The notes below the pieces were generated by a model that was given only the letters and a program-made list of their open reading frames with translations, made no database searches and was not told the DNA's origin. 64,000 nucleotides of DNA from the NCBI GenBank assembly GCA_025201805.1, contig MU619238.1, positions 261,970-325,969 of the forward strand. The letters are read 5' to 3'. Shown here in pieces: positions 1 to 64,000 of this stretch. Each line of letters opens with the position of its first letter. Within the stretch, counting starts at the first letter, position 1. This stretch comes from Parasitella parasitica NRRL 2501. Lineage: Eukaryota; Fungi; Mucoromycota. The position numbers and the translations under genes are program-made.

Positions 1-152
1 ACCTTTACACTCTTGTTGTCAAGGACAAGTCCAAGGCCAACAAGCTCAGACAATCTCTCCCTCCTGGTAAGCTGGTGATATTACTATCATTTCGTTAAAT
101 CAAATGTCGCTAACACAAACATATTTCAGCTCTCGCTGTCAACGAGATCTAA
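1..152 (+). CDS. RPL38: 60S ribosomal protein L38, 3' end (partial; intron 67-129)
   Basis: Spliced translation LYTLVVKDKSKANKLRQSLPP/ALAVNEI* matches the eL38 C-terminus; GT-AG intron with a GCTAAC branch site; TAA at 150-152. Confidence 0.92.
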
Positions 153-365
153 TTAAGATTGATTTTTTCATCTTAGATCTAGTAGTGTGTTCGTTTTTTG
201 CGCCATACAACAAAAAGGAAATACATATACATTTTTGAATAAAAAGATGCTAGAGAAGGAATTCTTTTGATTTTCTTTTTGATCCAGATGTATATATTAT
301 GAATAATGTCTAGTTTCTTTATTTACATGAATGTTTGGTGGAAGTGGACGCAAACAAGAAGGCCA

Positions 366-1363
366 TTAAATGGCCACTTTTTCTCTATGGTTGCGTACAG
401 GAGATGCAGCAGTATTGCTCTTTTGTAATTCTTGTTCCACTAGTGAATACTGTCTGGTAATCTTCTCAATAGACGTTTGTACGGGTAAATTACATTGAGC
501 TACGAAAAACGGGTCAATATAGACTGAACATGTTTGTCTGTAGAACCATGTCAACATACCCAACAAGATTTGGTCGACTCGTTTAGCTAATTCCTCTCTT
601 CTATTTTGACCTAGCAAATGGCTCGATTGAGATTGGTGAGGGTCCGCATAAGCAATGAGTGCCGTTACTTCCTTCACTTGCTCTGTGGATCGGCTGTTGA
701 TGGGCTTTAAATGAGTTTGTGCATAACGTATAGCTTCAATTGTCGAAGAAGAGGTTCGGATAATTTCTATAAAACGTTGGCATTTCAGTTGAAACAAGAT
801 ATCCTGTAGTTCAGCAACTTCTGGTCTGTTGTTGGGCGGTAGGATGCCATTCGGTATTAAATCTTGGGCAGCAAGGATAGGAAAGTGTTTTTTTATTAGA
901 TCAAATGCCAATACAATGTCTCCTTGTTCAATGGCATTAATCAAGCCTATGTGTATATATAGTTAAGAGGTCTTTTTACGGTACATGTATAAAGATCTTA
1001 GTGAATCGAACAACGACTACATACTTTTTCTTGCGTCCAGAAAAGTCCATTGGCTCTCTGAATGAATTTACATGCAATGAAAGGATCATGGATCAGCCAT
1101 TTCATGTGCATTTTTCAATAAATATAGTCTACGTACCATCTTCCTGATGACTCGGTGAGACTGGATGCATATACATGTGTGTTAATATTTCCGTGGGTTC
1201 TTGTGTAAATGCTAATAAAAATTCCCTTACGTTTGCCTGTTCGACCGATCTTTGTGCATTGTTCAAGTTTATTAGCTTCTTTCAGCAATGCTTTTGCAGT
1301 ATTTTTAAAGCAGTTGTGCATAAGGTATTCAAGGATTATGGAATGACATTCTGAATCCATCAT
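366..1363 (-). CDS. LisH/CTLH/CRA-domain protein (GID/CTLH complex, Gid8/RanBPM-like), multi-exon
   Basis: N-terminal LisH-like IILEYLMHNCFKNTAKALLKE; CTLH-like INAIEQGDIVLAFDLIKKHFP...LFQLKCQRFIEII; CRA-like ALIAYADP...LL...REELA; GT-AG introns. Confidence 0.82.
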
Positions 1364-2717
1364 ATAAGTGTATTTTTGTATCTAAGAGATTAAATTGAAA
1401 AGAAAAGTAATAAGTAAAGAAAATGACGGTTATCCATGGTAATATTCTGATTGGCATCACATGACTCTTCCGTTGGAATTTGATTATATGCCATAAACTT
1501 TCAAAATCGGATTAAACGGAGAGGTCACTTGCGACGACGGTTTGTTCATCATTTGTGTCGCATGTCATGATTTACTACTTTAAATGACTTAAATCAATCA
1601 CAAATTGCGCTTAATCATAAAACCCTGTAGGTAAACCATAATGCAGGAAGAAAACTTTCTCAAGATCAATCATGTGAGAAAGATAAAACTTATTTGAATA
1701 ATACTGACTCATTAATGCTTTCATACAAACTCTAATATCTGCGTCGCTAGTATCTGCGTCTAATCACGCGTATCCATGGCAATCAACTGAACTGGAAGCA
1801 TTATTTTTTGTGCAAACATTTGTGGCATTTAAATTATACTTTTGGTCAGAATACTTCTCCAGGAACCTCAACGCAATTACTAATTAACCATCAATAGACT
1901 GTAGATACTGAATTTGCTGCTTCATATGGCATTTTTTTTTTGTAGCCCTCAAAACTCTTTTTGCAAGGATAAAAGTAAAAAACATGGAAACCGAAATCTG
2001 CTCAAAAGTCGATCAATCATGTAGAAATCATGTCTTTTTTTTTTTTTTCATTCAAAGGATGTAGGGATTACATGCTTTAGTGGAAACCCCGTTTTAGGCG
2101 TGATATTTTCAAATTAGTCCAAACCCTTATGAATGCTCTACCTTGGATAAACAAATACCCTACATTAACAGTAGAAAATATTTTTAAAATACATAGTGTG
2201 GGTTTTAACTGTTTGTATATATTGTTTTTTACCCTCGCTTTCGGGCGTTATTCCCGCCCAGACCTCCAGACAACCTTCGCTTTGCTTCTGCCGCAATCCC
2301 ATAGGATTTGCTTTACCTTTCCTTGGTCTTCCTGTGCGATTTTTATTCCCTTCGTTCCCTCCATATTACTTTGCTTTGTTGGTGTACAAATCTTAATTAA
2401 AGGCAACTACGATATGATTAAGTTCTATTTGATCAAAATTTTAATATGCCATTGTTTTTACTACGTTTTTAGCTAGTTCAAGGGCAAGTATTTATACAAA
2501 TTCAACGCACAGATAGGTGAAATCCTTAACCATCATTTCATCTGGTCTATATTTGGCAATCAACCATTATCTAAAAATAAGTGTAAATTACTTGGGAAAC
2601 CAAAACCAAATGTAGCATATCACTTAAGACACTATTCAATATTTACATGCCCGAGCTTTTCATTAAGGAACGATAAATAGTATTCACCTCTTTTTTCTTC
2701 TTGAGTTCGAGAGTCTC

Positions 2718-3390
2718 TTGGCTAGCGTAGATCTTTTGATCTCCCAGTATTTATGCGATGAGGACAACTTTTCGCTGGATGAAACAAGACGATATGTAGC
2801 TGGGCATCTTTGCCAGGAGAAGAACTCTCAATTTATTGAGACGTTCTCTCCTCCAAAGAAAACTCAATATACTTCTTGGACTGTATTCCTTAAACAAGAG
2901 TACAAGAAGTATGCCGATGAAAAAAGGTCAAATAATGAAAAAGTTGACAACATTGGGAGAATGCAAAAAGTCTTCAAACCGAGATACAAGGAGATGAAGA
3001 CAGAAGACTCTCATGAATATCAGCAGTTGGAACAGGAAGCCAATGATCTAAATGAGAACATGCCTGGGGATTTGCCTGTCCGTAAAACATTTTACGACAG
3101 ACATAAAGAAACTGAAAAAAAGCCTGTCATACATGCACAACAATTATCAAACATATTTCATTCTAGCCCATGTCAATAATACGACAAGGGACTTAACGTT
3201 CCCAAGTGCTGTCATACACAGTGGAGGTATGATGATAATTAATAAAATCTAGGTCTTTAAACAAATGACTGGCTCTAATCTCTTCGGTAGGTGCTGCTAC
3301 GATAGCCAAAGATAAAATTGGCGCGCATGAGATGTCGATGCTAGGTTGTCTTACGAGAAATGTTTTCTCGTATACTGCAGGACAAGGTAT
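2718..3390 (+). pseudogene. Degraded ORF with an HMG-box-like helical segment, probably transposon-derived
   Basis: YTSWTVFLKQEYKKY...RYKEMK...EYQQLEQEA resembles HMG-box helices; TTG start only; the reading frame shifts near 3085 (ORFs 2718-3179 and 3052-3252 overlap); adjacent to other relics. Confidence 0.4.
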
Positions 3391-3419
3391 GTCATAAGTA
3401 GACTATATTTTACATAATA

Positions 3420-4095
3420 ATGAACGATGATACTGTTAAGAGCATAAAAGCTTGATAATTTTGTCATTTTTTGCGCATGAAGAAACTAGTTTTACTTACA
3501 GGTGTCAATCTTTATAGGATCAAACATTACAAATCATTTATATCTTTCTGCATCAACAGAATGGTCAGACGGAACGAAACCAGATGTTCTGTATGTACCT
3601 ATCGACGTTAGTGATGATCAACCTCCAATCCTCATTGAAATCCAAAACATCGTTGATCAAGCATTCATGATAAGGTTAATCCAATACTGTGCCCGTGTGT
3701 CTGAATGTTACAAAGTATTGCCTGTGGTTCTTGTATTCGTATTTGTAAAGTTTTCTGGTGAAGAATTTGAAAAAAAAAATTGTGACAAAAGTCAATGCAC
3801 CATATTTGCTAGAAACTCCATGTGAATTTTGGGCTCAGGCGGCAAACTTTATTACTTCAAAATCCATATCAAAGTGGGCATGAATCAGCTTGTGGCACTT
3901 GCCTACTTTACCACCTGCCAATCTGCAAGCTCAAGTTCATTAGAATTTGCTGACGATTCAACCGTACGCTTTTTATACTCAATTTGCAAGACTAACATGA
4001 AGAAAAAGGGAGATGGTAAAACAATTCAAATTATCGAAATTATCGACCAAAGCGCAGAACAAATAAAGAAAGCTATTGAGTTAGACGAAGGAAAT
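3420..4095 (+). pseudogene. PD-(D/E)XK nuclease-like gene relic (Rpn/YhgA-like D...EIQ motif), two frameshifts
   Basis: TEWSDGTKPDVLY...PILIEIQ...FMIRLIQY...LPVVLVF; frameshift in the poly-A near 3770-3780 (next frame PYLLETPCEFWA); second shift near 3875 (LVALAYF...DDSTVRFLY). Confidence 0.55.
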
Positions 4096-4249
4096 CCTAT
4101 CCTGACAGATATTTTTCTGCCCGAAAACCAGATTTGACCTTTTACCAATGTTAGTTTGTCTAAAAAAGTGAACTTTGTCCAAAAAAGTCTACATCTTCAT
4201 TTTAGATTCGTCATCTAAATTTTGCAAGTATTATTTCTAGTCTCCTCCA

Positions 4250-4750
4250 ATGTTATTTATAATACATTTTCCCGCGAACAAACCGAGAAGAAAAATGCAG
4301 AATAGTCGATATTTATCAGCAAACACTACTAATGCAAGCAGCTCTCGAGCTAGCTCCATACACGAGGATCAACAGCAATTTTTTGCATCCAAAGAAGAGT
4401 GTCGTCTCAAGACAAATAAAGCTTTTGATGATTGGGAAAATGTGTTGAAAGGTCTAACGAAACCGTCTCAAACACACGATGAGACACTCAAAATTGCCAA
4501 ATTATTCACCCAAGTTGATTCACTATCTAAAAATACAACACTTTCCATGGAAAAGACTAGCAAGACATTGGATCGATTACTTGACAAGTATATAAAAACT
4601 GCAGTAGTCTATGTGTTTTTTTAATATGTAACATTTCTTTTTAGAAAACTAAGCATTCTAGCAGCCGTAAAGGATTTTAACGACATACAAGCGTCATTGG
4701 ACATCAATGCTATTTCTCGAAAGCACTGGTTCATCAGTCAAGAATATTAA
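4250..4750 (+). pseudogene. Truncated hypothetical ORF fragment, likely repeat-family debris
   Basis: 124-aa ORF, apparent intron near 4600-4645, then stop codons; follows an abrupt junction near 4095. Confidence 0.25.
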
Positions 4751-5506
4751 GAGGCAGGGAGTACAAAGAAGGTGGTCTGTTCATAGTTTTGTAATCATGC
4801 ATATGCCATTATGATTTCATTTTTTTCCAGCTTGTTCTCTTTGTTATCAATGTCATCAATATAATCATTCATACATATTTTTTTTTAAAAAAAAAAAAAA
4901 AAGCTCGTGGTATATAACCAACAACCTACATACGTGCAATCATAGGACATTTCTTGATCTATCATTGCCAAGATTACCATACATATTCTATAAACGGATT
5001 GGGCAGAAGGAAAATGACTTGTTCTCGCTCCTGGCATCTTGATTAGTCTTATGATATGCGATTTTTACAAGTTACTACGCTCTCTTTTTTTATCCTGGAC
5101 ACTCATAATGAAGGAGGATATATTATGGTCTCGTAAGGAGGAGTATAGCAATGCCAGGGGTATACAAATGAATTATAACTGCTGAAAGAGGGCATCCAAC
5201 AATAATATAGCCGCGCTTGTTCTGGTAGGTTAACCCACATAATGGAAGCCACCAAAACAAGAAGGATGACTCACGCAATTTCTTTTTTTGAAACAATCAT
5301 GTTGGTTATTTATAATAATCCCGAATGTTCAATTATTCAAGCTCTTTCTTTCTCTTTTCTTCTTTATTATACAGCGATAATACAATCCTCCTCTTTCTTT
5401 TTCCCATTATAATAGCATGCTTTTTAAGCCTATTATTATTCACATTTTATAATTATCGAAACTACATAAACCTCACTATTTAGCTTTAAACAACATATAG
5501 AGAAAG

Positions 5507-7537
5507 ATGAACTCTTTCAACCAGATTCAAGACTACCCCGACGAATATAACACTATTCAACAAAATCTCATTGATTTATTAGATTCTACAGAAATGGATT
5601 ATTACTTAAACGATAAAAGCCTAGCACCACTTAGAAAAGTACCTGTGTGCATTGCTGCTGCTGTATACAGAATGTCTGCTGGGAACTGCATGCCATGTAA
5701 GCATTTTTTGAGACTTTTTTCTTGTTACAAAGAGGGCTAAATCAAGCTTCTAGATACAGGTAAACAAACACAAAATGGTAAACCGCTTCAATTGAACGGT
5801 TATCAGAGAAACGAATCACCTTGGGAGAGCTACAGACACAAGAAAAAAGCCGAAGATGCGTCCAGCTGCTCCACACTGGAGGATTCCACATGTTCTTCTC
5901 GCTCAGATTCTCCTGAACCGAAACGTCATTCCACTAAAAAACGATCGTACCATATGCTATTGCGTGAAATCCGTCGCTTACGAGGAGAGAATGCTTCTTT
6001 GCGCACCAGCGTCTCTGTGCTCAAGAATGATCTCCGTGATATTACCCTGTCTCGCCAAGATGCAGATGCATCTCACAAGCGATTCTACGATGAATACCTC
6101 GACAAAAACACTCAATTAGAAATCGACGTGATGGATCGCGACGACGAAATAGCCCACTTGAAGCAACAGATTGAAGATTTGCACCTCTCCTTGGATTCTG
6201 CTGTTGCTGCTGTTGCCGCTGATGGCGGCTGTGGTAGCAGTAGTAAGAGTAGTGCCAATGCAAGCTATTCAAATGGCGATGGACTAACATTGCACGATGC
6301 AGCCTACTTCAAACGCAAACACTCAAACATCTGGGGGTGTTTCGAGTTTGAAGAAGACGAAGACGAAATGTCATGCCAACCTGTGGCGCTCGATTCTGCC
6401 CTGCCAGAAGTTAATGTTAAAATGGATGAAATGGATAAATTCAAGACTCAAGACGACCAAGAGGTGAACGACTACTTTCACAAACGTCTTATGGACCAAG
6501 ACGATGAGATCGTAAATCAATTTGCCCACAGCCAATATGGGCTAAACGCCGATGAAGACGATGAAGATGGTGAAGACGATGCACAAGATGACCAAGAACA
6601 ACTACTGTTTGATCAAGTAGCAGCATCTTACATTCACCAGGCAATTCTCTCCAAATTGTCAAGCGCTCGTGTGAGACTAGAGTTCGACGACTTGATTGTC
6701 AAGCACGAACCCTCGTCAGACACCATTGCCTCTGTTTTGGCCCATTCGTTCGTGCAATGGATGTGCTCTTTACTAGTCAAGTTTGTAGACAAATCAGCTG
6801 CCCAGCCTACCACCGCTACCAAGGTCTTTACTACCAAAATCCAAACTGGAATCGTCGAGTTCTGGGAATCGATTCTACAGCACTATACGACTGATGATGA
6901 AAGCCAAATACAATTTTTAAACCACATTGAGACGGAACTCAACCACACCGCCTCTGCCGTAGCCATTGCTGACCACTTTGACCGGTTAATTCTTCTGCTC
7001 TACAAATACCATGTGGTTGATGACGAAGCAGTGGTGTCATGGTGGCAACACCCGTTCAAGAATGACGTTTCAAACAAAATCCGCAAAATCACCACTAAAT
7101 TTGTTGACTGGGTGCAAGATGAGGATGATTCTGATGAAGAGGAGGAAGACGATGAGGACGATGAGGACGATGAGGATGTTGAGGACGTTGAGGACATCAA
7201 CGACATCGCTACTGCCGAGTACGATTATGACGATATTGAAGACGATCAAGGGTCCAGCTTTGCCGATTCTCCTCCCATCGTGGTGCAAGACCAGCATGTC
7301 CAAGATGGGTCCGATGGTGATATGCCGATGAACGACCATTCAATAGACGATCTGCTGATTTCGAAAGACCGTGAATTATGTGTTTGTCGCTTAGACAATG
7401 ATACCACCCCTGCTACTACCACCGCCGCCACTCTCGCTGCCCCCACAAACAAACATGAGCCGCTTGCATGCTCATGTAGTACATATACTCCTCCCCCAAT
7501 CGAAAAGAAAAAGAAATCTGTTCGTATAGTCATGTAA
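5507..7537 (+). CDS. Coiled-coil protein with a C-terminal eIF2B-epsilon-like HEAT/W2 domain (intron ~5697-5752)
   Basis: The intron GTAAGC...TTCTAG joins ORF 5507 in frame to ORF 5792; heptad coiled coil LLREIRRLRGENASLRTSVSVLKNDL; W2 aromatic/acidic boxes LYKYHVVDDEAVVSWW and KFVDWVQDEDDSDEEEED. Confidence 0.8.
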
Positions 7538-9309
7538 ATAACACTTCCTTCCACCAACATCCTAAATATCAACCCCTTCTTCTAAATTCGAACTTGGCAA
7601 AGAAAGCTAACTGCTTTTCTTGCTCATCCCACATGTACTTTTTTTTTTTCTCAATAATATTATTTGTCTTTGCTCATGTAATGTAACGATAAACTCGTTT
7701 CAACAAAAGAAAAAAAATCGTTTCAAGCTTACTCACGGACAGGGCGTCGCTAATAGCCCACAGTCTGGTTATAATACATATTCCCACTGTTGTTATGCGC
7801 CGATGTAGCTTAAATTTATTTTGATCAACGTGTCAATATGGAAGTATCCGTTCAATCTCTGTTGACAAATACAAGCACATGTAGATATCAAACAATCAGA
7901 TTCCGTCGTTTGTATATCAACGGCATTGTTGGATGTGCTATTCTGACTCAATCTCTTGTGTAATAAGCAATTGTTCTAGGCAGGGCTTGATACTACTTGT
8001 AAAATATTTGAATTATATAAAGAATATTTGCGCAGTGGAGAATAGGAGACACTGAGAATTCGAAGCTAAAATGCCCACTTGTAGACATTAAATGATGATT
8101 TAGCCTTTATAATTATTTGTGGATAAGACATTTTTTGCCCTCTGGTCTAGCTATATGTATGTTTGAGATACACAAGGTCCAAAACTCAATAGGCGAAATA
8201 AACAAAGCGTTGATAATGATTGATTTGAGCTGAAATGAGCAACAACTTGCCAAATGCTATTAATCCACTTGACTTTGCCGCAAATTCTTCCGTTGCACCG
8301 CCACCGCGCAGCCGTTTTTTTTTTCTTCTTTACTGGGGGATTGCCATATGGCAATAAAGCTTCGCAATTATACAATTTCCCATAAACGTTTAAATAAAAA
8401 AAAAAAAAAACCATGCATGAACTAAGGGACTTTTGTCCCTTTGTTGATCTCGGACCTTGCAAATATAGTGATGATGAACACAGCATATGTTTCTTAAAGG
8501 GTCTTTATTTCTCTAAATTGACAACAGACATAGGTGCATTACTTACATGTTCTTAAAAGAGAGTTTTTGTTGCTGAGCCAGTGGCCACAAATCCAGGCGT
8601 TTTATATTAGAGAAAGAGAGCGCATGTCATTTTCCCCATTCTTCTCTTTCTGTACTACATTTGATATGATAGCGCTATTACGATATCATTATTTGTTTGG
8701 ATGACAGCAGAGTCTGTCTTTCTGATCTATTAAACAATTGCTACTAGCGTTAGATTAAAAAAAGCATAAGAGATAAGCGACGTTTTTCTTTGTATGAAAT
8801 CAAACCTATATCTATATAAATCTTACTCAATATCTTTTTGATCTGATTATTATATTCTCCAAAAATTTTCTATACGCGCACTTGCACAATATGCACAGTG
8901 AATGCGGATACTCGGACCGCAGCTAAAAAAGGTAAAAGGCGGGAATAACTATTACGACTTCCACTGTAAATAGAAAAGGTTTACGCACACGCATGGTTGA
9001 TATACCTAAAAGCATTGGGGGTTCTCTCTCTCAAAAATGATGCGCGCAAGAAAGCATCCCGTCGCAGATAAACGTTTAGATTTTCTCTAGTCTGGCTTAG
9101 CGTAATTAAAAGCATTTTGTGGATCATTGTTACATTGAACACAAGAAATAGGAATAATGCCCATTTCCCGCAGCACCCCCCCCCCAATGCAACATCTCTA
9201 CAGATAGTTGCTTAGAATCAGAGGTTTCAAAAAATATATAAAAAGCACCTTAAATTCGTTTCCCTTCTTTCTTTCTTCTTGAGTTATACACACATAAACA
9301 TATTTTAAA

Positions 9310-9834
9310 ATGACAGAATTATACAGCAACTTTTATAACAATGAGCAATTCTCTTATCATCAATTAACTTTGCCTCAAGACAAACCTCAGCGTAGACTCT
9401 CATTCTCTACATTGCTACAAAAGAGACCCAGCTTAATGGGTAGAAAAGTTAGCATCTTTGGACGCCAAAAGAAACCAGTATTAAAATTGGTGATTCCATC
9501 GACAGTACAAGAGTCATCCAGTCTTTCCAGAGTCAACACTGCCATGACAGGCTCAAGTATGACTACAGATGAAGATGGTCCCGAGACACCTACATCTAGT
9601 ACAGCCCCTACTTACAAATACCAAGAGAACAGAGCTTCCACTGTATCATCCGTTGATCTTGAGACTGCAATTACTACACCCTCTGACTCTTCAGCCGGTC
9701 CTCTGATGGATTATTCTGGTAAAGGATATTCGAACTTTTATATCAAGCTACCAAATGGCAATTGGATGGTACGGATCAGAGATAGTAATCGCAAGATTGT
9801 TGGTACTTACGAAATCAATGGATCTATGATCTAA
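9310..9834 (+). CDS. Hypothetical Ser/Thr-rich protein with a compact C-terminal beta-rich motif
   Basis: Intronless 174-aa ORF; AAAATG start context; TATA-like ATATATAAA ~70 bp upstream; C-terminus GKGYSNFYIKLPNGNWMVRIRDSNRKIVGTYEI. Confidence 0.7.
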   Translation: MTELYSNFYNNEQFSYHQLTLPQDKPQRRLSFSTLLQKRPSLMGRKVSIFGRQKKPVLKLVIPSTVQESSSLSRVNTAMTGSSMTTDEDGPETPTSSTAPTYKYQENRASTVSSVDLETAITTPSDSSAGPLMDYSGKGYSNFYIKLPNGNWMVRIRDSNRKIVGTYEINGSMI

Positions 9835-10798
9835 GCATATTAGTCAAGATATATATACCCTCTCCCTCCTTTCCATACAATATCATACCATTTTCAACGC
9901 ATTTGTACATTTCATTTATCATTTAAATATATATATATATTTATATATTTATATATATATCACTCAAACAACTATTTTAATTTCTTCATCGTATGCAAAT
10001 AAAGATTTCTTCGTTACACTGCAAAGATGCTTGGGATAAAGTTGGCACAATTTTATGCAGGTGGAAAGAAAGAACCTATTTCACCATTAAATGGTGTTAT
10101 TGAGTTTCGCTAAGCATACAAACATGAATTAGTAAGCTGAAGTTGTCTTGGTAAATTATAAACAATCAGCAAATGTGATATTTATGCAATAATATATACA
10201 TCTGTAGCACTAATTAAGTCCCTTGAAGGATTGATTGATTTTTTTTTTCATAACAAAGCAAAATGATTTTATATTATTGAAGATTGATCTATGATAAGGA
10301 GAGAAACTACTTACACGATAAACTAACGATGAATCATCTTTGCTGGTGCTACAGTTGCGATGGATGGTTTGACATTTATTTATTGTAGTTTAGTGAAAAT
10401 ATAAAATTCTAAAGCATACTGCATACAACATATTATTGCATAATCAGCCTTTTCATTACGTTAAGGGACCAACATGCTTATATACAATTCAGTAGTTCAT
10501 CATGAAAGGAACCCCATATCTTACTTCATTTTATGACGAATACAGACCCTGACGTAGTTTGCGCCACGGAACAATGAAGCCGAAAACAAAGAGATGTGAT
10601 GTTTTGAATTATATATCATTAAATCATGTGTTTTAATAAATTCAAACGGTCGCAGTTGCAGCAACATCAAGCAAAAGTAAACTGCATATCATTGTGAAAT
10701 GTCGTGTGATTGGCCAAATGTTGAAAGCAAATGGGAGGCTTGATCGTGCCAACTTTTTTCGTTCTGGTTTACAGTTCTTTTTGTAATATACCTATTCC

Positions 10799-12232
10799 AT
10801 GAGTTTCCTTGATAGCATCATTCAAGAGGAAGTGTCTAAAAAGCGCAAAGCTCTAGAAGCCGCTAGTAAGGAAAGCGACCCTGGCAAAAAGGTAAAATAT
10901 GTTAGCAGAGCTGAACTTGAGCGCATCCGTGAAGAAGAATATAGACGCAAAGAGGAAGATAGAGAGGAAAAAGAAAGACAGGTAACCATTTAGTATTCTG
11001 CTGTTAAAGCTTTCCTTATTTTTTTTACTGATACGCAATTTATATAGAGAAAGGCTCGTTTAGCCGAAGAAGAGGTAGCATGGAAATTTGTTTGGTCATC
11101 ATTTACAACTAACCTCGTTCAACCATAGACAAAGCGAAGAGATTTAGCGAGACAAAATGCAATGACAGATGAAGGATCAAAAGATAAAGAGACTGTAAGC
11201 TCTGTTGATTGATCCATATGAAACTGAAATTTAAGTATTGCATGTAGGAGCAAGTAATCGAAGCATTCAACATATCAAGAGAGGAATGTGTACGTCGATT
11301 ACGGGCAATGGGCCAGCCCATCAGATTATTTGCGGAAACAGACAAACAATGTAAAGTTCGTCTTCGTGCATTAGAACTGATGAACGAGGAAGCAGGGGTA
11401 AACTATTTTGATTATATTTGATACATTGATTTATATGGAAGATCTAAGTTGGTATTTTCGGTACAATTAGGAACAAGGCCGTAATGAATTCATGAAAACT
11501 TTGGAAGAGATGGAAACAAATATGCGTCTTGATGATTTAAAGCAGAAGGGCGGTGTTAGTGAAGAAAAAAAAGTTAAGAAACCAACACTGGACGTAGAGC
11601 CAATTCAATTGGAATTGATCTCGACTGATATTGACAGACTTTATTCTCAAATCCATGTTTACTTTACTGTAAGTACATGATAGTGCATAACAATTGCATA
11701 CGACTTGGTTATTTATTTTGCTTAAAAAACACATACAGCATACACTGGGAGAATGGGAGGAATATATGGCAGATCGTCCAGAAGAAGAAAAGAGGACTGG
11801 TTCAGGCAAAAAAGCTGCTGTTTTACAGAAACAAGCTGCTGAATACATTAAACCTTTGATGCGTCAACTTAAAAACAAATCACTGGAACCCGATGTTTTG
11901 GCCCGTGTTGCAGAGATTGCTCAAAGAATGCAAGTCAGGCGCTATAGAGATGCTCAGGATGCCTATCTTCAATTATCTATTGGTAACGCTCCTTGGCCTA
12001 TTGGCGTTACTATGGTTGGGTAAATGTTGTGTTGATACGAATTGATATATATTGTAACGCTGATGTTTTGTTTAGTATTCACGAACGTTCTGCCCGTGAA
12101 AAGATTTCATCCTCACAGGTTGCGCATGTGCTCAATGATGAAACTTCTAGAAAATGGATTCAATCAGTGAAACGCTTAATGACATTTGCACAAACAAAGT
12201 ATCCTCCATATACTCTCAGTCAAATTTCATAA
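10799..12232 (+). CDS. PRP18: Pre-mRNA splicing factor Prp18, multi-exon
   Basis: SFM/PRP4-like [16 protein letters not shown]; Prp18 signature [30 protein letters not shown]...[24 protein letters not shown]. Confidence 0.95.
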
Positions 12233-13987
12233 ATAAACCTTTATTTTTTTTTTTTTGAGAAGATGAAAAAACACGAAGCGAAGCAAGTATAGGATCAACA
12301 AACTTGAAATCATACCCTCAAATTTTATAAAAATTGATGATTTCTGTATTACAACACTTCAAAATATACTGATGTCGGTAATGCTTAAAATTTGAAGTTA
12401 CATCGATATACGACTATCATCAAGCTATTCTTTTGTTATGTCAAAAACCTTTGTAAAATAAAGCAGCCAAAAGAATCACACTATATTATGGATATATCCT
12501 TTAGACCATCTAAGATTTGTGGAATATAAATTAGAAATACTTATGACTTGCCTCAGATACCATCACTATAAAAGGCCTATGAGATGACCTTGATATAAAA
12601 TCTTTCACAAAAACAAATCATGTAGATATAAATTTTTTACTGACAGAAGTGGATAGCGCTGAGATGTCGCTATCTTTTCCAAGCTCGATCATTGTCCCAT
12701 GGTTTCATTAGCAGATGTCAAGAAGAGAAAATATCTGTTAATTAAAATCAAAACTGTTTTTGTACATAACTGCAATGAAATAATACCGTTTATTATCATA
12801 TATCATCATTATATATGCGTGTTAAAATATACCCCATCATAATCTGATATTGTATTCATCAAATGAGTTTATATTGCTTTGAAATCTGCGAGGATTGATT
12901 TCCATCAACAATGATAATTCAAAGCCCCTTACAACTTCAACATCCATACCACTAAATGATACTTGAAATTAAAATGCTCCTTTTCATAAATGGCCAAACT
13001 ATGGTTATACGGGGCGATCTGACAGGAAAAACAAAAACACGTGATTATATTTCAAACTCAGAAATAAAAAACAAATAAACGTTTAATAGAGACATCGCCC
13101 AGTGGAAATCAAGTTATGCTCAAATAGTGATGATCTCGCTTACATCATATAATTCTATAAAGTACCTTAATTTGAATTTTTTTTAATTAATAGTTGTAGA
13201 TCGGCTTTTATTATACTATCTAACTTTTTTAAGGTTAAGCATGGTAATTAACAGCAACAATATAAAAATTCGTCAAATAATGAAGGTTTGATAATTGATA
13301 ATAATAAAAGTTATGTTTATTGTGCTAGAACTTGCATGGCTCAATACAAAACGTATAACCCAACATAATTTATGCAACTTTATATTTGACTGAAATAAAT
13401 ACAACACAATTTAGACTTAACATGTCCTCCGTCTAAGTGCATTTAATCCATTGCAATAATGCTTAAATATTATAGAGGGAGACGCATTCTTCCTCAGTTT
13501 AGCAAAAGGTATTTATGATTAGTAACAAGGAGTCAAACCCGAATGCAAAGACGCAAGCTGCTTTTTATTGGCAGTTCGACGAGGACAAGATAACGCCTAC
13601 TGTTTGTATGCATTTTATAGATGATATAGACGGGTATGATAAGTCTGAAAAAATGAATATATTGTAAGACGGTGATGCAGAAGAAGTTGGGTTTGGAAAG
13701 AGCACAACTTTATATGAACATGTAAAATGAAAAATATAACACAATTTGTGGCATATAAGAATTATTCACATAGCCCTCTTGAATGTTCTACATTCAACAT
13801 GTTGTTGAAACGGCAAAAAGCCGAGACAAAAAAAACAGCAAACTGTTAATGAAGGATTATTTGTGCTAAATTTTAATTCGTTTAAAAATTATTTTGGCCA
13901 TTTTTGTCGAATTTAGTCTGAAAGTATAAAAAAGTTTCTTCCTTTATCTTGTTCATATCTTTTACTTTCTATAAACTGAAAATTAAG

Positions 13988-15115
13988 ATGACTGATAAGG
14001 ATAACATCCAGGAAATGAAGTTTGAAATTCGTAAATTTTCTCTTTGTTTTTAGCGACGTTTTATGATGCAAAAGAGAAATTAATCCATTATTAGATATTC
14101 CTGATGTAATTGCTCATCGTGGCTTCTCTGCCGAGAATCCGGAAAATACACTCATCTCCTACGAAACTGCTGTAAAATCTGGGACGACAGCTTTGGAAGG
14201 AGGTTTGTTAATGTTTATGTATATGTTTATGTATATGTTATGTAATATTAATGACATTATTTCAGATATTCGTTTGAGCAAGGATGATGAAATTGTAATG
14301 ATGCATGACTTGACATTAAACAGAACATCTACTGGGTTGGGTGCGGTTCGAGAACAAAACTGGCATGGCTACATAGATGGTATCACTACCAAGGCAGAGC
14401 CTGCGCAGCCTATTCCTCGGTTTAATGACGTGCTAGACTTTCTTATCCGTCCAGAAATCAGCGAAGGAAATAAAGAGCTATATATGATCGTGGATATCAA
14501 GGTATTTAAGTGCTCTATTTACAACATTTTTCTGTGGTACATTATATGTACTCTTTTTTTTTTTTCTAGTTTGATAATCCCATTGAAATCTTGGATATCC
14601 TCAAACAATTATTGGATACTTATACAGAAAGATACCCTAAATTATTCGATCAATTGGTTATTGGCATTTGGAACACGGAGTATTTGAAAAGGGCCAAGGA
14701 GCTCTTCTCCAAATTCAGACTTTGCTTCATTGGAGTGTCTGTGCCTGCGGCCCGTGCACATTTCATTGATAACGTGGATTGTCTTAGTTTACCCTTTGCC
14801 GCATTAGCTGGCAACGACGGCCAATCAGTCATTAAAGAAGCTCACACAAAGAAAAAACGTGTATTTACATGGACAATCAACGACCCTGAGCAAATGAAGA
14901 CGTGTGTTCTATGGCAGGTGGATGGTGTGATTGGCGATAATGTTACTTTAATGCTGGAAAATGTTCAACATGCCCCAAGGTCACTTAGCAGTATGCAAGA
15001 ATATCAAGCATTCGTTGCCACGGACACCTATCTGGCACCTAAAAGAAGACGTGTGTACTATTATCTCGTAAAAAAGGCTATGCAATTGGCAAGTTGGAAG
15101 ATTATTGGTGTTTGA
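13988..15115 (+). CDS. Glycerophosphodiester phosphodiesterase / PLC-like phosphodiesterase (Pgc1-like)
   Basis: IAHRGFSAENPENTL; E-G-D-I-R-L-S-K-D across an intron; MMHD; DIK; VFTWTIND; VDGVIGD motifs. Confidence 0.9.
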
Positions 15116-15134
15116 AATCAATATCATTTTATTA

Positions 15135-16043
15135 TTATAAAAATCTACGTCTTTTGTGCCTTATGGGCCTATTGCCATGCCTGGGCCTCGTTGGGTTATT
15201 ATTGTAGGTAGACGGATAAAATATAATCTTAGCTTGGTATTTCTGCAAAAGTTGCTTTGCTAGTAGCCGCATCTGTGCCGGCGTGAACTTCAAATATTCG
15301 TCATCTCTGCAAATGATATCGATTGGATTCGCATTGTCATAGTATTCTTCATCTGAAGACTCCCTTTTTCTTTTAGTGTTGATATTTCCTGAATGATCTA
15401 TTATTGGAAAATTCTCGTTATAATCAGTTTCAGACAATGTGATCGAATCTCGTGGTGGGCCGACTATCCTCAGGCACAGCTCTATTGTGCTTAAATCCCC
15501 TGTATACAGTAGTTTGGTAAATATAGATTGATATGTTTTGGAAGAGCGAAGCTTATGTCTATGCGGAATACTAGAAGCGATGATCCCGTTGAATATATTC
15601 TTTGCAAAGGAACGTTGTTGATGGAAAAGAAAATTTTTCTTCTTTTCATCCACAAGCGGCATTGGTACAGCAGGTTTTTTGTTTTCACTGTTATCTATGC
15701 GTAGCAATTCCAGAAAGAGTCCAGGATTTGCGTTCATGATTGCATGAATGATAGACCAGCCTCGAATGAATGAAGTGTCCTTTTGATAAGCAGCTATAAA
15801 ATGTTCTAATACAATCTCTCTTATTTTCTCGGGTATTTCTAGGATATTGTAAAGTGTAAACAATAGTAAGACGCCTGTCTGGTTTTTATGGCCAAGATTG
15901 AAGCGATTGTGGAGGTATTGTATCACAGAGGATGAGTTCAGACTTTGATAAAGTGCTCGGCAAGTCTGCGAGTATTGAATATAGGTTTTAAACGATAGAT
16001 GATTTGAGATGAGAAGAGCTACTTCTGTTGGCAATTTTTCCAT
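15135..16043 (-). CDS. F-box domain protein
   Basis: N-terminal MEKLPTEVALLISNHLSFKTYIQYSQTCRALY fits the F-box pattern; basic C-terminus; likely ATG at 16043. Confidence 0.7.
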   Translation of the reverse strand: MEKLPTEVALLISNHLSFKTYIQYSQTCRALYQSLNSSSVIQYLHNRFNLGHKNQTGVLLLFTLYNILEIPEKIREIVLEHFIAAYQKDTSFIRGWSIIHAIMNANPGLFLELLRIDNSENKKPAVPMPLVDEKKKNFLFHQQRSFAKNIFNGIIASSIPHRHKLRSSKTYQSIFTKLLYTGDLSTIELCLRIVGPPRDSITLSETDYNENFPIIDHSGNINTKRKRESSDEEYYDNANPIDIICRDDEYLKFTPAQMRLLAKQLLQKYQAKIIFYPSTYNNNPTRPRHGNRPIRHKRRRFL

Positions 16044-16195
16044 GACGGCAAGAGTGAAGGGTGCCTGAATAGAACAAGAAATAATAAGGAAAAAGTGAAA
16101 AATGTGTTCATTCATCATTTTCTCAATGGGTTTGGTTTTTAATTGGAGTGAACATGTGTGCATGTATGGTATGCATTGTTTAGGAGATTCTTGAG

Positions 16196-18753
16196 TCAGT
16201 TTATTGTTTGTTGTTGCAGCAGTTTCATTCCAAGACTCTTTAATTTTGCGAAGTCGCTCAGATGGTCTTTTCGTTGATCGTTGATAATCGAAAAGTGCAC
16301 AATATCAAGCAGCTCTTTTTCCTGCTGGGAAAGAGAGGGTCGAATTTCATTCAAGATGACTGGCACAAATTTACCAGTTACATACAAGGGAATGTTGAAC
16401 ACTTTTTGGAATATTAACAAAGAGATGAGATGAAGCATTTGCGGCGCTGTTTGTTCAGATACTGACAACTCCTGTAATTGTTGGAATAGCTGTTTGTTGG
16501 TCGTGTCATTTGATGTCTTTTTGATCTGAGTGGAGCTCAATGGAGGCTGATGACTATATAGATTCTGTTTGTCTTGAATCAAGACGGATGTTATAAATTG
16601 ATCCAACTTTTTGTCTTTCAGCAATTTTTCTATTTCTACCACTGACGTATTATCGTATCTATGGTCATTTTCTCTTATAAAGTATGATATGACGCACTTC
16701 TGTTGTTTGGTATCGACTATTCTTTGGTTTTCAATGTCTTCCAGCTTGATACAAAGTGATGTTGATTGACTCACTTCTGCCTTGTTGTAGGATTGATCCA
16801 AAACTAGGTAAATGACCAAGTGATAAAGAAATTCTGTGCATTGATTCCTAAGTATATATTTCTGCAAACTTTTCTGGGCGGCAGTGTCCTGAAATAACTC
16901 CTTTGCTTGGTAGTTAAAGTAAATCGACTGTCTGAGGCTTTCAAGTTTTTTAAGCTCCAGAGTTTTCTGTTGAATGATCCACTCGTCTCCAGAAACAATA
17001 GCCTCTGTCTCTATAAAAGGCGTTTGCAATACATCTGAAAATTGTGCCAGCATTGAGTTTCTGCAGATTGGGAGTAACCTTTCAGCAATATTGCGAGGAC
17101 AATCAAGGCTTTCAAAGGCTTTGATAATCTAACTCTACAATTAGTATTACCCTACAAATTGTTCGCGTCAACTTTACATACATCATTGTCGCTCAATCCA
17201 ATGTTGTTATTTGAATAATTTTTGTTTAATTTTTGCTTCAAAGTTCGAGATAAATTCCTCAGATAATTGTTGGATCCAGAAACCAAATGCTGCACATATT
17301 CAGCACTAATAATATATCCACCATCCAAGTATACCAGTTTGCTGCTGCTACCATCATTCTTGTTGCTGATCTCTGATAAGATAATATTCACCACCATATT
17401 CACATCTTCAAATGTCAAAATAGCCGGTAATACATCCTGCCGCCAAACAAATTACTTTTTAATGACAGTGTTGAGGGCCCATCATGCTTACTCACATTCA
17501 CATCACAGTATTTAGAGATACCCTCTAATGTTTCTTTGGCAGCATATTTCACAGTGGACTTGATAAAGCATGAGTTCAATTGCAAAAATGAGTCTTTGTC
17601 ATAACTGTCCGTAATCAAATCTGCAGGACTAGTAAAAGTGTACAAATTCTCAATGGTACTGCAACCTAAAGAATGTTGAGCAACCATCTTTGAGGCACTC
17701 CATTGTCAAACTTACTGATGCAATCATTAGAATCGAATATAGACCTAATCAGTGATAGCTGCCTCGCCTTGTAGCTATTAGGTTCAAAAATTGCTCGACT
17801 TCTTTTACCACGTAGCAATCCCAAGTCAAAATTCTCGTCCTTGACAATTTGCTCCAAAAGTACTACATAATTATGATTAGTTGGTGTTTGCTGTGCTCTT
17901 GTAGTACTCGTTACATTACAATAAAACATGTCTTCTTGTATGTCTTGAGATTTTTGAAGTTTAAACATAGGGTAGGGTCTGCATGATGTTGAAAGTTACT
18001 ATGTCAATAAAAAAAAAAAGAAGCTAGCGGTATATGCCCAAACTTACTCGTCATATAGTTCCAATGCATTTAAAATTGACATCTTGCAATTGTCTATATA
18101 TGTCTTTGTGGAAACTACGTCCGGTACTTGCGAATACCGAACATAATCGTCATCCACACTCGTATTATTGTCGAAGATCTGTGATATAGTCGTTGATATA
18201 TAAAACATTCGAGGCTTGCTTCTTATATCGACTTACTGATTTCAACAAGCTATAAGGAAGCTTCATACGTTGCGTTTGCGCGATGATAGACAGTGATCCA
18301 GATTCAACGATTTGTGATCTCAAGTCTCTTTCAACATCTCGGACAAAGTTCCTGTATTATTGCATCAGTTCTGATGCAGTGCTCTCGAGCAAGGAAGTCT
18401 TACTGGGTCAATATCAAATCGTCAAACACGGTCCATCTCTTGTTAGCTGACATTCGTTGAATAATTCGATTGACATTGGTTTGTTCAATGCAGAAATGCT
18501 CTGCTATATTTTCCACGTTAATTTTCCCTGTATATTTTTCATTTGTTAGCATTAGAGTTTATACAAACGTGCATACAATCGGTATGGTGCTCTACTAACC
18601 ATTCTTCTCGACGAGCTCGGCGATTTTTTCCTCTAGATACTGTGCACTGCAGTAATATTCACCATCTAGCGTCTTTATAATGTCTTTCAATAGTCCTTTT
18701 TCACAACCCAGTTGTATAAATTGCACAAACAAACTAGCAGGAATTGCTGTCAT
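16196..18753 (-). CDS. UFL1: E3 UFM1-protein ligase 1 homolog (divergent), many introns
   Basis: Spliced N-terminus DIIKTLDGEYYCSAQYLEEKIAELVEKNG/KINVENIA...ESGSLSI...KLP parallels UFL1 VVHTLDGKEYITPAQ...GGRVNIVDL...ESGQVTI...DLP (recalled); C-terminal LIFQKVFNIPLYVTGKFVPVIL parallels the UFL1 LHAxGxxV motif. Confidence 0.72.
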
Positions 18754-19297
18754 TTATGATGAGAAGAGAGATGAGCGAATTAGCAAATACTTGCTCCCAC
18801 AGGTCAACTATAGTAGCACAGTATGTTGTGACTCAACTGGATGCCAGTCTACAAACTCCATTTTAGTGGAATAAATAGGTATCTGCATGATGTGCATGCA
18901 ATTTAATAAAGCGTACAATGCTACTGTTCATTGTTTAGACATGAGCTTACCATTAACAATAAGAAGAAAGGTAATTTATTCATTAATTGGCAATGACAAG
19001 AAATAGTATCTTTCTTACAATTAGCTATCATTGTTGAGATTTTTCTTCGCTGTTATAAAGCATGTACGTATTCATAGTTTCTACTGGTGAAAGCTGTATT
19101 TGAAGAATCATCTGGTTTTTTATCATTTTTTTTGCATTGATGAATGTCCTCCGTGTATTATGTCTATTTGTACAGTATGAAGACCGAAAATTCCGAGCTT
19201 TTTTCAATGTTATGTTGATAACCCCTCTCATTTTTGATTCGACTTAATTCATTCTTTCTTTTCTCTTTCTCTCTCTCTTACTTGTAAAGAAAAATAA

Positions 19298-20389
19298 ATG
19301 TCTAAAATATCACTCAAGCGATTGAATCAAAAGCCTTTTCTTTTGATTACCAGCATACTAGCACTGGTACAGTTTACATAAACGAGTTGCATAATGGAAT
19401 AATAGTCTGATCTAATGTATGGACGATGTCTAGTGTGGCTGGATTGTAGCATTTGGTGGAGCATGCATGTTAAAAGTGCTAAACGGCGCATGGTGGGTCA
19501 TGGTTTATCAGCTATGTATTACGCTTGGCCACTTGATGGTGTTCATGTCAGGCTCAGTTGCACAATACAGAATGGCAGTGAGTTGCAGTTATACATTGAT
19601 TAGAAAATATGTGAATGTAGTTGACATTGAAATTCATTTTGCATGTACCTAGATGATGACATTTTTGGCATCAAGTATCCCGCTGCTAACAATACAGGTC
19701 GATTATGTGATCCAGTACACTAAATCCAATATTCCAAAGATTCCAGCAACCGCTTACGTCTCTGGATATATTATTTTACTGACGGTACAGTACATGTGGG
19801 TACTTGTGCTAGGCAGCGATAAATCGACGTTTTTTGGCAGACTGGGACATTTAGAGCAACCACAGTCTCAAGAACAAGCATTTGAGCCAGAATTTTATTC
19901 AGAAAAACAAAACAATGAATCTAGACAGCCGCAGCCAAACAGTGCTACACTAAATAAAGCTTCATGTATGTAATTACAGTTGATTTGGAGCTTACCTATT
20001 ATACGCGGCTAAAAAGAATCTAGATCCTCTCCACTCTACGACTTCAGTAAATACGATTGCAGCCATCCAGAAGCCCCCTTCAGGCCCAGTCGAGTATACA
20101 GAAAAAGTGCAGGCGCTTCATGCATGTAAGGCTTATCGATGATGTGTATAATGCGTGTTTTAATTTAACTGTATTTTTAGATAATGCCAGTGCACAAGAT
20201 CCCAATGAACTGAGCTTTGAAAAGGGGGAAGTGTTGGAAATTGTCGATAGAAAGGGAAACTGGTGGCATGCACGTAAAAGCAACGGCGCCGTCGGTATTG
20301 TCCCAAGCAATTATGTGAGTATTATGTTGGAGCGTTTCTGTTGTTTGCGTTTGCTGACTAAATTCTACCAGTTTGCTCAACATTTCTGA
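19298..20389 (+). CDS. SHO1: Sho1-like osmosensor (4 TM segments + SH3), multi-exon
   Basis: Hydrophobic N-terminal exons (WLIVAFGG, AWWVMVYQL, GYIILLTVQYMWVLVLGS); C-terminal SH3 DPNELSFEKGEVLEIVDRKGNWWHARKSNGAVGIVPSNY. Confidence 0.85.
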
Positions 20390-20509
20390 TGCTATGTAAC
20401 CGACTAGTTGGCATAAGAATACAGCTGCAGAAAGGCAAGCCTTCACGTGTTTTCATAGCAGAATAAAGAAATTCAATCATGAAAGATTTATTTTTAACAA
20501 CATCAAATA

Positions 20510-20884
20510 TTAAGCTATCCAGATAGGCTTAGAATGAGGTGGGTAAAACGAGGGAGTGGCTGTCGCAGTCATCACCTCAGGCTTTGTAAACAATGCTCTA
20601 TTTGAGGTGGTTGATGGTGCGTAGGCTGGAAATGAGACGTAGGTTTTTTCAAATACGGACTCTGTAGCAATTGACGATTTGCTGCAGAAAGAGTCTGCTG
20701 AATAAATCGAACTAGGTGCGTATCGAAAGTCGTCTTGATCTTGTTGATTCACAGAATCAATTGAATAGAGCGACGTCTGATACAGCGCCTTACTTTGGAA
20801 GCTTGTGTTGTTTTCTGTTGGGTTCAATTTAGACGCAATACGTTGGATAAATTGACTGATGAGAGATGATTGAGAGTTGAGCAT
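20510..20884 (-). CDS. Small Ser-rich hypothetical protein
   Basis: Intronless 124-aa ATG ORF, convergent with SHO1, pyrimidine-rich leader. Confidence 0.55.
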   Translation of the reverse strand: MLNSQSSLISQFIQRIASKLNPTENNTSFQSKALYQTSLYSIDSVNQQDQDDFRYAPSSIYSADSFCSKSSIATESVFEKTYVSFPAYAPSTTSNRALFTKPEVMTATATPSFYPPHSKPIWIA

Positions 20885-21251
20885 ATTACAAAGGTATGTG
20901 TGGTGTATTTAATGAAAGTGAGGGGTAAATGAATGTATGTATGGCGAAGAGAGATAAAGAAAAAGACAGAGATTACAAATCAGTGTTTAAATAGTAATCA
21001 ATGGCATTGTAGCGTTTTTGTACATATCCAGTAAATGTACAGATGTTTAGCACTATACTCAGGTGAGCTCATGTGGCAAAATTAAGATAGGTTTTCAGCA
21101 TGTGTATTTTGATAGGTACACACGATATTTTATTTGAAAGTGGAAATATGGGGTCAAACACACAAGTATCAGGCCCAATAAATACTAATAGTTTTATAAA
21201 TTGCAAGTAAAATGGTATATATAAATATCTAGCTCTAATGTGTGTGCATAT

Positions 21252-22893
21252 TTAAAAGGCCTTTTTACTCAACTGTAATGACATGTTGGAAGCAACGTCG
21301 AGAGTCTTTAAGACTTCCATTGTTCCTTTCCAGAAGCCGGTGTCATGATAGTAGATTTCGTATTTCTTGCAAAGGGCCTTCACCATTGGTTTGACTTTAG
21401 GGAGGTTATGACGAGGCATGTTTGGGAAAACCTAATTACTCTTTCGATTTAGTAAAAATTAAATATCGCATTTTTGTTTACACAATTTACATGGTGCTCA
21501 ATCTGATAATTCAATCCGCCCATGAACCAGTCGCCCAAAGGAGAAAGAGTAACATCACGGCCTGTCACTACCTGAATTTCGAAAAACTCCATGTTCTCTG
21601 CCTTCTCTTCGCTGATCACTGGCATGCCATTATGATTCAACGCAAACACAAGGGCCAAAGTATAGCCAGTGGTGGCTTGACTTACTAGGAAGAAAAGAGC
21701 CATGTTGTAAAGGCTGCTGTTCCATGCAATGGTGCAGTAGGTGAAAATGGCCCAGTGAGAGATTAGACAAGCGCGTTCGTACAAATTGAGCTTGGCAGAT
21801 TTGTTGATGGCGCCCTTGTTGAAAGAATAGATAAAGGACTGCAGTGCCCAGGAGAAACGAGCAAAACCAAGAACAAAAAAGTAATAGCGAGTTTGATAAG
21901 GCAGTACGCTTTCGGCGATGAAGCGGGATAGCATAGTGGGCTCCTCGTCTAATGATCCATAGTAGGCAGCTGATGCGTACTCGTCCCATAGCAAAACTGG
22001 TGCGGTATCGATGTCGGGATCCTGGCCGTGAACATTGGTGCTGGCATGATGTGTATTGTGTTTGTTCTTCCACCTATTGCGCTTGCCTTAGTATACAGTT
22101 TCCGTAAAAGTTTACACACTTACCATGACAACGAGAAGCCCTGACAAAAGTTACCAAGAAATACGACCAATACATCATTGAATGACCGATCCTCGAAACA
22201 TTGATGGTGCCCGAAATCGTGCGCCAACCAACCGCATTGTTGCCAAAAGATGCCAATCATAAAGGCAGAGACTACGACAGCCATTGTAGATGTGCGACCA
22301 TAGGCATACAACAGAGCAAGGCCTGCAGCGCAGAGACCCAATGTAGACAGTACCTTGTAAGCGTAATAGAGCTTGCTAGAGTGGAAGTAACCTTCCTTTC
22401 TGAGTCTGTCACGGAGATCACGCATTTCACTAGCAAATTTAGCAGAGTTTTCTGTTTCCTTATCGATAGGCTTAGTATCAGACTCCAAATCTCCAGCATA
22501 ATAATTGGCCAATACTTCGTAGGCTGAATCAGGATGCATAGCATGGAAGACATCTGTGGAGAAAATTGAGTTCAGGCCTGGTATTCGAAACAAGAAAATA
22601 ATACACTTGCCTGAAGCATCTTTTCCTACATGGGTAAGCAAGACATCTGCTCCGCCAGGATGGTCTTCAACGAATTCTGTGACATCGTAAAGCTTATCAT
22701 CAATGACTATGTACTTTTTAGCGTCTGGTTCGCCATCCTTTACAGCCTGATTGATCTTTTCAAACTCTTTTCTAGTAAAGATTTGGGGTTCTATTTTTTT
22801 TTTTTTTTTTAGTAACACAATGGGGAGAGAGAATTAGATATAGCAGCCAAACATTGGGGCACAAAAAAAGGCAGGCCTACCTGATGTAGTCAT
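21252..22893 (-). CDS. Delta-6 fatty acid desaturase (cytochrome b5 fusion)
   Basis: HPGG heme motif; His boxes HDFGHH, HNTHH and QIEHH (front-end desaturase); N-terminus resembles Mucorales delta-6 desaturases; short first exon ATG ACT ACA TCA G; stop ...SKKAF* at 21252. Confidence 0.93.
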
Positions 22894-23282
22894 TTTGATC
22901 ACCGTTTATATCAATAGAAATTGGCTAGTTAGAAAGACTTGTATTGCTGTGGGACGATGGATTGAATTGACCCAAATCAAATAAAAAAAAACAAGAGGAG
23001 GAAGAGAGAGAGAGAGAGGGAAAGAGCTTTTTTTTAAAAAAAATCAAGAGTATTTAAACTTGTCGTACACTCAATATGCGGGGTTCTCTGTATTCGCTAG
23101 TTTTAGTGTGATCAGTTTTGGTTGGTTGCCTTCAGGTACAATCGTTGTTTGTGTTGATTGGAAAATGAGGGCGGTCATATCCAATCACTAATGGCATTTA
23201 TTTAGTGCTAAAAATCGACATACGATAATTATCAACAGGCCATGTGCACAAGTAAATTTCACATGTAAATAAGAGGGCTTGA

Positions 23283-24255
23283 TCAACTACATCCCGTCAG
23301 ATCATGAGATTGTGATAAGAGGGTAGTTTGGCTTCGAATGGGCTTGATGGCATCTGTAGATGTCTCCAGGGCTTGGCTGGACTGCATTCTGTAAATTTCT
23401 ATTTGGACGGTGGCTAACATTAATTTCATATTGCCATTACTAATTGCATGATGGAATTGATTACTTTACCAGCCAATGTGCTCTGGAAAGAAACTTCTAC
23501 ATTACTCGCACTCAGGGCAGATGTCTCAATGAATGATAGCCCATTTTCGGCTTTCATCAAGGATAAAAAATTTTAGCCATTTGGAACAATGCATCAATGT
23601 AGTCTCCCTTACATGCAAATTGCTTAGCCTCCTCTGTGGGCACTGCTCTCGCGTGTCCTATATCACTCTTGTTGCCTACAAGCGCAATGACAATATCCGG
23701 ATCGGCATGTTTTCGGAGGTCTGTTAGCCAACGACCCACGCTTTTAAATGTAGAACGCTGGGATATGTCATACACTAACAATGCTCCAACTGCACCATGA
23801 TAATAGCTGTGTAATTGGGTTATTAGATAAAGGCAAAGTTATGTGTATATATAGGCATGTACAAGGATGCTATACGTACGCGTTCGGAAGTTCTCTCACA
23901 CGCTCGTGGCCAGCTGTGATAAGTTTCAGGATTACTGTGTGTACGACTACCCCTTTATTTCTTCTCTCTGCCTTGGTAATATACGGTACCTGTATCCCAT
24001 ATTTGAGTCTTGATGTCCTTACCATCGAGTTTGATATTTGCAACAACAAATTCTATGCCCAGAGTGCTTTTCGGCTCAAGATTAAACTCGTTCCGAGTAA
24101 ATCTCATCATAAGATTGGTCTTTCCTACACCACTATCACCAATCATAACAACTGTTCAGGATTTAAGCTTATTATTGTACATGTATTTGTGGTAGAGTCA
24201 TTGGCAGCTTTTTACCTTTGAACAAATAATCATAAGCTGGAACACTACTTTTCAT
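23283..24255 (-). CDS. Divergent Rab11/Ypt31-like small GTPase
   Basis: Spliced [27 protein letters not shown]...STLGIEF...WDT/AGHER...GNKSD...ETSAL; ends DLTGCS*. Confidence 0.88.
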
Positions 24256-24840
24256 ATTTTAACGCGCAATAATAATGAATTTGAAAGAAATGCAAACGAG
24301 AATGGGGAAGGCGAAGATCTTTATTTACGTGTTTGTAGAAACTGGATGCATAACGTCAAGTGGCTGTGGATAAAAAGAGGGTGGATGCAAATTTGCAGTG
24401 TTCAGCGTTTTCAAACCTGGGTATCCGACCAATTGTGTTGTAATCAAAACATTGCAGCAGGAACCTCACAATGCTTGGCTTTTACATGATCAATTTATTA
24501 GGGGTTTTGTGACAAAAAGAACAAACGAAAACGTACTCTGATTAGGTGTTTTTCGATGAATCTGAGGCAGTAACATGTCAACATTAGCGACAAGCAATAC
24601 ATTGCAAACCTGCGCTGGATGGTAAATGCTTGATGTTTGTACATGCACATACTCGATTGGAGCATTTCGAACTTATTGCGAATATTATCGTTGATGGTTT
24701 ACATCTCTTTATTTCACAATTATGAGGCAGTAAACAGCCAAACAGCGACCCCAGATCTTGTTTTGAAATCTCGGCGCGCGCAGTTTTCAACAGTGTCAAA
24801 AAGACTTTTTTACAATCTAAAATCATACCATTTGGCATTC

Positions 24841-25665
24841 ATGTTTAAAATCTTCAAACGTGTCCTCAGCACACAGGCATTAGCAACATCTCTTAGAACT
24901 AGAAAAGTCGCAGATCTTAAAGACATTGCTACTAACTGTGGTGTCTTGACAGGCGGCACTAAGGCGGTACTGGTTGACCGTTTAACAGCACATCTTGCCT
25001 CTCCCACACAATCATCGTCTATTTTGTCTTTTGACTTGGGCTATCGCAATCTGGCATATTGCCACTTGAGCGCAAACAAAACGGTACTGGACTGGGCACG
25101 CGTTGATCTGGATCTGCCGTCATTTCATCCGTCTGTCGTGGCGCCCATTGTGCGAAAGTTTATCAAGGATAAAGTTTTGCAAAATTTAGAGGTGGTAGAC
25201 CGCGTGTTGGTTGAGCAACAGAGAGCTAGGACCGGTGGCTCGTCTAACGTATTCGAGCATACACTGAGGGTCAACTGTGTAGAAGCCGTTCTCTGGTGTG
25301 GCCTGTTTGAAGGCATTGAAATGACCAAACGCAATACAGTCAAGATGAATCCTACGCTACGGCACTGCATTGATCGCGTTTGGAGGGATGACTTACAGGC
25401 CGTCATGGCCGAAGCACCACAAAAGTTTACTAAAATTAAGGTTGGCCAGTATCAAAAGAAGCAAGCAGGCGCTATGCTGGTTCAAAAGTGGCTTGATACA
25501 GACACGGTAGTTACGTGCCCAGATCATTTCAAGGAAATGTACGCCTTGGAGAAGAAGAAGGACGATCTCAGCGATTGCCTTGTTCAGGCAATCACTTGGT
25601 ATCAGTGGGAATCATACAGCAAGTCATTCTTGCAACAGCTACAAGCTGATTTTATTAAAGAGTAA
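24841..25665 (+). CDS. CCE1: Mitochondrial Holliday junction resolvase Cce1/Ydc2 (SAP + RNase H-like)
   Basis: Presequence-like MFKIFKRVLST; SAP-like KVADLKDIATNCGVLTGGTKAVLVDRL; catalytic SFDLGYRNLAYC, VLVEQQR, KKKDDLSDC. Confidence 0.88.
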   Translation: MFKIFKRVLSTQALATSLRTRKVADLKDIATNCGVLTGGTKAVLVDRLTAHLASPTQSSSILSFDLGYRNLAYCHLSANKTVLDWARVDLDLPSFHPSVVAPIVRKFIKDKVLQNLEVVDRVLVEQQRARTGGSSNVFEHTLRVNCVEAVLWCGLFEGIEMTKRNTVKMNPTLRHCIDRVWRDDLQAVMAEAPQKFTKIKVGQYQKKQAGAMLVQKWLDTDTVVTCPDHFKEMYALEKKKDDLSDCLVQAITWYQWESYSKSFLQQLQADFIKE

Positions 25666-25689
25666 AAAGACATTTATACATAATAATCG

Positions 25690-27696
25690 TTAGTTTACGG
25701 CAACGCCCCTTCCATGCTTATCCACAAAGCTGCCGTGCAATGTCACAGCATTGAATGAGCCTATGGTTGTTCTTGCAATCTCCTCAAATGAGCAGGCATC
25801 CAGAATGAGCAAAAAGCAGGACTCGCGACCATCTTCCAGCGTTGTATTTACGATAGACATTACAACACCATCATCCTCGTCTTGGCCGTCAGGGCTGGGA
25901 ACAAAGATGGGCTCGGCACATGAGCTGCCAGGCTCGTCCCAGATTTTGGCAGAGCTCTCGTCGTCTGTGTTGCGACCCAAGTAGACGTTTTCCAAGTCCA
26001 GCTTGATAAGACCATTTACAACAGATCCAGATGCATACGAAGGAGCGTGGCGCGATTCGCAAACGCCCCAGCAGAAACGGTAGGGCTTCATGCTATAGCG
26101 AGGATTAAAGCGAGGCATTTCTAGATCGTGGCCGATGATGGTGTACGACGCAACTCTACGCTTATTAAATTTGGTGATATTAGAGAATGCGTTCGACCAA
26201 GAAGGTGTCCAGGAAGCATCGCCGAATTTAGCAACTGGTACCTGACCAAGACGATAGCGACGGAACTGTGAGGGTGCAATTTGATGTTCTTTTTTGTGCG
26301 CTGTATTCTTGTCAAATATATAGCGAGCAGGCTTGACCTGATCCAGATCCATTTGTCCAGTAGGCGTTTTGCCTAGCTCAAAGCTGGCGTCCACGATATC
26401 TGTGTTCTCGTACATGCAGTAGTCCATGTAGATGACTCGTTCTTTGCGACCGCCTGGCAGCTCAACTTCTTCGTCCCAAGCGTTGGCCGTGTGGAAAGAA
26501 AAGCAAGGATCTGCTTCGTAGGTGGCAACGTGGTGACCTGTATGTCGATCAACGACATGAAACAGCGTATGTCTTGTTTCGTCCCAGTAGAACGTCTGAT
26601 AGGCAGAGGAATAATAGATGGCAGAAAGGCCGCCAAATGAGTAGTAATAAGGGAAATTAGGAATGATAATATAGTTCTTTGTCATGCTAAATGAGTGGAT
26701 ATACGATGGCTTCAACGCTTCCATTGTTTTCCAGGCACCGAGATGGCGCCAGATGGGTTGATGAAGACGAGGCTCAGGGGCAGGCATGGCCTCCTTCTCA
26801 CCGGGAGGAGAAGGCATGTATGGACCAAGAGAAAACGTTTGAAAAGTAGGAAATGGACCAAGCTTTACCATAAAATTTACATATTCATCGGTATCTTCGT
26901 CATATTGATGATGTGAGGCACACAATTGCCCTTGAAGCTGCTTGCTGACATGCCCATAGGTAAACATCTTCAGGGGCTCTATGGGAGTTGCGTATTTCGT
27001 TAGTTCAATTGTCCGTGCGTATGTATGGTCTCTATATGGATAAGCATACTCAATGATTCGGGATCTACTAATTGGAGAGTGTTGGCATCTCTTTTCACGA
27101 CTAGCGCCTCCCCTCTCTTGATGCCGGTCTCGTTCTCCAGATCAGCGCCCAAAGGAAAGTTGGGCGTAACTGTAACATTGACCATATCAAATTCGGCATC
27201 ATTCTCTTGGATAGCGGCATTGGAGCCAAACTTGGAGATGTGATGGTAGACTGACTGGATGCGGCCAAAGATGGTTTTGCATGGGTCAGGGCCAAATGTG
27301 AGCAAAGTGGGGTCTCTTTGACCGATTCTGCGCTCAACACCATGCGATGTATGGCGAGAATTATACTTTACAGTCTGCGTCTTTCCGTTAATTTCAAACC
27401 GATGGAGCATAGCAAGGCCGTCAAAGGGATGTCCAATATGAAATGTGTCGCCATTGTCCAAGAGAATATTGTACTTGCCTGATCCTGAGTGTTCCTGAGC
27501 GTAAGTTCGTTGGAATATGACACTATATATCTGTTATACACTTGCCTGATCTATACATTATGCCGTGAACCCATGATGGTATTTGACCCTCTAGTTGGAG
27601 AGTTACCGGTGACTCGACGGCAGGGACGTTCTTGAATCCTACGGGAGAGGGTGCAGCTTCCTTGGCATTTGGGTTAGATACAGCTAGAGTTATCAT
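25690..27696 (-). CDS. Carotenoid cleavage oxygenase (RPE65 family; CarS/Tsp3-like)
   Basis: LEGQIPSWVHGIMYRSG; HPFDGLAMLHRF; four Fe-ligand His (CASHH, YIHSF, FHTAN, TLHGSF); EMPRFN; EPIFVP...EDDGV. CarS versus AcaA cannot be resolved without a tree. Confidence 0.88.
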
Positions 27697-27960
27697 TTTG
27701 CACTGGAGAGTGAGCTAAAGTTGAATAAAAAGCAGGGAATGCTGAAAACAAGCTTGTATTTATACAGTAGTCTATATCCTCATTATTTTTCAGCTTTATT
27801 GACAGAGATAAGGTTTGAACAAGTTGGATAGAACAATGTAGTACAGAGATTTAAAAATAAGGGGAGGGACAATGCACACACACACAATGCGATTATCCCA
27901 AACACAGACAACAAAACTGGTCAATCTCCGTGCATTGCCAACTTATTTCTTGGAGCTTAC

Positions 27961-28682
27961 TTACTGCTGCACCACATTGTTATTAACAGCAGGAGTATTG
28001 GTAATGGGTGCAGCAGCATTGGTATTCGCAGTAACATTGGTATTCACAGCAGCAGCAGCAGCAGCAGCTTCGTTCGATGCTTTTGCTGACTGAACAAGGG
28101 ACATCCGCTGCTTCTCTTGCTGCAGTGCCTTTTGATACTGTGATCTTCTATATTTCTCTTCCTTTGCGAGGATACGTCTTCGTTCCATTTCCTGTCTATG
28201 CATTGCTTCAAAAGGAGTCTGTGGGGGCCCGTATCCAAAGCAACAGCAACATGTTTCCAAGAAACTGTGCGCATTGAAATTCACAATTAAATCGGGAAAT
28301 CGACCATCTTTTGCAACCAGCATAAATATACATACCTCGCCCATAGTGAGCTTTCCTCGATGTAATACGGTGCAACGCCATTGACCAGCTGTGGATGCAT
28401 TTGTGTAGGAGTCATAAACATTGGCTGCTGATGGTGTGGCATACTCAAAACTGCATTGTCATGTATGTGCAGGCGTAAAGGAATGGAACTGTTTAATGCA
28501 CTTTTCTTTGTCTAGCTATAGCTTTCTTTTGTTCTAGAGATTGACTTACATTCGCTGGATATGGCTGAATAGGGAGGCACGCTATAGGGGTTCATCCCAG
28601 GGTACGGTGGCTGTGAGGGATGGTACGACGCCGTTATTGGAAGTGGTGGCTGGCTGTTGTAAGGATTTTGATATGGGTCCAT
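27961..28682 (-). CDS. Hypothetical Pro/Tyr-rich protein with a CCCC cluster and short coiled coil, multi-exon
   Basis: MDPYQNPYNSQPPLP... first exon; GT-AG introns; FLETCCCCFGYGP followed by a charged helix and an Ala/Asn-rich tail. Confidence 0.6.
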
Positions 28683-28935
28683 TTTGGAAATACTGCAGAG
28701 AAATGAGAACAGATGCAAAGAAGAAAACAACAAAGAGGTGTTATTAATTTATATGTCTAAAATGATTATATAAATTTACGCAGAGGGATTTATGATTCAC
28801 AAAGATCTCGTGAAAATAGACGTTTTAAGATCATTGTTTGTTTATTTTTTACAGCTGATTCATACTAAATGTACATTACATGTGGCATAATTTCTTTTTT
28901 ATTTAAAATGTATGATTTCATCGTCTATAGTAGTT

Positions 28936-30214
28936 TCAAAGTTCCTGATGAACTAAATGAGGCTGATCTTCACTAGCGAGATGCGCGTCCTTTTTGAGAT
29001 CTAGTATGGTGTTTTTCGTTGGTATGTCAGTACACAGGTACATATGTAAGCAAAAAAAAAAAAAAAATCCCACTTACGCTCGATAGTTTCTTGATCGATA
29101 GCTGTTGGGAACACAACCTGGTATTCCACATACAAATCGCCATGTTTAGCGTTGTTGTCTTGGTGTGGCATCCCTTGACCTTTGATTGTTTGCACGAAAC
29201 CATACTGTGTCACACCTTCCCTAACAAGATCAATGCTGGAGTTGTCCAGTTGTGTCATTGTTTTTTTGAAACCGACGAGCGCTTCAACAAGCGTAATGTG
29301 TTGCTTGGTATACAGATTGTCGCCTCGTCTCTCAAATATCGGGTGGGGCGCTGTTTTAACCTCGAATACGATGTTTCCAGGAATAGTTTCTGGATACTCA
29401 TCCGACTCTGCGTCTAGGATAATCTGATGCCCATTCTGCATGCCTCTTTCAATGTGCAACGAGTAGTCTTCGTTGCCTCTGCGCACTTTTCTGCCAGCAC
29501 ACACAGGGCACAAATGTCTGATCACTTTACCCTTACCTTCGCACTTGTGGCACGCTTGCTGGAACTGCTGGAACATGCCAGGCCCAACCTGCGCACGCTT
29601 GATAATCATGCCGCGACCATCGCACTGATCGCACGTATGGATATCCTCTGGCTTACGGGCCCCATTACCATGACAGTGATCGCACAGCACCTGCTTGGAT
29701 ACGTCCAATTGGATTTCAGCGCCATTATACAAGTCTTCTAGCGTCACTTGCAATGGAATGTGGATATCAGGTCCTCTCTTCTCTTGGTGTCCATGGCTCT
29801 GTCGTCCACCGCCAAAAAAGTGGGAGAAGATATCGAATGGATCATGGAATCCTCCACCCCCTCCCTGACCTCCATTTTGCTTTAATCCCTCTTCTCCATA
29901 ACGGTCATAGATAGATCTCTTTTCGTCATCCATCAAAACCTCATAAGCTACACGAAATCAGTCAGTATTAGATCCATCAGCGAATCGTCACCACTACCAT
30001 TGGCTATTTCCATAAATTTCTGCGACGCTGCCTCATCACCGGCATTCTTGTCAGGGTGATAGACTCTAGACAGCTTTTTAAAGTGTCGCTTAATTTGAGC
30101 TTTTTGCGCGTCGCGCGGAACGTCCAATATGTCATAGTAATCCTTGGCGGCCGATACAAGAGCAGCTAACAGTGTACAAGTAAAAAATAGCAGCAGAGTT
30201 GTTGTTCCACGCAT
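28936..30214 (-). CDS. SCJ1: ER-lumenal type I DnaJ/Hsp40 (Scj1-like)
   Basis: Signal peptide; J domain with HPD; four CxxCxGxG-type repeats; the last exon splices to ...HLVHQEL* (ER-retention-like). Confidence 0.9.
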
Positions 30215-30744
30215 ATTTGATATATTGCAATATGAGAAAAAAGAAATCTAGATTTAGCCAAGAGAGAGAGATAGCGAGAGCGAGAGCGAGATGCGGATGT
30301 TTATTTGGCTTGGTTGACAAGCAGCTGCACATTAGTCACAGCTACTACCGGAGCCCCAGGGCCTCCAACCTGAAGCTCAGGAACGCATGAAACAAGGCAT
30401 CTATTTGCTAGCCCAGATTATGGTTTCTTCTGGCACATGGCAATAGTAAATCATCGAATAACACCAATGAAGAGAGCCCAATTAGCGGCACCTTCACACC
30501 GCCATCTTGGTGGTCCCTTGCTGAAAAATCAAGGCAAGATTTAGCTCTGGTTATAATATTGAGACATTAGCACTTTGCATCGAATCAAGAAGCAACTTTC
30601 CTTGTCATTTTTATCATCGCTAGTATGTATTTGTGTAGATTAACTTGTGCCTGAAGCTCCTGCATCACCATCATTGAGGGACTTTTGATACATCAGAGCC
30701 TGTTGTAGAGACACAAATACTTTTATTCATGTGCTGGAGCCTCA

Positions 30745-33721
30745 CTATTGGATAATTTCAATATTCTCACGAATTGTTGTGAGACCCTGATTTGAATGTA
30801 TGAAAATTAATTTACTCGCCATGTCAAACGGGCTGCCAGAATAAACAATAAACTCGTTCTGATTCAATACGTTTTCAAGACCATAGATATCTCGCACATT
30901 GGTTGTAATGTACTGGATAGACTCTTCCTCGCTGATAGCACCGTTATCCAGCTGGGCAGAGGAAGGAGACGAAGCTGCTAGCCATCCAGCATCCCAGATC
31001 AAATTACGAGAATAACTATTATCAGGAATACCGACAGCAATCTTCACGCCATGTTTATGCAGTACATGTGCTGCTGTACCATTGCTAAGTGGGGCTCCAG
31101 TCAAACAATGGCTAGAATCAAAATTGATGGGCGTGCATAAAACAGGGCTGAGCACGACGGGAATATCGGCTTCTGCCAAAAAGCGCGCAACCAAATAGGA
31201 CTCTGTTCCACCCTGAATGACAATACGAGCTTTGGGAAGGTCTTGCTGCTTCAATGCGACGAGAGAGGCAATTTCGTCCTTGTTGTGAGCTGTAATGATG
31301 GTAGGGATTTCACCCCGAGCAGCTTGACCGTAATAGTTGTCATTGAAAATGTTGTCTGTCAAGAGCTGGCGAATGTAGTTGATCTGACCAGACACTGTAG
31401 GGAAACTGTCCGATTTGAATTCGTGGCCAATCTGCATATGAAGCGCGACAGCTTTGGATAGCAGAGCGCCTTTATGGAGGACTATTGCAATGGAAATATG
31501 GTTAACATGCCATGCTTTGAAATATCAGATCGCAGGACTTACGGGATTCTGCATCTGTCTTGAAGGCAGCCGAGACGCCAACTACGATATTTCTAGACAT
31601 TGGAGCTGTGATGACGGATAATATACCGCCTTTGTGGGCTGCTTCTAGTTGATGTGAACCCAACTTGATGCCGTCGACAGCGCGAAGAAGGTCCTGAGGA
31701 TTATCATTTCTAATGGCAGGTGCAGTTCCATCTCCTGTCATGGGCTCGAAGAACATTTCTATCAAGCCAAGACTTGACCCCACACCAACAAGCCCTGGAA
31801 GAACATAACCGCCTTGAAGGTTATACTCTGGAACATTGGGTGTCTTGTCGCAGTAAGGGCCAGAGCACGTAATGGAACCGTTTTCGACAACTATTTCGAG
31901 GGGCCCCCTCACTGGTTTCTCATTCAAGAATGAATAGCCAGCATTTTTCAAGATGAAACTCTTTGCGCCATCCATCTTCTTCTTTGGAAGCGCTCCAGTT
32001 TGGGCATTTTGCTTTCTGGGTCGTTGCGATCTGGCAGGTTCAATCGGGCGCTCGTCGAACAAAGGCACGCCATCAATGAAAACTTGCAAGGGCACGGCAG
32101 CCAAGGCAAGAGGCTCACGATCCCAAATTACCAAGTCTGCATCATAGCCCACCTTGAGAGATCCAATACGATGACCCAATCCTAGGGCATTAGCAGGAGT
32201 GGATGTCACAGCTCGAAAAGCTTCTTGAGGAGGAAGGCCATAGTGCGTTGTTTTGGCCGCTTCAAACAGCAAACGCTGAGAATTGAGGACAGGATGATCA
32301 CTCTTGAGAGCTAAAGGGATGCCAGCTTCATACAGAATCCTAGGTGCCTCAGGAATGGACTGATAAGTTTCCTTTGTATATCCCCAGTTGTCTGCAAATG
32401 TAGCTATAGTAATGTTGTTGGAGGCACGACGCAAGATCTCAGGTATTCGATAGGCGTCCAAAGCATGATGGAACGCACTGATTGTAAAGTTAAATTCTAG
32501 CGAGTGACGGATCAAAGCTTCGATGTCGTACGTTTCATAGCAATGAATATTTAAAAGCACTTCGCCGCGCAACAATGCAACCAGGGACTCAAGTTCGATG
32601 TCCTCAGGAAACACTGTATCAATACCACTGTACTTTTTCTGTACGTTTAGACACCAATCATCTTGCTCGCGTTTCAAAGTTTGAGCTCTGGTTAATTCTT
32701 TGCGTAAAAGATGTGCCATGCCCAAGCGGGTAGAAGGCTGCATGTGTAAAAGACTTCCGTAGATACGCTGGATCAACATCAGTAATATATTAGCATAGTG
32801 TACTGTGCAGGGCATACCTTGGGATTCTCTCCACAGGCCATTTTCATCCATCTCCACTCTTTATCCTCAGTATTGTTTGCTTGGACAAGCATATCTTCAT
32901 TACTCACAGTAGATCGAGGGCGTAATTTGAACGCGTAAGCTTCACCTCCGATGACATTTGCTGATCCAGGTAAAGCCAAGACTGATGTAATTCCGCCGGA
33001 TGCAACAATGCGGATGGCTTTGTCGGAAGGATTAAATCCGTCAAGTACACGCACATAAGGAGTTACTGGATTAGGCATTTCGTTCACATCTACAGATGAT
33101 GTAAATCTGGGCCAACCATCGATACCCATATGACTAAAAGATCGACTCAGTAGGTATGTCATTGTGCAGATCACCAATTTCAAACGTATATTACCTGTGC
33201 ATATCAACTAACCCGGGACTGACAATATGTCCACCGACATCGATTATCTTTACTTGTTTGTCCTCATTTAACTGAATGCCCTTCTCAATTTGACGAATAA
33301 TACCATTCTCAATGTAGACGTCAACATTCTCCACAACTTTCCCTTGACCATCCCAGACAACGGCGTTTCTCAGCAATATAGGTTCTTGATGAGGTTCAGC
33401 ACGAGGGTTGTAATCACGATATTCGCTGGGAAGATTAGCCTTTTTACGATGACGAGTTTGGATTGCTTCACATTTAGCACGACCTGCATCTATAGTAGAG
33501 AATGACAAAGCATTTCGCAGGTTTTTGGATGGGAAGACTGTTGATGTATCTGGCAGAAAAGTATACGCAAGTGATATTAACAATAAAGCAGCAACTGAGA
33601 ATAATACAAGAACAGAGTATAGATTTCTGCGGATCACATCTTCTACACGTTTCAAAGGAGAAGACTTTTCAACATCCCTCAATGGCATAATGGATGGAAA
33701 GCTAGTTTGTTTCGCAGACAT
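30745..33721 (-). CDS. Membrane-anchored amidohydrolase-family protein (two tandem amidohydrolase-like domains)
   Basis: N-terminal TM; PGLVDMH/SH (HxH), KMACGENPK, IHCYE, FHHA, KSDHP, IGSLKVGYDADLVIW; second degenerate domain beginning GGYVLPGLV. Confidence 0.85.
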
Positions 33722-34498
33722 ATTCCCTAAAAAACAAACAAACCAAAAGGAAAAGTTTTCCGCTTTTTGTAGACATCGGCTGGTTACACGCCGATAAAAA
33801 AAAAGTTAGACTTTTCATCAAATCGTAGATTGCAGATCTTTTGAAGGTGGTAAGCTTGTTTCTGTTATGTAGCATTTTATCTAAACTTCATTAAATTACA
33901 AAAGACGTGCCAGCGCATTTAACAAAATTTAAAGACTCAACAAGTATATATCAAGTATTATCTAAACTCGTTGTGTTTATAATATTTCAACCATCCGTTC
34001 AATGGCATCATATACTCTATCAAGCAATCTCAGGTCTTGAAAAGAAAAACTACTGCTCTGCCAAAAAGGCATGAAATTATGCAATTATTAGATTGGCAAT
34101 TATTTGTATACAGTGACAAGAGTAAGCCATTGATGTACTTTATATTCTTGCTTGGCAATTAAATGTTAAACATAAACTACAAATTGCATTCATTGATTGA
34201 TTCACGTGGACTTATTTATACAAATAGACATTTTTATCCTAGTCAATAACATCCATCTTTATTACTTTTTCTCATTTCTGTTGATAACTTTATCGACATT
34301 GATATTTTCATCCAGAGATTTTATTCTATAGTGCCGATGAGTTGTCGCTATGTTTCCAAGTTTTATTACGATTCTATGATGAATGTAAATTATTCATTGA
34401 TAAGTTTAGCTTTAAAATTTAGACCAAGTTGATGATTTTTTTTTACAAGACATTCATGGATGATAATCCTGTTGATTATAGAATTACCGGCAACATTC

Positions 34499-34575
34499 AA
34501 CCTTAAATTTGGTCAGGAATGGTTGCCATGACAAAGTAGTCAAAATAATGGTAACTATTGTATTCTATGGGCACA
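34499..34575. repeat. Dispersed repeat, copy A (pairs with 59897-59973)
   Basis: Gapless 77-nt alignment with 60 identities counted by hand; weaker similarity extends on both sides. Confidence 0.75.
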
Positions 34576-35129
34576 TCAAATATTAATGGAGATTAGCTAG
34601 CTGCTAGAAATTCTGTTACGTTGTTCATGCGGAATGCAAGGTCATTTGAGAAGAACTTAAAGTATATCTGCGATATGTATGCATCCGAGCCGTATATAAA
34701 TCCAGTATTCAATAAAGAACAAAAAAAAAAAACGCATTGTTTTTTCTTGAGAGAGCTCGTTTATAATTTGACTAGATGCTACGCACAGTAATTTACTATC
34801 AGTCATGCATATGCAGAGACTATCTACGCGGATATAATTTGCAGAAAAACATGAAATATATCTTGATATACTTTTACATGTGCTATTTTTTCATGATATT
34901 TTGTAATTACAATTGTATTTTGGTTTAGAATAATCGTAAATAGGACATTTGAAATATTCGTATTTGATAGATATAAACTATGCTATCAACCTAAAAGGAG
35001 GGGGGTATATCGCAAGACGTTTGTTCAAAATCAACAGTAGTCTGAAATCGAAAAAAAGTAAGTTGAGCATGGCAAGAACAAGATTTATTTACCTTTTCCC
35101 ATTCTCTACTCTGTTGATTTCCTGAAAGA

Positions 35130-36755
35130 ATGACTACCACCTCAGTGTCTTCAGAGCCACTTTCATCAAATTATTTATCGACTTATTCTTCGACTTCTTC
35201 GTTTCATAACTTTACTCGTAGACATTCGATTTATGGAACTGAAGATAGAGTTGTGCTAGACATTGGTTCTTTGTATATAAAGTGTGGATTTTCAGGCGAG
35301 TCTTCGCCCAGACACTTGGTTCCAACATGGTCGTATCTAGGCAAGTCAAGAGATGCAGACGGCGAAGTTATGAGAGTCAATAAAGAGGTAATTTGTATAC
35401 GACTATTAATTTCATAGTATCTCATAATATACCAGTTGGAAGAACTTTATAGCCTCGACATTATGGCAAAGGACAATTTGAATGATATCGAAGAAAGATT
35501 GAAAAAGTTGCTTCATGAGATTTATTTTCGGTAAGAGCATTCTTTGAGGAAGTCATAAAGTAAGGCACTAACGCTATAGACAGTTTGCTATTAACTGATC
35601 CTAAATCACGTAAAGTGATTATATGCGAATCACCACTTGCACCTGTGGTCCTCAAGCAGATGATAGCCAAGCTGCTCTTTGACTATTTCCAAGTGCCATC
35701 AATATCTTTTGTACCTATTCATTTAATGGCCCTTTTAACTACTGGCTTGACAACTGGCTTAATCGTTGATGTGGGTCATCTAGAAACGAGCGTATTACCC
35801 GTAAGTACTTGACAGTTGGTTTCATTCTCCCATGCAACAAGCTAATGGTGGTATTAGATTTACGTCTCACGACCGTTGATACCATACATATCCACAACAC
35901 CACTTGCTGGAAAAGCAATTACAAAACGTCTCAAAGATCTTTTATTCGAGCACGGACGTTTCATTCCCCCCTCAAACTTGCATCTATCACTCGCACCACA
36001 CAACAATATACCTGATAATATTCTTACACCTGAGCTCCTGGAAGACATCAAAACTCGGGTGATGTTTTGCTCACCGCTTATGATTGGACAGCAGTCGTAT
36101 CAAGATCCCACTTCATTGTTAGAATCGTACAAAAATTTTAGCAGTGCAACTGATCTGTATTATCCCATCACATTGGCGGACGGCACTCGAGCAAATCTAT
36201 TGCTCCCTGGTTGGATTCGTGAGCGAGCAGTAGAAGTTTTATTCGAAGGGGATGAGGATGAGCCAAGCATAACACAATGTATCTTGGATTCATTGCTGAA
36301 GCTCCAGCCCGATTTACGCAAACCTTTAATATCGTCGATGCTCTTCATCGGAGGAACATCGTTATTACCTGGTTTCCAGTCGAGGTTGAAGCAGGAGCTA
36401 TTACGTATTATGAGAGATCCTTTGGATTACGAAAAAAGGCGTTATGGATCTTTATTGCGCTTGCACAAATTTATCAAGTTCATAGACAATCCAGAAGAAA
36501 AAGGAGCAGGGCGTATATTCATGAATAATGCCAGAGGGTGGATTGGCGGTAAATGGCATTGTTACAATTGGGAAAGTTGACTTTATTAACTAGATTTCTT
36601 TCTCATCAGGTTCGTTGGTTGGATCGCTGAAGCTATCGGGCGAAGAGATTACCAAAGAGAAGTTTGTTGGAAATGTTACTGACTGGTCCATTGGAAACTG
36701 GAGCAACACCAACGAAACATTGGAAAGAGAGCTTAATATTGTTGGTAACAAATAA
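35130..36755 (+). CDS. ARP10: Actin-related protein 10 (dynactin Arp10/Arp11)
   Basis: VVLDIGSLYIKCGFSGESSPR; LLTDPKSRKVIICESPL; LIVDVGHLETSVLP; FIGGTSLLPGFQSRL; WIGGSL; divergent actin fold. Confidence 0.85.
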
Positions 36756-37084
36756 AGATGGATTATTTTGAGCAGCTGCCAGAACTGTCTCCTGCTAACA
36801 TTGAGTTGTTGATTCATGAAACCAACCTTGACAAATAGTGGGGTCACACACAGATTATAGGGGTTTGCCCCTTCTGTAAGAAATCTGTATAAAGAATAGA
36901 AAGTGGGGCTATTGCTGCTTGCTTCGTGATATGTATAAAATGAAGTAAACCTTTTTATTAATCTTTTTTTTTAAAAAAAAATACGAAAATCTTTAAAAAA
37001 TTAATGTTTTTATGTGGGTGTGGATGTATATAATGATAAGAGGGAAAGGGGAGAGAGAGTAGATGACAATATGGAGGAGGGAAT

Positions 37085-39152
37085 TTACAATTCATCATGG
37101 TCTCTCAAAGGCTCATCAGCAGAACCAGCAGATCCATCAGCATACAACTTGGTAGTGATAGGATTAATAACCGACTCTAATTCTTCACGCTTCTCGTCAA
37201 AGTCTTCCTTGAGAGCAGTGGGGTTTTCATCGATCCAAGCAAGCTTGTCCTTGATAGCATCTTCAATAGACTCCTTTTCATCGGCAGAGATCTTCGTAGC
37301 AAGAACACCATCTTCGCTCAATTGACCCTTGACAGTGTAGATGTAGTTCTCCAACTTGTTCTTGGCTTCAGTGCGATCGCGAACGGCCTTGTCTTCTTCG
37401 GCAAATTCCTCTGCTTCTCTAACCATACGCTCAATGTCTTCTTCGGAAAGACGACCCTTGTCGTTGGTAATAGTGATAGATTCAGACTTGCCAGATGCCT
37501 TGTCAGCAGCGCTAACCTTCAAGATGCCGTTGGCATCAATTTCAAAGGTTACCTCTACTTGTGGGACACCACGGGGAGCAGGAGCGATACCGGTCAATTC
37601 AAACTTACCCAGAATGTTGTTATCTTTGGTCAAGGCGCGTTCACCTTCAAAGACTTGGATCAAGACAGTAGGCTGGTTATCGGCAGCAGTAGAGAAGATT
37701 TGAGACTTCTTGGTGGGGATAACAGTGTTACGGGGAATGAGCTTGGTCATTACGCCACCAGTAGTCTCAATACCGAGAGTCAAAGGGTTGACATCCAACA
37801 ACAAGACCTTATCAGAGGATTCCTCACCGGAAAGAATACCACCTTGGACAGCAGCACCGAAAGCAACAGCTTCGTCAGGGTTGATACCCTTGGAGGGCTT
37901 CTTACCGTTAAAGTAATCTTCGAGGAGTTTTTGAACCTTGGGGATACGAGTGGAGCCACCAACAAGAACAATCTCATCGACCTTGTCCTTGGCGATGCCA
38001 GCATCCTTGAGAACTTGCTCGACAGGCTTCAAAGTCTTGCGGAACAAATCGTTGTTAAGTTCTTCAAACTTGGCACGAGTCAGAGTCTCAGAGAGATCCT
38101 TGCCTTGGAAGAAGGATTCGATTTCGACGCGGACAGACATTTGAGAAGAAAGAGCACGCTTAGCATTCTCAACTTCACGCTTGAGCTTACTCATAGTCTT
38201 GAGATCCTTGGTAATGTCTTCGCCATCGTGCTTCTTCTTCCAGACCTTGATAAAGTGTTCAATGACACGGGCATCAAAATCTTCACCACCCAAATGAGTG
38301 TCACCAGCAGTAGCTAAAACTTCAAAGATGCCATCATCAATAGACAAGAGAGAGACATCAAAGGTTCCACCACCCAAATCGTAGACGAGCACGTTCTTCT
38401 CACCATCATTCTTGTCCAAGCCGTAAGCAATAGCAGCGGCAGTGGGTTCATTGAGGATACGAATAATGTTGAGGCCAGCAATAGTACCGGCATCCTTGGT
38501 AGCTTGACGTTGGGCGTCGTTAAAGTAGGCGGGAACGGTAACAACAGCATGAGTAACGGGCTTGCCGAGATAGGCCTCAGCAGTCTCCTTCATCTTGGTC
38601 AAAACCATACCAGAAATTTCCTCAGGAGTAAAGACCTTGTCCTCGTTCTTGACGGCAACCTTGATGTTGGGAGCACCGTTCTTGTTGACAATGGAGAAGG
38701 GGAAGTGCTTCATGTCTTGCTTGACTTCCTTATCGTTAAAACGACGGCCGATAAGACGCTTGGCATCAAAGACAGTACGCTCAGGGTTGGCAGAGAACTG
38801 ATTCTTGGCGGCATCACCGATCAGACGTTCGTCATCAGTGAAGGCAACATAGGAGGGGGTAATACGGTGACCTTGATCATTTGCAATAATTTCAACACGG
38901 CCATTCTTTTGAACAGCAACGCAAGAGTAAGTTGTACCCAAATCGATACCAATTACTACAGAAAAAAAGAAAAAAAAAACGCGAAACACACGGTTAATTG
39001 CTGTTTTATCACCATGAATATAGCGCCGTTGAAGACTACGTACCTGTGCCATAAGCTTCTTTATCTTCAGCGGCAGCTTGAACAGAGAATGTGCTGATGA
39101 ACAGCGCAAAAATAACGGCGAACAGGGCCAGCAATGAGGCCTTATTTTGCAT
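37085..39152 (-). CDS. KAR2: ER Hsp70 chaperone BiP/Kar2
   Basis: Signal peptide [18 protein letters not shown] in exon 1 (ATG 39152); [12 protein letters not shown] and other Hsp70 signatures; C-terminal HDEL. Confidence 0.98.
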
Positions 39153-39930
39153 TTTTTTTTTAAATTTTTATATGTAACTTTACGTTGAAGAAGGAAAAGC
39201 AAAAAAAAATCAGTCAGCTCAAGTACTTATTTATATAAGAAATCAGAAGTTTAAGGACGTCCATGTATCATTTCATGATTGGCTTAAACTGTATTTAATT
39301 TAGTTGACCGAACTTGAGCTTCTCCATTAACTCGCAATTTGGTCGAATCAGGATTGCCCATGTCAAATTGCACGATGCTACACCACCTACTATGCATTTC
39401 ATTAAGCGGGAATAAGTACTAATGCATTCAAATGTCGTCTCATCAGGGCAAGCATATCCATAATTGCCTCAATGGCCAAACAAGTTTCTTGAGTATTCTC
39501 CACCAATCCTTCTTTTAGGGAAGATTCGAGACCAGTGTTTGCATTGATAGTGGATGGAGAGTTGCTTCTACACTTTTCCATACAGTCACACAAAGCCAAA
39601 GACATCCGTTTACGTGTTGGTAAACAAAGATCAACAAGCTACGCAATACGCAAACAGATTTGATTTGTCAATGTTGCCTTTATTCTCGGCAAACCACATA
39701 ATGAAGCTATATTGTTCATTGAGTATTAAACCCATCTGATTACAGCCACATGTGCTTTCTAATCGTTTGTACATGTGAATGTATTATTATTTCTTTAAAC
39801 CCAGGAGGTAGCACTAAACTATGTGGAGCCTCATGCTTGGATTGCATGGCTCGACTACCAACATTTTCGCATCTCTAAAGCATAGCGGTATAGTGTGTGA
39901 TTTATTAAGAATATGCAATTTTGTATACAT

Positions 39931-42900
39931 TTATATAAACGGAATTGTATCCAAATCCAAATCATCTATTTCAGATTCGAGTAAATCATCATCAGCTAGC
40001 TTGTGTTCCTGTTGTTCTCCCTCTCCTTCTTCAAGTTCATCTTTCTTCACCGGGCTGTTAGTTACGTTTAGTTCACTATTACTTGGTGATCTTCTGGAAA
40101 ATACGCCGTTGATGACTTTACTCATGATGCCAGAAGAAGACCTTGCTCGGGTGGTAGGAGCGGTGCAAGTAATGTCATTATCATGCTCGATTTCAGAGGG
40201 TTTATAGTCATCAGGCAGTGACCGCGGGGATGCTAAATGGATAGAATCCGCATCATCTTGGGCCACTTGTACAGCTTCCGCAGTTAAATCAGGGGCACTG
40301 CTGTGCGATGAAAGCTTTTTGGCAGGTGGAGAGAGTGATTTTTTGACAGGTGCCGCCTTTTTAGAGGTAGTAGTGGAGCTGGAAGCTCTGGATGTGAAGC
40401 TGCGCAATATGCCTCGTTTGGGTTCTGGCTCGAAAGCGACGACAGACTCTTTGGGGAGACTTGTTGGATCAGGTTTGATTGGCTTTGGTTTAGGCGAGGT
40501 TGGCAGAGGCCCTTCTTCCTCTAGCTCAGGTATCTCGATATCAGGCATAGGAGGCTTCCAGAAATTGTAATCGCTGTATTCTTCCTGAATTGAATTGTCA
40601 ATGGGAGGAAAAATTTGGTCGACAAGGTCGTTCAAATGAACATATGAAGACTTGAAGCCAATCACCAGCTCTAATTTGACATTGCCTTGCGCATCGATTG
40701 TGAAGATCCTTGAGGATGGCACGCTTACGCTTCTATACGAGATAGCATCTGTGATGCGGTTGCCAAAGCCAGCGTAGAAGGGATCCCGACCACCAAAAAG
40801 CCTTTGTATGTCCCGCAAGCAAGCCATTTTGAACATTTCCGGCTTTCGTATGATAACTTCGCGATGCAAGGAAGTGAACAGTCTGTCTGGAGACATGATG
40901 ACAGGGCCATCAGGAAGCTGATAGTTGCCCTGCAGCACTTTTTTGAGGTAGTCTCTCGTATAATCTGCTTGTCCAATGGCTCGACTGGTAAGATACATGA
41001 AATGATATCCATTGTTGGCAATATCCGTGTATAGTTGAGCTACGCCTGGGTGAGTCCAATCCTTGCCGATCATTGTCATGAGGTGGCCCATTGTATCTGA
41101 CTTGGTGATTGTCCCATCAATGTCAGAAATCACTACCTGAATATCGTGGTCCCAGAAAAACACTTTAGCAACGCAAGTAGCTGTACCTTGATACGCTGAA
41201 CTGACAGAGAAACTGATTGTATTGACGCCCTTCTTTAAATTCAAATTCTTTAGTTGTTCAGATGTCAACCGTAGTGTTTTGGCGTAATTCTTTCGTTGTG
41301 CAAAGAACGGCCCGCTGTCATGAGTGTGGTCTGGGGACCAGCCTACAGATGTCGTTTTTGTCGTAGTAGTGAATGTCGTGCGCTCGCCACTGAACCCTGC
41401 ATCGTAAGCATTACCGCCACCTTCCTTTCCAGGCTCACTTTCACGCCCCAGTGTCGGTAGTGGCTCTGCTGATGATGTACGACTTAGCCATTGTCTCCAT
41501 CCGCGTCCATAAGAATAAGAGTAGGAATCACTACTATCAGATACTTTGTCGTTGGATGCATCTTGCTTTTCCAGCGGTTTTTTAAAGATCAATAATGATG
41601 TAAAAAGCGGGCTGTTTTTGACAGCAGCAAAATAATGGTTTCTGTATCGAAACACCAGTCGAGGATCATTCAAAATGCTTGGATTACGAACGAATGCATC
41701 ATAACTCACTTGCTGATCGTTAAATAGCAACGCATTCTCATTCTGGTCATAGCCAAATGCTGAAAACCCACATAAACTCATCTCTATGCGATAGGTTCGG
41801 CCAGACTTTAGCTTTACCGTTTCGTTTTCGTTTTCGTTTTGATCCTTAGAATCGTCTTTTGTCTCGTTAACTTTGTCATCGCCATCGCCATCGTCATCGT
41901 TGCCGTTGCCGTTGCCATTGCCATTGCCATTGTCGTTGTCGTTCTTGTTGCTGTCATCAGCGTAGGACATTCCCCAACCCCACGATTTGTTATCGACTGC
42001 TGGATCAGATGGCTCGGTAGGTACACCCTTTGTTCCTGCCGCATCATCTCCATGGCTTTTATCTGCCTCTTGACCCTTCTGCTCGGTCTTATAGCCAGAT
42101 ATGTCCAACACAATAGACTCCTTCTCTCCTGAGCTGTCATTCGGCTTTTTTGCTGGATTTTCCGATGGTGATGCAAAATCTTCGTCCACTGTGTGAGTGA
42201 CATCCATCCATAAAGAATTGAGATTGTTCTCTACTGGTCTAACAATGAATCTTTCTTTCGCTATGGTTGTGGTAGTAATCGCCTCAGGGGCTACTCGCTC
42301 TAGTAAAGTTGATCCGTCATCCATTGCGTATAAATTATTCTCAGGCTTAGGGTGATCGGCATAGTCATTGTGCTGAAGCGAGTCCATTTTGGTCACAACT
42401 TTATCCATCTGCTCCTCGATAATCATTTTTGGAGACTGCAGCTCAGCCGGTATCGCTGCATCATTGTCATTTTTACACTCGTCATCGTCAAAACTGTCTT
42501 TTGTCTGTTCAGAGGTATCTATAGCAATTTGGATAAACAATGACATGGTCACTTTACCGCTCGAGAGTTTTACCTTTTCCATCCTTATGCTCGCTGATAT
42601 CAAGGAAAGGAGGTTCCTTTGAAACAACATCAGCACATATAGCACCGTTTTGGATGTCTGGGGGAGCGCTTACCTCAACATCGGACCTATTTTCTGCCAA
42701 CGCTTGCAAAATGGGAGACGTTTGAAATTCTTCGGGGACTTCATGATCTGTTTCAAAGACGAAAAAGGCTTCCCCGGCCTCACCTACTTTCATCAAATAC
42801 GGTACTTGAGTACCGTTTACACTAATCTCGACCTAGCACCAGAGCAGGTTAGTAAGAGTCTTTACACACTGCGAGAACCCCAAATAATGGACGTGCCACC

Positions 42901-43176
42901 AACTCCGATCCACATTGTTCGCATTGACATGACAGTGCCCCCAGAAAATCTGTCATCTAGTCTGTAGTAGCAGTAGTAATAATTTACCTTTTTCTCTTGC
43001 GGCAAAAGAACGGATAGCTTTCCAAACCGAACATGGAAAGGAGAGCTTGCAAGTTCGCCGTTTTCTTGCTCGACTACAATGATGTCAATGGCTCCAGACA
43101 GCGTTGCAGGATTTATCTCATTGTAAAAGTTATTCAGTGAGGTGATGAGGCTGCCAATTCTTCCGACATAGTCCAT
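39931..43176 (-). CDS. PAH1: Lipin/Pah1 phosphatidate phosphatase, multi-exon
   Basis: N-LIP NPATLSGAIDIIVV...SSPFHVRFGK...MKVGEAGEAFFV; C-LIP HAD motif SDIDGTITKSD; YAGFGNRITD. Confidence 0.96.
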
Positions 43177-43356
43177 TTTGAGTATGTATAAATATGCTGA
43201 TTTTGTTGTTTGCGCTTGCTTGAAATAGGCAATTAGTTATTATTTATTATTAGTTGGATTACAATGATATATATTAAAAAGAAAGAAAGATAATAAAGAG
43301 GTACTGCAACAGGCCGCCTTGAAAATATAGACTTGTACATTGAAACTCCCTTATTC

Positions 43357-44039
43357 TTAGACATTATCAGCAGAGTCTAGCTCGATTGGAGAAGATAGCT
43401 TGGCCATGTAAGAAAAGGGATCAATAAGCTTGAGCTCGTCTTTGATGGCATTGCGTGCCAGCAGATCGAGCTCCTTGGTAATCATTGTAACAATTTTCTA
43501 CGGAAAACAAACATTTAGAAGATGCATGTTATAGTAATTGGTGTCTCACACGCACCTTGACTTTTCCATCGCATTTGAGAACCAGCTCAAAATAGGCTTG
43601 TGTGCAAATTGGCCCTTCAGTGCCTATGAGTAGCTTGTGATATGCCTCTGCCATGATATCGATCAGGGTAAAAAAGGTCTCTAAATAGTCCATTTCAAAC
43701 GGCTGTAATAAACAATAAGCTAAATGATCAGATCAGCATGCACAGAATACATTACAATATGCGGGATGATGAGATAGCCATAATCGCCTGTGTTGTCCAC
43801 TGCATTTTCATCTTTGGATTTCTTTCTAAAAATGTTTTTCTATTGTTCCATTTGCGGTAAGCATCAAGTGCAAGCGTTAGTATAGATCAAGTACCATCTT
43901 TTGCTTGGAATCGTCGCTAGTGTGTCTTTCGTATTCGTTCATAATCTGACTAAGAGCTTTGATATAATCCACAGGGTTCGTAATATCTAAAATTGCACCA
44001 AGCGATAAACCTAAAGCGTAGAAATTGTTCGTTCTACAT

Positions 44040-44079
<40 letters not shown>

Positions 44080-44345
44080 ACAGCCATTGAGCACAGATGT
44101 TATTCGCTGCATGTTTGGACTTACCTTTTGACCATGCTTGAGTTTGGATACATGTTTGTTAAATTATCTTTGGTCAACAGGATTGTGTTAAACCAGTGAG
44201 TGTTCCCTTCGTGCGCTTTTCTAATGTATTTGATAGTGGCTACTCTCTTGGATACAAGCTCTGCGAGATATTCATACAGTCCTGGATGGAGTTGATTACT
44301 AGCATTCGTAACAGAAGATGCGTATAGAGGCGAAGATGCTGCCAT
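43357..44345 (-). CDS. Conserved hypothetical helical protein, multi-exon
   Basis: Spliceable exons KRVATIKYIRKAHEGNTHWFNTILL, NFYALGLSLGAIL, PFEMDYLETFFTLIDI, FELVLKCDGKVK, ending ...SADNV*. Confidence 0.75.
44041..44081. repeat. (CA)n microsatellite in an intron
   Basis: About 20 CA units, nearly perfect. Confidence 0.9.
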
Positions 44346-44735
44346 TTTACTGTAGATGTTTGGTTGGGAAAAGATATTCCTTGTCTTGTCCTTGTATTCC
44401 CCTTATTTGATTCCATTATAGAAGCATTGCATATCGTCACGAAGGAGTCACACAAACTTGATTGCATCAAGATCATGAACCATAGGTACCGGCTTTTTCA
44501 TTCAAAAACGAGATACTTTAGCTTACCAAAAACATAAATCAATAAACTTCGTCTTGATCTAGGCTTCTTTTTGTTATATTAGAGCATCTCCAACGGAGAT
44601 GCTAAACAAAAGCCATTTAAAGCACCTTTTATTTTTTACTACCCGGAAATGTTTTGTCTGCTTTTTTGGTAATTGTCTCTGCTTGCTTATTGTTGCTTTG
44701 CTTTTTTGTCTCTGAAGCTCTTTGAATTACTCCCT

Positions 44736-45555
44736 NNNNNNNNNNNNNNNNNNNNNNNNNNNNNNNNNNNNNNNNNNNNNNNNNNNNNNNNNNNNNNNNN
44801 NNNNNNNNNNNNNNNNNNNNNNNNNNNNNNNNNNNNNNNNNNNNNNNNNNNNNNNNNNNNNNNNNNNNNNNNNNNNNNNNNNNNNNNNNNNNNNNNNNNN
44901 NNNNNNNNNNNNNNNNNNNNNNNNNNNNNNNNNNNNNNNNNNNNNNNNNNNNNNNNNNNNNNNNNNNNNNNNNNNNNNNNNNNNNNNNNNNNNNNNNNNN
45001 NNNNNNNNNNNNNNNNNNNNNNNNNNNNNNNNNNNNNNNNNNNNNNNNNNNNNNNNNNNNNNNNNNNNNNNNNNNNNNNNNNNNNNNNNNNNNNNNNNNN
45101 NNNNNNNNNNNNNNNNNNNNNNNNNNNNNNNNNNNNNNNNNNNNNNNNNNNNNNNNNNNNNNNNNNNNNNNNNNNNNNNNNNNNNNNNNNNNNNNNNNNN
45201 NNNNNNNNNNNNNNNNNNNNNNNNNNNNNNNNNNNNNNNNNNNNNNNNNNNNNNNNNNNNNNNNNNNNNNNNNNNNNNNNNNNNNNNNNNNNNNNNNNNN
45301 NNNNNNNNNNNNNNNNNNNNNNNNNNNNNNNNNNNNNNNNNNNNNNNNNNNNNNNNNNNNNNNNNNNNNNNNNNNNNNNNNNNNNNNNNNNNNNNNNNNN
45401 NNNNNNNNNNNNNNNNNNNNNNNNNNNNNNNNNNNNNNNNNNNNNNNNNNNNNNNNNNNNNNNNNNNNNNNNNNNNNNNNNNNNNNNNNNNNNNNNNNNN
45501 NNNNNNNNNNNNNNNNNNNNNNNNNNNNNNNNNNNNNNNNNNNNNNNNNNNNNNN
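44736..45555. other. Assembly gap (820 N)
   Basis: Run of N inside the TIR element. Confidence 1.
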
Positions 45556-46389
45556 AACACAATGATGACGAAAAGATAGAAGCTTTCACCATCAAGTCTT
45601 CACTTAAAACCACATGCACAAATACAACATTCATGAAATCAATTGACAACTTGGTGGAGTGCGCTACCAAAATTACCTATATAGGCTCATTATTTGCAAA
45701 CTTTATCATTCTGAAATGTGCAGACGCCAATGAAGATACGCCAATCATTAATCAAGATTTTGTTTATGCTATATTTTCCACCTTAGCAGGTAATGGGAGT
45801 AGGGCTCCTGAGTTCATCCGTCAATATTTTGAAGAGTTCAAAAATGCGTGCGAGATTGACGAGCAAATTTTAAAGTTTAGATGTTATAGAAAGAAGCAAA
45901 AAGCCTTCAGCGAAATAGTCAAGATGTTTACTAATGATAGCATCAAATACCGTACGAGTGACAACAACGAGAAACAACAATTCTTACTCCCGCCCTCCAC
46001 CACTTGATGGATCAGTTAAAGCAAATAAAACCATCATTGCCTATGGAGATGGAAAATTTTCACCCACCATGAGAGGCAAAAGATCTGGACCTACAAAGAC
46101 TATCATAAAAGCTCTTCAAAAATGTAAAGAAAATCGTGGTGTTACAGTCCAAATGGTAGACGAATACCTCACCAGTCAAGTCTGCAACAACTGCAAAAAA
46201 AGAAATGTTGAAAACGTTGTGCAACGATCAGCAAAGCGAAGAGTATTACAGTGTCAAGAAACCGCTTGTAATATTATTTGGAATCGCGATATAATGGTTG
46301 CAAAAAACATCCTCAACATATTTTTACATGAAGCAAGAAACAATGACGCTCGTCTTTCACCATTCCAGCGTTCTGAATCAAAAGAATAA
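45556..46389 (+). pseudogene. Fanzor1 (TnpB-related RuvC nuclease), internally deleted and frameshifted
   Basis: IIAYGDGKF; VDEYLTSQVCNNC (RuvC-II Glu + Zn finger); CQETAC; WNRDIMVAKNI (RuvC-III); N-terminal FTIKSSL...TYIGSLFANF joined directly to KFRCYRKKQKA near 45870 with no RuvC-I; frameshift near 45990. Confidence 0.85.
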
Positions 46390-46571
46390 TTGCAAGCATT
46401 GTGTGTCATTGACATTACTCTTTGATACGCCATGGGTATTCGGTTTATCCTATACACCATTAAAGGTGAGTAAAATTGTCCAAAAAAAAAAAGAAAGTAT
46501 CACTCTCTCACCAATTTTCTTTTGAAATTAGCACCTCCGTTGGAGATGCTCTTAAAGCAAAAAATCAATAC
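46390..46571 (+). ncRNA. Putative Fanzor omega-RNA scaffold plus flank-derived guide
   Basis: Lies between the Fanzor stop and the right TIR; three hand-identified stems (46411-46480, 46489-46523, 46530-46550); position matches the known TnpB/Fanzor omega-RNA arrangement; boundaries uncertain. Confidence 0.55.
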
Positions 46572-47542
46572 ACCATAACTATTCAAGTTGTAATCTGCAT
46601 GATCTTCGTAGGAATCAAGTTTGAATTAGCAAAATGACAGCCCATTAACACCCTATCTTAACTGATAATTTACCATTTGATTCCTCCAGCTATTTCTCTA
46701 AAAATGGTTGTATAATTCCCAACTCGATCTACCTAACGTTTTGCTAGCATCCTTTTTCCTTGACCAATCGATGATCCGTTTATAACATTGATATGTAGCC
46801 TTCACAGTCATTTCTGTATTTGTGTTACAGTCCTTATGTCAATGCCAACTGAATGCAACTGGCTCCATCCTACAGTGACTATATGATAAAATAATGTTGA
46901 GCCTTTGATCTATACTCAAAAATTCTTTATACTAAATTTAACGTTGTGCAGCTGTAATAGCCGCAATTGATTGATCTAACAATAGTTTTAATGCAACTGA
47001 TAAAATAGAGTTAGGAAGCCCTATAAAATGTATTTATGAGTTTGGCTCGAGTTGAGCCAAGTATTTCCTGCAGCTATAAATGCATACGATGATCCAGTTG
47101 CAGACTGCATACATCTGATGCTACATAGACATGGATCGATAGACATTTCACAAACACAACCATTAATGGAAGTTTCCTTCATATGTAAATACGATCCAAA
47201 TGTGAGATCAACCAAGTGCAATATTCTAATAAATTGATGTTGTACAGGTATTTATGTTTACATGCATACAGAAAACTTACTATATCCGGACTTTCTTCCT
47301 AAACTCGGTTGAGGCATCCATGCGCATCGGTCCTATAGCTTGATCCGCAGGACCTGACAACATTTTCATATAACCATATAAACAAGTCGATTCAATGCAT
47401 TAGGATATGCCTGTAAGCAATCCCTTTTTCTTTTTTTTTTCTTAACAAACTGATAATAGTTTGTTAAAATCCTCTCTCTCTCTCTCTCTCTCCTCTTTTC
47501 TTTTCTTTCCTCTCCTAGCAAACCACCAGTCCTAAATTCAAA

Positions 47543-50494
47543 ATGAAAAGAAGCATGCTCTCCGCTTTTCCTCTTGTAGTGGCAGGTGTTTGCTTGGCTG
47601 TGTTTGTCATGGCAACTGGGGCCGACAAGATCTCCCACCCCAAATATATAAAGGGCTCCGCCAACACTATTCCTGGTCGCTACATTATTAGTTTTTCTGG
47701 CGCACGACCCGATTCAGGCACAGCCTTCGCTCAATCATTTACCAAAGAATTCAAAGGCGCAAGCCTGAAAGTCAAGGAAAACTTCAGGCATGATTTCTTC
47801 AATGGCATTTCAGTCGACCTTGACAATACGGACGATAGCATCCATACTGCTGCTCTTAAGGCTATCCTTGATAGATCGGAAGTGAAGGCCGTCTACCCTG
47901 TCAAAACAATTGCTCGTCCCAAGGTCATTCTCGAAAGCCAAGGTTCCAGCAAGACGCCTTCTGTCCTGCCCCATGCGATGACTCAAGTTGATAAGGTCCA
48001 CTCAGAACTCAAAAACAAGGGCAAAGGCATTTTTGTTGGTGTTCTTGATACAGGTATTATGACATGTTTCATTGCAGGCTGTTCTATATATAGATATTCA
48101 CATGAAAATCTCTATTTGTGTGTATGCATTAGGGGTCGACTACTTGCATCCTGCTCTGGGTGGAGGCTTTGGCGAAGGCTTCAAAGTCATTAAAGGCTAC
48201 GATTTGGTTGGCGATGCGTACACCGGATTTAACACACCTAAACCTGACAATGACCCTCTCGACGACTGTGGTCTTGATACTGAGGCATCAGGTAAGATCA
48301 ATTGGCTTATAAAGTATTTATAGCTCATCGCAATATGAATAGGTCACGGTACACATGTCTCGGGTATTATTGCTGGTTATGATGAATCCACCGTAAGTAG
48401 ATTAACTGGGATAAGGATAATGGAAGGGGAGGATTTCTGAACAAATGTTAACGTTTTAGAACTTTACTGGCGTTGCACCTGAAGCCAAGCTGGGCATGTG
48501 GCGTGTATTCGGCTGCAAAGGAAGTGTCACCAACGATGTCATTATCAAAGCTTTGCTGATGGCTTACGATGCTGGTGTTGATGTTATCAATTTGAGTTTA
48601 GGCGAGACCAACTCTTGGTCTACTACTACTGATGCTGAAACTAGCGTTGTTAGCAAGATTGTCCAAAGAGGTGTCAGTGGTAAGTTGTACAATTTGGTAC
48701 AAATTCACATGGATAATTGACCTATAAATGCTTCAATTATTTAGTTGTTATTTCTGCTGGTAATTCTGGCGCAAGGGGAATTTATACTGTTGGCCAGCCC
48801 AGCACATCTGTTGATGCTTTCTCTGTCGCGTCCGTTGAAAATAGCTATTATGTCTCCAAGGATCTCAAGGCAACAGGCATTGACCATACTATCCGTAGGT
48901 TAACTAGTCTAAATACCAAATATACATATTAACTAGTGGTCGATCGCTAGTTTACACTGCCAGCAATGATGACTCCAAGTTTTCAGATGGTCAGGTCATA
49001 TACGGTGCTAAATCTGGCGCTAACAGTGCCGAAGGCTGTACTCCTGACTCAATTGATTCCGCTGTTAGTGGCAAAATCGCACTCATTCAGAGAGGCGCCT
49101 GCCCTTTCAGCGATAAGGTCAACAATGCTGCATCTGTCGGCGCCGTTGGTGTTATTATTTACAACAATGTTGCTGGTGCCCTTACTGCCTCGGTCCCTGG
49201 AGTCACTATCCCAGTTATTTCGATCTCCAATGCTGATGGCAAGGCTCTCTTGGATGCTATAAAAGTAGGTCCTGTTAGTGTCACTTTGAACAAGAAGGGC
49301 TCTATTCAGCCAATTGAAAACGCCAACACTATTTCGAGTTTCTCCAGCACTGGCTCCTCTTCTGAGCTCAACTTTAAGCCTAACATTGCTGGTATCGGTG
49401 GCAATGTCTACTCAACTTTGCCTCGCTATCTCAATAGCTACGGTGTCATGTCCGGTACAAGTATGGCTGCTCCCTACGTTGCTGGTTCAGTTGCTTTATA
49501 CTTGAACTCTGAAGGGAAAAACAAGAGACGTTCAATTGCCTACATCAACGAGCAGTTTCAAAATTATGCGTATCCTACAAAAATATTCAACACCACTGAA
49601 ATTGATAGCCCTCTCCGTCAAGGCGCTGGCCTCGTTCAAGTCTATGATGCCATCACTCAAAAGACTCACATCTCTCCGGCACAGATCAGTTTCAATGACA
49701 CTGCTACTACCAAATACAGAACGCAAACCATTACTGTTGTCAACCACGGCTCTACGACCATCCAATATGAAGTCGTAAATGAGGTCGCCACCGGCATCTC
49801 TCCGTATGATGTCAAAGTCTATGGCTATACCCCTATTGAGCCTGCTGCTAACTCTGTTGCTGCTGCCAAACTGCGTTTCTCAAAAAAGCAATTCACCCTT
49901 GCTCCTGGCAAATCTCAAGAGATCAGGGTAACTGTAACTCCTCCCAAGACCAATCCCAAGGATCATATCTTTTACGGCGGTTTTATCCGCGTCAAGTCCA
50001 AGCAATCAACCAAGGGCAAAGACCTCAAAGTTCCTTATTTTGGCGTTGCTGGCAAGCAAAAAGAGCTGCCCATTTTTGACACCGATTTCCCCACAATCAT
50101 TGATGCTAAAAATACTGAATATGGCAAGAATGACACGTTTACCTTTGATCGCTCCAACTCTACTAACGCACCTATCTCTGTAATACGCCTGTTGACTCCC
50201 TCCCCTCAAATTAAGGCTGATCTCATGGATTACAAGACTAGCAAAGTCCTCGGCCAATTCCTCACTGGCCTTGATTATGTCGGTCGTAACTTTCTCGCCC
50301 GCGATCAAGTTTACTATCAATACGTCTGGGATGGCACTTATGTCCCCGCCTCTATTTCCCAGGCTCCCCTTCCTATTGCCGCTGTGGACGGTACCTACAG
50401 GTTCCGTTTTGCTGCTTTAAAGCTTCTCGGTAACCCCAACGACAAGAAGGATTGGGAATCATGGACGTCAGGCCCTATTGTAGTCAAGAACTAA
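47543..50494 (+). CDS. Secreted S8 subtilisin-like protease (I9 prodomain, PA domain, Fn3-like domain), multi-exon
   Basis: Signal peptide; VGVLDTG/VDYLHPALGG; GHGTHVSGII; SAGNSG; SGTSMAAPYVAG; PA insert GKIALIQRGACPFSDK; QGAGLVQV. Confidence 0.95.
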
Positions 50495-52209
50495 TCCCTT
50501 GCTCCGAAATGACCTATTCAATGATGAATTCTAGAAAAATACAATGTACAAGTGTAATTAAATGTATTAATAAAAGTTGCATTCTTCAGCTTAAAGAAAT
50601 CTAATGTGAAGTGCCAGACTCAATTATATATTATGATCCAGGATGGATTATTGTATAATAAACAGTCAGAAAGTGTGATTAATTGCTGTATCTATCACAC
50701 ACCACTTCAAAATGAATACTTGAGTCGTAGTCTCAAGGAATAAAAAAAAGACTTGCAGCCAAGGGAACATATGATGTATCATTGTATTTTAAAAAGCAAT
50801 TACAAAAACAGCATCAACAATTTCAAACACAAAAACAAGTAGTTTAAAGTTAAGCATTAGACTATAAGGCACCTTTTGATTACATATTTGCATAGCTTAG
50901 AGCAAGTTTTTGTACTTTTTTAAGTTGACATCAGATGAAGGTAACGACTTTTTTGGAAAAGTATTTTTCAAAGTCGGAGCGTGAGATCGTCAGGCCAGGT
51001 ACAGACATGCAAGTATTACCATTAGAAAGCTACGAAGTACACAATTTAAATAAACTAGGCTTCAATTGTTTCTCTCTTAAATTGGATAAGCTGTGGCTTC
51101 TCAAAGCTAACGCTTTCTTTAAAAATTACAACAATTTTCTTTGATATCGGAGATTCAAACGCGTCCAAAAGCAGGAAGGAAAACTTCTTTCAAAAACTCC
51201 ATTTGGACAGTTCGAAAACTAAATTACTTTTTTAAGGCAAGATATCATCCTGTGGTACTATGCATACTACGGCTGTCAGTCTATAATAATAGCTGTATTT
51301 TTGGACGCTCTACACGCTGGTATCATTTCGTTATTCTCTTATGCTTATGGAAGGAATTATGTCGGGAAAACCTCAAAACAGATCAAGAGGGAAAAGTCGA
51401 CATTTTGCTTAATCAGAGCGCATTTTCAGTCTTTCAGATCAAGGAGTGGTCTTTTACGATCATTTTCCTCTAATATATGACATAGTAAAAAGTTGCATTT
51501 TTGGGGTCAAAATCGAGGATAATGCATAATCAATGATTTTGGATGTGTGGATACAAGGAAAAAATCGAAAAAATCCATGATTTTGCATCGAAAAAAAAAT
51601 CATGCTCAAATTGCACCATAATCATATATAATATAGTTTTTTCCCAATAGATACTATTTCTGGTGTTTTTGGGGCACCTTTCATTATAAAAATTAATCAA
51701 AAAATGGCACACAAAGCTAAATTTCTTGCTTTTAAGCTGTAAAAAATACCTATCTGGAGATGACATCTCGTCAATATCAATTCTAGTACATGACGCAGCT
51801 CTAAAAAGTAAGTATTTTGATGCCACAAGTATAACTTTCTTTATAGTAAAATGATAAAACAGCTGTGGCTCATCGCGTTGGAAGCAGAAGAGGATAATTT
51901 ATGAATGCAATGTTTTGCTGCAATTACCCCTTGTTATTTGTGAACAAACCAAAAGTTGGTAATTGCTAGTGACAGAGAAGTCCTATTACCATTGTTGCTT
52001 ATAATAATACTTAATGTCAGTTCAAGAGTTCCTTTTTTTGTAATTCTAGTGCTAAACATGTAAAATAGAAAGTAAAATAGAGGTCAGGATTGGGGTTGAG
52101 GTAATTTTATTAGCAAAAGTTAAGCTTTATAATAAGCTTCTGGTAGATTTCAGGTTCCAGATACTGTACTGTAGAGTATCAAATTCTAAATAGAGCATAT
52201 CTTGCTATA

Positions 52210-52414
52210 CAGTGCCTCCACCCCCAATTTTCGCTTTCCAACGAGCTGATTTCGCTTTGATCTCCGACCAACTTTCGTTTTTATAAAGTCCAATTTTCGC
52301 TTCTTTATTGGCCAAAGTTCGTTTTGGTAAGGGCTCATTTTCGCTTTTGTCACTTCCAAAGTTCGATTTTGTTCGTTTCATAGTTCGCTTTTGCATCACT
52401 CAATTTTCGTGTTT
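52210..52414 (+). mobile_element. Putative Tc1-like left end with a subterminal repeat array
   Basis: TA|CAGTGCCTCC at 52208-52219, then ~10 degenerate copies of CCAAWTTTCGYTTT; no matching right TIR found. Confidence 0.45.
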
Positions 52415-53439
52415 AATCTCAAGGTTTATTAAAGCGGGGCATTTTTGGAAGTTATTGACAGAGTGATTTGCAATGTTGTGAAGCGTCCGTAAATCGGACC
52501 TCTGATTATGGATGATGACGTCGAAAGAATTTCGCTCATTTTTTTTCATTTGTACTTATTTTTTTTTTTTTGACACTAATCCATGGAGGAGAATCGCAAC
52601 CATGGTTTATATTTTTGATCTTGTACACAATTTTCCACCAAACAGTTTTAATGCATATCTTAGAAGTATCATGGATAAGAGTGTCATTGGTGGTTTGGCG
52701 TTTCAAGCATTGTAGTTTCTTTTAAGAAGTTGCCGTAATTCTTCAAGGTCAATATTTCGTGCTCTTTTAAAGATAAGTATACACGTTAAGAATACTGCAA
52801 GAAAAACACAAGGCTTTGTACACATGAACCCTGCCCTACGCCGGAGAAATTCGCTGGCTGCCTTGATGAACAATTGTTCGTCTCCAGCCGGGAGTGGGAA
52901 GTTGTCACTCTCCTCTTGTAAATTGATAAGGCATTTTGGTTTTATTCACTTCATTATAGGTCCAAATTTAACTACGGCAAAGCCAATGCTTTTGATACCA
53001 ACAGTTTTCGATGGATTGACGATTCTCCTCTCTCTCTCTCTCTCTCTCTATTCTACTCGCGGCGTCATCACTTCTTCTTATATAGCCCTCAACACATGTA
53101 TATATTTGTTTTATTTAAAACCAAAGAACATAGCAGCAAAACCAAGTAGATATAATTGCTCCAAATTTTGGAACCATAATGCTTAACATGTACTTATCCC
53201 GAAAATGGTCAATTTACAAAAACTTCTTCCACCTTAATAAACGCAGTCTAATGATCTCGTTTTTGAACTGCAGGTTGACATGTCAATATCACTACTACTG
53301 ACTTTCGTAAAAAAAAAACAGACAGCTCTTGCCACTGAAGTGTTTTTGCTGGAAATTCATCGGCTTTTGAGAAGAAAAAGTCGGTCACAAAATACTGTAT
53401 ACTATCCTTTTCACCATGACCTTTATTTTTCAAAAACAT

Positions 53440-53845
53440 TGTGGGTACACATGCAAAACATATTCTTCCTGCTAATAAAGGAATTACAGTACAATTTTGG
53501 AGCAATCTGTGAGAAAGGCAGGACCTTAAGGAAATTCAAAAGCTGTTTGTAAAAGGGATGGTTCAAACAAATAGAGAAAAAGAAATGGTGGTAAAACTGC
53601 TGAGGCTATTGATGTAAATGCAAGAGTTGCAATTCGCAGTGAGCATTTTCTACAGTTCATCTCTGGTATTATGGGTACACTAGATAATCACAATATGGAT
53701 GAAGATATATTATCATGGGTAATGCATCCATTCATAAAGTGCCTGAAATATCTGAGCCCATTGTTTCTAGGGAATATGTACCCGTCTATTTACCATCACA
53801 CTCCCCGTTTCTAAATCCGATCGAACTACTTTGATCAAAATTTAT
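53440..53845 (+). pseudogene. Tc1/IS630-type DD34E transposase remnant
   Basis: GAICEKG; SEHFLQFISGIM; MGNASIH (D replaced by G) followed by 34 residues to LPSHSPFLNPIE; stop at 53832-53834 where Trp is expected; frameshifts. Confidence 0.85.
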
Positions 53846-54300
53846 AAACTTCTATTACATGTGTATTTATTTAAAGGATAGGATCATTTCTATAAAGCAT
53901 ACTTGTCAATACTTGCTTTTTTATGAATCAGAATTCACAGTTTCATTGCAGAAAAAAGTTGGATCTGCTTCCTAAAGATGAATAAACACAAAATAAAAAC
54001 ACTACAACTCTGGTAGTTTGTTGTACGAGACAGCGGTAAAAGCTGGATTACTGTATCCAAGTTTCCCATCTAGTCTTTGATATAACGAATGTGATACAGG
54101 GAAAAAAAAGTCAGTGGTTCCACGTATGATCTCAAAACTTTAACAAGGTTTTGTACGATATGATAACAATAATTCAAGATTACAGACCAAAAAAGAAAAA
54201 ATATAATTATTACGTTTACAAAAGCAGAGTATAAAAATTGCCTTCTCGGAAGGACAAGAGAGTGTACTCGAATAGAAAAAAAGTGTTGTATAATGCCTAA

Positions 54301-56062
54301 TTAAGTTGTCTTAGTTTTAGCCAGAGCAGCCTTATGTGCCATCATAGCAATCATAGCAGCTCCAAATCCAGAGCCATCCCTAGCCAAAGAAAATTTAATA
54401 TGTTTCGTAGCTTGATCACCAAAGAGTTCTGCCAGGGCATCCATCATATGCTTCTCAAAGTCGGGAAAGAATTCGTAAACAGATCCATCAATTGCTACAG
54501 CCGAATCTTCATCTAATTTACCAGTGTGAGCCAATACACCAGCGATGCCACAAGCAGTTAGGCGAGCCGCACGACGTCCCACTGCTATACAGATCACTTG
54601 GACAACTTGACGATCGCCCAAAGTAGTGGCAGGGACTTGGAGTGTTTCTTCCAAGATGTGGCGAACTTGCTCCAGGTCAGGTGAATTATCATCTACAACA
54701 GTTGACATGTAGGATGTTTCGAAGCCCCATTGCTTGTTGAGCTCTGGTGACGATAAGCCGTTGAAAAGAACACGATGGTCGATAAAATTGAGGATGGCAT
54801 TACGAGAAATTTCACCCAGATACATGCCGGACATCATCTTTTCAAAAAGCTGTTCACGAGGATTGATAGACTCACGGTCAAGTTTGTTATCGTACATGGT
54901 AAGCGGTAATACACGACGTTCACGGTCGAAAGCTCCCCATTCCATGTTGATAACCATCTCTTCAAACACCTGCTCTCCACCCTCCCATTTTTTGATATTT
55001 TTGAGTTTTTCGTAATATGCTACACATGTCATAAGCTGTAAATGAGTAATCTGGATTTGGGAGAAGAAGGGTAAAATTTACCAGCATTTGTTCCTGTCCC
55101 AAGAATGATACCCATTGTAGTGTCAGGATGACGATAAGAATTTGCCATCAAAGTACCAACTGTGTCGTTAACAAGCTACAACATAAGAAAAGAAATTACA
55201 TGCAATGTTAGACACGCTGCTATCTTATCCCTCTCCATCTCTACATGTCTTTCCTTCCCAAAATAACCCGGGTTTCCGTACACATGAGTACACAAACACA
55301 AACGTACGGGAAAAGTTGGGCAAGAAACTCTTCCCCCCCCCCACACCAAAAAAAAAAAAAAAAAAAAAAACGTAAACACTTACAGCAGCAATGTTCACAT
55401 GAATGTTCTTGCGCATGAAGGAGTCTTGCAGCATAATGACAACGTCATTATTGATAGCGTCAGAGCAGTTGAACCCTTTAGTCCAGTGCATAAGAGTACC
55501 TCTGTTGATATCAGTTTGATTAACAGCAAAAGAGAATGTGAACCCTAATTGAGGAAGTTCATCAGCATGGCCACGGTCAGAGCCATATTCGCAAACAAAG
55601 TTATCGACGCAGTCAGCAATGAAGTCGCAGAGATGGCGCATTTTTCCAGTCTTGAGCTCTTCCGTTACGATATATTTTTGTTGACGCACAGAAAAATGAC
55701 CATCGCCTTTCAATTCAAATTCGCATACACGGAGGTTAGTTCCACCTAAATCCAGAGCAAGATATTTGCCCTTCTCATCACCAGTAGGTCGGCCTGTAAC
55801 ATAACTGGGGATCATAGGAACTGTTCATGATTAGCATACAATTATGCTAGACTTGCCCGGTTTTCATACCTGTTGCACCTTCATGATCCAGGCCTTTTTG
55901 CATTTCCTCTATAAATTGCTTGACAATCGTACGGGCTTTCTCTGTTGTTATGTTGAATTGATCATGTATTTGATCGACAGCCTGTTGCTGGTCTTTGGTG
56001 CCGCTGATTTGAGGCACAGGATGCTCAACACTGGTCTCACGAGATAGAAACGAACTAATCAT
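54301..56062 (-). CDS. Hexokinase/glucokinase, multi-exon
   Basis: MIPSYV; LALDLGGTNLRV; LGFTFSF; WTKGF; VNDTVGT; ILGTGTN; INMEWGAF; FEKMMSGMYLGEI; DGSGFGAA. Confidence 0.97.
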
Positions 56063-56922
56063 TCTTTTACAGTAACGAAGAAAGAGCAGGAAAAGGGGAA
56101 GAAATAGAAAGAAAGACCTTTTATATACAGTTCTGTTTTTTTTGGGATGTCTTTATTTGGTATCGTATTGGTGATGGGATCTGTTTTGCGTTTTAGTGTT
56201 ACGAAACATTTTCCATAGACTTTGTGTTCGAGCTGAACGCAGTTATGGTACAGATGAGATGCAAAATTTTATTATAGCAACTGTGTAGTTAAGATGTAGA
56301 ACGACTTGGCAAACATATCTCAAAACCAAGATAAAACAAATGCTATGAAAAAGCTCAAATGTTGAATCAAGATATGGCAAGGTTCTACACTCACTGAAAT
56401 TTACGTAATTATTTATCAGAGGCACTAAATGTCCATTCTGCCTCTCAAGTTCAAGGTACACAATCGTCATCCCGTCATCCCGTCATCCTGCCATCATCAG
56501 AGATTACTTACTTATTTAATACCATATTTAAAACACTCTAGATACATAGGATTATCATATTATAGACTCATTGGCGAGGGCTATTACATGTAAGCTCATT
56601 TTTTAAATTGTAAATGTTGAAAAGGGGGGCAAAATCTCGATATTGTCATATTTAATATGATTTTCAGTACACCGCATGGGTGTCATTCTTCCATATATGT
56701 TGGTCTTCATTCGATATACATTGCAATGAAGAACTAGCCTACAAAAAATCTGTAAAACGTTATTTACCTTTTATGATTGATTTGAAAAGGGTCTCGTGCT
56801 TCTGAAGAGTTCCATTGCCTTACTAATCATTGTGGCTTATTGAGCAGCTTGAAATACTCTTGAATCAATTTTTTCCTTCAAGTTTAACTAATCTGCATGC
56901 AGTTTTATTATCACATAAAAAG

Positions 56923-59379
56923 ATGGCCTTCCAGCAAGCAGAATTAGCAACAACTCTCGGCAATAAACTCAAAGAATGCAGTAAAAATGACAAAGTAGAA
57001 GCCATCGTATCAGATATTCAACAAGGTCGTTATGCCAATGTGATAAAAAACAGTATTGTCTTCAACAACTGTCAACAAGATTCGCAAGCTTTGAAAGAGG
57101 ATGGCAACATTCAAAACTGGGTTAGCAATAAAATTTCTGGCATCTCATTGCAAGATGGATTCAGCTGTTTTGATGTCCTTGCTACTGGCATTGCATGTCT
57201 CAACACCTTTGTGCAAATTAACTGGACTGGCCCTATTCCCTCCTTTTCAGTATCAGAGTTGTTCTTGGGCCAAAAGGATGATGATTTTGAAACTAAAATT
57301 CACCAAGCCTGCCTCAAATCACTCTCGGTAGATGGTGAAGAAGTGTATCACCTCTCTCAGCAACTTGGATTGTTAGCAATTGCTCGCACTTTATTAAACA
57401 CTGTCCGGGACACGACTTTGACAGGTTCATTTTGGGCCATGCGCGCAGTCTTTATTCAGCAACAGCTACTGAATGAATTCACCGGCTCGCTCAAGGCAGA
57501 ATTAATGGAATTAGCCAAGGAAAGCGCTGATAGATTAGAGTCTGCAACTGATTTAGACGATGAGGCTAAAGAATCCCTTACTGTTCGACATGAACTTGAT
57601 GTTAGTTTGATCTACGGCTATTTTGGGCAGGATACACAGGCATTAGAAAAGATGGAATCAGCACAAAAGACCTCAGGATTTACTTGGTCATTAACTGGTG
57701 CACTGGGCCGCCGAACCAAGTTCCAAAGATCTGACATCACCCAACTTGTTGTTTTAGCCGAGAGCAAGAAGAAAGCTAGCGACGGAGAGCGTAAAGAACT
57801 TGCCAGACCCGAAACGTTGGATTTGAATGATGACACTCTTTTGGAACGCATTTCCTTTGCTGAAAATGAAAAGAACAATATTGAAAATGATAAGCGTCAT
57901 GGAAACCTGAATGTGATCGATCAATGTTTACTGCTTGCTTTTTGTCTAAACGTCAAGAACACAAATCCTGATGATGGTATCACTACTGAACAGATGGTGC
58001 CTTTTGTCACTCGTGTTCTAGAGAATGCCAACAATTGGATGGTTCATACAATGGCTTTATTATTGCGTTCTCGTTTTGAATTCAAAAATACTCGAACAAT
58101 TGAGCGTTCAGCATTACAATTGCAAGCACTTGTTGACCAAATCAAGGTAGAAGATTCTGGTGTTGAGGAGCGTCTTGCTTATTTCTACGACATTTTATTG
58201 CCTAGTAAATGGGAAATGGAGCGTGAGCTGGCTTATCGATTTGCTTCTCTTGGTGTTTTGCGCTCTGCTCTTGAAATATTTGAACGTCTTGAAATGTGGG
58301 AGGACGTCGTCTCTTGCTATCAAATGATGGAACAGTCTCAAGAGGCGAAAAAAGTATTGATGCGTTTAATGGAAAAAAACCCTGATTCTGCTAAATACTG
58401 GTGCATCTTGGGCGATCTTGAGGTCGAGCCAGCACATTGGCTCAAATCTTGGGAAATATCTAATCACAGTTATGCTGGTGCTATGCGACGTTTAGGCTCC
58501 TATGAATACAAGCTTAAAAATTATGATTCCGCTATCGAGTACTATCAGAAGGCTCTTGCCATCAACCCTATCTTTGAAAGTTCCTGGTATATCCTTGGTT
58601 GTGCTGCCATGTGTGCGGAAAACTGGGAAGTTGCAGCTCGTGCTTTTCAACGTGTGGTTTCTTTGGATGATGAACAGCCTGAAGCTTGGAACAATCTTGC
58701 TAGCATCTACATTAGAATGGAAAAAAAAACGGATGCCTTTTTGGCTTTGAAGCGAGCAACAAAAATTAAACATGATAGTTGGAAAATGTGGCAAAATCTC
58801 ATGTTTGTCTCCGTTGATGTTGGACAGTTTGCTGATGCCATTTACGCTATGCAGCGTGTGGTTGAGCTTCGTTGGGACAAGGTTCGTGACGAAGCTGTCA
58901 ATATTCGTGTCTTACGTATGATTGTCGAGAGCGTTATTCAGAATTGGAAAGATCCCCAGGACCGTGATGGTAACCGTCTCTGTCAACAAGTACAAAGATT
59001 ATTGGAAGATGTCATTTTAAATCGCATCACCAACTCTCCTGATATTTGGATGATTTGTTCCAAATTTTACTTATGGCAGAATCGCTATGTGGATGCTCTT
59101 GAAACATCTGTTAAAGCTTATAGATCGGTTATGCATGATCCTCGTATTGAAACAGAGGAAGCTGTGTTTGATAATGTCGCTACTGTTGCGATGGAGACTG
59201 TCGATATGTATGAAAACTTGGGAGACAAAACCGCAGATGGTGCACCTGTTTGTAATGACTGGCGTTATCAGTCTCGTCTAATTCTTAAGGGTTTGATGGG
59301 CAAAGTTAGCGATGTTTTTAGAGATACCAAGTCTTATGAAGACCTTCAGAAACGTATGGATGATCTAAAAAACGCATAA
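56923..59379 (+). CDS. TPR protein TTC27/Emw1-like
   Basis: FVQINWTGP; LTGALGRRTKFQ; DDTLLE; NWMVHTMALLLRSR; TIERSALQLQALVDQ; several TPRs (EAWNNLA); likely ATG at 56923. Confidence 0.9.
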   Translation: MAFQQAELATTLGNKLKECSKNDKVEAIVSDIQQGRYANVIKNSIVFNNCQQDSQALKEDGNIQNWVSNKISGISLQDGFSCFDVLATGIACLNTFVQINWTGPIPSFSVSELFLGQKDDDFETKIHQACLKSLSVDGEEVYHLSQQLGLLAIARTLLNTVRDTTLTGSFWAMRAVFIQQQLLNEFTGSLKAELMELAKESADRLESATDLDDEAKESLTVRHELDVSLIYGYFGQDTQALEKMESAQKTSGFTWSLTGALGRRTKFQRSDITQLVVLAESKKKASDGERKELARPETLDLNDDTLLERISFAENEKNNIENDKRHGNLNVIDQCLLLAFCLNVKNTNPDDGITTEQMVPFVTRVLENANNWMVHTMALLLRSRFEFKNTRTIERSALQLQALVDQIKVEDSGVEERLAYFYDILLPSKWEMERELAYRFASLGVLRSALEIFERLEMWEDVVSCYQMMEQSQEAKKVLMRLMEKNPDSAKYWCILGDLEVEPAHWLKSWEISNHSYAGAMRRLGSYEYKLKNYDSAIEYYQKALAINPIFESSWYILGCAAMCAENWEVAARAFQRVVSLDDEQPEAWNNLASIYIRMEKKTDAFLALKRATKIKHDSWKMWQNLMFVSVDVGQFADAIYAMQRVVELRWDKVRDEAVNIRVLRMIVESVIQNWKDPQDRDGNRLCQQVQRLLEDVILNRITNSPDIWMICSKFYLWQNRYVDALETSVKAYRSVMHDPRIETEEAVFDNVATVAMETVDMYENLGDKTADGAPVCNDWRYQSRLILKGLMGKVSDVFRDTKSYEDLQKRMDDLKNA

Positions 59380-59896
59380 GTAATGCTGAATTTGTTTTAA
59401 TAAATTTTACTTTTTTCCTTTAAATTGCGGATTCATGAAAGATAATATTTCGACAAAACAAGCTTATTCCATTCAAGTTATTACTCCGCGATAGCTATCG
59501 TGAACATCATCTAAACAAACTGTAACAAAAAAACACGATGTTCATGCGTTTTGATTTATGAATAGTAATAATAATAATTCTATCTCGTATCCATTTCTTT
59601 ATATACTTATCAAATTCGATATCGCATTCGGCTATCCCCTAGACATCCCTGCGAAATGCAGCATCGACTTGTCAAGTATTTTACTAATTTGATCTTTCAG
59701 AAATATCAGTTTTTAGCACTATAGGGAGGTGGTTGATCAAATTATAACGTGAAATCTGCTGTCAAATGTTAGTGAATAGAGTCACTGTTGTGCCAAGTCT
59801 TGAAGGGGCACAGCAGATGATTGTATATGATAAAAAAGGAATAATAATATTCTATTGATTACTTTTATGTAATAGATAGAATAGTAGATGCCATTT

Positions 59897-59973
59897 AACC
59901 TTAGATCCGGTCAGGAACGGTTGCCATGATAACTGAATTGAAAGAGTGATAACCATGGTATTTTATGGGCACA
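59897..59973. repeat. Dispersed repeat, copy B (pairs with 34499-34575)
   Basis: Same orientation as copy A, 60/77 identity. Confidence 0.75.
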
Positions 59974-60962
59974 AAACAATGAGTTTGTTCTACGTTGACA
60001 ACCAATTTTATAATTGATAGATTAATTTGTCACATTACAACACATTCTTCAATTAGTTTATTTTTATTACTTAATTAATTAATTAATTAATATCATCATT
60101 ATCCTAATAATCAAAGTCTCTTGAAACATATCTCTTACTCAATACTCATCCAAACGTTAAATAATATATATCACGTGCTTTTGCTCAGTGTATATTTACT
60201 AATTATGTATTGTACATTTGAAATAATAATATTTGATACGTTTGTGCTGGTAAGATGTGATATGGGTTGATTTTTTTTATGAAGCAGTTTGTTCTTCTAT
60301 ATTCGAATTTGCCGAGACAGAATGTTTGTACAAAGGATATTCGTATTTGATTTTGAGTAATTGTTCCTGAGGGTATACTGTGTTTCTGATCTGTTCTTCA
60401 ATTGGAATAGGCAACAATTAATAAAAGCAAATTACGAAAGAAAACCTCAATGTTTATTTGAAGATCAACTTCTACTTTTTAATATCTCAGGTACCGAGTT
60501 CTTGGACAGACTACTACTTGTGTATTTTCTCATGTCACGTGCTTACTTTTTTGGTAATTTGATTATAATTATCCCACGGCACGTAACAACTTGATACTCT
60601 GCGGTGCGGGTTTGTGAAATTTGTAGCGATGTGTTGGAAAGTTCTTGCAGTAAACAGGTCAATGCCGAGACTAATTAGACTGTTTTGCTGTTGTTTAAGT
60701 GTATATTATGTCGAATAACTAGGATGGTATAGTATCTCAGCGATATAATAGCAAATAATTATATATGACAGAATTTTAAACGTAAGAAAGTTCGATTTAT
60801 TTCAAGTATGAAGCATAATTCCATATATATATCTAAGATGAGACGTTCTCAGTATTCAACTTCAGATTCAGGAACATGATTTCCATAGGCTTAAACTTAG
60901 ATCACGTGCAAATAATTAACTAGCATTACAGAATAAATTTACACTCGTAACAAATTGTAAAA

Positions 60963-61034
60963 AGCATCTTGGCGCAGTGGCAGCGCGTTGGGCTCATAAC
61001 CCAAAGGTCGCCTGATCGAAACGGGCAGATGCTA
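60963..61034 (+). tRNA. Initiator tRNA-Met (CAT)
   Basis: 72 nt; A1:U72 acceptor stem AGCATCT/AGATGCT; anticodon arm TTGGG-CTCATAA-CCCAA with three G-C pairs; T-loop GATCGAAA typical of eukaryotic initiator tRNA; poly-T Pol III terminator immediately after. Confidence 0.97.
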
Positions 61035-61557
61035 CTTTTTTTATTAATTGTGATGTGTGGTGGTTGTAGACACTAAATTTCTTTAAGGATGTCGTGTGCA
61101 AATATGTTAGATTTAACAAATGTATTTAGAATCTTAAGTAATAGTAAAAGGATTCGTATAAAGTCTGTGCGTACTTGACAAGAAACCCCAAAAAGAAAAT
61201 ATCGGTGTACATACACACTTTTATAATGATTCGTATTACAGATTCATAAATATGAAACACCCAAGTTATTATTAAGAAACTTGATAATCTTTACTGCAGT
61301 TTGTTTTGTCGCTATACGGGTCCACATTCGCTATGAAGAAACTTATTAACATAAACCAAACCACATATATACATTGCTGTCAATCATAACTTGACCAGAA
61401 ATATCTGCATATATTATTTTAGTAAGAAGTAATTAGCAATTAGAAATGCTAACTTTGATAGAGATAATCATAGATAAAAAGCGCTATAAAATCGTTTATT
61501 CCTAAAATTACATTTTTGTGTGAATCTAAATTTTGATGAAAAATAAAAGCGTTCCAA

Positions 61558-64000
61558 CTATGTAGCCCTTTGTTTCCCTTTTGCTTTTCTTCTTTTCATT
61601 GCAGTTTTAACCTGATCTTCCTCGTTTTGTTTAGCTTGCGAAATAGAACGTTCAATTTCAGCATCAACCATATCAGTATTTTGAGCAACTTCATCTTGAT
61701 CATTGTCACCGTCGTCAACCTTTTCGAATTTTTCTCGTACTTTAGAATAATGGGCAAGTTCTGTCGCGGATACACTAGGAATAAGTTCCTCCAATGCCTT
61801 TACAAAATCAACTTCCTCAGCCTGAACAACAATTTCTTCGGGAGTTACTAAATGAGACAAATAGTATTGAGCCGTCAAAGGATTTGGAAGATCAGGTCTA
61901 TTTTCCTCATTCAACTTTTTAACTTTGACTTCAATTGAATCTGCTACACGGGTCATTGCTTTCAACATTGCATCGGAGCAAAGTGCATAGAAATCAGCAC
62001 CAGTGTAGTGGAAGGGGCAACGTTCTGCCACTTTACGGAGATCCAAGTCAGAGTGAAGGCGGAATCTATTATACAACAAGATTAGGTAAAAGTCCTCTAA
62101 AAGAAGATTAAACAACATACTTTCTGGTCAAGGCCTCAATGATTCTTAGTTGAGACTCATGGTCTTGGCTAACACCAAGATACAGGAGTTTATCAAATCT
62201 AGAAATGAACTTTTGTTAAAGCAGAATACTTGATCAAAAAATGTATTTTAACTTACCTTCCCGGACGTAATAAGGCAGGATCTAACAGATCAGGTCTGTT
62301 TGTAGCACCAATGACAAACACATCCCCAGCGCCAGCTTCTTCGCCACCTTCTCCCATACCATCCAACTCGGCCAATAATTGACTCACAATGCGATCCATT
62401 ACGCCCCCAGAGTCTCCCTTTTCGCCACGCTTAGGAGCAACAGAATCCAACTCGTCAAAGAAAATAACACAGGGCTTAGCATCACGAGCGCGTTGAAACA
62501 CGCGACGCACATTAGCTTCTGATTCACCAATGTACATGTTTAAGAGCTCAGGACCCTTGACAGAGAAAAAATTAAGGGAGCAAGACGTAGCAATTGCTTT
62601 AGCCAGCAAAGTTTTACCAGTTCCAGGAGGGCCATATAAAAGGATACCACTACGTTTTTTAAGACCAGCACCGAATAGCTCTGGATGTTCTAATGGTAAT
62701 TGTATGGTATCAAGAATATCGTCTTTCACATGAGCCATGCCTCCTACATCATCCCAAGTAACAGATGGAATCTGGTCTAGATTTTAGTGCTATGTATGTC
62801 ATTAGCGCCGCTTCTGACTCTTACCTTTGGTGCACCAATAGAGTCAGAATAGCTTGCTCTAGCCTCTCCTAACGCAGAGTCAAAATCAGCGGCTGTTAGC
62901 ACAATGCCTGCTGCTTGTATATCTTGAGTAGTAATAGCACTGGTATCTGAAAGAGATGCAAAAGAGCCTTCATCATCAGGTTCATCAGCTTTGCGGTGAC
63001 TTTATACAAACAACATGAATTATAATCCTTACGATACCATGCTTGAAATCTTCTACTTACATGGAGCGATCAATACGTTGTAGAGATAAAACACCGGCTC
63101 TGGCGACCAGATCAACAAGGTCTTTTGCTACTAGAGCAGCCGTTTGAGTAGCCAAATTAGAGAGAGAAATATCAGGTGCCAATGGACTGTCGTGTAGTAA
63201 ATTGTTCAAAATTTGCAAACGAGCTTGCTCATCAGGGGCTCTGATTGAGATCTCATGTCTGAAGCACGACAAAACACTTGAAGGTAAGGCATCTATATCA
63301 CCCGTAGTAGCAATAACCATGACTGGAAAACCCGTAGTTGCATGTGCCGCATTCACACTCTGAATACACTCTTGAAGGACAGTAGCTAGCAATGGCTCTT
63401 TTGGAATAAAGGAGCATTAGATAGCGGCTGCAAGTATCTACCAGTCTCACTTACCTTGCCCAGACTCCACAACAGCACTTTTCTTTGCCAATCCTTCCAT
63501 GTGCTTTAATAAGACAACGCACGGAGCTAGTGCTGCAGCCTTATCAAATTTCGCTCTCAAGTGAACTTCAGTTTTGGCATCAGTATCAGATACAATATCA
63601 TAAACTGAAAATTCAAACAAATGAACACCAAGATCCTCTACTACTTTCTTGACTAGTGTTGTTTTCCCTCCTCCTCGTGGGCCATGGAATAGTGCGTTGC
63701 AAGATAATTCAAAATCACGACCAAGAGGATGAAGTGACGAAGATACAAGCTCATGGAGTTGCTTGTAAGCTATTGATGTTGAGCTTGTTTGGGGTAGTTT
63801 CTTGGAAAAGTCATAATAGCAAGAAATTGGACCCGCAGGCACACGAGAATATTCAACTCCTGTTTGAACCATTTGCGTTTTACTGGGTACAATACGACGA
63901 CCTGAGCCATAGTAAGAGGGATGAACAGCAGAATCAGCATTTTCGCCTTGATCAAGTCGAGTTACTTTAAAATAAGCCAAACTAGTCGGCTTGATATAGG
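61558..64000 (-). CDS. PEX6: Peroxisomal AAA ATPase Pex6 (5' part outside the window)
   Basis: Degenerate D1 (HGPRGGGKT); D2 [85 protein letters not shown]. Confidence 0.96.

Follow-up and report, generated by a model that had tools for sequence, protein, structure and literature searches.

A Fanzor1 cassette in a non-autonomous PIF/Harbinger element family of Parasitella parasitica

Introduction

How did a gene for an RNA-guided nuclease come to lie between the ends of a PIF/Harbinger transposon, and did the nuclease ever act on behalf of the element that carried it? The question is raised by a locus in a 64,000-nucleotide stretch of Parasitella parasitica NRRL 2501 (contig MU619238.1 of assembly GCA_025201805.1, positions 261,970–325,969, forward strand), referred to here as the window. 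Positions below are those of the window, and features lie on the plus strand unless stated.

The role of Fanzors for eukaryotic transposons is an open question (PMC10432273, PMC13565253). P. parasitica carries an active Fanzor1, PpFz1, which belongs to a different family (PMC11423790). In the literature searched (Repbase not covered), the only association of a Fanzor with a Harbinger is MCi-5 of Mucor circinelloides (PMC3627910), the reference to which a review attributes this link (PMC13565253). The locus described here is very likely a dead, internally deleted, non-autonomous member of a PIF/Harbinger family in which a Fanzor1 cassette, made up of the gene and its omegaRNA scaffold, is carried along.

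Results

Element ends and family

The element is bounded by 24-bp terminal inverted repeats (TIRs; left, 44582–44605; right, 46528–46551, minus strand) that are identical at 23 of 24 positions, and it is flanked by an exact TTA target-site duplication (TSD; 44579–44581 and 46552–46554), as the initial annotation had described. The TIRs are of the PIF/Harbinger (Tourist) type. The left one contains an internal 9-bp palindrome and is common to the transposase-bearing elements on C49 and C71. It is followed by a subterminal region that includes the start of the 5' arm of the Fanzor cassette (44606–44735), collinear with two further copies, C4 (1–140) and C70 (1–91 and 365–431). The genes flanking the element encode a lipin and a subtilase. 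As regards the host, the closest proteins (87–92%) belong to gene models of P. parasitica BD408, and one of these models agrees with the present genome at 97–99%.

A genome search with the TIR, proposed in the initial annotation, establishes that the ends are multi-copy. Searched against the 32.8-Mb genome, a 17-mer of the TIR is matched 65 times, as compared with once for the reversed control, and the right half has 43 DNA matches. The family occupies about 40 sites. Our census covers 27 left and 29 right ends; TWA (TTA/TAA) precedes 27/27 of these left ends and 25/29 of the right ends, against a background of about 4%. Exact TSDs are present in 13 of 20 paired copies. The register of the duplication varies around a fixed ATTAA, giving TTA, TAA, a 4-bp TTAA (C42, C96) or a 2-bp TA (C4). 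The genome also contains MITEs of about 600 bp with the same TIRs and different subterminal repeats. The assignment of the element to a PIF/Harbinger family, as a non-autonomous member, is thus supported.

The insertion had been considered fairly recent. Measured against a majority consensus, the copies diverge by 1.4–4.4% (2.5% for the window copy) and carry many indels, which indicates that they are not very recent. This consensus and an X-joined pair of pieces served for divergence, domain mapping and the tree.

The Fanzor1 remnant and its lesions

The coding sequence survives in two pieces. The N-terminal remnant (45556–45869) is 96% identical to C70 1269–1585, and its family part aligns to residues 204–281 of an 863-residue Rhizomucor relative (P0010). 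It is joined to the C-terminal remnant (45875–46389, stop codon 46387–46389) at a deletion junction with TTAAA microhomology (45870–45874). Relative to C70, around 1.4 kb has been lost here, and with it RuvC-I (WAVDPG), the two introns of the coding sequence and the central part of the protein. In C70 (3655 bp) the missing part contains two 56-nt introns, one of which agrees with the JGI model P0002. C70 is collinear with the 863-residue relative, and we estimate the family protein at 860 residues. Because the junction is located within read sequence, the assembly gap to its left cannot rescue RuvC-I. The same junction is found in C4 and C231, and the element therefore moved after being broken.

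Two smaller lesions affect the C-terminal remnant: a 17-nt deletion after 45959, which shifts the frame, and a 9-nt deletion after 46243. The open reading frame at 45934–46389, which the initial annotation had taken as the coding remnant, is indeed the C-terminus of a Fanzor1; its first nine codons, though, are out of frame owing to the 17-nt deletion, and the 1.4-kb deletion had been overlooked. The motifs listed at that time (IIAYGDG, CxxxxC and WNRD) are all present in the remnant. IAYGDG is encoded at 46036–46053, the RuvC-II glutamate at 46162–46164 within VDEY (VDEYLTSQVC, 46156–46185), the zinc finger by CNNC (46183–46194) and CQETAC (46252–46269), and the RuvC-III aspartate at 46288–46290 within WNRD. 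The catalytic glutamate is rearranged to a position six residues before the zinc finger, in a TnpB-like RuvC. With RuvC-I deleted, the D-E-D triad of the window copy is incomplete, while WAVDPG is kept in other copies.

The C-terminal frame (45934–46389) matches the Pfam family Cas12f1-like_TNB (PF07282; E 4.6e-10), with GtFz1 as its best match in the PDB. A profile built from 37 relatives retrieves SpuFz1 (E 2.8e-18), PpFz1 (1.2e-10) and GtFz1 (6.3e-9) ahead of Fanzor2 (3.8e-7), with TnpB also ranked below the three Fanzor1s. Foldseek returns the same order for an AlphaFold model of the RuvC lobe of the sister-family protein P0155 (pLDDT 84), whose fold aligns to known Fanzor1s with 13–21% identity. 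The coding remnant is a Fanzor1, as had been proposed. SpuFz1, PpFz1 and GtFz1 (PMC10432273, PMC11423790) share with the family the RuvC D-E-D triad and a glutamate six residues before the zinc finger; they rank first with both the family profile and the sister-family fold, and the similarity is only remote.

We also considered identity with PpFz1. Single-sequence phmmer searches gave no match to the PpFz1 structure (9cf0), which only the profile finds, and the omegaRNA of the family differs from that of PpFz1. Identity is thereby ruled out.

The window copy is dead and cannot encode a nuclease. An intact family member had been considered possible elsewhere in the genome, as a potential new nuclease. 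None of the 26 copies read is intact (0/26); C70 alone spans the whole gene, and it carries eight indels. The hope that the family might include an intact nuclease is not borne out by this assembly.

Harbinger partners

The window copy itself contains no transposase. We found four strong Plant_tran transposase loci in the genome (C71, C98, C87 and C49). All of them share the ends of the family, in line with the proposal in the initial annotation that a Fanzor-carrying, non-autonomous element had been mobilised in trans by a Harbinger. C71 has both TIRs and a Fanzor tail together with a Pong-type transposase (PF04827, E 6e-22). In C98 a Fanzor tail and the right TIR lie beside the transposase, C87 has a right end of the MITE type, and in C49 the left TIR is present. 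The C49 transposase is 78% identical to that of C71, defining two subfamilies. C87, C98 and C49 also carry a convergent ORF1 with three spaced tryptophans; the C87 copy matches a NAM-associated domain (E 1e-12), and no Pfam Myb or PDB match was obtained for ORF1. All four loci are broken, and we found neither an intact transposase of the family in the genome nor an element combining a transposase with a whole Fanzor gene, C71 and C98 carrying only the Fanzor tail. We conclude with high confidence that two Harbinger proteins, the transposase and ORF1, moved the element in trans into TWA sites.

The predicted omegaRNA scaffold and a candidate intron

In the interval from the stop codon to the right end lies a predicted structured omegaRNA scaffold. 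Known Fanzor1s likewise have their omegaRNA region at this place, with a 7-bp stem-loop 1 (SL1); reported Fanzor1 structures contain seven SL1 pairs. The SL1 of the window (46401–46430) has a 7-bp outer stem and two inner pairs. In an alignment of seven sequences, which come from P. parasitica, from three further genera and from one metagenome contig, 96.8% of the cells are paired and four pairs have changes on both sides, a covariation score reached by 0/500 shuffles. A second stem-loop (SL2, 46432–46460) is predicted from the minimum-free-energy fold (scaffold z −2.3); it also occurs in the nearest relative, L078, and is absent from the others. Rfam has no family near threshold for the scaffold, and a genome pattern search for a short scaffold lacking SL2 gave no match.

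The scaffold is followed by a candidate 66-nt spliceosomal intron (46466–46531), with the donor GTGAGT at 46466–46471, a CTCAC branch candidate and the acceptor AG at 46530–46531, inside the right TIR. In most family copies the candidate intron measures 65–84 nt. Scaffold and donor occur in the same succession in other genera, where the hexamer is GTAAGC (Mucor) or GTAAGT (Thamnidium and Rhizopus), and is decayed in two loci. In all seven published Mucorales ends that we read (7/7; ROr-1, -2, -3, PBl-1, -2, MCi-3, -4), a donor follows the open reading frame at a short distance, and in most of them an AG stands 2–12 nt before the terminus. The PpFz1 omegaRNA contains a donor too. For comparison, GTRAGY has a background of 7e-4 per base. 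Within the family the donor shows no sign of selection (3.9% variation vs 2–3% nearby), as expected of dead copies, and this lends splicing no support.

From this pattern we consider it more probable than not that splicing of the omegaRNA precursor joins the donor at 46466 to an acceptor in the right TIR, dropping the subterminal DNA and leaving the right flank as the guide. Since the upstream exon ends in AG, the hairpin of the right TIR is predicted to be restored upon splicing. The right TTA would form the last part of the scaffold, consistent with the 3' TSD being part of Fanzor1 scaffolds (PMC13565253). The host flank at 46555–46570 is the putative guide, by analogy with Fanzor1 architecture, in which transcripts extend 14–15 nt past the conserved end (PMC10432273); these flanks differ among copies. 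The literature that we searched holds no description of spliceosomal omegaRNA processing.

Less probably, though as a serious alternative, the donor-like sequence is a part or the end of the scaffold, and an unspliced omegaRNA runs for ~170 nt through the right end or has its guide start just after the donor. The published 75-nt PpFz1 omegaRNA, which keeps GCAG-GTAAGC and is active (PMC11423790), would fit such a reading, as would the weakness of the CTCAC branch candidate and the position of the best acceptor, 20 nt before the end in the family as against 10–12 nt in relatives. What speaks for splicing instead is that the hexamer varies among common donors (GTAAGT, GTAAGC, GTGAGT, GTATGT) while the downstream sequence is unrelated, and that AG is found 2–12 nt before most element ends. 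The mapping of the PpFz1 RNA was done in S. cerevisiae, a yeast that is perhaps unable to splice such introns. Today the window copy makes no nuclease and would give at most an orphan omegaRNA.

Origin of the cassette

In a midpoint-rooted tree, in which the branch of the family is long, the family nests in a clade with 100/99 support. The members of this clade whose ends are known (Mucor saturninus, Thamnidium elegans and Rhizopus microsporus) have TA-CAG ends, termed Mariner-type from the ends alone. Five loci of the same clade (L079, L088, L092, L093 and L094) are ~50–56% identical in the C-terminal part and share the SL1 and donor motif, while L086 and the published ROr-1, -2, -3 and PBl-2 (PMC3627910) are more distant and have a hairpin and donor at the same place. 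At ten related loci in other species, neither Harbinger ends nor a transposase were found. Instead of Harbinger ends, the Mucorales Fanzor1 elements and loci named above, with TA TSDs, have TA-CAG ends, an acceptor 2–12 nt from the end (20 nt here) and no SL2. The most economical explanation of these findings, and quite a likely one, is that the family took its cassette from a TA-CAG (Mariner-type) element.

The ATTA footprint at left flanks

Known Fanzor1 elements are TIR-flanked and have a TAM-like motif at the left end, and the same holds for the family. The left flank ends in ATTA (TSD TTA) or ATTAA (TSD TAA) in 15/17 copies with a Fanzor arm, a motif that was chosen after inspection of the data and that combines two registers 1 nt apart. 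It precedes 1/7 left ends of Fanzor-less MITEs, a control of seven ends, and 3/11 of all other left ends (P 0.003), and, with the opposite strand read, it is seen at 6/23 right ends of the copies with Fanzor (P 1e-4). The background among TWA sites is 19.7% (P 2e-9 against the Fanzor-arm copies). In the window copy the motif lies at 44578–44581, the TTA of the TSD plus the A before it, and this is its predicted TAM position; one clade relative with an intact left end also has ATTA. With the element present, the right junction reads CTTA. The motif lies where a TAM would be placed, 5' of the sequence that matches the right-flank guide.

We lean towards reading this bias as a TAM-like footprint in keeping with homing. 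Harbingers as a rule excise precisely (PMC4561436), which restores the substrate that a homing nuclease needs. While an intact Fanzor existed, the omegaRNA from each copy would have carried that copy's right flank as the guide. After precise excision, the Fanzor would have re-cut the empty site wherever an ATTA-type TAM lay to its left, repair from the occupied chromatid would have restored the copy, and copies at TAM-bearing sites would have piled up. A filled site, with its CTTA junction, would escape re-cutting. Enrichment of ATTA sites by such re-cutting and repair seems to us to have a somewhat better than even chance of being correct.

It is possible, although rather unlikely, that the Fanzor was passive cargo: the Harbinger would have copied a piece of a Mariner-type Fanzor element whose nuclease never acted, and the ATTA bias would reflect a transposase variant or a period of activity. 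That every copy is broken, that there are two transposase subfamilies and that the MITEs have different subterminal repeats would all be compatible with such a history. Against it, the bias is oriented, favouring left over right ends, and is found at the TAM position, while a homodimeric DDE transpososome is expected to have a symmetric site preference. Each deletion class read also keeps the scaffold and the right end, and Spu-1 elements too have the TAM at their left end (PMC10432273). Beyond the Spu-1 pattern, the family brings in a control, namely elements that share its TIRs and lack the scaffold.

It is very unlikely that the Fanzor or its RNP, rather than a filter after excision, helped to pick the insertion sites by TAM-assisted or RNA-guided integration, as could be suggested by the near-complete oriented motif and by the cut register that wobbles around the fixed ATTAA: among the right flanks of 20 copies, similarity does not exceed that of shuffles (best 10/15, P 0.52), a result that speaks against guided integration, and we know of no contact between a Fanzor and a DDE transposase. 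We therefore reject RNA-guided integration, the right flanks bearing no resemblance to one another.

Continuity across the assembly gap

An assembly gap of 820 N (44736–45555) separates the left end from the remainder of the element. In the gap-free sister copy C4 (1963 bp), which is collinear with the window copy on either side of the gap and shares 95.5% identity with it over the sequenced right part, 832 bp take the place of the gap, and we expect the window copy to hold about the same. In C4 this segment contains the 5' non-coding part, the start codon and an N-terminus that is basic and has a CxxC-x4-H-x7-C knuckle. It contains no transposase, which agrees with the initial view that the gap was too short to hold one. 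The total lengths are 1970 bp for the window element and 1963 bp for C4, and other gap-bearing copies sum to 1.9–2.0 kb. Continuity of the two ends across the gap is thus strongly supported by sister-copy comparison. Although the gap is unread, the family repetitive and several copies gapped, a scaffolding artefact joining the ends of two different copies is highly improbable given the matching TSDs, the agreement of the gap estimate and of the total length with C4, and the exact TSDs of most paired copies.

Discussion

The family resembles PIF/Pong/Harbinger elements and their Tourist MITEs, such as Ping/mPing (PMC2836001, PMC4561436), in its short TIRs, TWA TSDs and putative two-protein autonomous partner, and its ~600-bp MITEs with the same ends follow the Tourist pattern. 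It differs from Ping/mPing in carrying a Fanzor cassette and in the oriented ATTA(A) target bias of its Fanzor-arm copies, which its MITEs lack. MCi-5 similarly links a Mucorales Fanzor1 to a Harbinger-type transposase (PMC3627910). TIRs are absent from MCi-5, and its putative TSD is 6 bp rather than 3 bp long; its transposase was aligned with proteins of Harbinger2, and its authors called the role of the transposase unclear. In the P. parasitica family, by contrast, the TIRs are canonical and the TSDs are TWA, and there are a Plant_tran (PIF/Pong-type) transposase, an ORF1 and MITEs. It also differs from Spu-1, which has TA TSDs and no known transposase, in its TWA TSDs and its Harbinger transposase loci.

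The proposed logic is that of restorative homing by the TnpB of IS605/IS607 elements and of IStrons (PMC13565253), in which the empty site is re-cut after scarless excision. Here, the transposase would be a eukaryotic DDE enzyme, and while self-splicing opposes guide production in IStrons, spliceosomal splicing would make the guide. More broadly, it is quite possible, though a little less likely than not, that Fanzor1 cassettes of Mucorales end in a spliceosomal donor, that splicing removes the right end of the transposon from the omegaRNA precursor and so frees the cassette to change transposon superfamily, here from Mariner-type to Harbinger ends, and that homing then purged copies without a TAM, with the oriented ATTA footprint as its trace. 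New in this work are the controlled TAM footprint and the cross-genus donor evidence.

As a fossil, the window copy provides no new editor. Taken as a whole, the family places a Fanzor1 clearly within a canonical PIF/Harbinger element, a link that the published MCi-5 case had left unclear. Should the omegaRNAs of Mucorales be spliced, the native scaffolds may differ from those that were mapped in S. cerevisiae, that of PpFz1 among them, with consequences for guide design. Harbingers excise precisely and work in yeast, and the family consequently offers a direct test of homing, with a predicted TAM of ATTA and the MITEs as a natural control. If homing is correct, the family would provide genomic evidence, with the MITEs as an internal control, of a eukaryotic Fanzor maintaining its transposon in vivo.

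Genomic setting of the element

The genes around the element include two ordinary host genes, a lipin/Ned1 phosphatidate phosphatase (window 39931-43400, minus strand) and an S8 subtilase with an Fn3 domain (window 47543-50494, plus strand). A multi-exon gene on the minus strand (window 43500-44345), for which no Pfam match was found, carries a (CA)n microsatellite in an intron (window 44040-44082). The element is located in the upstream flank of this gene, approximately 235 bp from the ATG.

Insertion sites and structure of family copies

The target-site duplication is found in mixed register in four copies of the family. TTAA is present at both flanks of L054 (contig C42) and L063 (C96), while the gap-free sister copy L052 (C4) has TTA on the left and TAA on the right, a 2-bp TA duplication, and the flanks of L061 (C86) read TAA/TTA. 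ATTAA sites host three of these four copies. Each end of the family elements may choose TTA or TAA separately.

Other mobile elements occur in or beside family copies. A MITE of the family on C89 holds a nested Tc1/IS630-type transposase gene in minus-strand orientation (L062:1723-3096). The gene matches DDE_3 (E 1.6e-26), preceded by an HTH piece, and includes a 287-aa stretch that is open. In the transposase-bearing copy on C71, a 350-bp insert adjoins the left end (L059:1137-1480). The insert looks like the 3' terminal part of a non-LTR retroelement, and the fragment also occurs on C11, C209, C32, C79 and C39. At L069 (C8) and on C64, left and right family ends are spaced by approximately 9.4 kb and 11.8 kb, respectively, with gaps in between. 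These ends may represent nested or separate half elements; no match to the transposase domain Plant_tran was detected on either contig.

Splice-like sequences

In the transposase-bearing copy on C98, a short unique stretch (L072:3197-3256) bridges ORF1 and the Fanzor tail. It looks like a plus-strand intron, with GTGAGT, CTAAC and TACAG motifs, and the join itself shows TACAG microhomology. A second donor-like GGTAAGCT lies deeper in the right end of two Mucor saturninus elements (L088:7056-7314 and L094:2570-2835) and of a metagenome locus (L078:4040). This points either to a pair of introns at these loci or to a choice between donors.

Fanzor1 relatives

A PxP loop in the RuvC insertion, ahead of the IIAYGDG motif, is conserved between the copy in the window (45960-46020) and the proteins P0001, P0151 and P0155, taking the forms RPPPLD, PPSPLD, PPAPLD and PPTPID among them. 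PpFz1 binds cyclophilin via two prolines in its FRI insertion, P614 and P616, and the PxP loop may be a parallel case.

The P. parasitica genome also contains a sister Fanzor1 family (P0155, 40-50% identical) and several more distant families, on contigs including C158, C25, C188, C104, C4, C46 and C8; the matches total 99. P0156 (796 aa; L090 and L091), whose ORF is uninterrupted, P0157 (786 aa) and P0010 (863 aa; L077) are apparently full-length relatives. These three proteins are candidates for bench tests of the broader clade.
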